Below are positions 1-57,027 of a stretch of DNA of 57,027 nucleotides, in pieces. Under the pieces are notes generated by a model. It was given only the letters and a program-made list of their open reading frames with translations. It searched no databases and had not been told where the DNA came from. Positions within the stretch are counted from its first letter, which is position 1; each line of letters begins with the position of its first letter. The stretch lies in sequence record DRR723986_6202; one strand, 5' to 3'. A program made the translations under genes and the position numbers.

Positions 1-1
1 G

Positions 2-50
2 CTCTCCGATCCCGGCTCGCGCTTCGCTTGGCCGGGATGACAATGGAGAG
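2..50. repeat. REP-like palindromic intergenic element (probably truncated by the window edge)
   Basis: ATCCCGGC(9-16)...GCCGGGAT(31-38) hairpin with outer arms CTCTCC(2-7)/GGAGAG(45-50). The minus strand reads GTCATCCCGGCCAAGCGAAGCGCGAGCCGGGATC, resembling short alphaproteobacterial interspersed repeats. Confidence 0.6.
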
Positions 51-63
51 GAGATCGTGAGTC

Positions 64-97
64 GGGGCAGCGGGTGTCAGCCGGCTGCCCCTTTTTG
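64..97 (+). terminator. Rho-independent terminator
   Basis: GGGGCAGC(64-71)/GCTGCCCC(84-91) stem followed by T6. Confidence 0.75.
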
Positions 98-134
98 ATC
101 GCAGATCGTGATCTTTTGATCTCGTCACATCCGC

Positions 135-1628
135 TTATGCCAATGACCGGACCTCTTGTTCCTCAGCCCGAAACGAGCCTGCCCTTGCGCCCGTGATTAC
201 CTGCAGCATCGGGGCAAGTTCCGGGTGGCGAAACCTGAAACCTGCGGCGACCAGTTTCGCCGGCACCACACGCTGGCCAGCCAGCATCGTCTCCCGGCCC
301 ATGTCGCCGAGCGCCGTCGACAACAACCAGGAAGGCAGGCGCAAGAATGCGGGGCGGTGAAGCGCCTTGGCCAGAGCCCTCGTGAATTCCGCATTTCGAA
401 CCGGCACGGGTGCCGTAGCATTGACGGGTCCGGCCAAATTTTCATCGGCCACCGTGCGGGCAATGATGCGGATAAGATCGTCCCGCTCGATCCAGGACAT
501 CCACTGGCGGCCAGAGCCCATCGCCCCGCCGCCACCGAATTCAAACGGCGTCAGCAGCTTTGCCAGAATGCCACCCTCGATACCGAGAACGAGACCGATC
601 CGCAAAAGCACGACACGCACTCCGTCCCGCTCCAGCTTTTGGGCCGCCTGTTCCCAGCGCTCGCAGACTTCGTGGACGAAGGCAGGTTCGAGGTTTGCGT
701 CTTCGGTCAGGGTTTCATCACCGCGCAGACCGTACCAGCCGATGGCGGAGCCGTTGATCAGGCAAGCCGGTTTGTTGTCAAGACGACCCACCAGTGCCTG
801 CAATGCTTCGGTCATTTGAACACGGGAGCCGATGATCCGGTCGCGTTTGCGGCTCGTCCACAAGCCACTCGCGATCGGGTCTCCTGCCAGGTTGACGATG
901 GCATCGAAGCGCTCGGCATTGTGGATCCGGTCAAGACTTGTGATCACACGGACAGGGTGTTCCAGGTCATCCGCCTTGCGCAGGTCTCGCGTGAGGACCG
1001 TGACGAAATGGCCGCCTCTCACCAGCGCTTCCACCAGTCGCCGACCTATGAACCCGGTGCCGCCCGTCACAAGGATATGCCGGCGCGGTGGCAGGGCTGC
1101 AACCAGTCCCGCCGGATCTGGACCACCAAGCCTGTCGCTGCGCGCGGCCGCAAGCAGATCCCGCGCGCTGAAGAGCCCGACACCAAGCGCCGAAACCGTG
1201 GACAGCACACTCCACCAGCCGTAGCTGACGGGCACCAGCGCGCTGGGGAGAAACGACCATTGCCACAGAACCGGTGCGGCCAGGACCAGGATCGCACCAT
1301 AGTTCAAGGCCAGCAGCGTGTGGTTGATCCTCTCGGTCCATGGCAGCTTTCGGGTCATGTCTTCCTCGACAAAATCCCAAAGCGTGATCAGCACCTCGGC
1401 GACAAGGATTGCCGTCAACAGCATGGTGAAGACCCCATGCGGTTCCAGCCAGCCGAAGCAGAGGAAGATCACCGCGTAGAAGAAATTTCGCACACCGTGC
1501 AGCCGCAGTTCGGTTTTCTGCGACGGACGCCAAGCCAGGCGCTCGCTGCCTTCATGGTGCACGAGCGTATCGAATGCGCCCATGAATATCTGGATGGAGA
1601 TCAACGTCCAGAGAACGGGATTATCCAT
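135..1628 (-). CDS. TIGR01777-family (YfcH/SDR39U1-like) NAD(P)-binding oxidoreductase fused to an N-terminal multi-pass membrane domain
   Basis: ILVTGGTGFIG, VNLAGDPI, SAIGWYG, LRIGLVLG and GSGRQWMSWI motifs. About 165 N-terminal residues with ~5 hydrophobic helices. ATG 1628 with GGAGA RBS just after the upstream stop. Confidence 0.9.
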   Translation of the reverse strand: MDNPVLWTLISIQIFMGAFDTLVHHEGSERLAWRPSQKTELRLHGVRNFFYAVIFLCFGWLEPHGVFTMLLTAILVAEVLITLWDFVEEDMTRKLPWTERINHTLLALNYGAILVLAAPVLWQWSFLPSALVPVSYGWWSVLSTVSALGVGLFSARDLLAAARSDRLGGPDPAGLVAALPPRRHILVTGGTGFIGRRLVEALVRGGHFVTVLTRDLRKADDLEHPVRVITSLDRIHNAERFDAIVNLAGDPIASGLWTSRKRDRIIGSRVQMTEALQALVGRLDNKPACLINGSAIGWYGLRGDETLTEDANLEPAFVHEVCERWEQAAQKLERDGVRVVLLRIGLVLGIEGGILAKLLTPFEFGGGGAMGSGRQWMSWIERDDLIRIIARTVADENLAGPVNATAPVPVRNAEFTRALAKALHRPAFLRLPSWLLSTALGDMGRETMLAGQRVVPAKLVAAGFRFRHPELAPMLQVITGARAGSFRAEEQEVRSLA

Positions 1629-1630
1629 GA

Positions 1631-2278
1631 TCAAGTCTCCATGTCATGAAAGAGTGCGTCCTGGTGAACCAGTTCACCGAAGACGCGGCTCTTGAGGGAA
1701 AGGGTGAACAGGAAACGGTCCTTGCCGAGGTCGCGGTGTGTGATCGTCAACGCTCCGGGCCGGAGCCAGGCGGGCAGCCGCAACCGCCACCGTCCGGCCT
1801 GCAGAAAATAGTGGTCGCTTTCGAAACTGAGACCGTCTGTCAGGGCATTCACCCGCAGTGCCATGCCAATCCCCGCACCGATATATTCCTCAATGCCGGT
1901 TGGGCCTTCGAACCGCTTGGAACTGTGGATCACCTGCGGAAAGCCAGAGCTACGCCCGTATTGGCGGATCCAGAACTGGCCATCGCTCGCAATATCTTCT
2001 GTGACGGTGACAACGGCAGGCTGGTTGAAAGAGGATCTGTCAAAGGGGAGTGGACCGCCGACAAGCCGCGCGAGCTGCGCCAGAATGCTTCCGGCAAGGT
2101 TCATCCGCATGGTCACGACCAGACCTTGATAGACGACACTTGCCCCGCCGCTCAGACGTTTGCCGAACCGGCGGCGGACGGCCGCTGGCAGGCCATGCCA
2201 GGCGGCTTCTCCCAGAAGGTCGCGAAAACGGCGGTCGCCAGCTTCGAGCCGCTCCAGAGTGGCGCTTGCGTTTCGCAT
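1631..2278 (-). CDS. DUF4166 domain-containing protein
   Basis: Pattern WxxLPxAVRRRF...W-x-R-x-Y...RLPAWLRPG..TITH...F.FTL...FGEL; ATG 2278 with GGAGG RBS; typical neighbour of GbsR and TIGR01777 genes. Confidence 0.8.
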   Translation of the reverse strand: MRNASATLERLEAGDRRFRDLLGEAAWHGLPAAVRRRFGKRLSGGASVVYQGLVVTMRMNLAGSILAQLARLVGGPLPFDRSSFNQPAVVTVTEDIASDGQFWIRQYGRSSGFPQVIHSSKRFEGPTGIEEYIGAGIGMALRVNALTDGLSFESDHYFLQAGRWRLRLPAWLRPGALTITHRDLGKDRFLFTLSLKSRVFGELVHQDALFHDMET

Positions 2279-2304
2279 TTCCAATCCCTCCTGTTATGTC
2301 GGTT

Positions 2305-2324
2305 ATTTCTGTATAAAGAGAAAT
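2305..2324. promoter_or_regulatory. Putative GbsR-family operator, copy 2
   Basis: ATTTCT-GTATAAAG-AGAAAT upstream of the DUF4166 RBS; same arms and spacing as 3001-3020. Confidence 0.65.
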
Positions 2325-2453
2325 TACGTGGCAAAAAATTTTGAGCCTGAATTCGAGTGGCAAGCCTACTGGCCTCTCACCCGATCTTATCTCGCTGTCC
2401 GGCACTTCCATGGGAGCTTCCAGGTAAGGCGAAGACCTGACTCGCCCCAACTG

Positions 2454-3011
2454 TCAGCCCTTCTTGCCGCCGATCTTGAGCAGCGAGAGAACCTTGTCGC
2501 CCATCTTCATCAAGCTGGCGAGTTTCGACTTCGGCACGCTCAGCATCTGCTCCGACCAGCGATCGGCAGTGGTCAGAAACTGGTGCATCTCCTGCATCCG
2601 CTCCAGAGCAACGGGGTCAAGTGTCTTTTCCTTTTCCGCCTGGCGCACACAGACATCGATAGCGCGGATCGCCGGATCGATCTCCCGTTCCTTGCGGCCC
2701 TTCGCAATCAGCAGCGCCATTTCCCAGACGTCGGTCTCGGCCACGAAGTGCTCCCGGCGATCCCCCGCGACAGGCACTCTCTGGATCAGCCGCCATCCGA
2801 CAAGTTCCTTCAGGGAGTTGGAGACATTGGACCGGGCAATGCCCAGTTCCTCGGAAATCTGCTCCGCATTCATCGGCACCGGGCTCAGGAACAGCAATGC
2901 ATGGATCTGCGCTACCGAACGGTTGACGCTCCACTGGCTGCCCATGTCCCCCCAATAGAGGATGAACTTCTCTTTTGCCGATGGATCGGCCTTGTCGGTA
3001 ATTTCTGTCAT
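2454..3011 (-). CDS. GbsR/MarR-family transcriptional regulator
   Basis: FILYWGDMGSQWSVNRSVAQIHALL...EQISEELGIARSNVSNSLKEL...GDRREHF winged-HTH signature. Confidence 0.9.
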   Translation of the reverse strand: MTEITDKADPSAKEKFILYWGDMGSQWSVNRSVAQIHALLFLSPVPMNAEQISEELGIARSNVSNSLKELVGWRLIQRVPVAGDRREHFVAETDVWEMALLIAKGRKEREIDPAIRAIDVCVRQAEKEKTLDPVALERMQEMHQFLTTADRWSEQMLSVPKSKLASLMKMGDKVLSLLKIGGKKG

Positions 3012-3046
3012 GACAGAAATTTGTGACGAAAATCGATTGATGTCAA
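3000..3046 (-). promoter_or_regulatory. Sigma70-like promoter and perfect 22-bp palindromic operator over the GbsR start codon
   Basis: AATTTCTGTCATGACAGAAATT (3000-3021). Minus strand: TTGACA(3046-3041)-N17-CAAATT-N6-ATG. Confidence 0.7.
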
Positions 3047-3101
3047 TGGCGAAGTTCGCCAGGGGATGCGGCGCGTGTCAAAAACTCAGCAAGACTGTCC
3101 G

Positions 3102-3572
3102 TCAGCGCCCGCTTGCGTGAGGCTCCAGATCGACACGGCCTCTGCCGGGCGTGCCAGTACCCCGGCCTGGAACAGGGGCGTTCATCCCGGATCCGGCGCC
3201 ACCTTTCTCATCCGCACTCACCGAGAGAGCTTCTTCCAGCACGGCCAGGCGGTCGAGAATGGCTTCGCGTTTTGCTTCAAGATCGGCACTGAGCCGGTCG
3301 ATGTGCTCAAGCTTTTTCAGAAGCTGCGGAATACCGCCTTCGCAAGGCCCGGACCCTTCGTCCGACAGGCAGGCGGCCATCGCACGAACTTCGCGCGTCG
3401 AAAAACCCGTGGCAATGAAATCGCGGATCCGGGCGGCACGGCGCAAGTCCGCGGCACTATAGCTGCGATAGCCGTTTTCCGAACGGCGAGCTTCCATCAG
3501 GCCCGACTTTTCATAGTGGCGCAGCATCCGTTCCGTAATGCCAAGCCGTTCGGCTGCTTCCTTGATCTGCAT
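3102..3572 (-). CDS. MerR-family transcriptional regulator
   Basis: MQIKEAAERLGITERMLRHYEKSGL...RSENGYRSY HTH; two Cys (ACLSDEGSGPC); ATG 3572 chosen. Confidence 0.92.
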   Translation of the reverse strand: MQIKEAAERLGITERMLRHYEKSGLMEARRSENGYRSYSAADLRRAARIRDFIATGFSTREVRAMAACLSDEGSGPCEGGIPQLLKKLEHIDRLSADLEAKREAILDRLAVLEEALSVSADEKGGAGSGMNAPVPGRGTGTPGRGRVDLEPHASGR

Positions 3573-3605
3573 GTCGAACCCTTTCAACACCGGACTAGGG
3601 TGTGG

Positions 3606-3640
3606 ACCCTAGCACCTTGACACTAGCGTCAGGGTCAAGC
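3606..3640 (-). promoter_or_regulatory. MerR-type promoter/operator, copy A (upstream of the MerR gene)
   Basis: TTGACC-CTGACGCTAGTGTCAAGGTGC-TAGGGT, with dyad TGAC-N6-GTCA in the spacer. Confidence 0.7.
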
Positions 3641-3683
3641 CCTGTTTTCCCGGAAGTGCTCGCTTCAGGCCATCAAGTGGCGA

Positions 3684-3715
3684 GGGGCACCCTCCCCATC
3701 AAGGGGAGGATGCCC
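3684..3715. other. Stem-loop between the SDR stop and the MerR promoter
   Basis: GGGCA-C-CCTCCCC-atcaa-GGGGAGG-A-TGCCC; no U-tract. Confidence 0.45.
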
Positions 3716-3739
3716 ATATTTGCCCTTGGTCGCAAATGC

Positions 3740-4513
3740 TCAGCCTGCCTGGCCCCGAAGCGACCAGCCACCGTCAATCGTGATCACCTGTGCGGTGAGC
3801 CACTCGTTGGCGGAACTGCCGAGCTGCAAGATCCACGGCACGAGATCGGAGGTCAGTCCGCGCCGTCCCATCGGAACCTGAGCTGCTTCTGTTTCCTCGA
3901 TGGTTTGCGCGACTTCCGGCGGCAGGCCCATCATGCCCGTGAGAGCGCCGCTCTTGACGGGACCGGGAGAGACGGCGTTCACCCGTACTCCGTCGCCTGC
4001 CAGCTCGATGGCCCAGGATCGTGTCAGATGCTCAAGAGCCGCCTTTGTGGCCGCATAGTGCGCCAGGCCCGGCGCCGCATTCTGGGAGACAGCCGTACCG
4101 ATGTTGACGACAGCCCCCTTGCTGTCCCGCAAGGCCGACTGGGCCTCCTTCAACAGAAGGGACGGCGCAACGATATTCACCGCACAGATTTCCGAAAGCG
4201 TTTCGGCATCATAGGCCTCGATGGGCAGCGGTTTGCCCGCGCCCGCATTGTTGACGACAAGGTCCAGGCGGCCCCATCGCCCCAGTGCTGCCTCGACAGC
4301 GCGCCGGCTGCCGGCCGGGTCGGCACTGTCGGCTTGTACGGCCTCGATAGCCTCGCTCTTGCCAGCAACGCCGGCAAGCTTTGACCCATCACGTCCCGTG
4401 ATGACAACATTCGCCCCCTGCCCGGTCAACGCCAGCGCGGTGGCCTCTCCAATTCCGGAGCTTCCGCCTGTCACGATGGCAACCTTGCCCTGCCAGTTTG
4501 TCCGTTCATTCAT
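3740..4513 (-). CDS. SDR-family oxidoreductase
   Basis: TGGSSGIG, NNAG, YAATK catalytic YxxxK, VNAVSPG. Confidence 0.92.
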   Translation of the reverse strand: MNERTNWQGKVAIVTGGSSGIGEATALALTGQGANVVITGRDGSKLAGVAGKSEAIEAVQADSADPAGSRRAVEAALGRWGRLDLVVNNAGAGKPLPIEAYDAETLSEICAVNIVAPSLLLKEAQSALRDSKGAVVNIGTAVSQNAAPGLAHYAATKAALEHLTRSWAIELAGDGVRVNAVSPGPVKSGALTGMMGLPPEVAQTIEETEAAQVPMGRRGLTSDLVPWILQLGSSANEWLTAQVITIDGGWSLRGQAG

Positions 4514-4561
4514 CTTGGCTTGCTTTCCTGAATTAACACCTGCGCATTGCGCGCCAAGACG

Positions 4562-4596
4562 GTGTTAGCCGCTTGACGTTAGTGTCAGGGTCAAGC
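4562..4596 (-). promoter_or_regulatory. MerR-type promoter/operator, copy B (upstream of the SDR gene)
   Basis: TTGACC-CTGACACTAACGTCAAGCGGC-TAACAC; near-identical to copy A. Confidence 0.7.
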
Positions 4597-4621
4597 CCGA
4601 TTTATTGAAAAAATAACCGCA

Positions 4622-5401
4622 TCAAGCTGGGTGCTGCTGGACGCTGAGGCCGCCATCGACAGTCAGACAGGCAGCGTTCATGAAGGGGCATTCGTCGGAA
4701 ATCATGAAGACAGCCGCTCTGGCGATTTCTTCCGGCGTGGCGATACGCCCGCCCGGATGCAGTCGCAAGGTCTCCTGCCGGGCCGCCTCGGGATCGGGAA
4801 AACTGTTCCAGTAATTGACCACCTTCTGGGTCTGGACATAGCCCGGCGCCAGGGCATTCACCCGGACATTCTGTGCGGCATATTCCAGCGCAAGGGACTT
4901 GGTGAGCCCCAGCAGGGCGTGTTTGGCCAGCGGGTAGGGAAAGGTGTGCGGGATGATGGTGAAAGCGTGTGTGGAGGCAATGTTGAGAATGACCCCGCCC
5001 CCCTGCTCAAGCAGACCCGGCAACACGGCGCGCGCGCAATTCCACGCCCCCTTCAGGTTGACGTCGAAGCAGCGGTTCCAGTCTTCGTCGCTCAGGGACA
5101 AAGGCTCGTCGAAGACATTTATCCCGGCATTGTTGATGAGCGCGTTCAACGGACCGATGGTCTCCTGCGCGCGCGCGACCACAGCGGCAACGTCATCCGT
5201 GTTCGTGATGTCCCCGGCGAGAGCCGTCAGATACTCTCCTTCCCCACCCAGATCCGCGACACTGCGGGCAAGAAGTGCTGCGTCCCGGTCCATCAGAACC
5301 ACGGCAGCGCCTTCGCCGAGACAGGCTCGGACGATGGCAAGACCAATGCCCTGTGCGGCGCCAGTGATCAGGATACGCTTTCCTGAAAGCCGATCAGCCA
5401 T
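4622..5401 (-). CDS. SDR, probable D-galactose/L-arabinose 1-dehydrogenase
   Basis: TGAAQGIG, NNAGIN, ASTHAF, FPYPLAKH; last gene of the araFGH operon; ATG 5401 with GGAGA RBS. Confidence 0.8.
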   Translation of the reverse strand: MADRLSGKRILITGAAQGIGLAIVRACLGEGAAVVLMDRDAALLARSVADLGGEGEYLTALAGDITNTDDVAAVVARAQETIGPLNALINNAGINVFDEPLSLSDEDWNRCFDVNLKGAWNCARAVLPGLLEQGGGVILNIASTHAFTIIPHTFPYPLAKHALLGLTKSLALEYAAQNVRVNALAPGYVQTQKVVNYWNSFPDPEAARQETLRLHPGGRIATPEEIARAAVFMISDECPFMNAACLTVDGGLSVQQHPA

Positions 5402-6287
5402 CGTTTTTCTCCCCGGTCTCCGACACATGCAGAAATGTCATCGTTATCGTTCCCGTCAGTCCCTCCCCCGGCTCCAGAACGCTCAGGCCACCGAGATCCG
5501 GCAGATTGTGACCGTTCGGCAGATGGCTCATGGGTTCCAGACAGACAAAGTCTGCAGGTGCCTGCGGGGCAAAGATCATCATCACGTCGAACACCGGATC
5601 GCAGCTGAGATCAAGAGCGAGCTCAATATCCGGCCAGTGTAGCCGGGCCTTGCCGGAAAAACCGCCGAAGGCATTGTTGATCCAGCGCGGCGGCACGATA
5701 CGCGGCATCGAAAAATCGAGTTCGGAAGGAATGTGCTGCAGACCGTCCGGAAGATGTCCCTCGCCTTCACGCCACATGTCTTGCACCTTCGTCTGCAGGG
5801 TCATGTCCGGAGTTCGGCGGAAAAACGGATGAAACCCGATGCCGAACGGCAGGGCCTTTTTGCCAAGGTTCGTCACGCGAAGGCTCAAGGACACGCAGCC
5901 CTCATCCAGATGAATCTTCTGGTGCGCCTTGAAGGCATAGGGACTATGGGAGGGTTGCTCCCTGACCAGGTCCAGCTCAAGCAAATTGCCGGTCTTTTCC
6001 GTCAGGTTCCAGGTATCCAGCCAGCCGTCACCATGCAGAACAAGCGGTTCGTCGGTGTTGGGCTGAAGTGTGAAGCTCTCCCTCCGGAAGGTGAAGCGAT
6101 TGCCGGCGATCCGATTTCCGAAGGGCACGAGGGGAAAACAGGCTGCCTTCCCCTCTGGTCCACCGGCAGCTTGCAGGATCGGCGTGCCTCGCCACGCGGC
6201 CTGGACAATTGAACCTCCCTCAGGGCTGGCGGTGACCACCAGATCCCCTTGCGCGAGCGTCCAGTCCTGCCCGGCCTCCACGGACAT
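5394..6287 (-). CDS. Aldose 1-epimerase family protein
   Basis: FPLVPFGNRI, LHGDGW, GFHPFF, FVCLEPMSH motifs. Confidence 0.88.
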   Translation of the reverse strand: MSVEAGQDWTLAQGDLVVTASPEGGSIVQAAWRGTPILQAAGGPEGKAACFPLVPFGNRIAGNRFTFRRESFTLQPNTDEPLVLHGDGWLDTWNLTEKTGNLLELDLVREQPSHSPYAFKAHQKIHLDEGCVSLSLRVTNLGKKALPFGIGFHPFFRRTPDMTLQTKVQDMWREGEGHLPDGLQHIPSELDFSMPRIVPPRWINNAFGGFSGKARLHWPDIELALDLSCDPVFDVMMIFAPQAPADFVCLEPMSHLPNGHNLPDLGGLSVLEPGEGLTGTITMTFLHVSETGEKNDG

Positions 6288-7228
6288 CAGCGGCTTGCTG
6301 TGGAGCGCAGGTTGTCGAGAAGCACCGCGATGAGCAGGATCAGGCCACGCACGACATACTGGTAGAAGGCCTGAATGTTCAGGAGGTTCATGACATTTTC
6401 GGCAATGCCCATGATCATGACGCCGACAATGACACCCGTCATGGCGGCGCGGCCACCGGCCAGGGAGACTCCGCCGAGGACACAGGCGGAAATCACCGAG
6501 AGTTCAAGGCCGGTGGCTGCATTCGGTTGGCCGGATGTGATGCGCGAGGCGAGCATGATGCCTGCGACAGCGCAGATCAGGCCCTGCAAGGCAAAGATCC
6601 AGATCCGCATGGACACCACATTCACCCCGGCAAGACGGGCCGCTTCCGGATTACCGCCAATCGCCAGCGTGTTCTTGCCGAAGACCGTGCGGTTCAGCAG
6701 AAAACCGAAAGCGATGAAAAGCGCACCCATGACCCAGATCGGCGTGGGGATGCCCAGGAAGCGGGACAGGGCGAGCTGGTAGAACCCGGGGTCGTTGATG
6801 CCGACGGCCCGGCCGTCGGACACGATCAGCGCCAGTCCCCGGACGATCTGCATGGTGGCCAGGGTCGTGATCAGCGCGTTGATGCGGAAACAGGCGATGA
6901 CGAAGCCGTTGACCGCACCCACCAACGCACCGCTAAGCAAAGCTATGATGAGCCCCATAACGATGGAGCCGGTCATGTTGGAAGCAATGACGGCGATCAT
7001 GCCGGTGAATGCGACCGTCGATCCGACCGAAAGGTCGAAATCGCGCGACGCGAGGCAGAACATCATCGTGCAGGCGACAATGCCGATTGTCACCACCGAC
7101 TGCAGCAGGCCGAGGATGTTGCGCTCGGTGAGAAAGTTGGGAACGGTCAGGGAAACGATTGCGAAGGCCACCGCGAAGATGACGACCAGGCCCTGGTCTC
7201 CGAGCAAAATTTTCTTGAGAGAATTCAT
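6287..7228 (-). CDS. araH: L-arabinose-type ABC transporter permease
   Basis: DFDLSVGS, INALITTLATMQIVRGLA, AIGGNPEAARLAG, SGQPN...ELSVISACVLGGVSL; stop overlaps the next start (TGATG). Confidence 0.9.
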   Translation of the reverse strand: MNSLKKILLGDQGLVVIFAVAFAIVSLTVPNFLTERNILGLLQSVVTIGIVACTMMFCLASRDFDLSVGSTVAFTGMIAVIASNMTGSIVMGLIIALLSGALVGAVNGFVIACFRINALITTLATMQIVRGLALIVSDGRAVGINDPGFYQLALSRFLGIPTPIWVMGALFIAFGFLLNRTVFGKNTLAIGGNPEAARLAGVNVVSMRIWIFALQGLICAVAGIMLASRITSGQPNAATGLELSVISACVLGGVSLAGGRAAMTGVIVGVMIMGIAENVMNLLNIQAFYQYVVRGLILLIAVLLDNLRSTASR

Positions 7229-7243
7229 CTGAAACGGCCCCGT

Positions 7244-8749
7244 TCACACCGTGTGGGCAGCATTTCTGTCCGGCAAGGCCAGGGTCAGAATGTTGCGCTC
7301 TTCAAAGGTTTCCCGCGCGAATTGGCCGACCATGCGGCCTTCGCACATGACGATGATGCGGTCGGAAATACCCATCACTTCGGGCAGCTCGCTGGAAACG
7401 ACCACGATGGCCATACCGCCTTCCGCAAGCTCGTAGAGGATGTCGTAGATCTCCGACTTGGCACCGACGTCGATGCCGCGTGTCGGCTCGTCGACAATCA
7501 GCACCTTCACACCCTGTTCCGACAGCCAGCGGCCCAGAATGACCTTCTGCTGATTGCCGCCGGAGAGATTGACGATGTCCTGCTTCCGCGATGGCGTGCG
7601 CACCTTGAGCCGGGCGATGAAGCGATCCGCAAGAGCTGCTTCCTTGCCAAGCTGGAGAATGCCGAAGGAGGACATGTGCCTGCGTGAGGAAATGGCTATG
7701 TTTTCCTCGATGGACCGCCCCTGGATAATGCCGTCGTGTTTCCGGTCTTCCGGACACAACACGAGCCCTGCATTGATGGCACCGCGCGGATTGTCCGCAG
7801 GCACTTCCTTGCCGTCGATGGTGACCGTGCCGCCGCGCCGCGTGTCCGCACCATAGACAAGGCGCATCAACTCGCTGCGTCCGGCGCCAATCAGGCCGAA
7901 GAAGCCCAGGATTTCGCCCTGCCGAACCGAGAATTCGGCCGGTCCGGGAAGCTTTTCGCCGCACATGCCGGACACTTCCAGCCGCACCGGCCCGAACGAC
8001 CGCTCACGCCAGCCCCAGATGTTGCCGATTTCACGCCCGACCATCTCGGCGATGATCTGGTCGCGGGTCACATTGGCAATGTCGGGGTGATGGGCTGCAA
8101 GACGGCCATCCCGTAAAACCGTCAGGCTGTCGCAGAGGTGGAAGATTTCCTCCAGCCGGTGAGACACATAGAGGATCACCGTGCCCTTGGCCTTCAACCG
8201 GGCGATCAGCTTGAACAGGATCTCGCTTTCCCTGGAGGACAGGGATGACGTCGGCTCGTCCAGTGCGATGACCCGGGCCTCCATCATCACGGCCTTGGCG
8301 ATTTCCACCATCTGGCGCGCACCGATGGACAGCGAAGCGACCTTGGCATTGGGATCGACATCGACGCCGATCTCCTCAAGCCGGTCGCGCACGGTCTCGA
8401 CCAATCGCCGGCCTTCGAGGACGCCACCCCGGTTGGGAAACCGACCCAGCCAGAGATTTTCCGCCACCGTCAGCTCCGGCACCAGCTGAAGTTCCTGGTG
8501 GATCACGATCACTCCGGCCTCAAAGGCATCGCGCACAGACCCGTAGTTCTGCTCGATCCCGTCGATGGAGATGGATCCGCTGTCCGCGCACTGGTCGCCG
8601 GAAAGCACCCGGATCAGGGTGGACTTGCCGGCACCGTTCTCGCCCATCAACCCATGTACGGCTCCCTTCTGCACCGAGAAGGAGATGTCCGACAGGGCCT
8701 GAACGCCCGGGTAGCTCTTGGATATGTTTTGTACTGACAGATAAGACAT
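7244..8749 (-). CDS. araG: L-arabinose-type ABC transporter ATP-binding protein (two ABC domains)
   Basis: GENGAGKST, LDEPTSSL, LSGGNQQK, VDEPTRGIDVGAK; ATG 8749. Confidence 0.92.
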   Translation of the reverse strand: MSYLSVQNISKSYPGVQALSDISFSVQKGAVHGLMGENGAGKSTLIRVLSGDQCADSGSISIDGIEQNYGSVRDAFEAGVIVIHQELQLVPELTVAENLWLGRFPNRGGVLEGRRLVETVRDRLEEIGVDVDPNAKVASLSIGARQMVEIAKAVMMEARVIALDEPTSSLSSRESEILFKLIARLKAKGTVILYVSHRLEEIFHLCDSLTVLRDGRLAAHHPDIANVTRDQIIAEMVGREIGNIWGWRERSFGPVRLEVSGMCGEKLPGPAEFSVRQGEILGFFGLIGAGRSELMRLVYGADTRRGGTVTIDGKEVPADNPRGAINAGLVLCPEDRKHDGIIQGRSIEENIAISSRRHMSSFGILQLGKEAALADRFIARLKVRTPSRKQDIVNLSGGNQQKVILGRWLSEQGVKVLIVDEPTRGIDVGAKSEIYDILYELAEGGMAIVVVSSELPEVMGISDRIIVMCEGRMVGQFARETFEERNILTLALPDRNAAHTV

Positions 8750-8769
8750 GACGCTCGCGCAACAGTTCC

Positions 8770-8795
8770 CCGGCGACCGCAAGACCGGTCGCCGG
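8770..8795. other. Intercistronic stem-loop between araF and araG
   Basis: CCGGCGACCG-caagac-CGGTCGCCGG, perfect 10-bp stem with no U-tract. Confidence 0.6.
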
Positions 8796-8817
8796 ATCAG
8801 GTGTCAGTCGGGACGGA

Positions 8818-9801
8818 TCACTCGATGCCCAGGTCCTTGCGCACGTCCACATAGGTGTCGCGCAGGGCCAGCGAGCCGGACGTCAGGATGAGCGGCTCCG
8901 GTGCCTTGTTGTTGGCAATCCACTCGTACATGTTGAGTGCGGTTTCATAACCGTGGCGCTTCGGCGAGATAATGACCGTACCGTAGAAACCGGTCGCGCT
9001 CGGTTTCTTGAACTCGTTGATGGCCGATTCAGCACCGCCGATGCCAACGCCAATGACGTTCTCAGCCGGAATGCCGACCGATTCCGTGGCCCGGACCGCG
9101 CCGAGAACCGCTTCGTCGTTCAGGCCGAAGGCAATCCACTTCTTCACGTCCGCGTGCTGGTTGAGCACGGTGGTGGCAGCGTTCAGGGCCGCTTCGGTAT
9201 CGGTCTTGGCCTGGGGCGCGTCATAGATGTTTTCCGCGGGGAAGCCGGCAGCCGTCAGAGCTGCGATAGCACCTTCGACCCGATCGACGGCCGTCGGAAG
9301 CTGGTCGTAGGAAACGCGGATCGCGCCCACTTCGGACATGTCCCAGCCGCGCGCCTCGATCTCGGCCGCAATGGACTGACCAACGGTCTCGCCGATCTTT
9401 ACCGCGGAAATGCCCATGTGCGGCACGCTTTCGATGGGTTCGCCATCGGCGCCGACAAGTCGGTCATCCACGGTCATCAGCTTCAGGTCGTTGGCGGCTG
9501 CCTTGGCCACGATCCCCGGTCCGAGCTTCACATCCGGCACGCAGATGATGAAGCCCTGCGCGCCCTGCGCACCCAGGTTATCGATCGCTGCCTGAACCTT
9601 CTCTCCATCCGGTGCACCGATTTCAACAAGGGTAAACCCTTTTTCCTCGGCAGCCTTCTGGGCGAACTTCCACTCGTCCTGGAACCAGGGCTCCTCCGGC
9701 TGCTTGACGACGAAACCGATTTTCACGTCAGCGGCATGGGCAGAACCGACGAGGGCAAGGGCCATCACTCCGGTCAGAACGGCTTTCTTCAACACACGCA
9801 T
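8818..9801 (-). CDS. araF: L-arabinose/galactose-binding periplasmic protein
   Basis: Signal peptide ending AHA; KIGFVVKQPEEPWFQDEW, ICVPDVKLGP, TVDDRL; ATG 9801 with GGGAGG RBS. Confidence 0.9.
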   Translation of the reverse strand: MRVLKKAVLTGVMALALVGSAHAADVKIGFVVKQPEEPWFQDEWKFAQKAAEEKGFTLVEIGAPDGEKVQAAIDNLGAQGAQGFIICVPDVKLGPGIVAKAAANDLKLMTVDDRLVGADGEPIESVPHMGISAVKIGETVGQSIAAEIEARGWDMSEVGAIRVSYDQLPTAVDRVEGAIAALTAAGFPAENIYDAPQAKTDTEAALNAATTVLNQHADVKKWIAFGLNDEAVLGAVRATESVGIPAENVIGVGIGGAESAINEFKKPSATGFYGTVIISPKRHGYETALNMYEWIANNKAPEPLILTSGSLALRDTYVDVRKDLGIE

Positions 9802-9869
9802 TGCAGAACCTCCCAATTCGTTTCGAGGCGCCCAGCCTCCCGGGGCGCTTCAACAGACCTACTGTGAAT

Positions 9870-9910
9870 CATCATACCAGTCAATTGCCTTTGTATGATG
9901 TATCGGATAA
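9870..9910. promoter_or_regulatory. Candidate FadR/GntR operator region
   Basis: Inverted CATCATAC(9870-9877)/GTATGATG(9893-9900) and imperfect dyad TTGTATGATgtATCGGATAA (9891-9910) in the divergent intergenic region. Confidence 0.45.
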
Positions 9911-9977
9911 GGTTGCCCGACATTCGAAGACGGACAGTGAAACGCGCAGTTCGCGCAGAGCAAAAAATCCGCTAAAA

Positions 9978-10775
9978 ATGCGGGATCTCATTCCGCGGAA
10001 AACAGGGAGCAGGCCATTGGAAACGTTGAGGGAGGAGACGGCGACCGCTGATCAGAACAGTGGCAAGCGCCCTCGCGTGCGAAAGAATGTGACGGCTGCT
10101 CTGGCGGAAGACATCTGCTCTGAAAAATATCCGGTCGGCGCTCAGCTCCCGCGGGAAAACGACCTGTGCGAAATCTATGGCGTCAGCCGCACGGTCATTC
10201 GCGAATCCATCAAGGTTCTGGAATCCAAAGGCATGCTGCGGGTGAAGCCTCGCGTGGGAACCGTGGTGACCGACCGGGAGGACTGGAACATACTGGATGG
10301 GGAAGTGCTCGATTGGATCGGCCCCTTCATCCATGAGTTCGACTTGCTTGGATGCATACTGGAAGCCCGGCGCACGATTGAGCCGGCAGCAGCGGAATTT
10401 GCGGCCAAACGCGCCACCTTGCAGGAAATTGCGGCGCTGGAAGCGGCCTGGATGCGGATGCGCGACTCAAGTTCCGACCCTGAAGCCTTCACCGAGGCGG
10501 ACGTCGATTTCCATAGCGTGCTTATGGCCGCCAGCCACAATCAGGTGTTTCGGCGTCTTTCCAGTGCCATTCATACGGCCCTGCATTATACGCTGCATGC
10601 GTCCAACACCGCGGTGGAGAGCCGGGACCTTGCCATCGAACTGCATGGCGAACTTGTGGATGCCCTGCGTCTGCGCGATGCGCCGCGAGCCCGGGAAGCC
10701 TCGAACCGGATGCTTGACCTGGCCGAGCATGACCTGACTGCGGCCCAGGCTGCTGCAGGGCGTGTCGATCTCTGA
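9978..10775 (+). CDS. FadR/GntR-family regulator (DgoR-like); start codon uncertain
   Basis: LPRENDLCEIYGVSRTVIRESIKVLESKGML...PRVGT HTH, WNILD, FCD domain (ADVDFH...ASHN). Confidence 0.88.
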   Translation: MRDLIPRKTGSRPLETLREETATADQNSGKRPRVRKNVTAALAEDICSEKYPVGAQLPRENDLCEIYGVSRTVIRESIKVLESKGMLRVKPRVGTVVTDREDWNILDGEVLDWIGPFIHEFDLLGCILEARRTIEPAAAEFAAKRATLQEIAALEAAWMRMRDSSSDPEAFTEADVDFHSVLMAASHNQVFRRLSSAIHTALHYTLHASNTAVESRDLAIELHGELVDALRLRDAPRAREASNRMLDLAEHDLTAAQAAAGRVDL

Positions 10776-10827
10776 CCACCCCTTCGCCTGCCGCCCGATG
10801 ACGTCGCCTTTGCCGGAAACTTAAAGA

Positions 10828-11976
10828 ATGAAGATCACCAAACTCACGACCTATATCGTGCCGCCGCGCTGGCTTTTCCTGAAGATCGAAACCGATGAAG
10901 GCGTCACCGGCTGGGGCGAACCCGTGGTCGAAGGCCGTGCCCTGACCACGGAAGCGGCTGTCCATGAACTTTCCGACTATCTCATCGGCAAGGATCCCTT
11001 CTTGATCGAGGACCATTGGACGGTGCTTTATCGAGGCGGATTTTACCGGGGCGGCGCGATACACATGAGCGCCCTTGCGGGCATCGACCAGGCCTTGTGG
11101 GACATCAAGGGAAAGGCTCTCGGCCAGCCGGTTCACTCGCTGCTTGGCGGCCAGGTGCGGGACAGGATCAAGGTCTACTCCTGGATTGGAGGCGACAGGC
11201 CTTCGGAGCTGGCGGACAACGCCAGGCAGGTGGTCGAGAGCGGCTTCAAGGCGCTGAAAATGAACGGTTGCGCCGAGCTTCAGATCGTCGACAGCAACTC
11301 ACGGCTGGACAAGGCTGTGGAGGCGATCGCGAGTGTGCGCGAGGCCGTTGGTCCGGACATCGGCATTGCTGTGGACTTCCACGGGCGGGTGCACAAGCCC
11401 ATGGCCAAGGTCCTGGCGCGGGAACTTGATCCCTACAAGCTGATGTTCATTGAAGAACCGGTGCTTTCCGAAAACAAGGAAGCCCTGCGCGATATCGTCA
11501 ATCACACCTCGACGCCGATTGCCCTTGGCGAAAGACTTTATTCCCGCTGGGACTTCAAGTCTGTTTTGTCCGACGGCTATGTGGACATCATCCAGCCGGA
11601 TCTGTCACACGCGGGCGGGATCACGGAATGCCGGAAGATCGCCGCGATGGCCGAAGCTTACGATGTTGCGCTCGCGCCCCATTGCCCGCTTGGCCCCATC
11701 GCCCTTGCCGCCTGCCTCCAGGTCGATGCGGTGTCCTACAATGCCTTCATTCAGGAACAGAGCCTCGGCATCCATTACAACAAGTCCAACGACCTGCTGG
11801 ACTACATCACCAATGCCGATGTCTTCGCCTATGCGGACGGCTTTGCCGCCATCCCGCAGGGACCAGGCCTCGGCGTCGAGGTGAACGAGGATTATGTCGT
11901 CGAGCGCGCCAAGGAAGGCCACCGCTGGCGCAATCCCATATGGCGTCATGAAGACGGAAGTCTCGCCGAGTGGTGA
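10828..11976 (+). CDS. dgoD: D-galactonate dehydratase
   Basis: [50 protein letters not shown]-terminal [16 protein letters not shown]. Confidence 0.95.
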
Positions 11977-12011
11977 CTTGAACCACCTTGAATGAACCCT
12001 GACGGGGCGTC

Positions 12012-14687
12012 TCAGGACGCCTCGCGCCAGCGCTCCTCGCGAACGAATTCGATCAGCCTGTCCGAGGGCATCGCCGGTGCAAAGGCATAACCCTGCAGGG
12101 CATCGCAGCCAAGGTCGCGCAGGATCCTGGCATGCTCCATGGTTTCCACGCCTTCGGCGACAACCTTGATGCCGAGCGACTGCCCGATTTCGATGATCGA
12201 TGCCACCAGGCGGCGCTGGCCTTCCGAATGGGTGATCGGGATGACCAGCTGACGATCGATCTTCAGCCGTTTCGGACGCAGGTGAATGAGGCTGACGATG
12301 GAGGCATAGCCCGTGCCGAAATCATCGATCTCGATGTCGATGCCCATGTCCCGCAGGTGTTCGAAATTGGCGGCGATGAGATCGTTCTTGTCGTCCAAAA
12401 AGATGGATTCCAGAAGTTCGAAGGACAGTGACCCGGGTTCGAAGGCAAGACCGTCGAGGCTCTGCATCAGGTTGGCGTCGTTGAGCCTGCCAGCCGACAC
12501 GTTGACCGACATTTTCGGAATATGGATTCCGGCTGCCTTCCAGCGCGCGGACTGCCACAGGGTCTGTTCCAGAATAATCCGGTCGATCAGCGGCACCACA
12601 TTAAGCTCGTCGGCCGTTTTCAGGAACACGTCCGGTGTGAGGATGCCTTCGGTGGGATGGTTCCAGCGCGCCAGTGCCTCGACACCGGTGATCGCCAGCG
12701 TTCTCGCATCGAACTGCGGCTGGAAGTACGGCAGGAATTCCTGACGCTCCAATGCACACAGGATGTCGTCGGCAACCTGCTTGTTGCGGACGATTTCCGA
12801 CTTCAGCGTGTCGGAGAAGAATTCGAACCGGTTGCGGCCGTTGCTCTTGGCCCGGTAGAGGGCGATGTCGGCATCGACCAGCAGGTGCCGGCCGTAGTCG
12901 CTCAAGGTCGTGTCGGCCATGGCAATGCCGATGGACACGCCGAAGCGGCATTGATGATTTTCGAAAGTCACCGGCTGACGCATCTGCTCGATGATCTTTT
13001 CAGCAAGGGTGGCCAGGCTTTTCTCGTCGGTCGGCTCGGTGATGGCAATGACGAACTCGTCACCGCCGATGCGAGCGACGAACTCGCTGGAACTGACGTT
13101 TTCCATCAGCACCGACGCGGCATGGGTAAGCATCGAGTCGCCGGCAGCGTGGCCAAGCGTATCGTTGATATGCTTGAAGCGATCGAGATCGATATGCAGC
13201 AGCGCCGTCGGCTTGTGCGGGGCCTGCTCGTCCAATAGCTGCCGGTCCAGGAACCGGCGGTTCGGGAGACCGGTCAGACTGTCGTGCAGCGAATGGTGCT
13301 CCATCAGCGCACGGGCATCTTCCAGTTCGCGGTTCCGGTCTTCGGCATTCTGCTTGGCGTTGAGCAGCCGGGTCTTGAGCTGGAAATCCCGGGAAACATC
13401 CCAGTTGACGCCCAGAATGTACCGTTGGCCGCGAGTGTTGGTGTGAACGGCGCCGATGGCCCGGATCCAGCGGGTGGAGCCGTCCTGAAGGATCACACGG
13501 AAGTCGGAATGATAAGTTCCGCCGGTGTCGATCGCGTCCCAATATTCTTTTTCGGCCCGTTTCAGATCCTCCGGGTGCAGGCACTCGGACCAAACATCGT
13601 ATTGCGAGGTGTCGCGCCACTCCGGGATATCGTAAAGCTCCCGCATCCGGCTGTCCCAGGTCAACACACCGGTGTTCAGGTTCAGTTCCCAGATGCCTAT
13701 CTTGGAGGTGTCGAGAGCCAGCTTCAGGCGCTGAGACAGGCCTTCCATCTGCACCTGGCGGCGTCTCAGTTCGCGGATATGCCCGCGCCGCTGGTCGTAA
13801 AGCTGTCCAGCGATGAAGATCGGCAACAGAACCAGCAGCCCTCCGGCCAGCATCAACAGCCGAACTTTCCAGGCGTTGTCCGGCATTGCCGACCAACCGC
13901 CACGCGGGATCGCCGCAATCCGCCAACGCCCGGTCGGCAGAACCACCTCTGACAACACCGGGTTCTGGGACAGAATGTTCTCGTCCCCGAAGAAAACCGA
14001 CTTGTCCGCCATGGTCGCATCGCGGCCCATGATCGCGATATCCACCGGGAGCGCCGCGTCCAGCAAGCCGCTGTCGGCATAAAGCCTGTCGGCGTCGACG
14101 ACAGCAGCAACCAGCCCCCAAAGGCGCCTCGTGCCATCATCATTTTCGGTAAAGACAGGGAAGCGTCCGACGAACCCCTTGCCCCCCTGCAAAAGATCGA
14201 CGGGCCCGGCAAGCACCATCTCGCCTGAATTCACCGCCCGAAGGGCCGCATCACGCTGCTGCTCGTTTTTCCGGTAATCGAGCCCGATGGCCTTTTCGTT
14301 GCCGGTCATCGGATACATCAGCCTGACGACAAGATCCGGTGCGCCGGCGACGTTGCGAAGCTGCGAGTGATTGCCGATGAGACCACTGGAAATCCGGCCG
14401 AACTGGTCCTGATCAATATCCGGCTGTGTCGCAATCAGCGCAACAAGCCCCCGGACAAGCTGCAGGTTGCTGTTGATGTTGCCTTCCAGCCGGGCACGGA
14501 CAATGCCGAGTTGCTCGGCGACATTCGCGCGCGCACTCTGCAGATGCACGGACCGGTTCTGAACTTCCGCGAATATTCCGGCAGCAATTGTCACGGCAAG
14601 GGCAATGCCGATCGCCGCAACGCTGGCCAGGCTGGGCCGTGTCAGAATATGACTGGCTCCAATTCGGGAAAAAAATGTCTTCGGCAT
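12012..14687 (-). CDS. CHASE-PAS-GGDEF-EAL membrane c-di-GMP enzyme
   Basis: Two TMs flanking a CHASE domain (GPVDLLQGG); PAS (GIWE...LHPED); HDSLTGLPNR, GGDEF, EAL and DDFGTGY all intact. Confidence 0.92.
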   Translation of the reverse strand: MPKTFFSRIGASHILTRPSLASVAAIGIALAVTIAAGIFAEVQNRSVHLQSARANVAEQLGIVRARLEGNINSNLQLVRGLVALIATQPDIDQDQFGRISSGLIGNHSQLRNVAGAPDLVVRLMYPMTGNEKAIGLDYRKNEQQRDAALRAVNSGEMVLAGPVDLLQGGKGFVGRFPVFTENDDGTRRLWGLVAAVVDADRLYADSGLLDAALPVDIAIMGRDATMADKSVFFGDENILSQNPVLSEVVLPTGRWRIAAIPRGGWSAMPDNAWKVRLLMLAGGLLVLLPIFIAGQLYDQRRGHIRELRRRQVQMEGLSQRLKLALDTSKIGIWELNLNTGVLTWDSRMRELYDIPEWRDTSQYDVWSECLHPEDLKRAEKEYWDAIDTGGTYHSDFRVILQDGSTRWIRAIGAVHTNTRGQRYILGVNWDVSRDFQLKTRLLNAKQNAEDRNRELEDARALMEHHSLHDSLTGLPNRRFLDRQLLDEQAPHKPTALLHIDLDRFKHINDTLGHAAGDSMLTHAASVLMENVSSSEFVARIGGDEFVIAITEPTDEKSLATLAEKIIEQMRQPVTFENHQCRFGVSIGIAMADTTLSDYGRHLLVDADIALYRAKSNGRNRFEFFSDTLKSEIVRNKQVADDILCALERQEFLPYFQPQFDARTLAITGVEALARWNHPTEGILTPDVFLKTADELNVVPLIDRIILEQTLWQSARWKAAGIHIPKMSVNVSAGRLNDANLMQSLDGLAFEPGSLSFELLESIFLDDKNDLIAANFEHLRDMGIDIEIDDFGTGYASIVSLIHLRPKRLKIDRQLVIPITHSEGQRRLVASIIEIGQSLGIKVVAEGVETMEHARILRDLGCDALQGYAFAPAMPSDRLIEFVREERWREAS

Positions 14688-14850
14688 CTCATCTCGTTAG
14701 GTCGAGAAATCTCCAATGGCCAACGATCAGGACACCGCAGTCTTGGAGCTTATCTCAGAATAACCTTAAAAACGAAACAAATGCCTAAAGGTCACTTTAC
14801 AGTTTGAGTGAAGGGATTGAGCGATATTGCTTCAGAGCTTTTGTGCTGTT

Positions 14851-15756
14851 CTAACGCAGCAGGATAACCCCCACGACCGCCGCAACGATGAGCATGCAGC
14901 CGAAAATCTCGGACCGGGCGATCGCTTCCTTGAACACCAGCCATGACACCAGAAAGGTGAACACGAGTTCGACCTGGGCAAGTGCGCGTACATAGGCAAC
15001 GTTTTGCAGCGTCATTGCCGTGAACCAGCCGACAGACCCGGCCACGCCGGAAGCGCCAACCCAGACGGCTGCTCGCCAGGCGCGAAGACTGGCACGCAAC
15101 TGGTCCGGTTCACGCAGCACCATCCAGCTTGCCATGACGATTGTCTGAAAAGCCGTTGCATAAACCAGCGCGTAGGCGGCCTGCATCGGTACCCCGGTGC
15201 CTTCCAGCGACAGTGAAGCCGTGCGGTAGGCGACGGCGGACGCTCCGAAAAAGGCAGCCGAGGCAAGGCCGATCAATGCCGGACGTCCGACTAGCGACGT
15301 GCGGATGGCAGCCAGTGTCAACGGAACCCGCGCCAACGAAATGACCACCACACCGATGACGCCGACCAGAATGCACAGTCCAGCCGCCAGGGAAATGTGT
15401 TCGCCGAGAACGACGAAGCCGAAGAGCGCCGCCTGGATCGGTTCTGTCTTGGAATAGGCGGTCCCGACGGCAAAGTTGCGGAAGGAGAACAGGTGGATCA
15501 GCAGAAACGTGCCGAGAATCTGCGCCAGACCGCCCAGGGCACCGGCAATCAAAAGCGTTGGTGTCGGTTCAGGCAGCGGGAACTTGAACACGACGTGCAG
15601 CACGGCAGCATAGGCGATCGCAAAAGGCACGCCGTAGCCGAACCGCACAAATGTTGCCCCGGTGGTGCCAAGCTGACCTTTCAGGTGTTTCTGGAGGGCC
15701 GTGCGCAGGTTCTGACAGAACGCTGCTGCAATGGTGATCGGGATCCATAATTCCAC
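14851..15756 (-). CDS. DMT/EamA-family transporter
   Basis: About 10 TM helices with an internal repeat; QNLRTALQK, YSKTEP, ALAQVEL; GTG start. Confidence 0.85.
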   Translation of the reverse strand: MELWIPITIAAAFCQNLRTALQKHLKGQLGTTGATFVRFGYGVPFAIAYAAVLHVVFKFPLPEPTPTLLIAGALGGLAQILGTFLLIHLFSFRNFAVGTAYSKTEPIQAALFGFVVLGEHISLAAGLCILVGVIGVVVISLARVPLTLAAIRTSLVGRPALIGLASAAFFGASAVAYRTASLSLEGTGVPMQAAYALVYATAFQTIVMASWMVLREPDQLRASLRAWRAAVWVGASGVAGSVGWFTAMTLQNVAYVRALAQVELVFTFLVSWLVFKEAIARSEIFGCMLIVAAVVGVILLR

Positions 15757-16021
15757 GGAAAGTACTCTTGTCGATTTTGTTGAATTGATTTCACCCTAGC
15801 GATTTGGTCACCGCTTTAAACTGCCGTGATCGCAACCAACATTTTATTTTTTCTCAACTCATCGACCTGGACGACAGGTGTAATCCAGCCAGCATTCCCC
15901 CGAGAATGGCGGCTTGATTGACGGCTACAGGACATCTGCCGACCCTCCCGTGCTTGACAGCACCTTGCCGGGCGGCTTAGGTCCGCGCCAGAAATGTTAA
16001 CGCCCGGAGACCATCTGCCTG

Positions 16022-16873
16022 ATGACCCACGATCTCGCTTCCCTGTCCAAGATCATCGACGCCGCCTTCGAAGACCGTGCAGCCATCGACACCACGACCA
16101 CCGGTGAAGTCCGGGACGCGGTCGAGGAAACTTTGAACCTGCTCGACCGTGGCAAGCTGCGCGTTGCGGAGAAGAAGGATGGCGACTGGGCGGTCAACCA
16201 GTGGGCCAAGAAGGCTGTTCTGCTGTCGTTCCGCCTGAACCCGATGGACATCATCAAGGGCGGCCCCGGCGACGCCACCTGGTGGGACAAGGTGCCGTCC
16301 AAGTTCGACGGCTGGCGCGGCATGGATTTTGAAAACGCCGGTTTCCGCGCCGTGCCGAACTGCATCGTTCGCCGCTCTGCCTTTATCGGCAAGGGCGTGG
16401 TCCTGATGCCGTCCTTCGTCAATCTCGGTGCTTTTGTTGACGAAGGCACAATGGTCGACACATGGGCGACCGTCGGCTCCTGCGCCCAGATCGGCAAGAA
16501 CGTCCACCTGTCCGGCGGCGTCGGCATCGGCGGCGTTCTGGAACCGCTCCAGGCCGGTCCGGTGATCATCGAAGACAATTGCTTTATCGGCGCACGCTCC
16601 GAAGTGGTCGAAGGCTGCATCGTGCGCGAAGGTTCCGTGCTCGGCATGGGTGTCTTCATTGGCCAGTCCACCCGCATCGTCAACCGCATGACCGGCGAGA
16701 TCACCTACGGCGAAGTACCGCCCTACTCCGTGGTTGTCGCAGGTTCCATGCCGACGTCCAGCGTGATGGGCAACGGCGAAGCCGCTCCGAACCTTTACTG
16801 CGCCGTAATCGTGAAGACGGTTGACGAAAAGACCCGCTCCAAGACCGGCATCAACGAACTTCTGCGCGACTGA
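16022..16873 (+). CDS. dapD: Tetrahydrodipicolinate N-succinyltransferase
   Basis: [22 protein letters not shown], hexapeptide repeats, [20 protein letters not shown]. Confidence 0.97.
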
Positions 16874-16919
16874 CGCAGACCAGGGAGCGCAACGAGCGCC
16901 TTGATATCTGGAAATCCGG

Positions 16920-16949
16920 AAAGCCCCGCCCTAACCCGGCGGGGTTTTT
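16920..16949 (+). terminator. Rho-independent terminator of dapD (possibly bidirectional)
   Basis: GCCCCGCC-ctaaccc-GGCGGGGT followed by TTTT, preceded by AAA. Confidence 0.75.
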
Positions 16950-17542
16950 CATGCGCCCCACAAAAGCCCGACCACCTGGGAAATCACGAGCGTGAGCAAC
17001 ACATCCAGGACGACGACGCCGATGGTCAGGCTCACGGTTGTCTGAAGCGCGATGCGGGCGACCTGGTAGCGATACCAGATCACGACAAAGAGGCAGGTCA
17101 GCGACAACAAGACAACGATGCCAGGCGAGATAACGTCCAGAAGAAACAGGATGTAGGTAAAGAGATACGGCACCGACGCGAGCAGGCTTGTCCAGTTGCG
17201 TACGACAATGAACGACACGTAGCGGTTCGAAATGCCTATCGGCGCTGCCAGCAACGCCAGCAACAACGGTAGTGCCAGCCAGTCGACGCCCATTCCCAGG
17301 AACTGGGCAAACCAGTAGCTACCGTTCGGAAAGGCGTCGGGATGGTAGAGGTTCTCGGCGAAAAAGAGCCGCTTTTCCGCAAGGCAACTGACCACGTAAA
17401 CCGGCACCAGCAGAAAGATGACGGAGAACGAACGCCAGAACCCCTGAATGGACTGGTCGAAAAACGCCATTCCTTCCGGACGGTTGCGCAGAAGCAACCA
17501 GGACCCGTCCAATGCCGCGCGAATTTCGACCTTGCTGATCAA
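16949..17542 (-). CDS. Hypothetical inner-membrane protein
   Basis: About 5 TM helices, GFWRSF motif; TTG start overlaps the dapE stop. Confidence 0.75.
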   Translation of the reverse strand: MISKVEIRAALDGSWLLLRNRPEGMAFFDQSIQGFWRSFSVIFLLVPVYVVSCLAEKRLFFAENLYHPDAFPNGSYWFAQFLGMGVDWLALPLLLALLAAPIGISNRYVSFIVVRNWTSLLASVPYLFTYILFLLDVISPGIVVLLSLTCLFVVIWYRYQVARIALQTTVSLTIGVVVLDVLLTLVISQVVGLLWGA

Positions 17543-18711
17543 TTCCCGTCTGCTCCGGAAAAATAGCTGAAGAGGAATTTTTTGTAGATTGCTGCCAGCC
17601 GGTCAAGGTCCTCAACCGCGACACATTCGTCCACCTTGTGCATCGTCTGGCCGACAAGGCCAAATTCCACGACGGGGCAGTAGTTCTTTATGAAGCGGGC
17701 GTCTGATGTTCCTCCGCCCGTTGAAAGCTCCGGAACCCGGCCGGTTTCCGCTTCCACAGCCTTGCTCAGGGCCTCGATCAGGACTTCGTCCCGCGTCAGG
17801 AAGGATTCGCTGGCATCGCGCTTGAACTCCAGCCCAAGCGCCAGGTTTCCAAGGTCTACCGCTTCAAGCGTCTCGGTGATGCGGGCCTTGAGGCTCTCCA
17901 GCGTCCATTCGTCATTGTAGCGAATGTTGAAACGGGCTTCTGCCCGCGCCGGAATGACGTTGAAGGCCGGATTACCAACATCAGCGGAGACAATCTCCAG
18001 ATTGGACGGCTGAAAGCGTTCGTTGCCCTTGTCCAGTTCCAGCGCATCAAGCGCGGCCAGAAGGCGAACCAGGCCCGGGATCGGGTTGTCGGCCAGATGC
18101 GGGTAGGCGGCGTGGCCCTGGACACCCCGGACCGTGATGGTGCCGGACAGCGATCCGCGCCGTCCGACCTTGATGGCATCGCCGAGCACATCCGGATTGG
18201 TCGGCTCGCCGACGATGCAGGCATCGAACACATGCCCTTGTTCCCTGGCCCACTGAAGCAGCTTGACGGTGCCGTTGACTGCCGGGCCTTCCTCGTCGCC
18301 GGTGATGAGAAAGGAAATCGTGCCGCCAAAATCCGGGCCTTTTTCGGCAACGTAATCAAGCGCTGCTGCTGCAAAGGCCGCGATGCCGCCTTTCATGTCG
18401 ACTGCGCCCCGGCCAAACAGCATGCCGTTGTCGATGGTCCCCTCAAACGGGCCGTGCCGCCAGTCGCTCTCGGCACCGGCCGGAACCACATCCGTATGGC
18501 CTGCAAAGACGAAATGCGGCGCACCGCTGCCGATGGAGGCGAACAGGTTCTCCACGTCCGGCGTGTCCTCGTCCTGGAACGTGACGCGCGACACGGCAAA
18601 CCCGGCCTTGCCGAGCAACGCTTCCAGCGATGCCAGCGCGCCGCCTTCGGCAGGGGTCACGGACGGGCAACGGATCAGGTCCTGTGCGATTGCGACGGCG
18701 GAAGTGGGCAT
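17539..18711 (-). CDS. dapE: Succinyl-diaminopimelate desuccinylase
   Basis: FAGHTDVVP, GRGAVDMKG, TGDEEG, GRRGS, GGTSDARF, MHKVDE; ATG 18711. Confidence 0.96.
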   Translation of the reverse strand: MPTSAVAIAQDLIRCPSVTPAEGGALASLEALLGKAGFAVSRVTFQDEDTPDVENLFASIGSGAPHFVFAGHTDVVPAGAESDWRHGPFEGTIDNGMLFGRGAVDMKGGIAAFAAAALDYVAEKGPDFGGTISFLITGDEEGPAVNGTVKLLQWAREQGHVFDACIVGEPTNPDVLGDAIKVGRRGSLSGTITVRGVQGHAAYPHLADNPIPGLVRLLAALDALELDKGNERFQPSNLEIVSADVGNPAFNVIPARAEARFNIRYNDEWTLESLKARITETLEAVDLGNLALGLEFKRDASESFLTRDEVLIEALSKAVEAETGRVPELSTGGGTSDARFIKNYCPVVEFGLVGQTMHKVDECVAVEDLDRLAAIYKKFLFSYFSGADGN

Positions 18712-18754
18712 GAAACAGTCTCTTTGGTTAGTCGTATGCAAGGCTCACGCGCGT

Positions 18755-19180
18755 TCAGCGCTTGCGCCAGTAGCTGTTTGGCATCGGGCCATGGCGGTTC
18801 GGCTGGCCCTGGCTCGGCACAACGCCGAGAAAGATCAGCATGATCACATTCAGGATCGGAACGAAGATCAAAAGTGCGAGGAACCCGCTCTGACCGATGT
18901 CCTGCAGGCGCTTGACGACCAGTGCCAGCTCCACCCACTGCAGAACGAAAAACAGAACCGGAAACAGCGGATTCGTGCCGATATAGTCGCCGGAAATCAT
19001 CGATTCAGGCGTCGGCGTTTCAGCGGAGGAAAGCCACCATATCCGCAGCGCAATGCCGAAGATGATCCAGCTGACAAGGAAACACAGCCAATAGGGTTCC
19101 CGGCCCATACGACCGATAGGGCTCAAAAGGGCCCAGATCGGCCCCGGGGCAGTATTCGCGCTCTGTGGGGGCGTTGTCAT
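18755..19180 (-). CDS. DUF805 membrane protein
   Basis: GRMGREPYW...VKRLQDIGQSG...PNRHG motif set. Confidence 0.85.
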   Translation of the reverse strand: MTTPPQSANTAPGPIWALLSPIGRMGREPYWLCFLVSWIIFGIALRIWWLSSAETPTPESMISGDYIGTNPLFPVLFFVLQWVELALVVKRLQDIGQSGFLALLIFVPILNVIMLIFLGVVPSQGQPNRHGPMPNSYWRKR

Positions 19181-19406
19181 TCCATCCAGCTCAGGTTCGA
19201 TTGATCTGGCAAGGAGGTAGACGCATACGCGGGCCGGATCAAGGTCTGTTACACAGTCGCACCGGCCTTGGCCAGTGCGTAATCATGCGAATTGTGCCAG
19301 TCGTATAGTTTGCACCCCTATTACCTTGGGTAATTTTAATGGATTTTGCACGTTCGGCGTGCCAATCCTAATTTTGAAGGTTCACTGCCGACGAGGGGGC
19401 TCGCTG

Positions 19407-21659
19407 ATGACCGGTGCCTGGAAGACTAGACTAACTGCCTGTGCATTCTCAGTATTTCTGGCGTTCTTGTCCACTATGGCACTGCCGGCCAACGCACAGG
19501 ACACCGGAAAAAACCTTCCGTCGCAGCTTCAGCCCGAAGCCATGGAAAAGCTTGTCTCCGATCTCGATCCGGAACAGGTGAAGGCGCTGACCGACCTGAT
19601 GACCCTGCTGCAGCAAGGTGCCGCAGCCAAGGGGGCGCAGACCCCGCCTCCGTCAGAAGAAGTCGAACTGATCGAGAAGGTGCAGACTGCAGCCGATCAG
19701 TTCGGCGCGCTGATTGCGAACAATTTCAGAACCTTGCCGGAGCTCTTCAGCAGCCTCTTCTCCAGTATCGGCGCACTGTTCGCGGGAACGGTCGCAGGAC
19801 CGGTGCATATCTTCATTGGTGCGATCGCCCTCATCCTGGCAGCCGGGTTTGCCGCCGAATTCCTGGTCAACCGGCTTTTCGCTTCCCGCCGGGAAAAGAT
19901 CCAGAGCCATGCGCCCCACAGCCTCTTTGAAACTGTCAAACTGGTCTCCACACGTGCCGCGCTTGATCTTGGCGGGCTGATTGTTTTTGCAATCGTCGCC
20001 TTCGCTGTCGGCAAGATCGCGATTTTCGATCCTGTCGCCAGAGCCTTTGCCTTTCAGGCGGTATACTGGATCGTTTTCCTGCCACGCATCGTCGCAGCCC
20101 TGCTGCGTTTTGCCCTGGCCCCGCATCGGAGCGAGCTGCGCCTTGTCACCGCGGACGACACCACCGCCAAGTCGCTTTACCGCAGCTTCACGAGCCTCTT
20201 CGCCTTTGTTGGCGTCACGTTCTTCCTGCGTAACATCATGATCGAGGCCGGCGACGGAGATGTTGCCGAAACCTTCCGCTTCTTCATCGGCTTTGGCGTC
20301 AATCTCTGGATCGCCATGGTCATCTGGAACGCCCGTCATGGCCTGACGAGCATCATTCTGGGTGATGAGCACCAGCCAACCAGCGGCCTGGAACGCATGG
20401 CCCGGTTCTGGCCCTACTTCTCGATTGCCTTCATCGCCTTCAACTGGCTGCTGGTTCAGATAACAACCAGCATGGGCATCGAGGCGCTGACCGCGGGACG
20501 CTCTCTCGCCGTGATCGCGTTGGTCGTGTTCGCGCCGTTTCTCGACACGATGGTACGCGGCATCGTCTCCCACATCGTTCCGCCCATGCGCGGGGAAGGT
20601 CCGGTTGCGGAAGCTGCCCATATGCAGACCCGGCACAGCTATGTGCGCATTGCCCGCGTGGCCCTGCTTGCCTTCCTGGTGCTGATGGTCGGCAGGATCT
20701 ATGGTCTCAATCTGCTCGCGCTCGGCGCGGAAGACGGGTCCTCGGTCGCCCGGCATACGGTTATCTTCCTGCTTATTCTGGCCGCAGGTTACCTTGCCTG
20801 GGAAATCACCAATCTCTGGGTTGCCCACCAGCTCGCCAAGGATTCACCGCCGCCTTCCAACGAAGATGAAGACGCGGAGATGGGTGGGGCCGGCAAGTCG
20901 CGCCTTGCAACGATCCTGCCGTTGATCCGCGTCGTCGTGCAGATCACGATCCTGACCCTGACCACGCTGCTCGCCCTCAGCCAGCTGGGCATCAACATCA
21001 CGCCGCTTCTGGCCGGTGCCGGTGTCGTTGGCCTGGCAGTCGGCTTCGGCGCGCAGACCCTGGTGCGCGACGTGGTCTCAGGCATCTTCTTCCTGATGGA
21101 CGATGCCTTCCGTCTGGGTGAATTCATCGATGCGGGCGGTACACAGGGCACTATCGAGAAAATCTCGATAAGGTCCCTGCAGCTGCGCGGCACGCGTGGT
21201 GCCGTTCATATCGTCCCCTATGGCGAAATCCCGAAGCTCACCAACCTGTCCCGAGACTGGGTGATCATGAAGCTGAAGTTCACCGTTCCTTTCGACACGG
21301 ATGTCGAGAAGGTTCGCAAGCTCTTCAAGCGGATCGGCCAGGAAATCATGGAGATGGAAGAGTTCAAGGACGACATTCTGGCCCCGTTCAAGGGACAGGG
21401 CGTTGCCGATGTCGACGACGTCGGCATCGTGGTGCGCGGCAAGTACACCACCAAACCCGGCAAGCAGTTCGGCATCCGCAAGGAAATCTACAAGCGCGTT
21501 CAACAGGCGTTCGAAGAAAACGGCATCCAGTTCGCGCGCAAGGAGGTGCGGGTCAACATTCCCGACACCGCGAAGCTGGACGACAAGCAAAAGGAAGCCG
21601 TCACAGCAGCTGCGGCTGCCGCAGCCGCCGACATGGACAAGAAGCCGGCGACCGAGTGA
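19407..21659 (+). CDS. Large MscS-family mechanosensitive channel
   Basis: Signal peptide and many TMs, then LLAGAGVVGLAVGFGAQTLVRDVVSG...GTIEKISIRS...NLSRDW core; ATG 19407 with GAGGGGG RBS. Confidence 0.9.
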   Translation: MTGAWKTRLTACAFSVFLAFLSTMALPANAQDTGKNLPSQLQPEAMEKLVSDLDPEQVKALTDLMTLLQQGAAAKGAQTPPPSEEVELIEKVQTAADQFGALIANNFRTLPELFSSLFSSIGALFAGTVAGPVHIFIGAIALILAAGFAAEFLVNRLFASRREKIQSHAPHSLFETVKLVSTRAALDLGGLIVFAIVAFAVGKIAIFDPVARAFAFQAVYWIVFLPRIVAALLRFALAPHRSELRLVTADDTTAKSLYRSFTSLFAFVGVTFFLRNIMIEAGDGDVAETFRFFIGFGVNLWIAMVIWNARHGLTSIILGDEHQPTSGLERMARFWPYFSIAFIAFNWLLVQITTSMGIEALTAGRSLAVIALVVFAPFLDTMVRGIVSHIVPPMRGEGPVAEAAHMQTRHSYVRIARVALLAFLVLMVGRIYGLNLLALGAEDGSSVARHTVIFLLILAAGYLAWEITNLWVAHQLAKDSPPPSNEDEDAEMGGAGKSRLATILPLIRVVVQITILTLTTLLALSQLGINITPLLAGAGVVGLAVGFGAQTLVRDVVSGIFFLMDDAFRLGEFIDAGGTQGTIEKISIRSLQLRGTRGAVHIVPYGEIPKLTNLSRDWVIMKLKFTVPFDTDVEKVRKLFKRIGQEIMEMEEFKDDILAPFKGQGVADVDDVGIVVRGKYTTKPGKQFGIRKEIYKRVQQAFEENGIQFARKEVRVNIPDTAKLDDKQKEAVTAAAAAAAADMDKKPATE

Positions 21660-21732
21660 GGCCCTACCTCGCTTCGCCTGCAACAGACCGGCCTGCCGCT
21701 TCGCCTGTGAGAGCGGTGGGCACAGCATTTGT

Positions 21733-21854
21733 GGCCCATCCTTCGAGACGCCGCTATCGTGGCTCCTCAGGATGAGGCGTTACGGGAAAGAAAGGCTTCA
21801 GCAAACCGCAGTCTCATCCTGAGGAGGCCGCCAGGCCGTCTCGAAGGATGGGCC
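21733..21854. repeat. REP/RIME-like composite inverted repeat
   Basis: GGCCCATCCTTCGAGACG...CTCCTCAGGATGAG (21733-21776) and inverted CTCATCCTGAGGAG...CGTCTCGAAGGATGGGCC (21813-21854); a related arm occurs at 56969-57013. Confidence 0.8.
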
Positions 21855-22036
21855 CAAAGCTCCTGCTCCCCATTTTCACGACCGGATAACCCGACACGCA
21901 GGTCTGCCCGCGCTTCACGTCGGATTTAACCGGCGCATAAGCCCTTCTCCCGATTGAGCCGGACACCGTTCCGTGCCTAAGATTGTCTGTCCGCGGGAGG
22001 CGGGCAGGCAATATGCTTTTGGGAGGAAGCCGCCTG

Positions 22037-22864
22037 ATGAGTGACAACACGTCAACCCCGCACGGTAGCGGGGCATCCGCAACAGCTGGATTGCGGCCCA
22101 TGCCAAAGGTCAACAAGATTACCGTCAACGACGTGATCGACGCGTTCGCTGCGGGTCTGGCTGATTTCCGCAGGGCACCGGTCTACGGCCTGGCGATCGG
22201 CGCGTTTTTCGCTCTTGGGGGCCTGTTCGTCGTTTTGAGCGCGGCCGCCCTCAACATGAGTTACCTGTCCTATCCGGCAGCGGCCGGTTTCGTCTTGATC
22301 GGGCCGTTCGCTGCGGTTGGTCTCTACGAGGTCAGCCGGCGTCTCCAAAATGGTGAGGAGCTTTCCTGGTCACGCATCTTCGGCACCATGTGGGCCCAAA
22401 AGGGGCGTGAACTTTCCTGGATGGCCTTCGTGGTTCTGTTCATCCAGATCATGTGGATGTATCAGGTGCGCCTGCTGCTCGCGCTGTTCCTCGGCTTCCG
22501 GTCGTTTGCCTCGTTCGACGAGTTTCTGACCCAGGTCATCTCCACCCCGGAAGGCCTGATGTTCCTGGCTGTCGGTCACGTGGTGGGTGCAATCCTGTCG
22601 CTGATCCTGTTCTCGTTGACCGTGGTGTCTTTCCCGTTGCTGATGGAAGAAGATCGGGACTTCATCACCGCCATGATCACCAGCGTGCGCGCCGTATTCA
22701 CATCGCCCGTCCCGATGATCGGCTGGGCCTTTGTCGTAACCGCGGTTCTGATCGTCTCGATGGCACCGGCGTTCCTGGGTCTGGTCGTGTCCCTGCCGAT
22801 CCTCGGTCATACGACCTGGCATCTCTACAAGAAATGCGTGGAGATACCCGAGGAGACGTTGTGA
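22037..22864 (+). CDS. DUF2189 integral membrane protein
   Basis: AGLADFRRAP, GFVLIGPFAAVGLYEVSRR, AMITSVRAV, LPILGHTTWHLY; ATG 22037 with GGAGGA RBS. Confidence 0.88.
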   Translation: MSDNTSTPHGSGASATAGLRPMPKVNKITVNDVIDAFAAGLADFRRAPVYGLAIGAFFALGGLFVVLSAAALNMSYLSYPAAAGFVLIGPFAAVGLYEVSRRLQNGEELSWSRIFGTMWAQKGRELSWMAFVVLFIQIMWMYQVRLLLALFLGFRSFASFDEFLTQVISTPEGLMFLAVGHVVGAILSLILFSLTVVSFPLLMEEDRDFITAMITSVRAVFTSPVPMIGWAFVVTAVLIVSMAPAFLGLVVSLPILGHTTWHLYKKCVEIPEETL

Positions 22865-22883
22865 CGAGCTAAAGAGTATCCTC

Positions 22884-23714
22884 TCACGCGTCGCCGTCTT
22901 CTTCGCCTTCTCCGGCGGCCAACACGGCTTTGCGGACTTGCCAGTCCTTCTTGAGTTCGATGTCCATTTCCGCCGAGCGGTAGTCGACACGGGTCAGGTA
23001 AAGCCCGTCTGCCGGCGCCACCGGGCCGCAGGCGTTCCGGTCGCGGGCTTGCAGGGCCCTGGTGACATCACCCGGCCCCCATTTGCCCTCACCGACCAGA
23101 CGCAGGGAGCCAACCATCGAGCGCACCTGATTGTGGAGGAAGGACCGTGAGGCGCATTCGGCAATGACGAACTCGCCCTCGCGGTAGACCCGGAATTCCT
23201 CCAGCGTCTTTTCCGGGCTTTTTGCCTGGCAGCGCGTGTGACGGAAGGTGGTGAAGTCGTGATGACCGACGAATTCCTGCGCAGCCGCGTGCATGGCGTC
23301 CGCATCGAGATGCACCTTCACATGCCAGGCAAGACCAAGCTGGTGGGTGAGCGGTGGCAGCCGATTTTGAATGCGATAGCGGTAGGAGCGGCGGATCGCG
23401 GAAAAGCGCGCGTCGAAGCCCTCGTGCATTTCCGCAGCATCCAGGATCACCACCGGATGGGGCTGGCAATGGAAATTCAGCGCCCCCATGACCGTTCTTG
23501 CGTCCCAGTCCTTCGAAAGATCCACATGGCAGACCTGCCCGGTGGCGTGGACGCCGGTGTCTGTGCGACCGGCGCCGCCGATGGTCACCTCCTCACCGGA
23601 GAATGCCTTGACGGCACGTTCGATCACCGCCTGGACGGACGGCGCGTTCGCCTGGCGCTGCCAGCCGCTGAACGGCCTGCCGTCATATTCCACCGTCAGT
23701 TTGTAGCGGGGCAT
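22884..23714 (-). CDS. truA: tRNA pseudouridine(38-40) synthase
   Basis: [40 protein letters not shown]. Confidence 0.96.
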
Positions 23715-24253
23715 TACTCGAATTCTTCAAAGGGTGTGGCGAAGGCCACCTCGATTGGCAGGTCCCGCGATCCGGCTTCCGTCAACGCAAGCGCCATGAA
23801 GGCATCGCCCGCATAAGGCCCTTGCACCTTGCGTGCCAGCACGGGATCGAAACCGAAGCGCGGATAATAGGACGGCGGGCCGAGCACCAGAACAAGGTCC
23901 TCTCCCAGATCCTTCAGGCTTTCCAGAGAGGCCTTGATCAGCGCCGAACCGATGCCGGTCTTCTGCAGGTCCGGCCAGACGGAAACAGGCGCAAGGCAGA
24001 CAACCTGCATGCCCTGCCCCGGACCAATGGCAGCCGGGGTGACACGGCTGTAGGCGATATGTCCGACGATCCGGCCGTCGGCATCGACCGCGACCTGTTC
24101 CAGCACCAGAGCGCCGCAATGACGCAGCGTGTGCACGAGGCGGGCTTCCATGTCGGACGGAAAGGCAGCGGTGACCAGCTCCCTGACGGAAGCTTCATCG
24201 TCAGAAGTCACGTTTCTGATGGCAAGGCCGGCAGCTTCGGCAGCTTGGGTCAT
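23714..24253 (-). CDS. GNAT N-acetyltransferase (YhbS-like)
   Basis: [29 protein letters not shown]. Confidence 0.88.
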
Positions 24254-24275
24254 GTCGGTCTCCTCGAACCTCAGA

Positions 24276-25214
24276 TTAGTCCAGAACCGTGCCGTCAGAA
24301 AGCGATGCTCCGCGCAAGAATTCCGCGCCGCTCATCGGCTTCTTGCCGGCCCGCTGAACCTGTTCCAGACGTACGGCACCCGCACCGCAGGAAATCACCG
24401 GCACATCCCCACCGGTCTGGACGGATCCCGGCGTGCCGGAGCCTTCGCCAAGCGTGCTGCGCAAGACCTTGACCCGTTCCATCTTGCCGCCGAGCGGCAT
24501 TTCGCACCAGGCACCGGGAAAGGGTGACAGGCCGCGAATGTGATTGTGAACCTCCGCAGCCGGTTTCGACCAGTCGATCCGGGTTTCCTGCTTGGAGAGC
24601 TTGGCCGCGTAGGTGACACCGTCCTCTGCCTGGGTCTGGTCGCCAAGCGCCCCGCGCGACAAGGCCGCCAGCGCCCGAACCATCAGATCCCCGCCGAGCG
24701 AAGACAGCTTGTCGTGAAGGTCACCGGCCGTCATGTTCTCGCCGATGGCAACGGTTTCCGACATGCAGACGGCACCGGTATCGAGCCCCTCTTCCATGCG
24801 CATCACCTGAACGGCTGTTTCTTTGTCACCGGCCATGATCGCCCTATTGATGGGCGCCGCGCCGCGCCAGCGTGGCAACATGGAAGCATGAAGGTTGAGA
24901 CAACCGTATTCCGGCGCTTCCAGGATCGGTTTCGGCAGGAGAAGGCCGTAGGCAACCACCACCGCGACATCTGCATTCAAGGCCGCAAAGGCCTCCTGCT
25001 CTTCTGCCCCTTTGAGGCTCTGCGGCGTGAACACCGGAATACCGAAAGATTCAGCGGCCTCATGAACCGGCGATTTCTTCAGGTCCATGCCCCGACCCGC
25101 TGGACGCGGCGGCTGCGAATAGCAGGCGACCACGTCGTGGCCCTGGCCGACGATTTCCATGAGGGTCGGCACCGAGAAATCCGGGGTGCCCATGAAGATG
25201 ACGCGTAAGGACAT
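24276..25214 (-). CDS. fmt: Methionyl-tRNA formyltransferase
   Basis: [35 protein letters not shown]. Confidence 0.97.
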
Positions 25215-25371
25215 GAGGCTCCTGAGGGGTTTTGAAGATCTGCGCCCTTATTGCGTCTCACGGCGGGTGTTGCAAGGGGGCAGCGTGCGTTGTTTGACAC
25301 CCCTGCAACCAGAGCTACTCCTTCCCGGAAGTGCGAAATCGATCAGGCCTGCCGAGTGGCGTCAGCTCGCT

Positions 25372-26004
25372 TCAAGCCAGGCCTGGCAGCAGGACCTTCA
25401 GGCTTCCGACCATCATTTCCATCGCAATGGCCGCCAGGATCATCCCCATCAGGCGGCTCATGACGCTGGTTGCGGTCTGGCCGAGGAACTTCGACAGGAA
25501 CGGGGCGGCGAAGAACGTGCCTACGAGAACGGCGATGGAGGCGGCGATGGCAGCGATATACGCAATTTCGTGGGAAAGATCCGTGACCTGGCCACGGTAG
25601 ATAATCATGGTCGAGATCGTTCCCGGTCCGAGCAGGATCGGTACGGTCAGCGGATAGATTGCAGGATTGTCCTGTTCGGAATGATGTTCCTGTTCCTCGT
25701 CCGTCCCATGATGCGCCTTGCTCTTCTCACCGGAGATGAGGTTGAGCGCGATCAGGAGAATGAGGAAACCACCGGCAAGCCGAAACGCATCCAGGCTGAT
25801 GCCGAAGACCTTGAGAATGGCGTCGCCCGTGAGGCCGATGAATGCGGAACCAAGGGCAAGGCCAACCAGCACCGTCAGGGCAACCTTGCGCTCAAACCCC
25901 GGCCCTTTGTCGGCTGTGAGCGACAAGAACACCGGCAGGTTTGCAATCGGGTTCATGATTGCAAAGAGCGCAGCGAAGAGTTTCAGGAACAGGACCTGAT
26001 CCAT
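25372..26004 (-). CDS. MarC-family membrane protein
   Basis: LFAIMNPIANLP, FGISLDAFRLAGG, PLTVPILLGPG, RLMGMILAAIA. Confidence 0.92.
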   Translation of the reverse strand: MDQVLFLKLFAALFAIMNPIANLPVFLSLTADKGPGFERKVALTVLVGLALGSAFIGLTGDAILKVFGISLDAFRLAGGFLILLIALNLISGEKSKAHHGTDEEQEHHSEQDNPAIYPLTVPILLGPGTISTMIIYRGQVTDLSHEIAYIAAIAASIAVLVGTFFAAPFLSKFLGQTATSVMSRLMGMILAAIAMEMMVGSLKVLLPGLA

Positions 26005-26042
26005 TTATGCCGCCCCCCGGGTTTCAGCCAGGCAGCAGCGGA

Positions 26043-26561
26043 TCAGAGTTTTCCGGCCAGCTTTGCCTGCTTGGTGAATTTCTTGACAACGCGTTCGCGC
26101 TTCAGCTTCGACAGGTAGTCAATGAACAGCTTCCCGTTGAGATGGTCAAGCTCGTGCTGAATACAGGTTGCCAGTAGCCCGTCGGCCTTGATCTCCTGTT
26201 CGGCGCCTTCCCGGTTGAGAAACTGGACCGTTACTTCGGCAGGCCGCTCGACCTCCTCGTAGTAATCGGGGATCGACAGGCAACCTTCCTGATAGACGGA
26301 CAGGTCCTCGCTCGACCAGACGATCTTCGGATTGATGAACACCATCGGCTCTTTCGGCGCGTCTTCCTTGGCGACGTCCAGCACGAAGATGCGTTGCAGC
26401 AGCCCGATCTGGCTGGCGGCAAGTCCGATACCGGGGGCATCGTACATGGTTTCCAGCATATCGTCGGCCAGTTTGCGGACGTCGTCGTCGACGGTCACGA
26501 TAGGTGCACACACCTCGCGCAGGACCGGATCGGGAATGGTGATGATCGGGCGTATTGTCAT
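26043..26561 (-). CDS. def: Peptide deformylase
   Basis: [25 protein letters not shown] 26561. Confidence 0.97.
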
Positions 26562-26596
26562 GCGCCTGACATAAGAAATCGGAGCGCTCCGGTCAA
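26562..26596 (-). promoter_or_regulatory. Sigma70-like promoter positioned for a leaderless def mRNA
   Basis: TTGACC-N17-TATGTC-N6-ATG with no Shine-Dalgarno sequence. Confidence 0.55.
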
Positions 26597-26706
26597 CGCG
26601 GAAATAGCGCGGCAGCCTCCCGTTTTCAACGCCTTCGACCGGACCGGCTACCTGGTAAAAGACCACAGCCCTCTCCTACTGCGCGGATGGGCCTTCGTCC
26701 CGAATC

Positions 26707-26721
26707 GTTCTATGTTTGTTT
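26707..26721 (+). promoter_or_regulatory. Candidate alphaproteobacterial LexA box upstream of rmuC
   Basis: GTTC-TATGTTT-GTTT versus consensus GTTC-N7-GTTC (one mismatch). Confidence 0.55.
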
Positions 26722-26722
26722 C

Positions 26723-27910
26723 ATGAATGAGATCCTGTTCGATTTGAGTGGCCGTCCGGTGACGGTTCTGGAAGCTGCCATCGCCGGTGGCCTGTTTCTT
26801 CTGGCGCTGATTGTCTGGCTGGTCCTGAAGACCATGCGGGAGATCCGTTTGCGTGCCGAATCGGACGCAGTGGCCGGCGAGCGCATTCACGAGCTGGAAA
26901 GCCATCTCTCGCAACTTCTGAAATCTCAGGGGGAAATGACCGGCCGCATGCAGACGATGGCGGAAGTGTTCGGCTCGCGGCAATCCGACATGATGCGCGC
27001 CGTCAACGAGCGTCTGGACGGCATGGGTCACAAACTGAACCTTTCGATGGCCGATACCAGCAAGCGCACGCAGGACGGCCTCAGGCACCTGCACGAGCGG
27101 CTGGCGGTGATCGACCGGGCGCAGCGCACGATTACCGATCTCTCCGGCCAGGTTGGCCAGTTGCAGGCTATCCTGTCCAACAAGCAGACCCGCGGCGCCT
27201 TCGGTCAAGGCCGGATGGAAGCGATTGTCCAGGACCAGATGGCGCCCAGCACCTATTCCTTCCAGGCAACGCTGTCGAACAACAGCCGCCCGGACTGCCT
27301 GATCCACATGCCGAACGGTGCGCCGCCCCTGGCCATCGACGCCAAGTTTCCGTTGGAAGCCTTCAACCTGCTGCGCAATGCGGAAACCGACGACCAGCTG
27401 AAATATGCCCAGGCCCAGTTTCGCCGCGACTTCACCAAACATATTCAGGACATCGGCGAGAAATACCTTCTGCCCGGCGAGACGCAGGATACCGCGTTCC
27501 TGTTCGTGCCATCGGAAAGCGTGTTTGCAGAACTCAACGAGAGCTTCGAGGACCTTATCCAGAAGGCGCACCGCACCCGGGTGGTGATCGTCTCGCCGTC
27601 GCTGCTGATGTTGTCGATCCAGGTGATCCAGTCTGTACTGCGCGATGCCAAGATGCGCGAGCAGGCCCATCTGATCCAGGCGGAAGTCGGCCACCTGGTT
27701 GCCGATGTCAGCCGGTTGAACGACCGCGTCGGCAAGCTTCAGGCCCATTTCGCCCAGGCGAACAAGGATATCGACCAGATCCTGATTTCCTCCGACAAGA
27801 TCTCCAAGCGCAGCCGCCGGATCGAGGATCTCGAGTTGGGAGAACTTGAAAGCGTGGCAAAGGACACTTCCAGTACCGAACCCCAGCTGGCGATGACACC
27901 GAAGGGGTGA
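26723..27910 (+). CDS. rmuC: DNA recombination protein RmuC
   Basis: N-terminal TM and coiled coil; NKQTRGAFG, RPDC, IDAKFPL, AFLFVPSESVF; ATG 26723. Confidence 0.93.
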   Translation: MNEILFDLSGRPVTVLEAAIAGGLFLLALIVWLVLKTMREIRLRAESDAVAGERIHELESHLSQLLKSQGEMTGRMQTMAEVFGSRQSDMMRAVNERLDGMGHKLNLSMADTSKRTQDGLRHLHERLAVIDRAQRTITDLSGQVGQLQAILSNKQTRGAFGQGRMEAIVQDQMAPSTYSFQATLSNNSRPDCLIHMPNGAPPLAIDAKFPLEAFNLLRNAETDDQLKYAQAQFRRDFTKHIQDIGEKYLLPGETQDTAFLFVPSESVFAELNESFEDLIQKAHRTRVVIVSPSLLMLSIQVIQSVLRDAKMREQAHLIQAEVGHLVADVSRLNDRVGKLQAHFAQANKDIDQILISSDKISKRSRRIEDLELGELESVAKDTSSTEPQLAMTPKG

Positions 27911-27988
27911 CGCAGCAAATCTGTTGCTGCTGTTCTACCCCGGGTCTACAGTCCGGCCGGCTCGATCCGAGTCGATTTGGAGGCTGGT

Positions 27989-28555
27989 ATGTCGTTCCGG
28001 GATTTCCTTTTTTCCAAGACACTTAACATCGCAATCACCGGCGTGGTGCTTGGGGGGCTCGCGTTCCCGCTGAGCCAGAATGCAGCAGCGGAAGAGTGCT
28101 CGCAGTCCGTTGAAGCGGTCTGGCTGGACACCTATTCGGTTGAAGCAGATGCACAGGGCGAATGCGGGTCTGCGGAAGTCTCGCTCGCGGTCTTCAATCA
28201 GTCCGGTGGCATTGAATATCAGGCTACCTTTGATCAGAACGACCTGTTCGGTTTTTACGGCATCGAAACCCTCACCGACATGCAGGCAGCCCTGCTGGAC
28301 TGGATCAGCGGCTATACCGATGTCGCGACATCCGCCAAGCTGCCGGTCTGGCCTGAAGGTGCTGAAGGCCCGCAGGCCGGCGAATTTCCGTTTTATGCAG
28401 AAGAAGGTGTGACACGGGAGATCTATGAGCGGGCCCGCCAGGAAGAGCGTCCCATGGTCTGCTTCATTCAGGGAACTGAAAGCCAGCTTTGCCTGGTCAA
28501 GAACCCGAAGTCGGGCGCGCTCGAATCCATTGGCGTCCAGACGTTCCCCGGCTGA
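27989..28555 (+). CDS. Hypothetical exported protein
   Basis: Signal peptide ending AAA; acidic mature part with 4 Cys; GGAGG RBS before ATG 27989. Confidence 0.75.
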   Translation: MSFRDFLFSKTLNIAITGVVLGGLAFPLSQNAAAEECSQSVEAVWLDTYSVEADAQGECGSAEVSLAVFNQSGGIEYQATFDQNDLFGFYGIETLTDMQAALLDWISGYTDVATSAKLPVWPEGAEGPQAGEFPFYAEEGVTREIYERARQEERPMVCFIQGTESQLCLVKNPKSGALESIGVQTFPG

Positions 28556-28648
28556 GAAATTCGCGTAGATTAGACAAACTCAAGACCACAGCCGACAAGA
28601 CCCCGGGCGAGCACTTGAATGCCCGGGGCACTGCTACCTCTTGTCCAC

Positions 28649-29521
28649 TTACAACTCCGGCAGGCGCCGCGCCTTCGTGATCGCGCCCCATTCCGTTGCC
28701 GCGATGCGATCAATTGCCTTGTCCAGTGGCTCATAGGCGACGGTCATCGTGAAGCCGTTGGCGTGCAAAAGTCGGTTCTCCCCCGCGACGATGCCGACAT
28801 GACCCTTCCAGAACAGCAGATCACCACGTTTCAATGCGGCCGGATCATCATGCGGAACGGCTTCGCCGGCTTCCGCTTCCTGCATGTCGCTGTCGCGCGG
28901 CAGGTCGTGTCCGCCTGTCTGCGCCGCAAGTTGCACCAACGCTGAGCAATCGAGACCCAGGCTCGAGCGTCCACCCCAGCGGTAGGGCGTGCCGATCAGC
29001 TCTTCGGCGACAGCCACCCAGTCATCCTCAACGGCGTCCAGCGGCACAAGATGTTTGGCAACAACCGCTGATCCATCGCTGAGGAGCGCATAGGCCAGCC
29101 CACGCGTTTCGGTTTCACCGATGACCGTGACCAGCGAGCCAATGGACAGGAGCCCGAGTGGCGGAAACTTGAGGTCGGCAACCGGGTAACGGTAGGTCCG
29201 AAGGGCGCGCACCCGGTGGGTTGCCGGCTTCACCGGCCCAAGGTCGTCGGAGGAGAACCAGCCGACGTAGCCGTCCGTGTCGAGCTGTCCCCAGGCCCAG
29301 CCTTCCGGTGTCTGCTCGTAAACTGTCACCCATTCGCCGCTGAGGGCTTCGGTGTCGATCGGCCTGTCCGGGCGCGGTTCAGGCCGGATCGGCAGCTGGT
29401 CTGCAATGACCTGAAACACCTCGCCCTCGGCGAAACGGCTTGCGGCTGTGCGGCCTTCATAGTCGATGGCGGCAAGGTCGGCACGAACCGGGTGGCGGCG
29501 GCGGTCGAAGGTCTCGGTCAT
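28649..29521 (-). CDS. NlpC/P60 (C40) peptidase with N-terminal SH3-like domains, no signal peptide
   Basis: GTPYRWGG..SLGLDCSALVQ, LPRDSDMQ, FWKGHVG, LLHAN (Cys-His-His triad); GWAWGQ...DGYVGW SH3-like segment. Confidence 0.92.
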   Translation of the reverse strand: MTETFDRRRHPVRADLAAIDYEGRTAASRFAEGEVFQVIADQLPIRPEPRPDRPIDTEALSGEWVTVYEQTPEGWAWGQLDTDGYVGWFSSDDLGPVKPATHRVRALRTYRYPVADLKFPPLGLLSIGSLVTVIGETETRGLAYALLSDGSAVVAKHLVPLDAVEDDWVAVAEELIGTPYRWGGRSSLGLDCSALVQLAAQTGGHDLPRDSDMQEAEAGEAVPHDDPAALKRGDLLFWKGHVGIVAGENRLLHANGFTMTVAYEPLDKAIDRIAATEWGAITKARRLPEL

Positions 29522-29554
29522 GGTCGATAGTCGATCCCGAAATGGATTGGACTG

Positions 29555-29905
29555 TCAGCGCGGCAGTTCCCGGGCCTTTTCCACCACGAGATCGCCAAGC
29601 TGCTCCAGATAAAGCGCGCCTTCCACCGTGCGGGTGATGATCACATTGCGTTTGTCGGCTTCGTCGCGTTTGCGCGACAAAAGCCGCATACCGCCCAGAG
29701 TGTCAAGCGCCCGGGTGATGGCAGGTTTGGTGACATTCAACTTGGCAGCCAACCCGCGCACCGTATGCGGCGGCGGCTCCAGATAGACTGTCATCAGGAT
29801 CGTCAACTGGCGCGCGGAAAGATCCTGTTCGCTATCGCGAACAAGCGCCAGATTGACCTCGTGCATCAGTTTCAGCGCCTGCGAGGCGCGCAATTCGACG
29901 GCCAT
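29555..29905 (-). CDS. MarR-family winged-helix regulator
   Basis: TVRGLAAKLNVTKPAITRALDTL...RKRDEADKR. Confidence 0.88.
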   Translation of the reverse strand: MAVELRASQALKLMHEVNLALVRDSEQDLSARQLTILMTVYLEPPPHTVRGLAAKLNVTKPAITRALDTLGGMRLLSRKRDEADKRNVIITRTVEGALYLEQLGDLVVEKARELPR

Positions 29906-29977
29906 GAGTTACAGGGTCCCATCCTTTTCCCCCATCCATCTCCATGACCATCGAAGCACGAAAACGTTTCGGAGCCG

Positions 29978-31366
29978 TTATTGTGCGCCCGCAAAACGCT
30001 CCGAGAGGACATCGAACAGACCACGAATTCCCTGGGCTTCCCCACCCATCGGTTTTCCGGGCTTTTCCATTGGAGTCCAGCCGAAAATATCGAAGTGAAC
30101 CCAGCTGCCGGTGTTCTCGACAAAGCGGGACAGGAACAGCGCCGCTGTGATCGACCCCGCGAATCCAGCGCCGGATGTATTGATGTGATTGATATCGGCA
30201 ACCTTGCTGTCGAGATATTTCAGATAGGGCTGCCACAGCGGCATGCGCCACAGCGGGTCGGCCGCAGCCTCGGCCATGACCGCGATGTCCTCGGCAAGTT
30301 CCTCGTCGTCCGTATAGTAAGGCGGCAGATCCGGCCCCAGAGCAACGCGGGCGGCACCGGTGAGCGTTGCCATATCGATCAGGATTTCCGGGCTCTCCTC
30401 GTCTGCAAGCGCCAGGGCGTCGGCGAGGATCAACCGGCCTTCGGCATCGGTGTTGCCGATTTCGACGGTCAGCCCCTTGCGGCTCGGCAGGATGTCTCCC
30501 GGCCGGAAAGCATTTCCGGCAACAGCGTTTTCGACACAGGGAACGATGACCCGCAGGCGAACAGGAAGCTTTGACGCCATGATCATGGACGCAAGGCCCA
30601 GCACATTGGCCGCCCCACCCATGTCCTTTTTCATCAGCGCCATGGAGGAGCCCGGTTTCAGGTTGAGACCGCCGGTATCGAAGATGACGCCCTTGCCCAC
30701 CAAAGTGACCTTGGGCGCGGCTTCGTCACCCCAGGTGAAGTCTGCCAGGCGCGGCGCTCGGCTGCTGGCCTTGCCGACTGCGTGCACCATTGGGAAGTTT
30801 TCTTCCAGAAGGTCTTCCCCGATGACGATACGCCCGGTGCCGCCATGCTGCTTGAACAGGGCGACAACGGCCTGGGACAGTTCCCCCGGGCCAAGATCGT
30901 TCGCGGGCGTATTGATGAGATCACGCGCCAGCTGGACCCCGTCGAGAATCGTTCCGAGTCGATCCAGGTCGACAGTCTCGTCAACGGCAAGACGGCGGGT
31001 CTTGCCTTCGTTTTTCAGGTAGCGGGTAAAGGAATAGGTGGAGAGGGCAAAGCCGAGCGCTGCCTGTTCGGGATCCGGAAACCCCTCGGCAAGATGGTAA
31101 TCGCCTTCCGGCAGTCCCGCGACCAGGCCGCCTAGTGCCAGCGGATGCGACAGACCGCCATCCTCTACGCCGAACAGCACCGCGGCACCGTCTGCTCCCG
31201 GGACAAGCAGGGATGTTGCGGGCTTGCCTGCAAAATCGTTGACCTTGCACCAGTTCAATGCTGCTGATCCGAGCCCGTCCAGAACTTGGGGCAGGCTTGC
31301 CTCGGTGACGGCGTGGATGGGCGTGGAGCTGGAAAAATCGCTCTTGCGGACTAGGCTTTCGCGCAC
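29978..31366 (-). CDS. Leucyl aminopeptidase, M17 family
   Basis: VGKGVIFDTGG, MKKDMGGAA, NTDAEGRL, ATLTGA; GTG 31366 with GGAGG RBS. Confidence 0.94.
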   Translation of the reverse strand: MRESLVRKSDFSSSTPIHAVTEASLPQVLDGLGSAALNWCKVNDFAGKPATSLLVPGADGAAVLFGVEDGGLSHPLALGGLVAGLPEGDYHLAEGFPDPEQAALGFALSTYSFTRYLKNEGKTRRLAVDETVDLDRLGTILDGVQLARDLINTPANDLGPGELSQAVVALFKQHGGTGRIVIGEDLLEENFPMVHAVGKASSRAPRLADFTWGDEAAPKVTLVGKGVIFDTGGLNLKPGSSMALMKKDMGGAANVLGLASMIMASKLPVRLRVIVPCVENAVAGNAFRPGDILPSRKGLTVEIGNTDAEGRLILADALALADEESPEILIDMATLTGAARVALGPDLPPYYTDDEELAEDIAVMAEAAADPLWRMPLWQPYLKYLDSKVADINHINTSGAGFAGSITAALFLSRFVENTGSWVHFDIFGWTPMEKPGKPMGGEAQGIRGLFDVLSERFAGAQ

Positions 31367-31478
31367 GGGAGGACCTCCGTTGGAGATTGGATCGATCTTC
31401 AAGACCTAGGATGCCCGGCGTTCGGACGCAATATGGTGCGCGTCGATGCGCACCGCTTCTCGCATTTCGCAACGGTGC

Positions 31479-31493
31479 TTAACCAAGCATTAG
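31479..31493. promoter_or_regulatory. CtrA-like box upstream of tadD
   Basis: TTAA-CCAAGCA-TTAG versus TTAA-N7-TTAA. Confidence 0.5.
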
Positions 31494-31544
31494 GGTTAAT
31501 TATCTATTTCTCATAAGGAAACCTGAAAGCCGCCGACAACAAGG

Positions 31545-32330
31545 ATGTTGGAAATGCAATCGCCCAGAACCGGTTCCGTTCGCCGTCGCACTCGTCTCGC
31601 TACGACGCTGCTGGCCATGTCGGCGCTTGTCGTTGTCACTGGCTGTGCTTCCAACCGCGCCAACACCGGCACGCACTCCCCTGCCTCCGGCTACACTTCG
31701 CCAGGTTCTTCACAGGCGCTGGCACAGGTGTCCAAGTGGTCCAAGGCCTATGAGCGTGATCGCAAGGACCGCAGCGCCATTCTTGGCTATTCAAGCGCTC
31801 TCAGCCAGAACGGGCAAATACCGCAGGCCATGGCCGTTCTTCGGTCCGGTGTGATCGCACATCCCAAGGACCGGGAAATCTCTTCCGCCTATGGCAAGGT
31901 TCTGGCGATGAACGGCCGTTTCGACGAAGCGCTGAACGTCATTCGTGGTGCCCAGAGGCCGGACACGCCGGACTGGAGGCTGATGTCCGCTGAAGCGGCG
32001 ATTTACGATCAGACCGGCAACCACGACAAGGCCCGCAGCCTCTACAAGCAGGCGCTTATCATCGCGCCAAACGATCCCAGTCTCCTGAACAACCTGGGCC
32101 TGTCATATCTGCTGTCCAATGATCTGCCCGACGCGGAATATACCCTGCGCAAGGCAGCCACCCTGCCCGGCGCAGACAGCCGCGTCCGTCAGAACCTGGC
32201 CCTGGTGCTTGGCATCCAGGGCAAGTTTGACGAAGCCATCCAGGTGGCCCAGTCCGAGATCGATCCGCAGCAGGCCCAGGCCAATATCGCTTATCTGCGC
32301 ACCATGATGCAGAAGCGCCAGCAGGGCTGA
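31545..32330 (+). CDS. tadD: TPR lipoprotein, TadD/CpaO-like pilotin
   Basis: Lipobox VTGC; TPR motifs LNNLGLSY and RVRQNLALVLG.QG; adjacent to the tad operon. Confidence 0.8.
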   Translation: MLEMQSPRTGSVRRRTRLATTLLAMSALVVVTGCASNRANTGTHSPASGYTSPGSSQALAQVSKWSKAYERDRKDRSAILGYSSALSQNGQIPQAMAVLRSGVIAHPKDREISSAYGKVLAMNGRFDEALNVIRGAQRPDTPDWRLMSAEAAIYDQTGNHDKARSLYKQALIIAPNDPSLLNNLGLSYLLSNDLPDAEYTLRKAATLPGADSRVRQNLALVLGIQGKFDEAIQVAQSEIDPQQAQANIAYLRTMMQKRQQG

Positions 32331-32395
32331 GGCGGATTTCTCAAGCCCAGGCTAAAGCTCGCGCAATGTATGCGGGCCCAATATAGTATCGAACG

Positions 32396-32433
32396 AAAGG
32401 CGGTATCCGGACAGCATCCGGATACCGCCTTTT
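32396..32433. terminator. Bidirectional terminator between tadD and tadC
   Basis: AAAGGCGGTATCCGGA-cagca-TCCGGATACCGCCTTT, perfect 16-bp stem between convergent genes. Confidence 0.8.
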
Positions 32434-32507
32434 CCCATTCCACAGTTCTGCTTGACAAGCTCATTTTGACCGGATTGTAGACGAGAACCCTCAGAGAATT
32501 CCTGACT

Positions 32508-33482
32508 TTATAGCTGTGCCATTACCTGAATGACAGCTGGTCCCATGATGATAAAAAACAGAACCGGCAGAAAGAACAGAATCATCGGCACCGTCAGCTT
32601 CGGCGGCAGAGATGCCGCCTTCTGTTCGGCCATCTGCATGCGCTGTTCGCGGGTGTCGTCCGCCATCGTGCGCAAGGCCGTGCCGACAGGCGTACCGTAA
32701 CGCTCGGCCTGGATAAGCGCCATCATCACGTTCTTCACACCCTCAACACCTGTGCGTTTCGACAGGTTTTCATAGGCGATGCGGCGGTCACTCAGGTAAG
32801 AAAGTTCGGCCGTCGTGAGCGATAATTCTTCTGCCAGTTCAACCGACTGAACACCGACTTCTTCCGCAACGCGCTTGAAGCCTTCTTCGATGGACATGCC
32901 CGATTCCACGCAGATCAGCATGAGATCCAGTGCATCCGGCCAGGCCCGTTGGATGGTCAGCTTGCGCTTGGCTATCTTGTTCTTCAGATAGAGGTTCGGC
33001 ATGAAAGCGCCGAGGCCGGCAAGACCCAGACAGAAACAGAGCTTAGACAATGCCGGGAGGTCATCGGGCAACACGAGAAACGCGTAAGCCACCGTGAAGG
33101 CGAAGACACCGCCAGGTAACGCTATGCGCGCGACCAGGAAGTAGTAAAGCGGTGCGGAGCCGCGGTAGCCGGCCATTCTGAGATTTTCGACCGTGCTCTC
33201 ATCGGAAAGCGCTTCCTTCAGATTCAGCCGGTCGACGAGGCTTTTCATCTGCGCCTTGGGCTGGTTGCGCAGGGATGCCTTGGCGTCTGCCTGGGCTGCC
33301 TGAAGACGGGCCCTCTCCTTGGCACGCAGCTTGTTGCGCTCGATCGCGACCGATTTCATCCGCGATTTCAACGTGTCACGGGACAGAAGTGGCATCACCA
33401 GGGAAAAGATAGTTCCCGTGACCGCCACCATGGCCAGAACAGCTGCCAGAAACTGACTGGATGCGATGGTATCGATATCCAT
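32508..33482 (-). CDS. tadC: Tad pilus platform protein TadC (T2SS F family)
   Basis: WPDALDLMLICVESG, QAERYGTP, PPKLTVPMILFFLP. Confidence 0.93.
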   Translation of the reverse strand: MDIDTIASSQFLAAVLAMVAVTGTIFSLVMPLLSRDTLKSRMKSVAIERNKLRAKERARLQAAQADAKASLRNQPKAQMKSLVDRLNLKEALSDESTVENLRMAGYRGSAPLYYFLVARIALPGGVFAFTVAYAFLVLPDDLPALSKLCFCLGLAGLGAFMPNLYLKNKIAKRKLTIQRAWPDALDLMLICVESGMSIEEGFKRVAEEVGVQSVELAEELSLTTAELSYLSDRRIAYENLSKRTGVEGVKNVMMALIQAERYGTPVGTALRTMADDTREQRMQMAEQKAASLPPKLTVPMILFFLPVLFFIIMGPAVIQVMAQL

Positions 33483-33490
33483 GTCGTCTC

Positions 33491-34510
33491 CTAGAAATCG
33501 AAGTTGATCATCGCGCGCATCACCATGATGCCGCAGAACATCCAGAACAGGCAGCCTGCGATGATGATGTTTCCGGCTGTGGTCTCGAACAGTGTCAGAA
33601 TGTAGTTTGGAGCGATCACATACATGATGCCGCCAACGAAGAACGGCAGTGAACCGATAATGGCTGCTGAAGATTTCGCCTCTGCACTAAGAGCCTTGAT
33701 CTTGCGTTTCATGGCCTTGCGGCCGCGCAGCACCTTGGACAGGTTGTTCAATGCCTCGGCCAGGCCCCCACCTGCCTTCTGCTGAATGGCAACCACGATG
33801 GCAAAGAAGTTGGCTTCGGCCAGAGGAACACGTTCGGGCAACTTGCCAACCGCTTCGGCAAGCGAAATCCCCATGATCTGGGTCTCGGTGATCTTGCGAA
33901 ACTCGGTCGCGACAGGTTCGCGGGATTCACGGGCAACCACCTTGATGCAGTCGCTGAGGGGCAGACCGGACTTGACGCCGCGCACGATGATGTCGACGCC
34001 GTTCGGCAACTCCTCGAGAAATGCGTTGAAGCGGCGCTTGCGCTTGCTGGAAACGTACCAGCGGGGGAAGCCCAGAGTGCCAGCAAAACCGAAGGCTGCC
34101 GCAATGAGCAGATTTCCGCTGAAGATCAATCCAAGGATCAGAAAGACCAGACCGGCAACGATACTGAAGATGACGAAATGACGGGTCTCCCAGTCCAGAC
34201 CGGCCTGCTCGATCTTGACCTTCAGCGAGACCTTCTGCTGCTTGTCCTGCTTGGCTTTCTGCCGTACCTCGAATTCCTTCAGCTGATCCTGGATCGACCG
34301 CTTGCGCCGATCGACATCGCGAAGGGCCTTGCGCTGATTTTCGCTCTGGGGCCGCGCTGCGACCGCGTTCACACGCTGATCACGCCGCTTCGAGCCAGAC
34401 AGAGCAGGCTGAAACAGGCTGAAGATGATGCCGCCAACGGCAAGCATCACCAGGGCGGCGACGGCCAGGCCGGTGATTTCAGGCGTGAGAAACTCTTCAA
34501 GTCCGGACAT
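33491..34510 (-). CDS. tadB: Tad pilus platform protein TadB
   Basis: LPNGVDIIVRGVKSGLP, IQQKAGGGLAEAL.NLS, KALSAEAK.SA. Confidence 0.93.
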   Translation of the reverse strand: MSGLEEFLTPEITGLAVAALVMLAVGGIIFSLFQPALSGSKRRDQRVNAVAARPQSENQRKALRDVDRRKRSIQDQLKEFEVRQKAKQDKQQKVSLKVKIEQAGLDWETRHFVIFSIVAGLVFLILGLIFSGNLLIAAAFGFAGTLGFPRWYVSSKRKRRFNAFLEELPNGVDIIVRGVKSGLPLSDCIKVVARESREPVATEFRKITETQIMGISLAEAVGKLPERVPLAEANFFAIVVAIQQKAGGGLAEALNNLSKVLRGRKAMKRKIKALSAEAKSSAAIIGSLPFFVGGIMYVIAPNYILTLFETTAGNIIIAGCLFWMFCGIMVMRAMINFDF

Positions 34511-34517
34511 GGGGTCC

Positions 34518-36038
34518 TCAATCAGCTACATATTCAGGCATTTCGGCGGCATCCAGTGCCTGTGCCAGACGGGCTTCTTCGCCAAAGTATCTTGCTCGCT
34601 CCCAGAATTTTGGCCGGCCAATACCAGTAGAGCGGTGGCGTCCGATGATCTTGCCGTTCGGGTCTTCGCCAACAATGTCGTAAAGGAAGACATCCTGGGT
34701 GGTGATGATGTCGCCTTCCATGCCCATTACTTCCGTCACATGGGTGATGCGGCGGGAACCGTCGCGAAGACGTGCCGCCTGGACCACCACGTCGATGGAC
34801 GAAACGATCATCTCGCGCAGGGTTCTGGACGGAAGGGAGAAACCGCCCATGGTGATCATGGATTCCAGACGGGACAGGGCTTCACGCGGAGAGTTGGCGT
34901 GCAGGGTTCCCATGGAGCCGTCGTGACCGGTGTTCATGGCCTGCAGGAGATCGAATGCCTCCGGGCCACGCACTTCGCCCACGATGATCCGCTCAGGACG
35001 CATACGCAGACAGTTCTTGACGAGATCGCGCATGGTGATCTCGCCTTCCCCTTCCAGGTTGGGCGGACGCGTCTCCAGGCGCACCACATGCGGCTGCTGC
35101 AGCTGCAGTTCGGCCGAATCTTCGCAGGTAATGATGCGTTCGGTGCTCTCGATATAGGCAGTCAGACAGTTAAGCAGTGTCGTCTTGCCCGAACCGGTAC
35201 CGCCGGAAATCAGCACGTTACAGCGTGAACGGCCGATGATCTGCAGGATCGTCGCCCCTTCCGGCGTGATCGAGCCGAACTTGGTCAACTGGTCAAGCGT
35301 CAGCTTGTCGCGTTTGAACTTACGAATGGTGAGGGCCGGGCCGTCGATGGCGAGCGGTGGCGCGATAACGTTGACACGGGAACCGTCGGGAAGACGGGCG
35401 TCACAGATCGGGCTGCTGTCATCAACGCGGCGGCCGACCTGGCTCACGATGCGCTGGCAGATGTTCATCAACTGCGCGTTGTCGCGGAACGTCACACCGG
35501 TCTGCTCAACCTTGCCGGAGGTTTCGATATAGACCGTGTGCGCGCCATTGACCATGATGTCGGCGATGTCGTCACGAGCCAGCAGAGGCTCAAGCGGACC
35601 ATAACCAAGTACGTCGTTGCAGATGTCTTCCAGCAGGTCTTCCTGCTCTGAAATGGACATCACCACGTTCTTAAGCGCGATGATGTCATTCACGACATCG
35701 CGGATCTCGTCACGAGCATCTTCGGCATCGAGACGAGCCAGCTGTGACAGGTCGATCGCCTCGACCAGCGCATTGAAGATCTGGGCCTTGGTCTCGTAAT
35801 ATTCGCTGTTCTTCTTGCGCGCTACCGGGGCAGCCGGCTGGGGCTCGGGCGGCGGAGGTGGTGGCGGAGGTGTCGGTGCGGCCGCCGGCTGGGAAGGCTC
35901 GGTCTGGATCTTCTGCGGCGCCGGTTGTTCCGGCTGTATAGCCTGTTCCGCCGGCGCAGGTGTGTCCTGCAACCCGGGTATGCCACCTGGCCGAAGGGTC
36001 TGGGGTCCAGACGATGAGCTGCCACGTCTACCAAACAT
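34518..36038 (-). CDS. cpaF: Tad pilus ATPase CpaF/TadA
   Basis: [41 protein letters not shown]; Pro-rich N-terminus. Confidence 0.96.
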
Positions 36039-36069
36039 AACGAACTATCTGCTCCGCTCTCAGGCCGAT

Positions 36070-37377
36070 CTAGCCGGCCTTCCGCTTCAATTTCGAAAGC
36101 AAACCACCGAGGCTCGACCTGGACGCCCTGACGGGCTGGGCCTTACCGGAGACGGCGTGTGCCAGATCATCAAACGCGCGCGCAATTGCGTGTTTGCCGT
36201 CAATCTCACCAATCATCTGTCCGTTGTTGGCTGCCGTTCCAAACAGTTGCGGCTCAAACGGGATTATCGCGTGAACCGACAGGCCGAGTGCACCGGCAAA
36301 TTCTTCCGGCTTGATCTCGGGGCGCTTGGGAACGTTGACCTTGTTCATGATGAGATGCGGCGGACGGTCGTTCGGCCGCAGTTGCTTCAACATGTCGACA
36401 ACGTTCTTGGCGTTGCGCAGGTTGGCAAGGTCCGGCTCCGCGACAAGCACGATCTCGTCGACGCCAAGCAACGTGTTCTTCACCCAGGCATTCCAGGAAT
36501 GCGGCACGTCCAGAACAACACTTGGGACCCCAGCGCGCAATGTGTCAACCAGCAGGTCGAAGGACTTCTCGCTGTAGTCGTAGGTGCGTTCGAGCGTTGC
36601 CGGTGCGGCCAGCAGGCTCAGGTGCTCATTGCACTTGGACAGGATGCGATCGAGATACGTTTCGTCCAGCCGCTCCGGAGAAGACACGGCCTCGAAAACG
36701 CCCTGGAGTGGATCCTGATTGTAATCCAGCCCGGCAGTGCCGAATGGCAGATCCAGATCTGCCACCACGACCTCACTTTGGAACACGCGGCCAAGTGCCC
36801 AGGCCCCGTTGTGAGCGATTGTCGAAGCACCGCAGCCTCCCTTTACGCCGAAGAACGCGATGGTGCGGCCAAGCGGCTCAGCCTCGGGATCGGCATAAAG
36901 GTTGGCAATTGAGCCGATCAGCTGGAACACGCTGACAGGCGTGATCAAATACTCGCTAACGCCGCGGGAAATCAGATCGCGATACAGCATGACATCGTTG
37001 ACATCGCCGATGACGATCACCTTTGTACCAGCGTCACAATACTCGGCCAGATGATCGAGGCTCGACAGAAGGTCTTCCCGCCTGCCGGACGTCTCAACGA
37101 TGATCAGGTTTGGTGTCGGAGCCTGTTCGAAGGTTTCGATCGCCACCGGAATACCGCCCATATCCAGCTTCAGGTGCGCCTTTGCCATGCGCCGGTCTTC
37201 CATGGCTGCTTCCGCCACCCGCATGGTGGCGTCGGTCAGGCAGAAGCCGTGCACCGTGATACGCGGGATGGAGCCGATATGGAGACCATCGTCGCTGCCC
37301 GCATAGTTGTGATCCGCAGGCTCGGAAATGGGATCCATGTAGCCGGACATATCTTTCAAGTCTGGGTTGGCACTCAT
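36070..37377 (-). CDS. cpaE: CpaE/TadZ pilus localisation protein (receiver-like plus MinD-like domains)
   Basis: TPNLIIVE, NDVMLYRDL..GVSEY, KGGCGASTIAHN, DLDLPFG. Confidence 0.92.
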   Translation of the reverse strand: MSANPDLKDMSGYMDPISEPADHNYAGSDDGLHIGSIPRITVHGFCLTDATMRVAEAAMEDRRMAKAHLKLDMGGIPVAIETFEQAPTPNLIIVETSGRREDLLSSLDHLAEYCDAGTKVIVIGDVNDVMLYRDLISRGVSEYLITPVSVFQLIGSIANLYADPEAEPLGRTIAFFGVKGGCGASTIAHNGAWALGRVFQSEVVVADLDLPFGTAGLDYNQDPLQGVFEAVSSPERLDETYLDRILSKCNEHLSLLAAPATLERTYDYSEKSFDLLVDTLRAGVPSVVLDVPHSWNAWVKNTLLGVDEIVLVAEPDLANLRNAKNVVDMLKQLRPNDRPPHLIMNKVNVPKRPEIKPEEFAGALGLSVHAIIPFEPQLFGTAANNGQMIGEIDGKHAIARAFDDLAHAVSGKAQPVRASRSSLGGLLSKLKRKAG

Positions 37378-37386
37378 AGCTATCCC

Positions 37387-38097
37387 CTAGTCCTCGGCAA
37401 CTTCGGCGCCGACACCTTCGTTGAAGTCACCCGCGGTGACTTCGCCCTTCCGGTATTTTTCTATGACCACAGCACGCCGGCCCTGATCGGAAGGATCGGA
37501 TGCTCTCGGCGTGATCAGGTCGGACGGATTGTCGACCATTGCCGCCAGGTTCGCCTGGCTGGCACATCCGAAGTTCTCGTAGTTGAAGTTTTCGCCGAAG
37601 CCGCCGCCGATGTTTTTCGGCCAGGCCCCACACTCGCCCGCAGTTGCCTGCATGCGCGCATAGGACAGGCGGATCGGTGCATCCGCGCCGGGATCACCCA
37701 CCGAGTAGGTTCGGGTGCTGATCCTGTTCCTTGAAACGCCCCCGCGCTGCAATGCCTGACGGATCTTCGGCGTGATGGAATGAACCGCTGCCTCATTGGC
37801 CCCACCAGACGGCACCAGGATCTCGACGGATCCGTCGCCCTTTTGCCGGGACTGCTGGCCAAAGGCGGCAATGGTGCTTTCGATCGGCCCGTTGATGTTA
37901 CGCGTGTTGCGTCCAACAGGGAGATCCAGCGTTTCCGGCTCTTCGGTGATCACGATCGGGTGCATCAGCCTGTAGTCGTAAGACGCCAGAAGCTGGCTCT
38001 GCGACTGGTTCTGGCAGCCGGCTGCGATCAGGCACCCAAAGACCACAAGTGCGGTTTGCGAGAGCGTCTTGCTGCGGACCGTGTTTGACATGTTCAT
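37387..38097 (-). CDS. cpaD: CpaD pilus lipoprotein
   Basis: Lipobox AAGC; HPI; CGAWP...NFGCASQANLAAMV.NP.DL. Confidence 0.9.
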   Translation of the reverse strand: MNMSNTVRSKTLSQTALVVFGCLIAAGCQNQSQSQLLASYDYRLMHPIVITEEPETLDLPVGRNTRNINGPIESTIAAFGQQSRQKGDGSVEILVPSGGANEAAVHSITPKIRQALQRGGVSRNRISTRTYSVGDPGADAPIRLSYARMQATAGECGAWPKNIGGGFGENFNYENFGCASQANLAAMVDNPSDLITPRASDPSDQGRRAVVIEKYRKGEVTAGDFNEGVGAEVAED

Positions 38098-38107
38098 CCG
38101 TCCGTTC

Positions 38108-39559
38108 TCACTTGTAGATAAAGCCAACCTGACCGTGATAGATGCCTTCGGCGGCGGCTCCGGTCGGGTTGTAGATCTTGTTCAGCCGGTTCAGGAAAAT
38201 CGTCTCGGCATCCGACGGCGCCATCAGGTTCTTGTCCGGGCGCTGCAGCTTGCTGACTGCAACCGGTTGAACCACGTAGGGCGTCACGAAGACCGCCAGT
38301 TCCGTCTGCTCACGCAGGAAGTCGCGGCTCTTGAACAGCGCGCCCAGGATCGGGATCTGCATCAGACCCGGGACACCTTCGATCGCCTGCTGATAGGATT
38401 CCTGCAGAAGGCCGGCCATCACCAGCGTGCCGCCGGACGGCAGTTCCATGGTTGATTCCGCACGGCGTACCTTCAGGGCGGAAATGGTGATCCCACCTGC
38501 GGAGACCGCGCCATCGTTGCTCAGTTCGCTGACCTCGGTCTTCACGCGCAGACTGATCCGACCTTCGGACAGAACCACGGGCGTAAAGTCGAGACCAACA
38601 CCGAACTTCTTGAACTCGACGCTGATCTCGCCGTCCTGCTGGGAAATCGGGATCGGGAATTCGCCACCTGCGAGGAAACTTGCGTTTTCGCCGGAAATCG
38701 CGGTCAGGGTCGGCTCAGCCAGTGTGCGGATGACGCCCTCACGCTGCAGGGCTTCCACCTGTGCGGTGATGCTCGTCGCTCCCGCAGACAGCTGCGTACC
38801 GCCAACTGCCTGGTTCACGATGGAAGGGTTCACGGTGAAGTTCGGCAGGCTGGACATGAAGGGCGTGAAATTGCCAACGCCGATGGTGCCCTGGAACTGG
38901 ACGCCGAGCTGCTTGATGATCGAGCGCTCGACTTCCGCGACCGTGACCTTCAGGTGAACCTGATCCTTGCCGGCGACGGAAATCAGGTTGATGACTTCGC
39001 TTGCGCCCTTGGCACCTTGAAACTTCGCCGCGATATCCGCTGCCTGCTGGGCTTCCAGCGTGCTTTTGGTCGTTCCGCTGAGCACAACACTGCCGTTGAT
39101 CGATTCTGCGGAAATGTTGGAACCGGGAATAAGCTTCCGGATGATCCGGGTAATATCGGATGTATCCTTTTCGACACGGACGTCGAAGCTGGCCAGCTCC
39201 CGGCCGCTGCGACTGAAAAGAACCAGTCGAGACTGACCCGCGGTATTGCCGATCACGAAGATGCGGCGCGGTGTTCTGAGGACGGCATCAGCGATTTCCG
39301 GGTTGGACACCAGCACATCGGCTGCGTCTTCCGCGAGATTGACCACCACCGACCGGCCGACGCCAACGTTCAGGATGCGCCCCGTTGCCCGTTCGCCGGC
39401 GGCGATATGGACCTGGCTCGGGAAGTTGCCTTCCGCCTGCGCTACCGGAGCCGATACGCCCATCAGCCCTCCGAGCAAAACAGCCGTGGCAGCCAGCTTG
39501 TGAAGATAGTTTTTCATCGCGCCCCTCTTGCTGGACGTTCTGTTTTCAACCGGGCTCAT
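38108..39559 (-). CDS. cpaC: CpaC/RcpA secretin
   Basis: QVHLKVTVAEV, LAEPTLTAISGE.ASFLAGGEFP, IPILGALFKS, TELAVFVTPY; alternative start at MKNYL. Confidence 0.94.
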   Translation of the reverse strand: MSPVENRTSSKRGAMKNYLHKLAATAVLLGGLMGVSAPVAQAEGNFPSQVHIAAGERATGRILNVGVGRSVVVNLAEDAADVLVSNPEIADAVLRTPRRIFVIGNTAGQSRLVLFSRSGRELASFDVRVEKDTSDITRIIRKLIPGSNISAESINGSVVLSGTTKSTLEAQQAADIAAKFQGAKGASEVINLISVAGKDQVHLKVTVAEVERSIIKQLGVQFQGTIGVGNFTPFMSSLPNFTVNPSIVNQAVGGTQLSAGATSITAQVEALQREGVIRTLAEPTLTAISGENASFLAGGEFPIPISQQDGEISVEFKKFGVGLDFTPVVLSEGRISLRVKTEVSELSNDGAVSAGGITISALKVRRAESTMELPSGGTLVMAGLLQESYQQAIEGVPGLMQIPILGALFKSRDFLREQTELAVFVTPYVVQPVAVSKLQRPDKNLMAPSDAETIFLNRLNKIYNPTGAAAEGIYHGQVGFIYK

Positions 39560-40326
39560 TGCGCACCTGCCTGGCTCGTCACGCCATATTTCACGTAGCT
39601 GACACCTCGACGGCGACCGCCCTCATCGTCCGCGTCATCGGCGGAATCCTGGGCACTGCGCAACGCAAGCGCGATCGTGCCGATCTGCTGCGACTGAGCG
39701 ACCACCTCGGACTGAGGCAGGGTCAGTTCCAGCGTGGCCGTGCGCTTTGGTGACAGGTTCTTCTGGTCCTGCTCGCCTGCGGTCGTGCTGTCGATTGCCA
39801 GGACGCGGATGTTTTCCAGGATCGTTTCGCTGAGAGCGCCCGTATCCGACTTGCGGGTCAGGATCAGGTCGACCTTGTCGCCCGGCAGAATGAAACCGCC
39901 TGCCGTTGTTTCCGCTTCCACGCTGACGGCGATTGCGCGTTTGCCTTTGGGCAGGATCGCCGCCATGAAACCCTTGTCGGTATTAATAAGACGCTCGGGG
40001 CGAACGGGCTCACCTGCAAAAATCGGTGCCCGGGCGATTCGGCCTTCATATTCCTCGTTGGCCAGAGGCGAGGCCTCTTTCGTCACGGCTCCGAAGGGAA
40101 CGGCATCTTCAGGCCATTTCGCCCAGCTCATGTCGTCCGCCGTGAGTTTGGCACCGAGCGGAATATCCCTTTGGGCAACCAAAACCTGCGTTTTAGTCTG
40201 CTCGGCGGCAGGTGCCTGTACGATCTGAGGCTCTGCTGGCTTGTTGCCCGACATCATGACCATGCGGAAGGCGATGATGCCTGCCGCTACAGCAATTGCC
40301 AGGACGAAAATTCGCGCGATTTTCAT
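39556..40326 (-). CDS. cpaB: CpaB/RcpC pilus assembly protein
   Basis: SAF domain VLVA..DIP.G, GKRAIAV, GFILPGDKVD, NIRVLAID; ATG 40326. Confidence 0.93.
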   Translation of the reverse strand: MKIARIFVLAIAVAAGIIAFRMVMMSGNKPAEPQIVQAPAAEQTKTQVLVAQRDIPLGAKLTADDMSWAKWPEDAVPFGAVTKEASPLANEEYEGRIARAPIFAGEPVRPERLINTDKGFMAAILPKGKRAIAVSVEAETTAGGFILPGDKVDLILTRKSDTGALSETILENIRVLAIDSTTAGEQDQKNLSPKRTATLELTLPQSEVVAQSQQIGTIALALRSAQDSADDADDEGGRRRGVSYVKYGVTSQAGAQ

Positions 40327-40388
40327 GACCAAAACCCAATATTCCAATGCGCACATGCGCTGTTCCCGACTAGGATGAGGGGTAATTG

Positions 40389-40438
40389 GTCAAAACATGG
40401 TTAATCAGATATGGATGTTTTCGGTTAATATTCGTTAA
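40389..40438 (-). promoter_or_regulatory. CtrA-like box cluster upstream of cpaB
   Basis: Minus strand TTAA-CCATGTT-TTGAC (40404-40389, includes TTAACCAT) plus TTAA-N6-TTAA at 40425-40438. Confidence 0.6.
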
Positions 40439-40719
40439 CTTTACTGAACACTTTCTTAAATTGATGCATTCTGCAACGAATACTGGGCCACAACACCGCC
40501 TCACAGCTTCAAAGACCGTGTTTTTGCTTATCTGAAACACCTGCAGACAAATTGGAGAACGGCGGCCTGAAGCAGAAAAATCCGTTCGCCGGCTAGCATT
40601 TGCCAACCAAGGTCAAATGGCGCACTTCAAAGTGATGACCCATAACGGTAGTTGAACACCAACAGGTCTTCGGCCAGGCGCGATTCGACCCGGCAGCCAA
40701 AGCCCATCAGGACAAGACC

Positions 40720-41226
40720 TCAACGAATGAGGTCGAACCAATAAGTAGAGGAATAGACCTGAAGACCGGCAATCGCGATTGCGATGCCATAGGGGATGCC
40801 GCTTTTGCTGTCATGCAGACGAGCGAACCATTCCTGGCGATAGAGCACGGACGGCACCACCGCATTCTGCCGTAAGGCCAAAAGCCCCAGCGTCAGGAAC
40901 ATGCCGTAGACAGCAACAAAGAGAACGAACATCAGCAGTTCTTGCGAAAAACCAATCCAGAGCGCGATGGCACTGATGAACTTGACATCGCCTCCGCCCA
41001 TCCATCCGAAGGCGAAGAACAGGAAACAGGGGGCAAAAACGACCGCAAAGGCGAGTGCATGCATTCCCCAGGCTTGCAACGGCAAGCCTGTCGCGACTGC
41101 CAGGATGGCAAACCCTGCGATCAGCAGCAGGGAAACCCGGTTCTGGATAGTCATTGTCAGCAGATCGGATGCGCCGCCAAAGGCGACCAGCATCGGAAAA
41201 ATGACAAGAATTGCGGCCTCTATCAT
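40720..41226 (-). CDS. cpaA: Prepilin peptidase CpaA/TadV (A24)
   Basis: SDLLTMTIQN, MGGGDVK, IPYGIAI; both catalytic Asp present. Confidence 0.92.
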   Translation of the reverse strand: MIEAAILVIFPMLVAFGGASDLLTMTIQNRVSLLLIAGFAILAVATGLPLQAWGMHALAFAVVFAPCFLFFAFGWMGGGDVKFISAIALWIGFSQELLMFVLFVAVYGMFLTLGLLALRQNAVVPSVLYRQEWFARLHDSKSGIPYGIAIAIAGLQVYSSTYWFDLIR

Positions 41227-41307
41227 TGGACCCTCAATCAAACTCAAACACAGAGCATTTCATTACCAGTAGAGAGTTAACACTTCGCAGCTAACTGACT
41301 AAAAACG

Positions 41308-41335
41308 AAAAAACGGGCAGTAAACTGCCCGTTTT
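41308..41335 (-). terminator. Terminator after the pilin gene
   Basis: AAAACGGGCAG-taaa-CTGCCCGTTTT, with T6 tail on the minus strand. Confidence 0.8.
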
Positions 41336-41379
41336 CTCATTCAGGTCATCAACCTGGCGAATTGCTTAAGCGCGTTAGA

Positions 41380-41559
41380 TTAGCTGCCAGCAGCAGAAGT
41401 CAGGCGCGTCTGAATGTTGGTGAACACCGCAGTCAACGAAGTACCGGTTGCAGCGAGTGCACCGATGATGACGATGGACAGCAGGCCAGCGATGAGGCCG
41501 TATTCGATTGCAGTTGCGCCAGATTCGTCTTTTACGAAACGGTTGATAAGAGATTTCAT
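41380..41559 (-). CDS. flp: Flp/PilA type IVc pilin
   Basis: MKSLINRFVKDESG|ATAIEYGLIA Flp motif; GGAG RBS; 59 aa. Confidence 0.95.
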   Translation of the reverse strand: MKSLINRFVKDESGATAIEYGLIAGLLSIVIIGALAATGTSLTAVFTNIQTRLTSAAGS

Positions 41560-41728
41560 GTCTTTTGCTCCAAGTACCACTGAATTGACAGCTTCAAGTC
41601 CGTCGGATCTTTTGTGTCCGATTGGACATAGGCTCACCCTAGGACAGAGAGCTTTCCAAGCAGTTAAATTTACCATCCCAACCAAAAAGAATGCTGGCAA
41701 TTATTACTATAGTTAACAAGACGTATAG

Positions 41729-41743
41729 ATAAAAATCCGTTAA
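41729..41743. promoter_or_regulatory. CtrA-like box in the AT-rich flp divergent region
   Basis: ATAA-AAATCCG-TTAA (minus strand TTAA-N7-TTAT). Confidence 0.45.
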
Positions 41744-42086
41744 TACGATCAAAAAACTTTAATATAAACGCGCATAATTCAATAAAATACAGAATTATAT
41801 ATATACTCACGCGATTTATCCAGTTTGTTTCTTAGATTTTATTTTGGGACTGATCGGCCTTATACGCTAATTCCCCGAACTTCTATTTTTCTTCCCGCCT
41901 CTGAAATTTTACCGAGGGAGAAGAATATCCACGCATCCACGAATAAAGACAAAACAAACGTAGAATCGTTCCTGAAAAAGCAAAAGAACATCCATTTACA
42001 CTTCCTTCGCCGGGTCGTTAGCAGATCGTTCACCACGTTTGACGCATGATCTTCTATGGAAATGCACAATTGGAGTATCCATAGGC

Positions 42087-42548
42087 ATGTTTGCGCAGCT
42101 AATCAAATGGACAAGCCTTTTCGCCGTTGCCTTTGGCGCGACCGTTGCGGTCGCACAGGATGGTCCTGTGCTTGTTACGGTCGATCGCGCCAAGGTCTTT
42201 CGGATCGAGGACGGCGCCGCAGCGGTTATTGTCGGCAATCCCTTTATCGCGGATGTCGCGATGTTCGATCAGAACACCGTTGTCATTACCGGCAAGAGCT
42301 ACGGCACAACAAACCTCGTGATCCTGGATGGTGACAACAAGCCGATCGTCGACGAAGTCATCACGGTGAAGGCGTCGGATGATGACGTCGTCTCCGTATA
42401 CAGGAAGGCCTCGAGGGAATCGCTGTCCTGCAATCCGGCATGCGAACCGGTATTGCGACTCGGAGACTCGATTGAAGCCTTCAAGGAAACCGCAGATCAG
42501 GCAAGCGCACGCAACGATTTGGCGACTAAAGCAGCCGGCGGGCTGTAG
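42087..42548 (+). CDS. Pilus assembly protein with secretin N-terminal-like domain (CpaI-like)
   Basis: Signal peptide; VIVGNPFIAD...ITGKSYGTTNLVILD; SC.P.C. Confidence 0.85.
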   Translation: MFAQLIKWTSLFAVAFGATVAVAQDGPVLVTVDRAKVFRIEDGAAAVIVGNPFIADVAMFDQNTVVITGKSYGTTNLVILDGDNKPIVDEVITVKASDDDVVSVYRKASRESLSCNPACEPVLRLGDSIEAFKETADQASARNDLATKAAGGL

Positions 42549-42577
42549 TATCGCATTCCCAACGGAGTAATCACCGA

Positions 42578-43132
42578 ATGCGCTTGTTGAAACGGCTGGT
42601 CGTCTCGCGACGGAGAAGAGGTTTTACCTCGTTTGGCAAGGACAACAGCGGGGCGACAGCCGTCGAATTCGCAATGATTGCATTGCCATTCTTTACCGTT
42701 ATTTTCGGGATCATTGAAGTCGGACTGTCCCATTTCGCGAACCGAATGGTTGACAATGCTGTAATCACGGCTGCACGTGAAATCCGTACGGGTCAGGCCC
42801 ACGAAGGCGGATATGACTCAAATACGTTCAAGACGCGAATCTGCAGCAACCTGCCAGACTTTCTCTGTTCACTAGATCGTCTGGTAGTCGACGTCGACAA
42901 GGTAGAAAGCTTTGCCTTGGCCAAATCCGCCGGCGAAAGTCTGTACGACGAAGACGGCAACCTGAAGGAAGAGTCCAACTACGAAGACGCCGGTGCGGGC
43001 GAGATCGTCGTGGTCAACGTCATCTACAGGTGGCCGATGATCACGTCGCTTCTGTCGCTCAACCTCGCCGATCATGGCAGCGAACGCTATCTCACCTCTA
43101 CATTGGTGTTTCGAAATGAACCCTGGAGCTAA
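42578..43132 (+). CDS. tadE: TadE-family minor pilin
   Basis: DNSG|ATAVEFAMIALPF, AAREIRTGQ, FRNEP. Confidence 0.88.
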   Translation: MRLLKRLVVSRRRRGFTSFGKDNSGATAVEFAMIALPFFTVIFGIIEVGLSHFANRMVDNAVITAAREIRTGQAHEGGYDSNTFKTRICSNLPDFLCSLDRLVVDVDKVESFALAKSAGESLYDEDGNLKEESNYEDAGAGEIVVVNVIYRWPMITSLLSLNLADHGSERYLTSTLVFRNEPWS

Positions 43133-43133
43133 G

Positions 43134-43724
43134 ATGCGTCTTCATTTCAAAAAGGTCAGGCACCGGCTAGGCAGATTCAGAGCTTTCAGCGCTGACAAAC
43201 GGGCCATCTCCACCATCGAATTTGCTATGATCCTCCCGTTCTTGCTGGTGCTTTTGATCGGCATGGAGGAAGTCTCTGGCACCCTGAATCATGACCGTAA
43301 GGTCAGCCGTATTGCCAACTCGGTCGCCGATCTTGTGGCCCAGGCGCAAACCATTACCCCTGCCGACCTGAGCGCCATGATGGCTCTGGGTGGCAAGATC
43401 CTGGATCCTTATCCGGATACCAATCTGGAAACGATTGTCGCCAGTGTAACTTTCGACGATGACGGTGATCCTGCTGTCGACTGGAGCTACTCGTCCAAAG
43501 GTGGCAGCCCATGGGCGGAAGGGTCCACACCACCGATTGAACTACCAGAAACAGTGGCCGTCCCGAACTCCTCCATCGTCGTGACGCAGGCCAACCTGAA
43601 CTATGTGCCGACGTTCTCCGGCCTTTTTACCGAGTATTTTTCCCGGGCATCCTCGATCGACCTGAGCGACACCTATTATCTGCGCCCGCGATTGACCGAT
43701 ACCGTCAAGTGTCCGGCCTGCTGA
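43134..43724 (+). CDS. TadE/TadF-family minor pilin
   Basis: DKRA|ISTIEFAMILP, RKVSRIANSVADLVAQ, YLRPR; ATG 43134. Confidence 0.85.
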   Translation: MRLHFKKVRHRLGRFRAFSADKRAISTIEFAMILPFLLVLLIGMEEVSGTLNHDRKVSRIANSVADLVAQAQTITPADLSAMMALGGKILDPYPDTNLETIVASVTFDDDGDPAVDWSYSSKGGSPWAEGSTPPIELPETVAVPNSSIVVTQANLNYVPTFSGLFTEYFSRASSIDLSDTYYLRPRLTDTVKCPAC

Positions 43725-43874
43725 AGATAAACGCCCAAGGTCTTGGAAACGGGCATTGCAGCGCCAGAACGTGTCTGTTTCACGTTACCTGATCCCGTTT
43801 CAATCGGTCGGACACGCGCCTACGCTAACTCCCGTATTTGTAACGTCGCACATTCCGGCTAATCTGCTCCGGAA

Positions 43875-43893
43875 TGCTGCGTCGCAATATGCA
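43875..43893. promoter_or_regulatory. Candidate PhaR-type site upstream of MaoC-pta
   Basis: TGCTGCGTCGCAATATGCA containing TGC-N3-GCA. Confidence 0.35.
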
Positions 43894-43919
43894 CTTTTAA
43901 GTATGGGATTTTTGAACCG

Positions 43920-45332
43920 ATGGCGACAAACAAGACTTACGATCAGATCAAGGTCGGCGATACCGCAGAAATCGTCCGCGAATGCTCCTCCAACGACCTT
44001 CTGGTTTTCGCGCACGCTTCCGGCAATCACAATCCGATACATCTGCCCGACACGGACTGGACCGGCGATGGCCTGGTCGACAAACCGGTAGCACCGGCCA
44101 TGTGGGTCGGGGGGCTTGCCTCCGCGGTGCTCGGCAACATTCTTCCCGGACCCGGCACGATCTACAAGGCGCAGTCGTTCCGCTTCCTGGGTGGAGCTGC
44201 GGTCGGCGACAAACTGCATGTCAGGGTCACGGCAACCGAAAAACGTCCGGACAACATTGTCCTGTTCGACATGTCGGTAACACGGGGAGACGGTACCCGC
44301 CTCGTTGAAGGCGTTGCCGAAGTCGCCGCGCCGACAGAGCTTATCGAATTCGATTCCAGCGACATTCCCGCGATCCTGGTGCAGCGCCATCGGCACTTCA
44401 ACCGGATGATCGAACTGGCAAAGACCCTGCCCGCCTTGCCGACCGCGGTGGCTGCGCCAGACGATCCCAACTCGCTGGAAGGTGCCTTGATGGCCGCCCG
44501 CGAGGGGTTGATCATGCCGATTCTGATTGGCGCGAAGAGCCGGATTGAAGCTGCAGCCAAAGAACTTGAAGAAGATCTCGGCCCGTATGAGCTGATCGAT
44601 ATCGAAGATGAAATGGAAGCGGCCGGCCGTGCCGTTGCACTGGTCCATGAAGGCCGGGTCAAGGCCGTGATGAAGGGCCACCTTCACACCGACCATCTTC
44701 TGCACCACGTGGTCAAACGCGATGGCGGGCTCAGAACCAAGCGGCGTATCAGCCACGTCTTCGTGATGGACATCCCGGGTCGCAAAACCCCGGTCCTGAT
44801 TTCGGATGCTGCAATCAACATCACGCCCGACCTCAACACCAAGGTCGACATCACCCAGAATGCCATTGACGCCGCCCTGTCTCTCGGCCTGGAAATGCCG
44901 CGCGTCGGCGTCCTGTCCGCCATCGAAACCGTAAACCCTGCGATCCCGTCCAGTCTCGATGCGGCGGTTCTTTCCAAGATGGCCGAACGTGGCCAGATCA
45001 CCGGTGCGATCGTCGACGGTCCCCTGGCAATGGACAACGCGGTCGATGTGCAGGCAGCCCGGACCAAGGGCATCACCTCGCTGGTCGCCGGACATGCAGA
45101 GGTCCTGATCGTACCGAACCTGGAATCGGGCAACATGCTCGCGAAGGAATTGACCTTTATCGCCCACGCGGAAGCAGCCGGGCTGGTGATCGGAGCGAAG
45201 GTCCCCATCATGCTGACGAGCAGAGCCGACGACAGCCGGGCCCGCCTCGCCTCCTGTGCCCTCGCCCTGCTCTACATGCACTGGCAGGCAACCGGCAATC
45301 CGGCAGGTATCCTCGACCGGGACGGCGAGTGA
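43920..45332 (+). CDS. Bifunctional MaoC-type enoyl-CoA hydratase / phosphate acetyl(butyryl)transferase
   Basis: N-terminal hotdog fold (FAHASGNHNPIH, LPGPGTIY); PTA/PTB domain (MKGHLHT, DAAINI.P, DGPLAMDNA, GNMLAK, LTSRAD). Confidence 0.92.
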   Translation: MATNKTYDQIKVGDTAEIVRECSSNDLLVFAHASGNHNPIHLPDTDWTGDGLVDKPVAPAMWVGGLASAVLGNILPGPGTIYKAQSFRFLGGAAVGDKLHVRVTATEKRPDNIVLFDMSVTRGDGTRLVEGVAEVAAPTELIEFDSSDIPAILVQRHRHFNRMIELAKTLPALPTAVAAPDDPNSLEGALMAAREGLIMPILIGAKSRIEAAAKELEEDLGPYELIDIEDEMEAAGRAVALVHEGRVKAVMKGHLHTDHLLHHVVKRDGGLRTKRRISHVFVMDIPGRKTPVLISDAAINITPDLNTKVDITQNAIDAALSLGLEMPRVGVLSAIETVNPAIPSSLDAAVLSKMAERGQITGAIVDGPLAMDNAVDVQAARTKGITSLVAGHAEVLIVPNLESGNMLAKELTFIAHAEAAGLVIGAKVPIMLTSRADDSRARLASCALALLYMHWQATGNPAGILDRDGE

Positions 45333-46519
45333 CCATGGACCCGGTCATTCTTGTCCTTAATTCGGGCTCATCCTCGATCAAGTTCACTCTCTATTCGGGT
45401 GACACCGTTCAACTCAAGGGGCAGATTTCCGGACTGGGTGCCCAGCCGCATATCTCCCTTGCCTCAAGGGTTTCCGGCATCAGGGTGGACCGGCAGCTCT
45501 CGGCGGACGAAGGCAAAAGCCACGGGGCTTCGCTCGCAGCGCTCCTGCCGGTTCTGGAACAGGAACTTGGTGGACGCAGTGTCGATGCAGTAGGTCATCG
45601 GGTCGTCCACGGCGGTGTCACCCACACCGAACCGGTTCGCTTGACGGCTGAGATCCTTGAGGACCTAAAGGCGCTCGAACCACTTGCGCCCCTGCATCAG
45701 CCGCATAATCTGGCAGGGATCACTGCAGCCAAGGAAGCCTTTCCAGAGGCCATGCAGGTCGCCTGTTTCGATACCGCCTTCCATCGCAGCCACCCATGGG
45801 TCAACGATACCTTCGCCCTGCCCCGGCCTCTCTATGACGAAGGTGTACGCCGCTACGGCTTTCATGGCCTGTCCTACGAGTACATATGCTCCTATCTGAA
45901 GCAGGCTCATCCTGAAATCTATAAAGGCCGGTTAGTCGTCGCCCACCTCGGCAACGGCGCTTCCATGTGCGCTATTCGAGAAGGCCAGAGCATCGGGTCG
46001 ACGATGGGCTTCACCGCGCTTGACGGCTTGCCGATGGGCACGCGCTGCGGCCAGCTCGATCCGGGCGTGGTGCTGTATCTGCTGACGACAAAGGGCATGA
46101 GCCCCGATGCGGTCTCCGACCTGCTGTACAAGCAGTCCGGGCTCAAGGGGCTTTCCGGCATCAGCCAGGACATGCGCACCTTGACGCAGAGCGACGATCC
46201 GAAAGCCGCCGAAGCCATCGATTATTTCGTCTTCCGCATCCGGCGGGAACTCGGAGGTATGGCCGCCGTTCTGAGCGGTCTCGACACCGTGGTCTTTACC
46301 GGTGGGATAGGCGAGAACGCTGCCCTGGTCCGTGAGAAGGTCTGTGCCGGTCAGGAATGGCTCGGTCTTGAAATCGACCCGGTCAGGAACGACGCAGGAG
46401 CAGAGATAATCTCCACCGATACCTCCAGCATCAATGTACTGGTCATTCCAACCGACGAAGAGGCAATGATCCGGCGCCACACCGAAAGGCTTCTGGGCAG
46501 CGCCGCCGCTGGTGCCTGA
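45329..46519 (+). CDS. ackA: Acetate/propionate kinase
   Basis: LNSGSSSIK, GHRVVHGG, APLHQP, RRYGFHGLSY, HLGNGAS, GTRCG, FTGGIGEN, PTDEE. Confidence 0.95.
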   Translation: MTMDPVILVLNSGSSSIKFTLYSGDTVQLKGQISGLGAQPHISLASRVSGIRVDRQLSADEGKSHGASLAALLPVLEQELGGRSVDAVGHRVVHGGVTHTEPVRLTAEILEDLKALEPLAPLHQPHNLAGITAAKEAFPEAMQVACFDTAFHRSHPWVNDTFALPRPLYDEGVRRYGFHGLSYEYICSYLKQAHPEIYKGRLVVAHLGNGASMCAIREGQSIGSTMGFTALDGLPMGTRCGQLDPGVVLYLLTTKGMSPDAVSDLLYKQSGLKGLSGISQDMRTLTQSDDPKAAEAIDYFVFRIRRELGGMAAVLSGLDTVVFTGGIGENAALVREKVCAGQEWLGLEIDPVRNDAGAEIISTDTSSINVLVIPTDEEAMIRRHTERLLGSAAAGA

Positions 46520-46546
46520 CGATCGTTCAACCGCTGCAGGGTTTCT

Positions 46547-47491
46547 TCAGCGGCCTGCTGGATCCAGCAGCGTGGCGTAATCGTCCTCGTAAGTGCGCAG
46601 CACCGGCCGGTAGTCGGCATGCACCACAGGCTCGAAACCGCCCGGCAGGTCCGGTTCGATAGCCAGATAGGCGTCGGGCGCTTCCCGGCGCATGTCCATC
46701 AACCCGGCCCTGAGACGCCGTTTCAACGCGTCAGGTAAATCCTTGCGCACACTGTGAGCGGAATAGGGGATCGGCGGCGAGCGCCAGACGATTTCCAGAT
46801 CCTTGAAACCGCGCTCTCCCGAAACATAAAAATCATTGAGTGTTCCGGCCGTATAGCCATTCTTTGCCTCCCCCGCCAATGACGACCAGCCAAGGGTCGC
46901 ATCGACACGGCCTTCCAGAACGGCGCGGAGGCCCTCAACAGGGTCCTTCACCTCAACAAGAGCGCTGAAATGCGCGCGCGCGTCGACACCGTCAGCCGCC
47001 AGATTGGCGAGCGGAACACGATAACCGGTCACGGAGTGGGTACCACCGACAGCAAGGCGCTTCCCCTTGAGGTCTGCCAGGGTTCCCTGCTCTGCGCCGC
47101 GCTTCGCGATCAGAATGGCGTAAAAGCGCGCCGGAAAATCATCCGGAGCGGCGGTGACCAACGGCTCAACGCAACTGCAGAGCTGATGCACGGCAGCATA
47201 AGCGGATGGTGAAAGGCGAGCATAGTCGATCTTTCCGGAAGCAAGCGCCTCAACAGCATCGGCCATGGTATCCATCAGAAAGAGGTCAACCGGCAGGTCG
47301 GCAATTTCCTCTAGCGCGAGGCGGAAAGGCTCCACCCGGTCGCGGGCCCCTTCATCTGCCGCCACGACAACACCGAGGCGCAGCCGATCGGGCAGGGGTT
47401 CCGGATCCTGTGCACTGGCAGTGGCAGCGGTGAGAAAGACTGCCGCGAGAATGGGGGCCAGCCAGCGGAACAGGTGATTTACAAGTGCCAT
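46547..47491 (-). CDS. PhnD-like (phosphate/phosphite/phosphonate family) substrate-binding protein, orphan
   Basis: Signal peptide ending ASA; DLKGKRLA, SVTGYRVP, IVWRSPPIP, VRKDLP; ATG 47491. Confidence 0.82.
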   Translation of the reverse strand: MALVNHLFRWLAPILAAVFLTAATASAQDPEPLPDRLRLGVVVAADEGARDRVEPFRLALEEIADLPVDLFLMDTMADAVEALASGKIDYARLSPSAYAAVHQLCSCVEPLVTAAPDDFPARFYAILIAKRGAEQGTLADLKGKRLAVGGTHSVTGYRVPLANLAADGVDARAHFSALVEVKDPVEGLRAVLEGRVDATLGWSSLAGEAKNGYTAGTLNDFYVSGERGFKDLEIVWRSPPIPYSAHSVRKDLPDALKRRLRAGLMDMRREAPDAYLAIEPDLPGGFEPVVHADYRPVLRTYEDDYATLLDPAGR

Positions 47492-47575
47492 ATTGCCGAC
47501 ATAACCTTCTGATGAAACTTGCAAAATTTTATCTCGCCTTTTTAACAACTTCCGCCAGAAAACCGGATCGACCAC

Positions 47576-48196
47576 ATGAACGATGCTATCACGACCGTCG
47601 TCTTCGATATAGGGAATGTCCTGATCGAATGGAATCCCGAATATCTCTATCGCGAGCTCATTCCCGATGACGATGCACGCGAAGACTTCCTGTCGACGGT
47701 CTGCACAATGGAGTGGAACCTGCAGCAGGATCTTGGCCGGCCCTGGGCGGAAGCCGTTGATGTTCTGTCCCGCCAGCATCCGAACAAGGCCGAGCTTATT
47801 GCCGCCTACAGCGATCGTTGGCACGACATGGTGCCCGGCGAAATTCCCGGCACGCCTGACATGCTCGCAGAGCTCAAGGCCCAGGGGACGCCCCTTTATG
47901 CAATTACCAATTTTTCAGAAGACAAGTTTGTCCAGGCCCAGAAACGGTTTCCGTTTCTGAAGACCAGCTTCCGCGACATCGTCGTCTCCGGCGCTGAAAA
48001 GGAGATCAAGCCCGGCCTGCGCATCTACGAAATCCTGCTGGAGCGAAACGGACTGACCGCCGCGCAATGCCTCTTCATCGATGACAGCGAGCGCAATGTC
48101 GAGGCTGCCAGAGAAGCCGGCATGTCAGCCCATCACTTCAAGGGGGCTGAGGGTCTGCGCGCGGAACTGAAACAGCTTGGTCTGCTGAACGGGTAA
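47576..48196 (+). CDS. HAD-family phosphatase
   Basis: FDIGNVL, ITNF, KP..RIY, FIDD. Confidence 0.9.
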   Translation: MNDAITTVVFDIGNVLIEWNPEYLYRELIPDDDAREDFLSTVCTMEWNLQQDLGRPWAEAVDVLSRQHPNKAELIAAYSDRWHDMVPGEIPGTPDMLAELKAQGTPLYAITNFSEDKFVQAQKRFPFLKTSFRDIVVSGAEKEIKPGLRIYEILLERNGLTAAQCLFIDDSERNVEAAREAGMSAHHFKGAEGLRAELKQLGLLNG

Positions 48197-48280
48197 TTGC
48201 CGTGATGAAGCGACCAATATCGGGGAGGCGGCAAAGCCGTCTCTCAGGATCAGTCGCACTCAAGTCCCGGCGAAGAGGTC

Positions 48281-49309
48281 TTATCCCTCGAAGCCTTCAA
48301 GGACATTGACGCAATTGGTCCCCAGTGCGTCGACCGCATAGCCGCCTTCCATCAGGAAGATGGTCGGAACGCCGACCTTGGCGAGCCTCTGGCCAAGCCG
48401 GATGTAGTCTTCACTCTTGAACTTGAAGCCAGAGATCGGATCGTTCTCGTAGCAATCCATGCCAAGCGAGACGATCAACGCTTCTGGCTTGTACACCAGC
48501 AGCCAACGGCAGGCTTCCTCGAGTGCCGGTGTGTAGCTGTCCCAATCGGTGCCGAGCGGCAAAGGCCAGTTACGGGTGAACCCGGTACCGGCATGTTCAC
48601 CGGTCTCGTCGGCAAACCCGAGAAAATAGGGATATTCGTGTTTAGGGTCGGCATGGATCGACAGGAACAGGATGTCCGGCCGGTCATAGAACAGCGCCTG
48701 GGTGCCATTGCCATGGTGGTAGTCCACATCCAGGATTGCGATGCGATGCAGTCCGTAGTCCCGAAGATACTGCGCCGCGACAGCAGCGTTGTTGAAAAAG
48801 CAGTATCCACCGAAGAAATCATAGCCCGCGTGGTGTCCCGGTGGCCGGCAAAGCGCGAAAGCCGATTTCTCGCCATCGAGAAGCAGGCGGGCCGCAGTCA
48901 GGGCCGTGTCGGCGGACGCCCGCGCCGCCTTGTAGGTGTTTTCGCCGAGCGGCGTACCGGCATCCATCGAGTACCGTCCGAGCAGGCCGTCGATATGTTC
49001 GACCTGAACATCCTGACGCAGGCTGCGGATGGGCCAGACAAAGGGAAAGGCTTCGCGCGACCGCCCTGCGGCCGTCCATCTTTCCCAGAAGCTTTCCAGA
49101 AACGAAACGTATTCGGGAGCGTGGACCCGGTGCAGCGGACGGACGGGGAATTCCTCCGGCGCAACGATTTCACCGACATTGCGCTCCCGCACGGTCTTGA
49201 GCACGATTTCGGCGCGGCTCGGGATCTCGACAGCAGGCTTCAGTTCGCCGTCTGATATTTCCTGCGCCGGTGCATGCGCGAGCTGGGTGTTTGAAAAAAC
49301 CGTCTTCAC
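48281..49309 (-). CDS. Histone-deacetylase-family acetylpolyamine amidohydrolase
   Basis: RPPGHHA, GGYCFFNN, DVDYHHGNGTQ, EGGY; GTG 49309. Confidence 0.9.
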   Translation of the reverse strand: MKTVFSNTQLAHAPAQEISDGELKPAVEIPSRAEIVLKTVRERNVGEIVAPEEFPVRPLHRVHAPEYVSFLESFWERWTAAGRSREAFPFVWPIRSLRQDVQVEHIDGLLGRYSMDAGTPLGENTYKAARASADTALTAARLLLDGEKSAFALCRPPGHHAGYDFFGGYCFFNNAAVAAQYLRDYGLHRIAILDVDYHHGNGTQALFYDRPDILFLSIHADPKHEYPYFLGFADETGEHAGTGFTRNWPLPLGTDWDSYTPALEEACRWLLVYKPEALIVSLGMDCYENDPISGFKFKSEDYIRLGQRLAKVGVPTIFLMEGGYAVDALGTNCVNVLEGFEG

Positions 49310-49363
49310 GAGTTGCCCCCAAGTCCCCTGTTGTCTCACACAGCAGCGCTAATGTAACCCATT

Positions 49364-50362
49364 TCAGGAAAAACGGAATTCCGTAACATGAGTATAAGTC
49401 TCTGAGGGCTGTAACAAAACCGGTGTGAACCCGTCGTGATTGACGCTGTCCGGCCATCGCTGCGCTTCAAGGCACAGCCCGGCATGGGCCCCATAGTGCC
49501 TGCCGTCCAGCCCGGGAACCGTCACCGAGATCCGCTGCGCATCATAAAGCTGCAGGCCGGGTTCGCTCGTCCAGACTTCCATGCGGCGATTGCCGGAACT
49601 GTCTTCAAGGGCAGCAGCGAATTCCACGCCCTCGCGTGGTGCATCCGCAAGGCAGAAGTTGTGATCGAAGACCACGTTCTCCTCACCCGCCTTGCGCCGC
49701 AGTTTGCGCCCGTCGCGGAAGTCGTATGGCGTCCAGGCCACGTTGCGGATCTCGCCGGTCGGGATCAGCGCCTCGTCCACGGGCAGATAGGTCTCCGCAG
49801 CGATTTCCAGCGTATGGTCCAGAATATTGCTGCTGCCATCCAGATTGAAATAGGCGTGCTGGGTGAGATTGACCGGCGTCGTCTTGTCGGTGGTTGCGGT
49901 GATTTTCAGACGCAGCGCACCGGTGCCGGTCAACGTATAGCGGGCAAGCACTTCCACCCGGCCCGGATACCCCATGTCGCCGTCTTCGGAGACAAGCTTC
50001 AGAAGGACACTGGCCTTGTCGTGCTGCTCTATCTGCCAGACCCTGCTGGAGAAGCCGAGCGAGCCACCGTGAAGGTGGTTGATACCCCGTTCGTTCTGGT
50101 CGAGTTGATAGGTGACCCCGTCTATCGTCATCCGGCCACCGCCGATCCGGTTGGCGCAGCGCCCGGCAATCACGCCAAAATAGGGCGAATGATCCAGATA
50201 GCTCTGGAGATCGTCAAAGCCCAGCACCACCGTCTCACCATCGACCTTGAGGTCGCGGATGATGCCTCCCAGGGTGAGGATGGAGGCAGCCAGAGACCCT
50301 TTCGCCAGCGTAATTTCCTGGACAACGGTCCCGTCTGGCAGAACCCCAAATTCCTTGATCAT
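49364..50362 (-). CDS. galM: Galactose mutarotase / aldose 1-epimerase
   Basis: GRCANRI, HLHGG, GYPG, NLTQHAYFNL, FDHNF, CLEAQ.WPD. Confidence 0.9.
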   Translation of the reverse strand: MIKEFGVLPDGTVVQEITLAKGSLAASILTLGGIIRDLKVDGETVVLGFDDLQSYLDHSPYFGVIAGRCANRIGGGRMTIDGVTYQLDQNERGINHLHGGSLGFSSRVWQIEQHDKASVLLKLVSEDGDMGYPGRVEVLARYTLTGTGALRLKITATTDKTTPVNLTQHAYFNLDGSSNILDHTLEIAAETYLPVDEALIPTGEIRNVAWTPYDFRDGRKLRRKAGEENVVFDHNFCLADAPREGVEFAAALEDSSGNRRMEVWTSEPGLQLYDAQRISVTVPGLDGRHYGAHAGLCLEAQRWPDSVNHDGFTPVLLQPSETYTHVTEFRFS

Positions 50363-50395
50363 GAAAGTCTCCGGCGAGAAGGCGGCAGGATGCGC

Positions 50396-50424
50396 AAAAG
50401 GCGGCGGAACTATCCGCCGCCTTT
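50396..50424 (-). terminator. Terminator after the PMM/PGM gene
   Basis: AAAGGCGGCGGA-acta-TCCGCCGCCTTT. Confidence 0.7.
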
Positions 50425-50442
50425 CGTCAATCGGTCAAGTGG

Positions 50443-51942
50443 TCAGAGCGTCTGGTTGTAGTCGCCCACTTCCGAGTTTTCGCGCAGAACGCCGTCGACA
50501 GCCTTGAACATGGCGTGGAGCCGGTCTTCCGAAACCGGGCTCTCGACCACGACCACCAGCTCCGGCTTGTTGGAGGAGGCACGCACAAGACCCCAGGTTC
50601 CGTCTTCACTGACGACGCGAACGCCGTTGACGGTGATCAGGTCGGTGATCGACTGTCCGGCAACCGTTTCGCCCTTGGCTTTCATATCCTGGAAACGGGC
50701 GACAACCCGGTCGACGACGTCGTACTTGATTTCGTCGTCGCACTTGGGAGCCATGGTTGGCGACCCCCAGGTCTTGGGAAGATCCCGGCGCAGGTCTGCC
50801 ATCGTCTTGTCCGGGTTACGATCAAGCATGTCGAGGATGGCAATGGCCGAAACGAGCCCGTCATCATAACCGCGGCCAATCGGCTTGTTGAAGAAATAGT
50901 GGCCGGATTTCTCGAACCCGACCATGGCATTCAGTTCGGTGACACGGCGCTTGATATAGGAGTGACCGGTCTTGAAATAGTCGGTCTTGGCGCCGTTGGC
51001 CTTCAGCACCGGATCCGTGTGGAACAGGCCGGTGGATTTCACATCGACCACGAACTGGGCACCGGGATGAAGCGCGGAGATATCGCGCGCAAGCATCACG
51101 CCGACCTTGTCGGCGAAGATTTCCTCGCCTTCGTTGTCGACGACACCGCAGCGATCGCCGTCGCCATCGAAACCCAGTCCGACTTCCGCACCGACTTCCA
51201 GAACCTTGTCACGAAGCGCGTGGAGCATCTTCATGTCTTCCGGGTTCGGGTTATAGCGCGGGAAGGTGTGATCCAGCTCGGCATCAAGCGGAATGACTTC
51301 GGCGCCGATCGCCTCCAGGATCTTCGGCGCGAAGGCGCCGGCAGTGCCGTTGCCGCATGCCGCGACCACCTTAATCGGGCGCTTCAGCTTGGCCCGGTCG
51401 GTGAGATCCTTGAAATAGACATCCGGGAAACCGTCGACGAAGCGGTAGCTGCCGCCGCCCTTCAGGTCGAAGGCCGCTTCCAGAACGATGTCCTTCAGCC
51501 GGCCCATTTCATCGGGACCAAAGGTCAGCGGGCGGTCGATACCCATCTTGACGCCGGTCCAGCCGTTGTCGTTGTGCGACGCCGTGATCATGGCGACCGC
51601 CGGAACATCGAGCGCGAACTGTGCGAAATAGGCCATTGGTGACAAGGCCAGGCCAATGTCGTGCACGTTGATGCCGGCTGCCAGAAGGCCGTTGATCACC
51701 GCCATCTTGATGGAGGAGGAATAACCCCGGAAATCATGCCCCACCACGATGTCCGGGCGCACGCCACGTTCGTGAATGAGCGTGCCGATGCCCATACCGA
51801 GCGCCTGCATGCCCATCAGATTGATTTCCTTTTCGAAAAGCCAACGCGCATCGTATTCGCGGAAACCCGTGGGCTTCACCATTGGAAAGGATTCATATTC
51901 AAAAGTGTTCGGAACCAATTTCGGACGCGGTTTCGGAAACAT
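50443..51942 (-). CDS. Phosphomannomutase/phosphoglucomutase
   Basis: FREYDAR, TASHN, FDGDGDR, FEKSGH, VRASS. Confidence 0.94.
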   Translation of the reverse strand: MFPKPRPKLVPNTFEYESFPMVKPTGFREYDARWLFEKEINLMGMQALGMGIGTLIHERGVRPDIVVGHDFRGYSSSIKMAVINGLLAAGINVHDIGLALSPMAYFAQFALDVPAVAMITASHNDNGWTGVKMGIDRPLTFGPDEMGRLKDIVLEAAFDLKGGGSYRFVDGFPDVYFKDLTDRAKLKRPIKVVAACGNGTAGAFAPKILEAIGAEVIPLDAELDHTFPRYNPNPEDMKMLHALRDKVLEVGAEVGLGFDGDGDRCGVVDNEGEEIFADKVGVMLARDISALHPGAQFVVDVKSTGLFHTDPVLKANGAKTDYFKTGHSYIKRRVTELNAMVGFEKSGHYFFNKPIGRGYDDGLVSAIAILDMLDRNPDKTMADLRRDLPKTWGSPTMAPKCDDEIKYDVVDRVVARFQDMKAKGETVAGQSITDLITVNGVRVVSEDGTWGLVRASSNKPELVVVVESPVSEDRLHAMFKAVDGVLRENSEVGDYNQTL

Positions 51943-52006
51943 CAATGCCTCTCAAAGCAAGGAAGAAGAACGGAACTGGGTAATTACCTAAACACGGTAT
52001 GACAAT

Positions 52007-52513
52007 TCACTGCACCAGTACAAGCGTGCCATCGGAGATGTCAAACCGCTTCATTTGGTTGAGAACGGACATGCCGAGCAGGGGTTCCCCGAGGCTTTGA
52101 TCTTTCAACACAAGTGTGTCGACATTGCGTAGCCGGATCTTTCCAATGCGCAAATTGTCAATGGTCGCCCTGGCGCCACGAACTGTGCCATTTGCCGTCT
52201 GGATCGCGTACTTGTAGTCGGCCGAATTCAGGAAGATTCCGATGCTCTCGGCAAGCGATTCCGGCAAAACGGTGACGGTTGCACCGGTGTCGACCAGCAT
52301 GTCCACCGCACGGCCGTTCAGATAGGCATCTGCCACGAAATGCCCCTGCCTGTTGGCCGATATTCGGTGGCTTCGTTCACCGGCCTCGTCCACGTCCTGA
52401 TCTTCGGCAACCGGGTCGCTGCTCACCAGCACTTCAAGCCTGTTTTCCAGCAGATACGCCGCAAGCGGGACGATTGCCATGCAGGCCAGAAAGATGATGA
52501 CAAAGCGCGACAT
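52007..52513 (-). CDS. TIGR02281-family clan AA aspartic protease
   Basis: N-terminal TM; GHF, LVDTGAT, TANG, LLGMS. Confidence 0.9.
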   Translation of the reverse strand: MSRFVIIFLACMAIVPLAAYLLENRLEVLVSSDPVAEDQDVDEAGERSHRISANRQGHFVADAYLNGRAVDMLVDTGATVTVLPESLAESIGIFLNSADYKYAIQTANGTVRGARATIDNLRIGKIRLRNVDTLVLKDQSLGEPLLGMSVLNQMKRFDISDGTLVLVQ

Positions 52514-52579
52514 GCAGGGTCTCGACGTTGCGTGAGCCCCCTGATTATCACGGTTTCCTTAGCGGCCTGTAAAACAGCA

Positions 52580-53479
52580 TCAGGCAATCGTGTCGGCCAG
52601 CCGGGCAATATCCTCCAGATGCGGTGCACTGGACTGGGCCCCTGTCACGGTGCAGGCAAGCGCACCGGCGGCGGCACCTTCCTTCAAGGCACGTTCGAAG
52701 GACGTCTTGCGATCGAGAGCGGCAGCCAGAGCGCCGCAAAAGGCATCGCCCGCACCGGTCGTATCCACCGCGTTGACGGCAGGAGAAGCGAAGCGATAGC
52801 GCGCGGTTGGCGTGCGTGCGAGAACACCGTCTGCACCAAGGGTGACGATGACGTTCCGGCCACCTTCCGCCAGCTTCAGCGCGAATGTTTCCGTGTCACC
52901 GGCAATGCCGAGACGACCTCCGATCTCTGCCGCCTCGCTCACATTGACCACAACCGTACCGGCAACATCCAGACAGGCACTCAGGTCGCCCTCAGGCACA
53001 GGAGCCGGGTTCCAGATGACCGTGCCTGCCGCATCCCGGGCAAGCCTGGCACCTTTGATCACCTCAAGCAGAGGCACCTCTCCCTGAACCAGCAGTGTCT
53101 GACCGGGCCCAAAACCGCCTTCCAGCCAGGAGGCTTCGACACGTGCATTGGTGCCGCTGGCGACGATAATCTGGTTTTCCCCTGCGGGATCGATGCCGAT
53201 CAGGGCAAGGCCGGTCGACCCGGCCATGGTGCGAACGCCCGAAAGATCGACGCCGGCTTCGCGCAGATTAAGCAGCGCGAGTTCGGCAAAGCTGTCCTGT
53301 CCGACCGCGCCGATGAAACGAACGTCGGCCCCTGCCCGCCTGGCAGCCAGCGCCTGGTTGGCGCCTTTCCCACCTGGAAATGTCTGGTGATCGCGACCGC
53401 TCACCGTTTCGCCGGCAGTCGGCAAGCGGGGCACGGCAACGACCAGATCCAGATTGATGGAACCAAAGACCGTAATCAT
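52580..53479 (-). CDS. rbsK: Ribokinase (PfkB family)
   Basis: GSINLD, PGGKGANQA, GENQI, NPAP, DTTGAGDAF. Confidence 0.88.
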   Translation of the reverse strand: MITVFGSINLDLVVAVPRLPTAGETVSGRDHQTFPGGKGANQALAARRAGADVRFIGAVGQDSFAELALLNLREAGVDLSGVRTMAGSTGLALIGIDPAGENQIIVASGTNARVEASWLEGGFGPGQTLLVQGEVPLLEVIKGARLARDAAGTVIWNPAPVPEGDLSACLDVAGTVVVNVSEAAEIGGRLGIAGDTETFALKLAEGGRNVIVTLGADGVLARTPTARYRFASPAVNAVDTTGAGDAFCGALAAALDRKTSFERALKEGAAAGALACTVTGAQSSAPHLEDIARLADTIA

Positions 53480-53530
53480 GTCGCCTCCCTTTTTTTACAA
53501 AAGGTTAGACACCGCACGCCCAAGCGCAAC

Positions 53531-53561
53531 AAAAAAGCGCGGAAGTTTCCCTCCGCGCTTT
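53531..53561 (-). terminator. Terminator after upp
   Basis: Minus strand AAAGCGCGGA-gggaaact-TCCGCGCTTTTTT. Confidence 0.75.
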
Positions 53562-53584
53562 CAGCCGTCTGTTCTGTCGGCCGG

Positions 53585-54214
53585 TTACTTCGTGCCGTAC
53601 ATACGGTCGCCGGCATCGCCAAGACCCGGGACGATATAGCCCTTCTCGTTCAGCTTCTCGTCGATGGAAGCAGTGTAGACCGGTACGTCCGGGTGGTTCT
53701 CCGTGAAATTCTTGACGCCCTCAGGTGCTGCGAGCAGGCAGAGGAAGCGGATGTTGTTGGCTCCGCGCTCCTTGAGCTTCTGAACTGCTGCAATCGCCGA
53801 GTTGGCGGTAGCCAGCATCGGATCGACCACGATCACCAGACGCTCGTTCAGGTCTTCCGGAGCCTTGAAGTAATACTCCACCGGCTGCAGCGTCTGCGGA
53901 TCGCGGTAAAGCCCGATGTGCGCCACGCGCGCCGACGGAACCAGATCCAGCATGCCTTCCAGAAGTCCGTTGCCCGCACGCAGAACGGAAGCGAATACCA
54001 GCTTCTTGCCGGCCAGGGTCGGCGCCTGCATTTCGGCAAGCGGCGTCTCGATGGTCTGGTAGACGAGCGGCAGGTCGCGGGTGACCTCATAGCAGAGCAG
54101 CGTGGAGATTTCCCGCAGCAAGCGCCGGAACCCCTGGGTGGACGTTCCCTTGTCGCGCATGATGCTCAGTTTGTGCTGAACCAGCGGGTGGCTGATGACA
54201 GTGGCTCCGGACAT
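53585..54214 (-). CDS. upp: Uracil phosphoribosyltransferase
   Basis: [39 protein letters not shown] 54214. Confidence 0.97.
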
Positions 54215-54279
54215 ATCTGCCTCTCTTCTCAATGGGGCCATAACACCGGCCCGGTCTCATGATTTTTTATGTTCGGGAC

Positions 54280-55521
54280 CTATGCCCCGAACGGCAACCA
54301 AAAAACAGACCCCGGGTTCATGAAGTGCCCGAGTTTTTTCGCTTCCTGCGGGTGTCCTTGCAAATAAATGCCGCCAGCCCGGCTGGTTCCACCTTCCAGG
54401 ATGCAGGTGAGCGGCAATTGATCCTGATGAACCTTGAGCTCGTGCCGCAGTAGTTCGGCCAGCCTGTCGGTGAGCGCAAGCGCCACAGCCCGGATTTCGA
54501 CCATCCGGTCGCGTTCGGCCTCTGCTGACAGCACCGTGTCCGGTTCAACAATTTTCAGGACACCGGCGTCGATAAACAGGGCCGCGTGGACAGGATCGGC
54601 CGGCGGCGTCAGTGCCTCCAGTCCGGAGACTTCAAACCCGGCCCAGGCAAGAGGTTCGATCAGTGAATAGACCATCTCCTGGGCAGCCAGATGGAACGGC
54701 ACAACAGTTCTCTCGGAAACCGCACCCCACTGGTAATGCTCGAAGCTGTCGCCATAAACCATGCTTCCTTCGCTGGCACCGCCGTCCCAGAGCGGACACA
54801 GGGACTCCAGCAACCGGTCGAGCAGATCCCTTGCCGAAACCACACCATCGCTTTCCTTTGCCATCCGAACTGCAAGACGGCCGGGACGGGTCTCGTCCCC
54901 TTCCCCGAAAAGGTCCGGCCGCAGGGCAAGCGCTTCACCGAAGCGTTTCAGATGGCGCTGCATCGCCTCGAGCAGGTCGTCATCTTCCCTTGCGTCCCAC
55001 TGCAGGCCTTCTGCGAGTTCCATCCGGTCCATCTGCACGAGCGTCTGCGCATCGACTCGGTAGGGATCGGTCATTTCACCGGAAAAGGAACCTGCCGCGA
55101 ACATGTGAAAGGCGGCCAGTGCCGAAGCCTCCTGACCGGTCGCCTTGGTGTCCGTCATCCTGTCCTCGAAAACCCAGCCCTCGGGGTGACGGGTTTTCAT
55201 GTAGGTACCCAGGATGGCAAGGTCGGCTGCAGCGGCAAGCATTTCTTCGGCGGTTTCAAACCCGCGCGCATTTGCCAGCGCACCCCAGCGGTCGATGCCG
55301 CCGGCCTCGTAATTCCGCCAGATGCCGTAGGGTGGAATGTGAAAATCCGGATAATTTTCCCGAGTTGTTTCAAGCACCTTGGCCAGGGCTGTTTCGAGCA
55401 GGTCCGGAACCGCTTCGACATGGGCGAGTTTGCCATCTGTGGCGAGCTTCAAAAGCTCATAGGCTTTTTCCCGAACATGTTGCGGCCGGAACAGGGACAA
55501 GGCTGGTTGGGTATCGGTCAT
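54280..55521 (-). CDS. Divergent DUF1688 (URC4/Urg3-like) protein
   Basis: Collinear blocks VRE...TRENYPD..IP, GGIDRW, FDL-like DLAI, RPG, PFH...YSLIEPL, VE.RA, ILEGGT, GSVF; sits directly upstream of upp; ATG 55521. Confidence 0.8.
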   Translation of the reverse strand: MTDTQPALSLFRPQHVREKAYELLKLATDGKLAHVEAVPDLLETALAKVLETTRENYPDFHIPPYGIWRNYEAGGIDRWGALANARGFETAEEMLAAAADLAILGTYMKTRHPEGWVFEDRMTDTKATGQEASALAAFHMFAAGSFSGEMTDPYRVDAQTLVQMDRMELAEGLQWDAREDDDLLEAMQRHLKRFGEALALRPDLFGEGDETRPGRLAVRMAKESDGVVSARDLLDRLLESLCPLWDGGASEGSMVYGDSFEHYQWGAVSERTVVPFHLAAQEMVYSLIEPLAWAGFEVSGLEALTPPADPVHAALFIDAGVLKIVEPDTVLSAEAERDRMVEIRAVALALTDRLAELLRHELKVHQDQLPLTCILEGGTSRAGGIYLQGHPQEAKKLGHFMNPGSVFWLPFGA

Positions 55522-55567
55522 GGAGATCGCCGGATCTGGAAAGGATTGTGTGAAAAGACGCTGCCCT

Positions 55568-55596
55568 CGCCTATCTGCCCACCATAACCTTGTCAA
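55568..55596 (-). promoter_or_regulatory. Sigma70-like promoter for the DUF1688 gene
   Basis: TTGACA-N17-TAGGCG on the minus strand. Confidence 0.5.
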
Positions 55597-55668
55597 ACCG
55601 GTTCGTCATTGGTCATCATCTGTTTGATTTGAACCCAAGCCTTTCAACCACCCCACACCGGAAGTTTC

Positions 55669-56925
55669 ATGTCTGCCGTTGTCTCAATCGCCGCCCTTCT
55701 CGTCGGATCTGGACTGCTTTTGCTCGCCGGCGGCCTTCACGGCCTCCTGTTGCCGCTCGCCGGTCTCGCCAACGGCTTTTCCGATGCCTCGCTCGGTCTG
55801 CTCGGCACCGGCTGGGCAGTCGGATATGTCAGCGGCTGTCTGGCCGTGCCGGTCATCGTGAAGCGTGTGGGCCATGTGCGGGCCTTCGGTGCGCTTGCCT
55901 CGCTGGCGGGCATCTCGGTTCTCCTGAACCTCCTGTTCATGGATGCCGCTGTCTGGATCGTGTTGCGGGCAATCACCGGCTTCTGCTTTTCCGGCGCTGC
56001 CATGATCGTGGAAAGCTGGCTGAACGAACGTTCGACCAGCGAAACGCGCGGGCGGATCTTCGGCATCTACACGATGATCAACCTGGGGGCGACGACCGCC
56101 GGACAGATGTTGCTGACGCTTGGCGATCCGACCGGCTTCTTCTTCTTCGTTCTCGGTTCGATCATCTACTCGCTATCACTGCTGCCGACAGCGCTGTCCA
56201 CCGCCGCATCGCCCCAGCCCCTGACACAGGCGCGGCTGGACCCGAAAAAACTCTGGCGCAATTCACCGATCGCAGTCGTAGCGGTTTTCATGGTCGGCAT
56301 TTCAAACGGGTCCTTCGGCACCTTGGGTGCGGTTTATGGACTTCGCATCGGACTGGACGTACCGGAGATTGCCATCATGATGAGTTTGGCGCTTTTGGCC
56401 GGCGCAGTGGTGCAGATCCCGGTCGGCATGCTGTCCGACAGGCTCGACCGGCGCCTCGTGCTGGTCGGTCTCGCCGTAACCGCCATGAGTTTCGGGTCCA
56501 GCCTGTCGTTCTTCGGCGGCACCGATCCGACCCTCACGGTTCTTCTGATCGCAGGTTTCGGCGGCGTGGTCTATTCCATGTATCCGGTGATAGTCGCCCA
56601 CGCGAGCGACCACGCAGAGCCGGGTGACTTTCTCAGGATTAGCGGCGGTCTTCTGCTTATCTTCGGGGCTGGTACAATGCTTGGACCGTTGCTCGCCTCG
56701 GGCTTGATGACCTTCACTTATCCGGGCGCACTCTTCCAGGTGACGGCGGCAGCGCATCTTTCCATGATGCTCTTTGCCCTCTGGCGCATGCGTCAGCGTG
56801 CTTCGCTGCCACAGGAAGACAAGTCCGATTTCGTGATGGCAGTCTCGACCGCGCAGATTACGACCCCGGAAACGGTAAGCCTCGATCCGCGCACGGAAGT
56901 GGACGAGACCGGCGGGGAAATCTGA
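55669..56925 (+). CDS. MFS transporter (YcaD-like)
   Basis: 12 TMs; RVGHVRAF, IVESWLN, RGRIFGIY, GMLSDRLDRR. Confidence 0.9.
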   Translation: MSAVVSIAALLVGSGLLLLAGGLHGLLLPLAGLANGFSDASLGLLGTGWAVGYVSGCLAVPVIVKRVGHVRAFGALASLAGISVLLNLLFMDAAVWIVLRAITGFCFSGAAMIVESWLNERSTSETRGRIFGIYTMINLGATTAGQMLLTLGDPTGFFFFVLGSIIYSLSLLPTALSTAASPQPLTQARLDPKKLWRNSPIAVVAVFMVGISNGSFGTLGAVYGLRIGLDVPEIAIMMSLALLAGAVVQIPVGMLSDRLDRRLVLVGLAVTAMSFGSSLSFFGGTDPTLTVLLIAGFGGVVYSMYPVIVAHASDHAEPGDFLRISGGLLLIFGAGTMLGPLLASGLMTFTYPGALFQVTAAAHLSMMLFALWRMRQRASLPQEDKSDFVMAVSTAQITTPETVSLDPRTEVDETGGEI

Positions 56926-56968
56926 GGGGGCTTGACGCCATTACCTTCGGCATTCATCGCCCTTCTCC

Positions 56969-57013
56969 CCTCATTATGAGGAGCCGCTTCAGCGGCATCT
57001 CGAAGGATGGGCC
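56969..57013. repeat. Further arm of the REP/RIME-like repeat seen at 21733-21854
   Basis: CCTCATTATGAGGAGCCG...GGCATCTCGAAGGATGGGCC matches CTCATCCTGAGGAG...GTCTCGAAGGATGGGCC. Confidence 0.7.
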
Positions 57014-57027
57014 GCTTGTTCCGGAGT

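Follow-up and report, generated by a model that had tools for sequence, protein, structure and literature searches.

The gene described here, urc4* (P0001), occupies positions 54280..55521 on the minus strand of a 57,027-nucleotide stretch of DNA from record DRR723986_6202, which we refer to as the window. It encodes a 413-aa DUF1688/URC4 orthologue whose predicted active site has been dismantled, as judged from PF07958, sequence alignment, and a structural model. The frame is intact when counted from the ATG at 55521, which agrees with the description of a 413-aa ORF free of frameshifts and stops in an earlier reading of the sequence (hereafter the original prediction). Downstream on the same strand lie upp (53585..54214; PF14681, with TIGR01091 and NF001097 over cut-off), encoding the uracil phosphoribosyltransferase equivalent to URC6; a PfkB-family, ribokinase-like kinase gene (52580..53479; PF00294, with TIGR02152 as the best NCBIfam match, below cut-off); and two neighbors conserved by synteny, a retropepsin-like aspartyl protease gene (52007..52513; PF13975) and a phosphoglucomutase/phosphomannomutase gene (50443..51945; PF02878-80). 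The upp start is most likely 54214, preceded by a GAGAGG site and 65 bases past the urc4* stop. On the plus strand, a divergent MFS transporter gene (55669..56925; PF07690, synteny) occupies the spot held in relatives by urc1 or adenosine deaminase. The closest named relatives of the protein are from Roseibium and Labrenzia, and on that basis we treat the genus of this sequence, g1, as Roseibium. The protein has a net charge of -28 and a pI of 4.8, more acidic than canonical copies. No NCBIfam model matched it, a protein atlas search returned DUF1688 clusters only, and a plasmid search returned 13 records, with 32-36% identity among the 10 matches listed. A sequencing artefact can be eliminated as the source of the altered motifs described below, since identical motifs occur in the nearest genome, G001, and in dozens of relatives. 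Elsewhere in the window, at 41219-41406, a segment is strain-variable: high-depth contigs from three RNA runs of a close relative have 194 different bases where the window has 186.

Ahead of urc4*, on the minus strand, the proposed promoter TTGACA-N17-TAGGCG is present (55568..55596; -35 box at 55596-55591, -10 box at 55573-55568) and is promoter-like by its sequence. The missing final T of the -10 box explains why a consensus scanner did not list it. Of the 14 core-clade loci compared, 13 share the -35 box and its flanking bases ahead of the gene, and G061 also has it; the box was not seen in seven basal or other-genus loci. The leader (55522-55567) is pyrimidine-rich, with no clear Shine-Dalgarno site. 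The -35 box overlaps a plus-strand promoter-like site of the divergent MFS gene (55590-55619), in a conserved AACCGGTT palindrome. RNA-library contigs of close relatives cover urc4* in four runs from four studies and in three runs from one study; in the latter, contigs stop at 55598-55610, near the promoter, and one covers both upp and urc4*. These contigs carry neither strand nor level, their coverage spans the whole 20 kb, and DNA carry-over is possible.

The protein gives a clear match to the PF07958 (DUF1688) profile, as had been expected, with 213 bits against a cut-off of 25 (E 8.6e-63, profile positions 3-395 of 420), and profile-profile alignment of the urc4* clade with canonical URC4 reaches a probability of 100 over 410 columns. 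An alignment of 227 canonical proteins (107 single and 120 excised from longer chains) has 75 columns with at least 95% conservation, so the canonical motifs that the original prediction had named are real, and all seven substituted motifs that it listed are present in urc4* and collinear with their canonical counterparts in both alignments. In the core clade (n = 48), 33 of these 75 columns are kept, 11 are partly kept, and 31 are lost. The residues kept in urc4* are mostly structural. The accompanying claim, that the scaffold is kept while the polar residues are lost, stands for the scaffold and for the presumed catalytic set; it does not stand for D309, E342, R344, E376, and H277, which are retained. 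The core clade has 135 columns that are at least 95% conserved, some of them new (H312, C373, and W408). H312 is found in 67/67 genus proteins, and H277, C373, and E376 in 48/48 core proteins. The alignment also places a six-residue C-terminal extension (residues 408-413; 54283..54300, minus strand) past the terminal Phe of canonical URC4. That Phe ends 107/107 canonical single proteins, and the extension, with an invariant W408, is present in 67/67 genus proteins.

The predicted model of urc4* (pLDDT 92.9) matches the HhH-glycosylase fold of the queuine-salvage enzyme Qng1/DUF2419, its insertions included, with a Foldseek E of 4e-7 and a probability of 1.00; against 7ugk_A it gives Z 26.5 with an rmsd of 3.2 over 318 aligned residues, the next fold falling to Z 10.5. 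A canonical URC4 model gives Z 27.9 against Qng1. At the sequence level the likeness is faint. The urc4* protein has no match to PF10343 at E up to 1, a PDB search with the single sequence returned chance matches only, and a PDB search with a canonical URC4 profile returned no match. A mixed profile reaches Qng1 at a whole-protein E of 0.05, an HMM alignment backed by the fold match. Precomputed PF10343 matches exist in 12 of 120 long URC4 homologues among the matches listed (120 of 145), and a PF10343 search found 0/251 phylum genomes in a run in which no positive control gave signal.

The accessible text of PMC9881137 describes the Qng1 active site, with D231 as nucleophile, K199 orienting and Y232 stacking on the ribose, K233, R80, and Q306 as phosphate ligands, and W302 and D298 in contact with ribose and base. 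The site includes the C-terminal carboxylate, and a C-terminal His6 tag inactivates the enzyme (PMC9881137). In the HMM alignment, Qng1 K199, the HhH lysine, corresponds to the canonical Lys and to L278 of urc4* (54688..54690, minus strand), where it is lost, and Qng1 D231-Y232-K233 corresponds to canonical Glu-Tyr-Arg and to D309-P310-V311. D309 (54595..54597, minus strand; HMM alignment to 7u07/7uk3) thus occupies the position of the nucleophile. Mapped by spacing and collinearity only, D298, W302, and Q306 fall on E376 (kept), S380 (Trp lost), and G384. Canonical F413 aligns with Qng1 Y323 (7uk3 ranges 15..413 / 7..323), and in urc4* the six further residues are predicted to leave the active site without the terminal carboxylate. 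Taken together, these losses make it very probable that urc4* has lost the ancestral reaction, the cleavage of a ribosyl 5'-monophosphate. Former pocket columns are conserved at 0.67 in the core clade against 0.72 for the rest, where canonical URC4 shows 0.98 against 0.61; selection is not on the old pocket. Residue 309 is Asp in 56, Asn in 8, and Glu in 3 of the 67 genus proteins, and it directly precedes a predicted helix (310-319). Asp and Asn are favored helix caps. We read D309 as such a cap and not as a working nucleophile, which would explain both the repeated gain of Asp and the Asn swap in 8/67 proteins.

The same comparison bears on canonical URC4, which we infer to be a Qng1-type N-glycosidase that frees urea from a ribosyl-urea nucleotide, its substrate being the ring-opened uridine nucleotide that URC1 makes. 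This is in line with the role of URC4 in urea release from uracil in the URC pathway, as given in the accessible text of PMC7530994 and PMC3869809, and with URC1 being a UTP cyclohydrolase, as stated in a title cited in PMC12507026. We found no description of the chemistry of the URC4 step in the literature searched.

Searches located DUF1688 at a single locus in each genome that carries it, which means 103 of 132 genomes in the family and 68 of 72 in the genus. All of the family loci were fetched except that of G084, at a contig edge, leaving 102. A canonical URC4 paralogue, whose presence had been raised as a point to check, was not found in G001, and the single locus in each genome searched rules out a decayed duplicate of an active paralogue. 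URC1 (PF12471) occurs in only 7/132 family genomes and 1/72 genus genomes; no match was found in G001, in 71 of the 72 genus genomes, or near urc4* in the window. In six of the seven URC1 genomes, urc1 lies directly upstream of a fully canonical urc4, followed by upp. The seventh, G108 of the genus, has an eroded URC4 and a divergent URC1-like cyclohydrolase (L126:3883-5013, 42% identity) away from the upp locus, adjoining RibD-like and haem-oxygenase-like genes. The family locus has the order phosphopentomutase-like, adenosine deaminase, (urc1), urc4, upp, kinase, protease, phosphomutase, with urc1-urc4-upp in six family genomes and urc4-upp elsewhere at the same locus, within a deoA-deoB-add...upp-rbsK salvage cluster. 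Because the locus is conserved and urc1 is present in only some genomes, urc4* is the syntenic URC4 orthologue from a urc1-urc4-upp cluster, left after deletion of urc1.

The tie between URC4 and URC1 extends beyond the family. In an order sample of 351 genomes, 92 carry URC4 and 73 carry URC1, with URC4 alone in 19 and URC1 without URC4 in 0/73. Longer URC4 homologues are URC1-URC4 fusions in 118/120 and URC4-UPRTase fusions in 0/120 among the matches listed (120 of 145), which identifies URC1, not Upp, as the ancestral partner. Of the family genomes tested, 5/5 have an above-cut-off match to dihydropyrimidinase, an enzyme of the reductive route, and 0/5 to RutA; the former suggests that the reductive pyrimidine route made URC redundant.

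The loss of the pocket is graded. Of 14 pocket residues, all 14 are kept in 6/6 URC1-adjacent proteins, compared with 0-3 in the 67 genus proteins, although the sites were partly picked from those lost in the genus and this second count is therefore not independent. Genus g7 keeps 2-12 and genus g2 keeps 1-2, while g9 keeps 10-14 in 12 URC1-less proteins and 2 and 4 in two others. In a quick tree the proteins of g1 group together as a single clade with support 100, and in a upp tree each genus is one group with both eroded g9 genomes falling inside g9; their erosion is therefore separate from that of g1, g2, and g7. Lost columns overlap between lineages beyond chance (19-27 columns), with the same derived residue in only 2-8. 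The sole change common to 7/8 eroded lineages is Glu-to-Asp at 309, which is also seen in 4/10 orphans (URC4 without URC1) outside the family with the site covered.

The twelve near-canonical, URC1-less g9 copies (among L002-L019) are under strong selection, with a dN/dS of about 0.06, which suggests a URC1-independent catalytic role, for example in clearing damaged ring-opened pyrimidine nucleotides. Between G023 (L129), whose copy is near-canonical, and G019 (L022), the dS is 1.37 for URC4 and 0.17 for upp and MFS, and allele replacement by recombination is possible. The 19 orphans of the order sample comprise 8 in this family and 11 outside it, 7 of the latter in family f92. In these seven genomes (L135-L140 and L143: G502, G549, G569, G629, G648, G664, and G609), URC4 sits at the upp locus but is oriented away from upp. 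Six of the copies are complete, and in these the same pocket residues have eroded independently, either incipiently or to an advanced stage; in some, Lys is replaced by Gln or Arg, Glu by Asp or Cys, and Trp by Ala or Val. The four other orphans outside the family have essentially canonical motifs. URC4 with near-canonical motifs and no URC1 in the genome is found at L133:1-4256 (G437), L141:168-4209 (G627), and L142:1372-4279 (G659), where it is the last gene of a different operon, with a phosphotriesterase-family gene (confirmed in two of the three), a GATase1-like gene (PF07090), and a PfkB kinase gene. This operon is a candidate URC1-independent pathway in which the kinase would supply the 5'-phosphate substrate of the glycosidase.

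Selection was assessed as dN/dS by NG86. Among the five closest sequences, the values are 0.090 for urc4*, 0.088 for the kinase, and 0.023 for upp. We took 20 genus sister pairs and excluded two that were saturated (0.138 and 0.267); in the remaining 18 (dS under 1.3), urc4* ranges from 0.074 to 0.235 with a median of 0.122, and the ribokinase from 0.071 to 0.157 in the 12 of those pairs for which it was computable. Canonical or near-canonical URC4 pairs give 0.050-0.069 (the five computable pairs out of six, two of them with dS above 1.5). Constraint on urc4* is therefore relaxed about twofold relative to canonical URC4 and is still strong. A single open frame is found in 98 of the 102 fetched copies and in 66 of the 67 from the genus, and three of the four split copies have lost one base in a short run, as is common in assembly errors. 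The value across orthologues, about 0.12 and not near 1, indicates purifying selection, and together with the intact copies across the genus it sustains the original view that this is not simple decay. The original prediction as a whole had been made to depend on a DUF1688 match, motifs invariant in active family members, low dN/dS, and few disruptions, all four of which are now in evidence. Four genus genomes have no match. G106 and G095 also have no upp, so the region is probably unassembled there; G096 is 61% complete; and G110, a complete genome, has upp and no urc4 gene. The gene is also absent from all genomes of 5/10 genera. Selection maintains the scaffold but not the nucleotide pocket, the pattern that characterizes a pseudoenzyme. 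We conclude that urc4* is a real, genus-wide, selected, pseudoenzyme-like variant of URC4.

As to what it now does, the reading that we tentatively prefer, at somewhat less than even odds, is that urc4* is a non-catalytic pseudoenzyme and most plausibly a protein partner of Upp or of another enzyme of the salvage cluster. We infer that the loss of URC1 triggered the erosion. Deletion of urc1 would have taken away the substrate of URC4, after which the ribose- and phosphate-binding residues could have drifted, and the six-residue extension would displace the terminal carboxylate, much like the His6 tag that inactivates Qng1. Upp is the first candidate partner because the gene lies directly upstream of upp, as the original prediction had noted for this locus, both here and in 57/67 fetched genus genomes. 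Gene order, the one argument for this step, points to Upp only weakly, because no Upp fusion occurs among the longer homologues listed, another gene can come to lie between urc4 and upp, and G110 and five other genera do without urc4. About 1.5 kb separates gene and upp in 8/67 genus genomes, and about 5 kb in G050. A DUF2306 membrane-protein gene lies between the URC4 homologue and upp at L144:4989-5972 (G080) and L145:3627-4604 (G102), and six more genomes of this subclade have a gap of equal size before upp. Co-folding of the urc4* protein with two Upp chains scored 0.00 in two runs made without alignments or folded controls, a score that speaks neither for nor against a complex. A broader proposal is that URC4 had a second, non-catalytic salvage function that outlived URC, giving parallel pseudoenzymes in alphaproteobacteria and, in Roseibium, a regulator of Upp whose C-terminal plug closes the old site; we consider this unlikely.

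The partner reading has to contend with a set of residues that could be a remodelled active site, and with a dN/dS about twice that of canonical or near-canonical copies. Residue 309 is acidic in 48/48 core and 59/67 genus proteins, and its change to Asp, shared by 7/8 eroded lineages and 4/10 outside orphans, arrives at the state found in Qng1. D309 might accordingly act as a Qng1-style nucleophile, together with the invariant H312, H277, E376, and C373, in a new or residual small-molecule activity that uses the base-binding half of the pocket and acts on or binds a compound lacking ribose phosphate, for example a ureide or a free base. We regard this, the main rival, as possible, although on balance improbable. 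Asn stands at 309 in 8/67 proteins, and Qng1 D231N was crystallised with intact substrate, according to the title of entry 7ulc. The position of D309 directly before a predicted helix is one where Asp and Asn are favored as caps, the equivalents of K199, Y232, K233, and the carboxylate are gone, and the pocket columns vary freely.

The graded course of the erosion, which recurs wherever URC1 is gone and strikes the same columns with mostly different residues, is what would be expected of a slowly decaying vestige. As the first gene of the upp transcription unit, urc4* might persist because nonsense mutations would be polar and misfolding costly, with the fold alone under selection. The largely structural nature of the kept residues, the whole genera and G110 without the gene, frameshifts in 4/102 fetched copies, a GC3 of 0.66 compared with 0.79 for upp, and the redundancy of URC where dihydropyrimidinase is present all fit such a course. 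We nonetheless doubt it. A dN/dS of about 0.12, equal to that of the ribokinase, has been held across a genus so deep that its ends share only 35-40% identity, 66/67 genus copies are a single open frame, and three of the four splits resemble assembly errors. Clean deletion is possible, as in G110, yet rare, and new invariant features, the C-terminal extension among them, arose on the genus stem. Polarity is also no explanation in the seven URC1-less f92 genomes, which keep the gene pointing away from upp.

A non-catalytic nucleotide-binding sensor, a role that the original prediction had offered, is weakened by these data to the point of being very improbable. The fold is that of a nucleotide 5'-monophosphate-binding enzyme, the gene adjoins upp, and His-tag-inactivated Qng1 still binds Q-5'MP (accessible text of PMC9881137); however, the equivalents of the phosphate ligands (P310 and V311 for Y232 and K233 by alignment, G384 for Q306 by spacing) and of the ribose ligands (L278 for K199, S380 for W302 by spacing) are precisely what has been lost, and these positions are now free to vary. 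The net charge of -28 and pI of 4.8 likewise speak against nucleotide binding, and the charge makes a DNA-binding, Mag2-like role unlikely. The preferred reading remains a retained, non-catalytic scaffold with a protein partner.

These findings support the notion that urc4* became a pseudoenzyme through loss of a partner and with no gene duplication, a clean natural example that comes with graded intermediates and with parallel lineages to study. Wherever URC1 is gone, the residues lost from URC4 trace out its active site and coincide with the catalytic set of Qng1, and C-terminal tags would likely inactivate URC4. A practical consequence concerns annotation: with the database label DUF1688/URC4 on urc4*, metabolic reconstructions of Roseibium could wrongly infer a partial URC pathway. 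We found no literature on a disarmed URC4 clade or on a URC4-Qng1 link in a literature search covering few subscription journals.

The URC cluster and Qng1 themselves are already known. With URC4/urg3 (PF07958; URC4 of Lachancea kluyveri, urg3 of S. pombe, and the bacterial urc1-urc4-upp clusters), urc4* shares the Pfam match, full length, predicted fold, the place directly upstream of upp, and 33/75 invariant URC4 columns. It differs from URC4 in having no URC1, in having lost 31/75 columns, including the Lys, Tyr-Arg, Trp, and Asp-Ala-Gly motifs, in the change of Glu to Asp, and in the six extra residues past the terminal Phe. With Qng1/QNG1 (DUF2419, a queuosine-5'-monophosphate N-glycosidase of HhH-glycosylase fold; 7U07, 7UK3, and 7UGK), it shares the predicted fold (Z 25.5-26.5), an Asp at the D231 position, and E342 at the E267 position. 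Unlike Qng1, it has no PF10343 match, has lost the equivalents of K199, Y232, and K233, and has a displaced terminal carboxylate; identity is 15-20%. No link between urc4* and queuosine genes was seen in the loci examined. S. pombe Mag2 has an active paralogue and is not known to be catalytic itself. This glycosylase-like HhH protein, which binds damaged DNA according to the titles of entries 4HSB and 4B23, shows that a member of this fold superfamily can be retained although it is apparently non-catalytic. In contrast to Mag2, the strongly acidic urc4* protein is a member of the nucleotide-hydrolase branch, and the nearest genome carries no paralogue of it.
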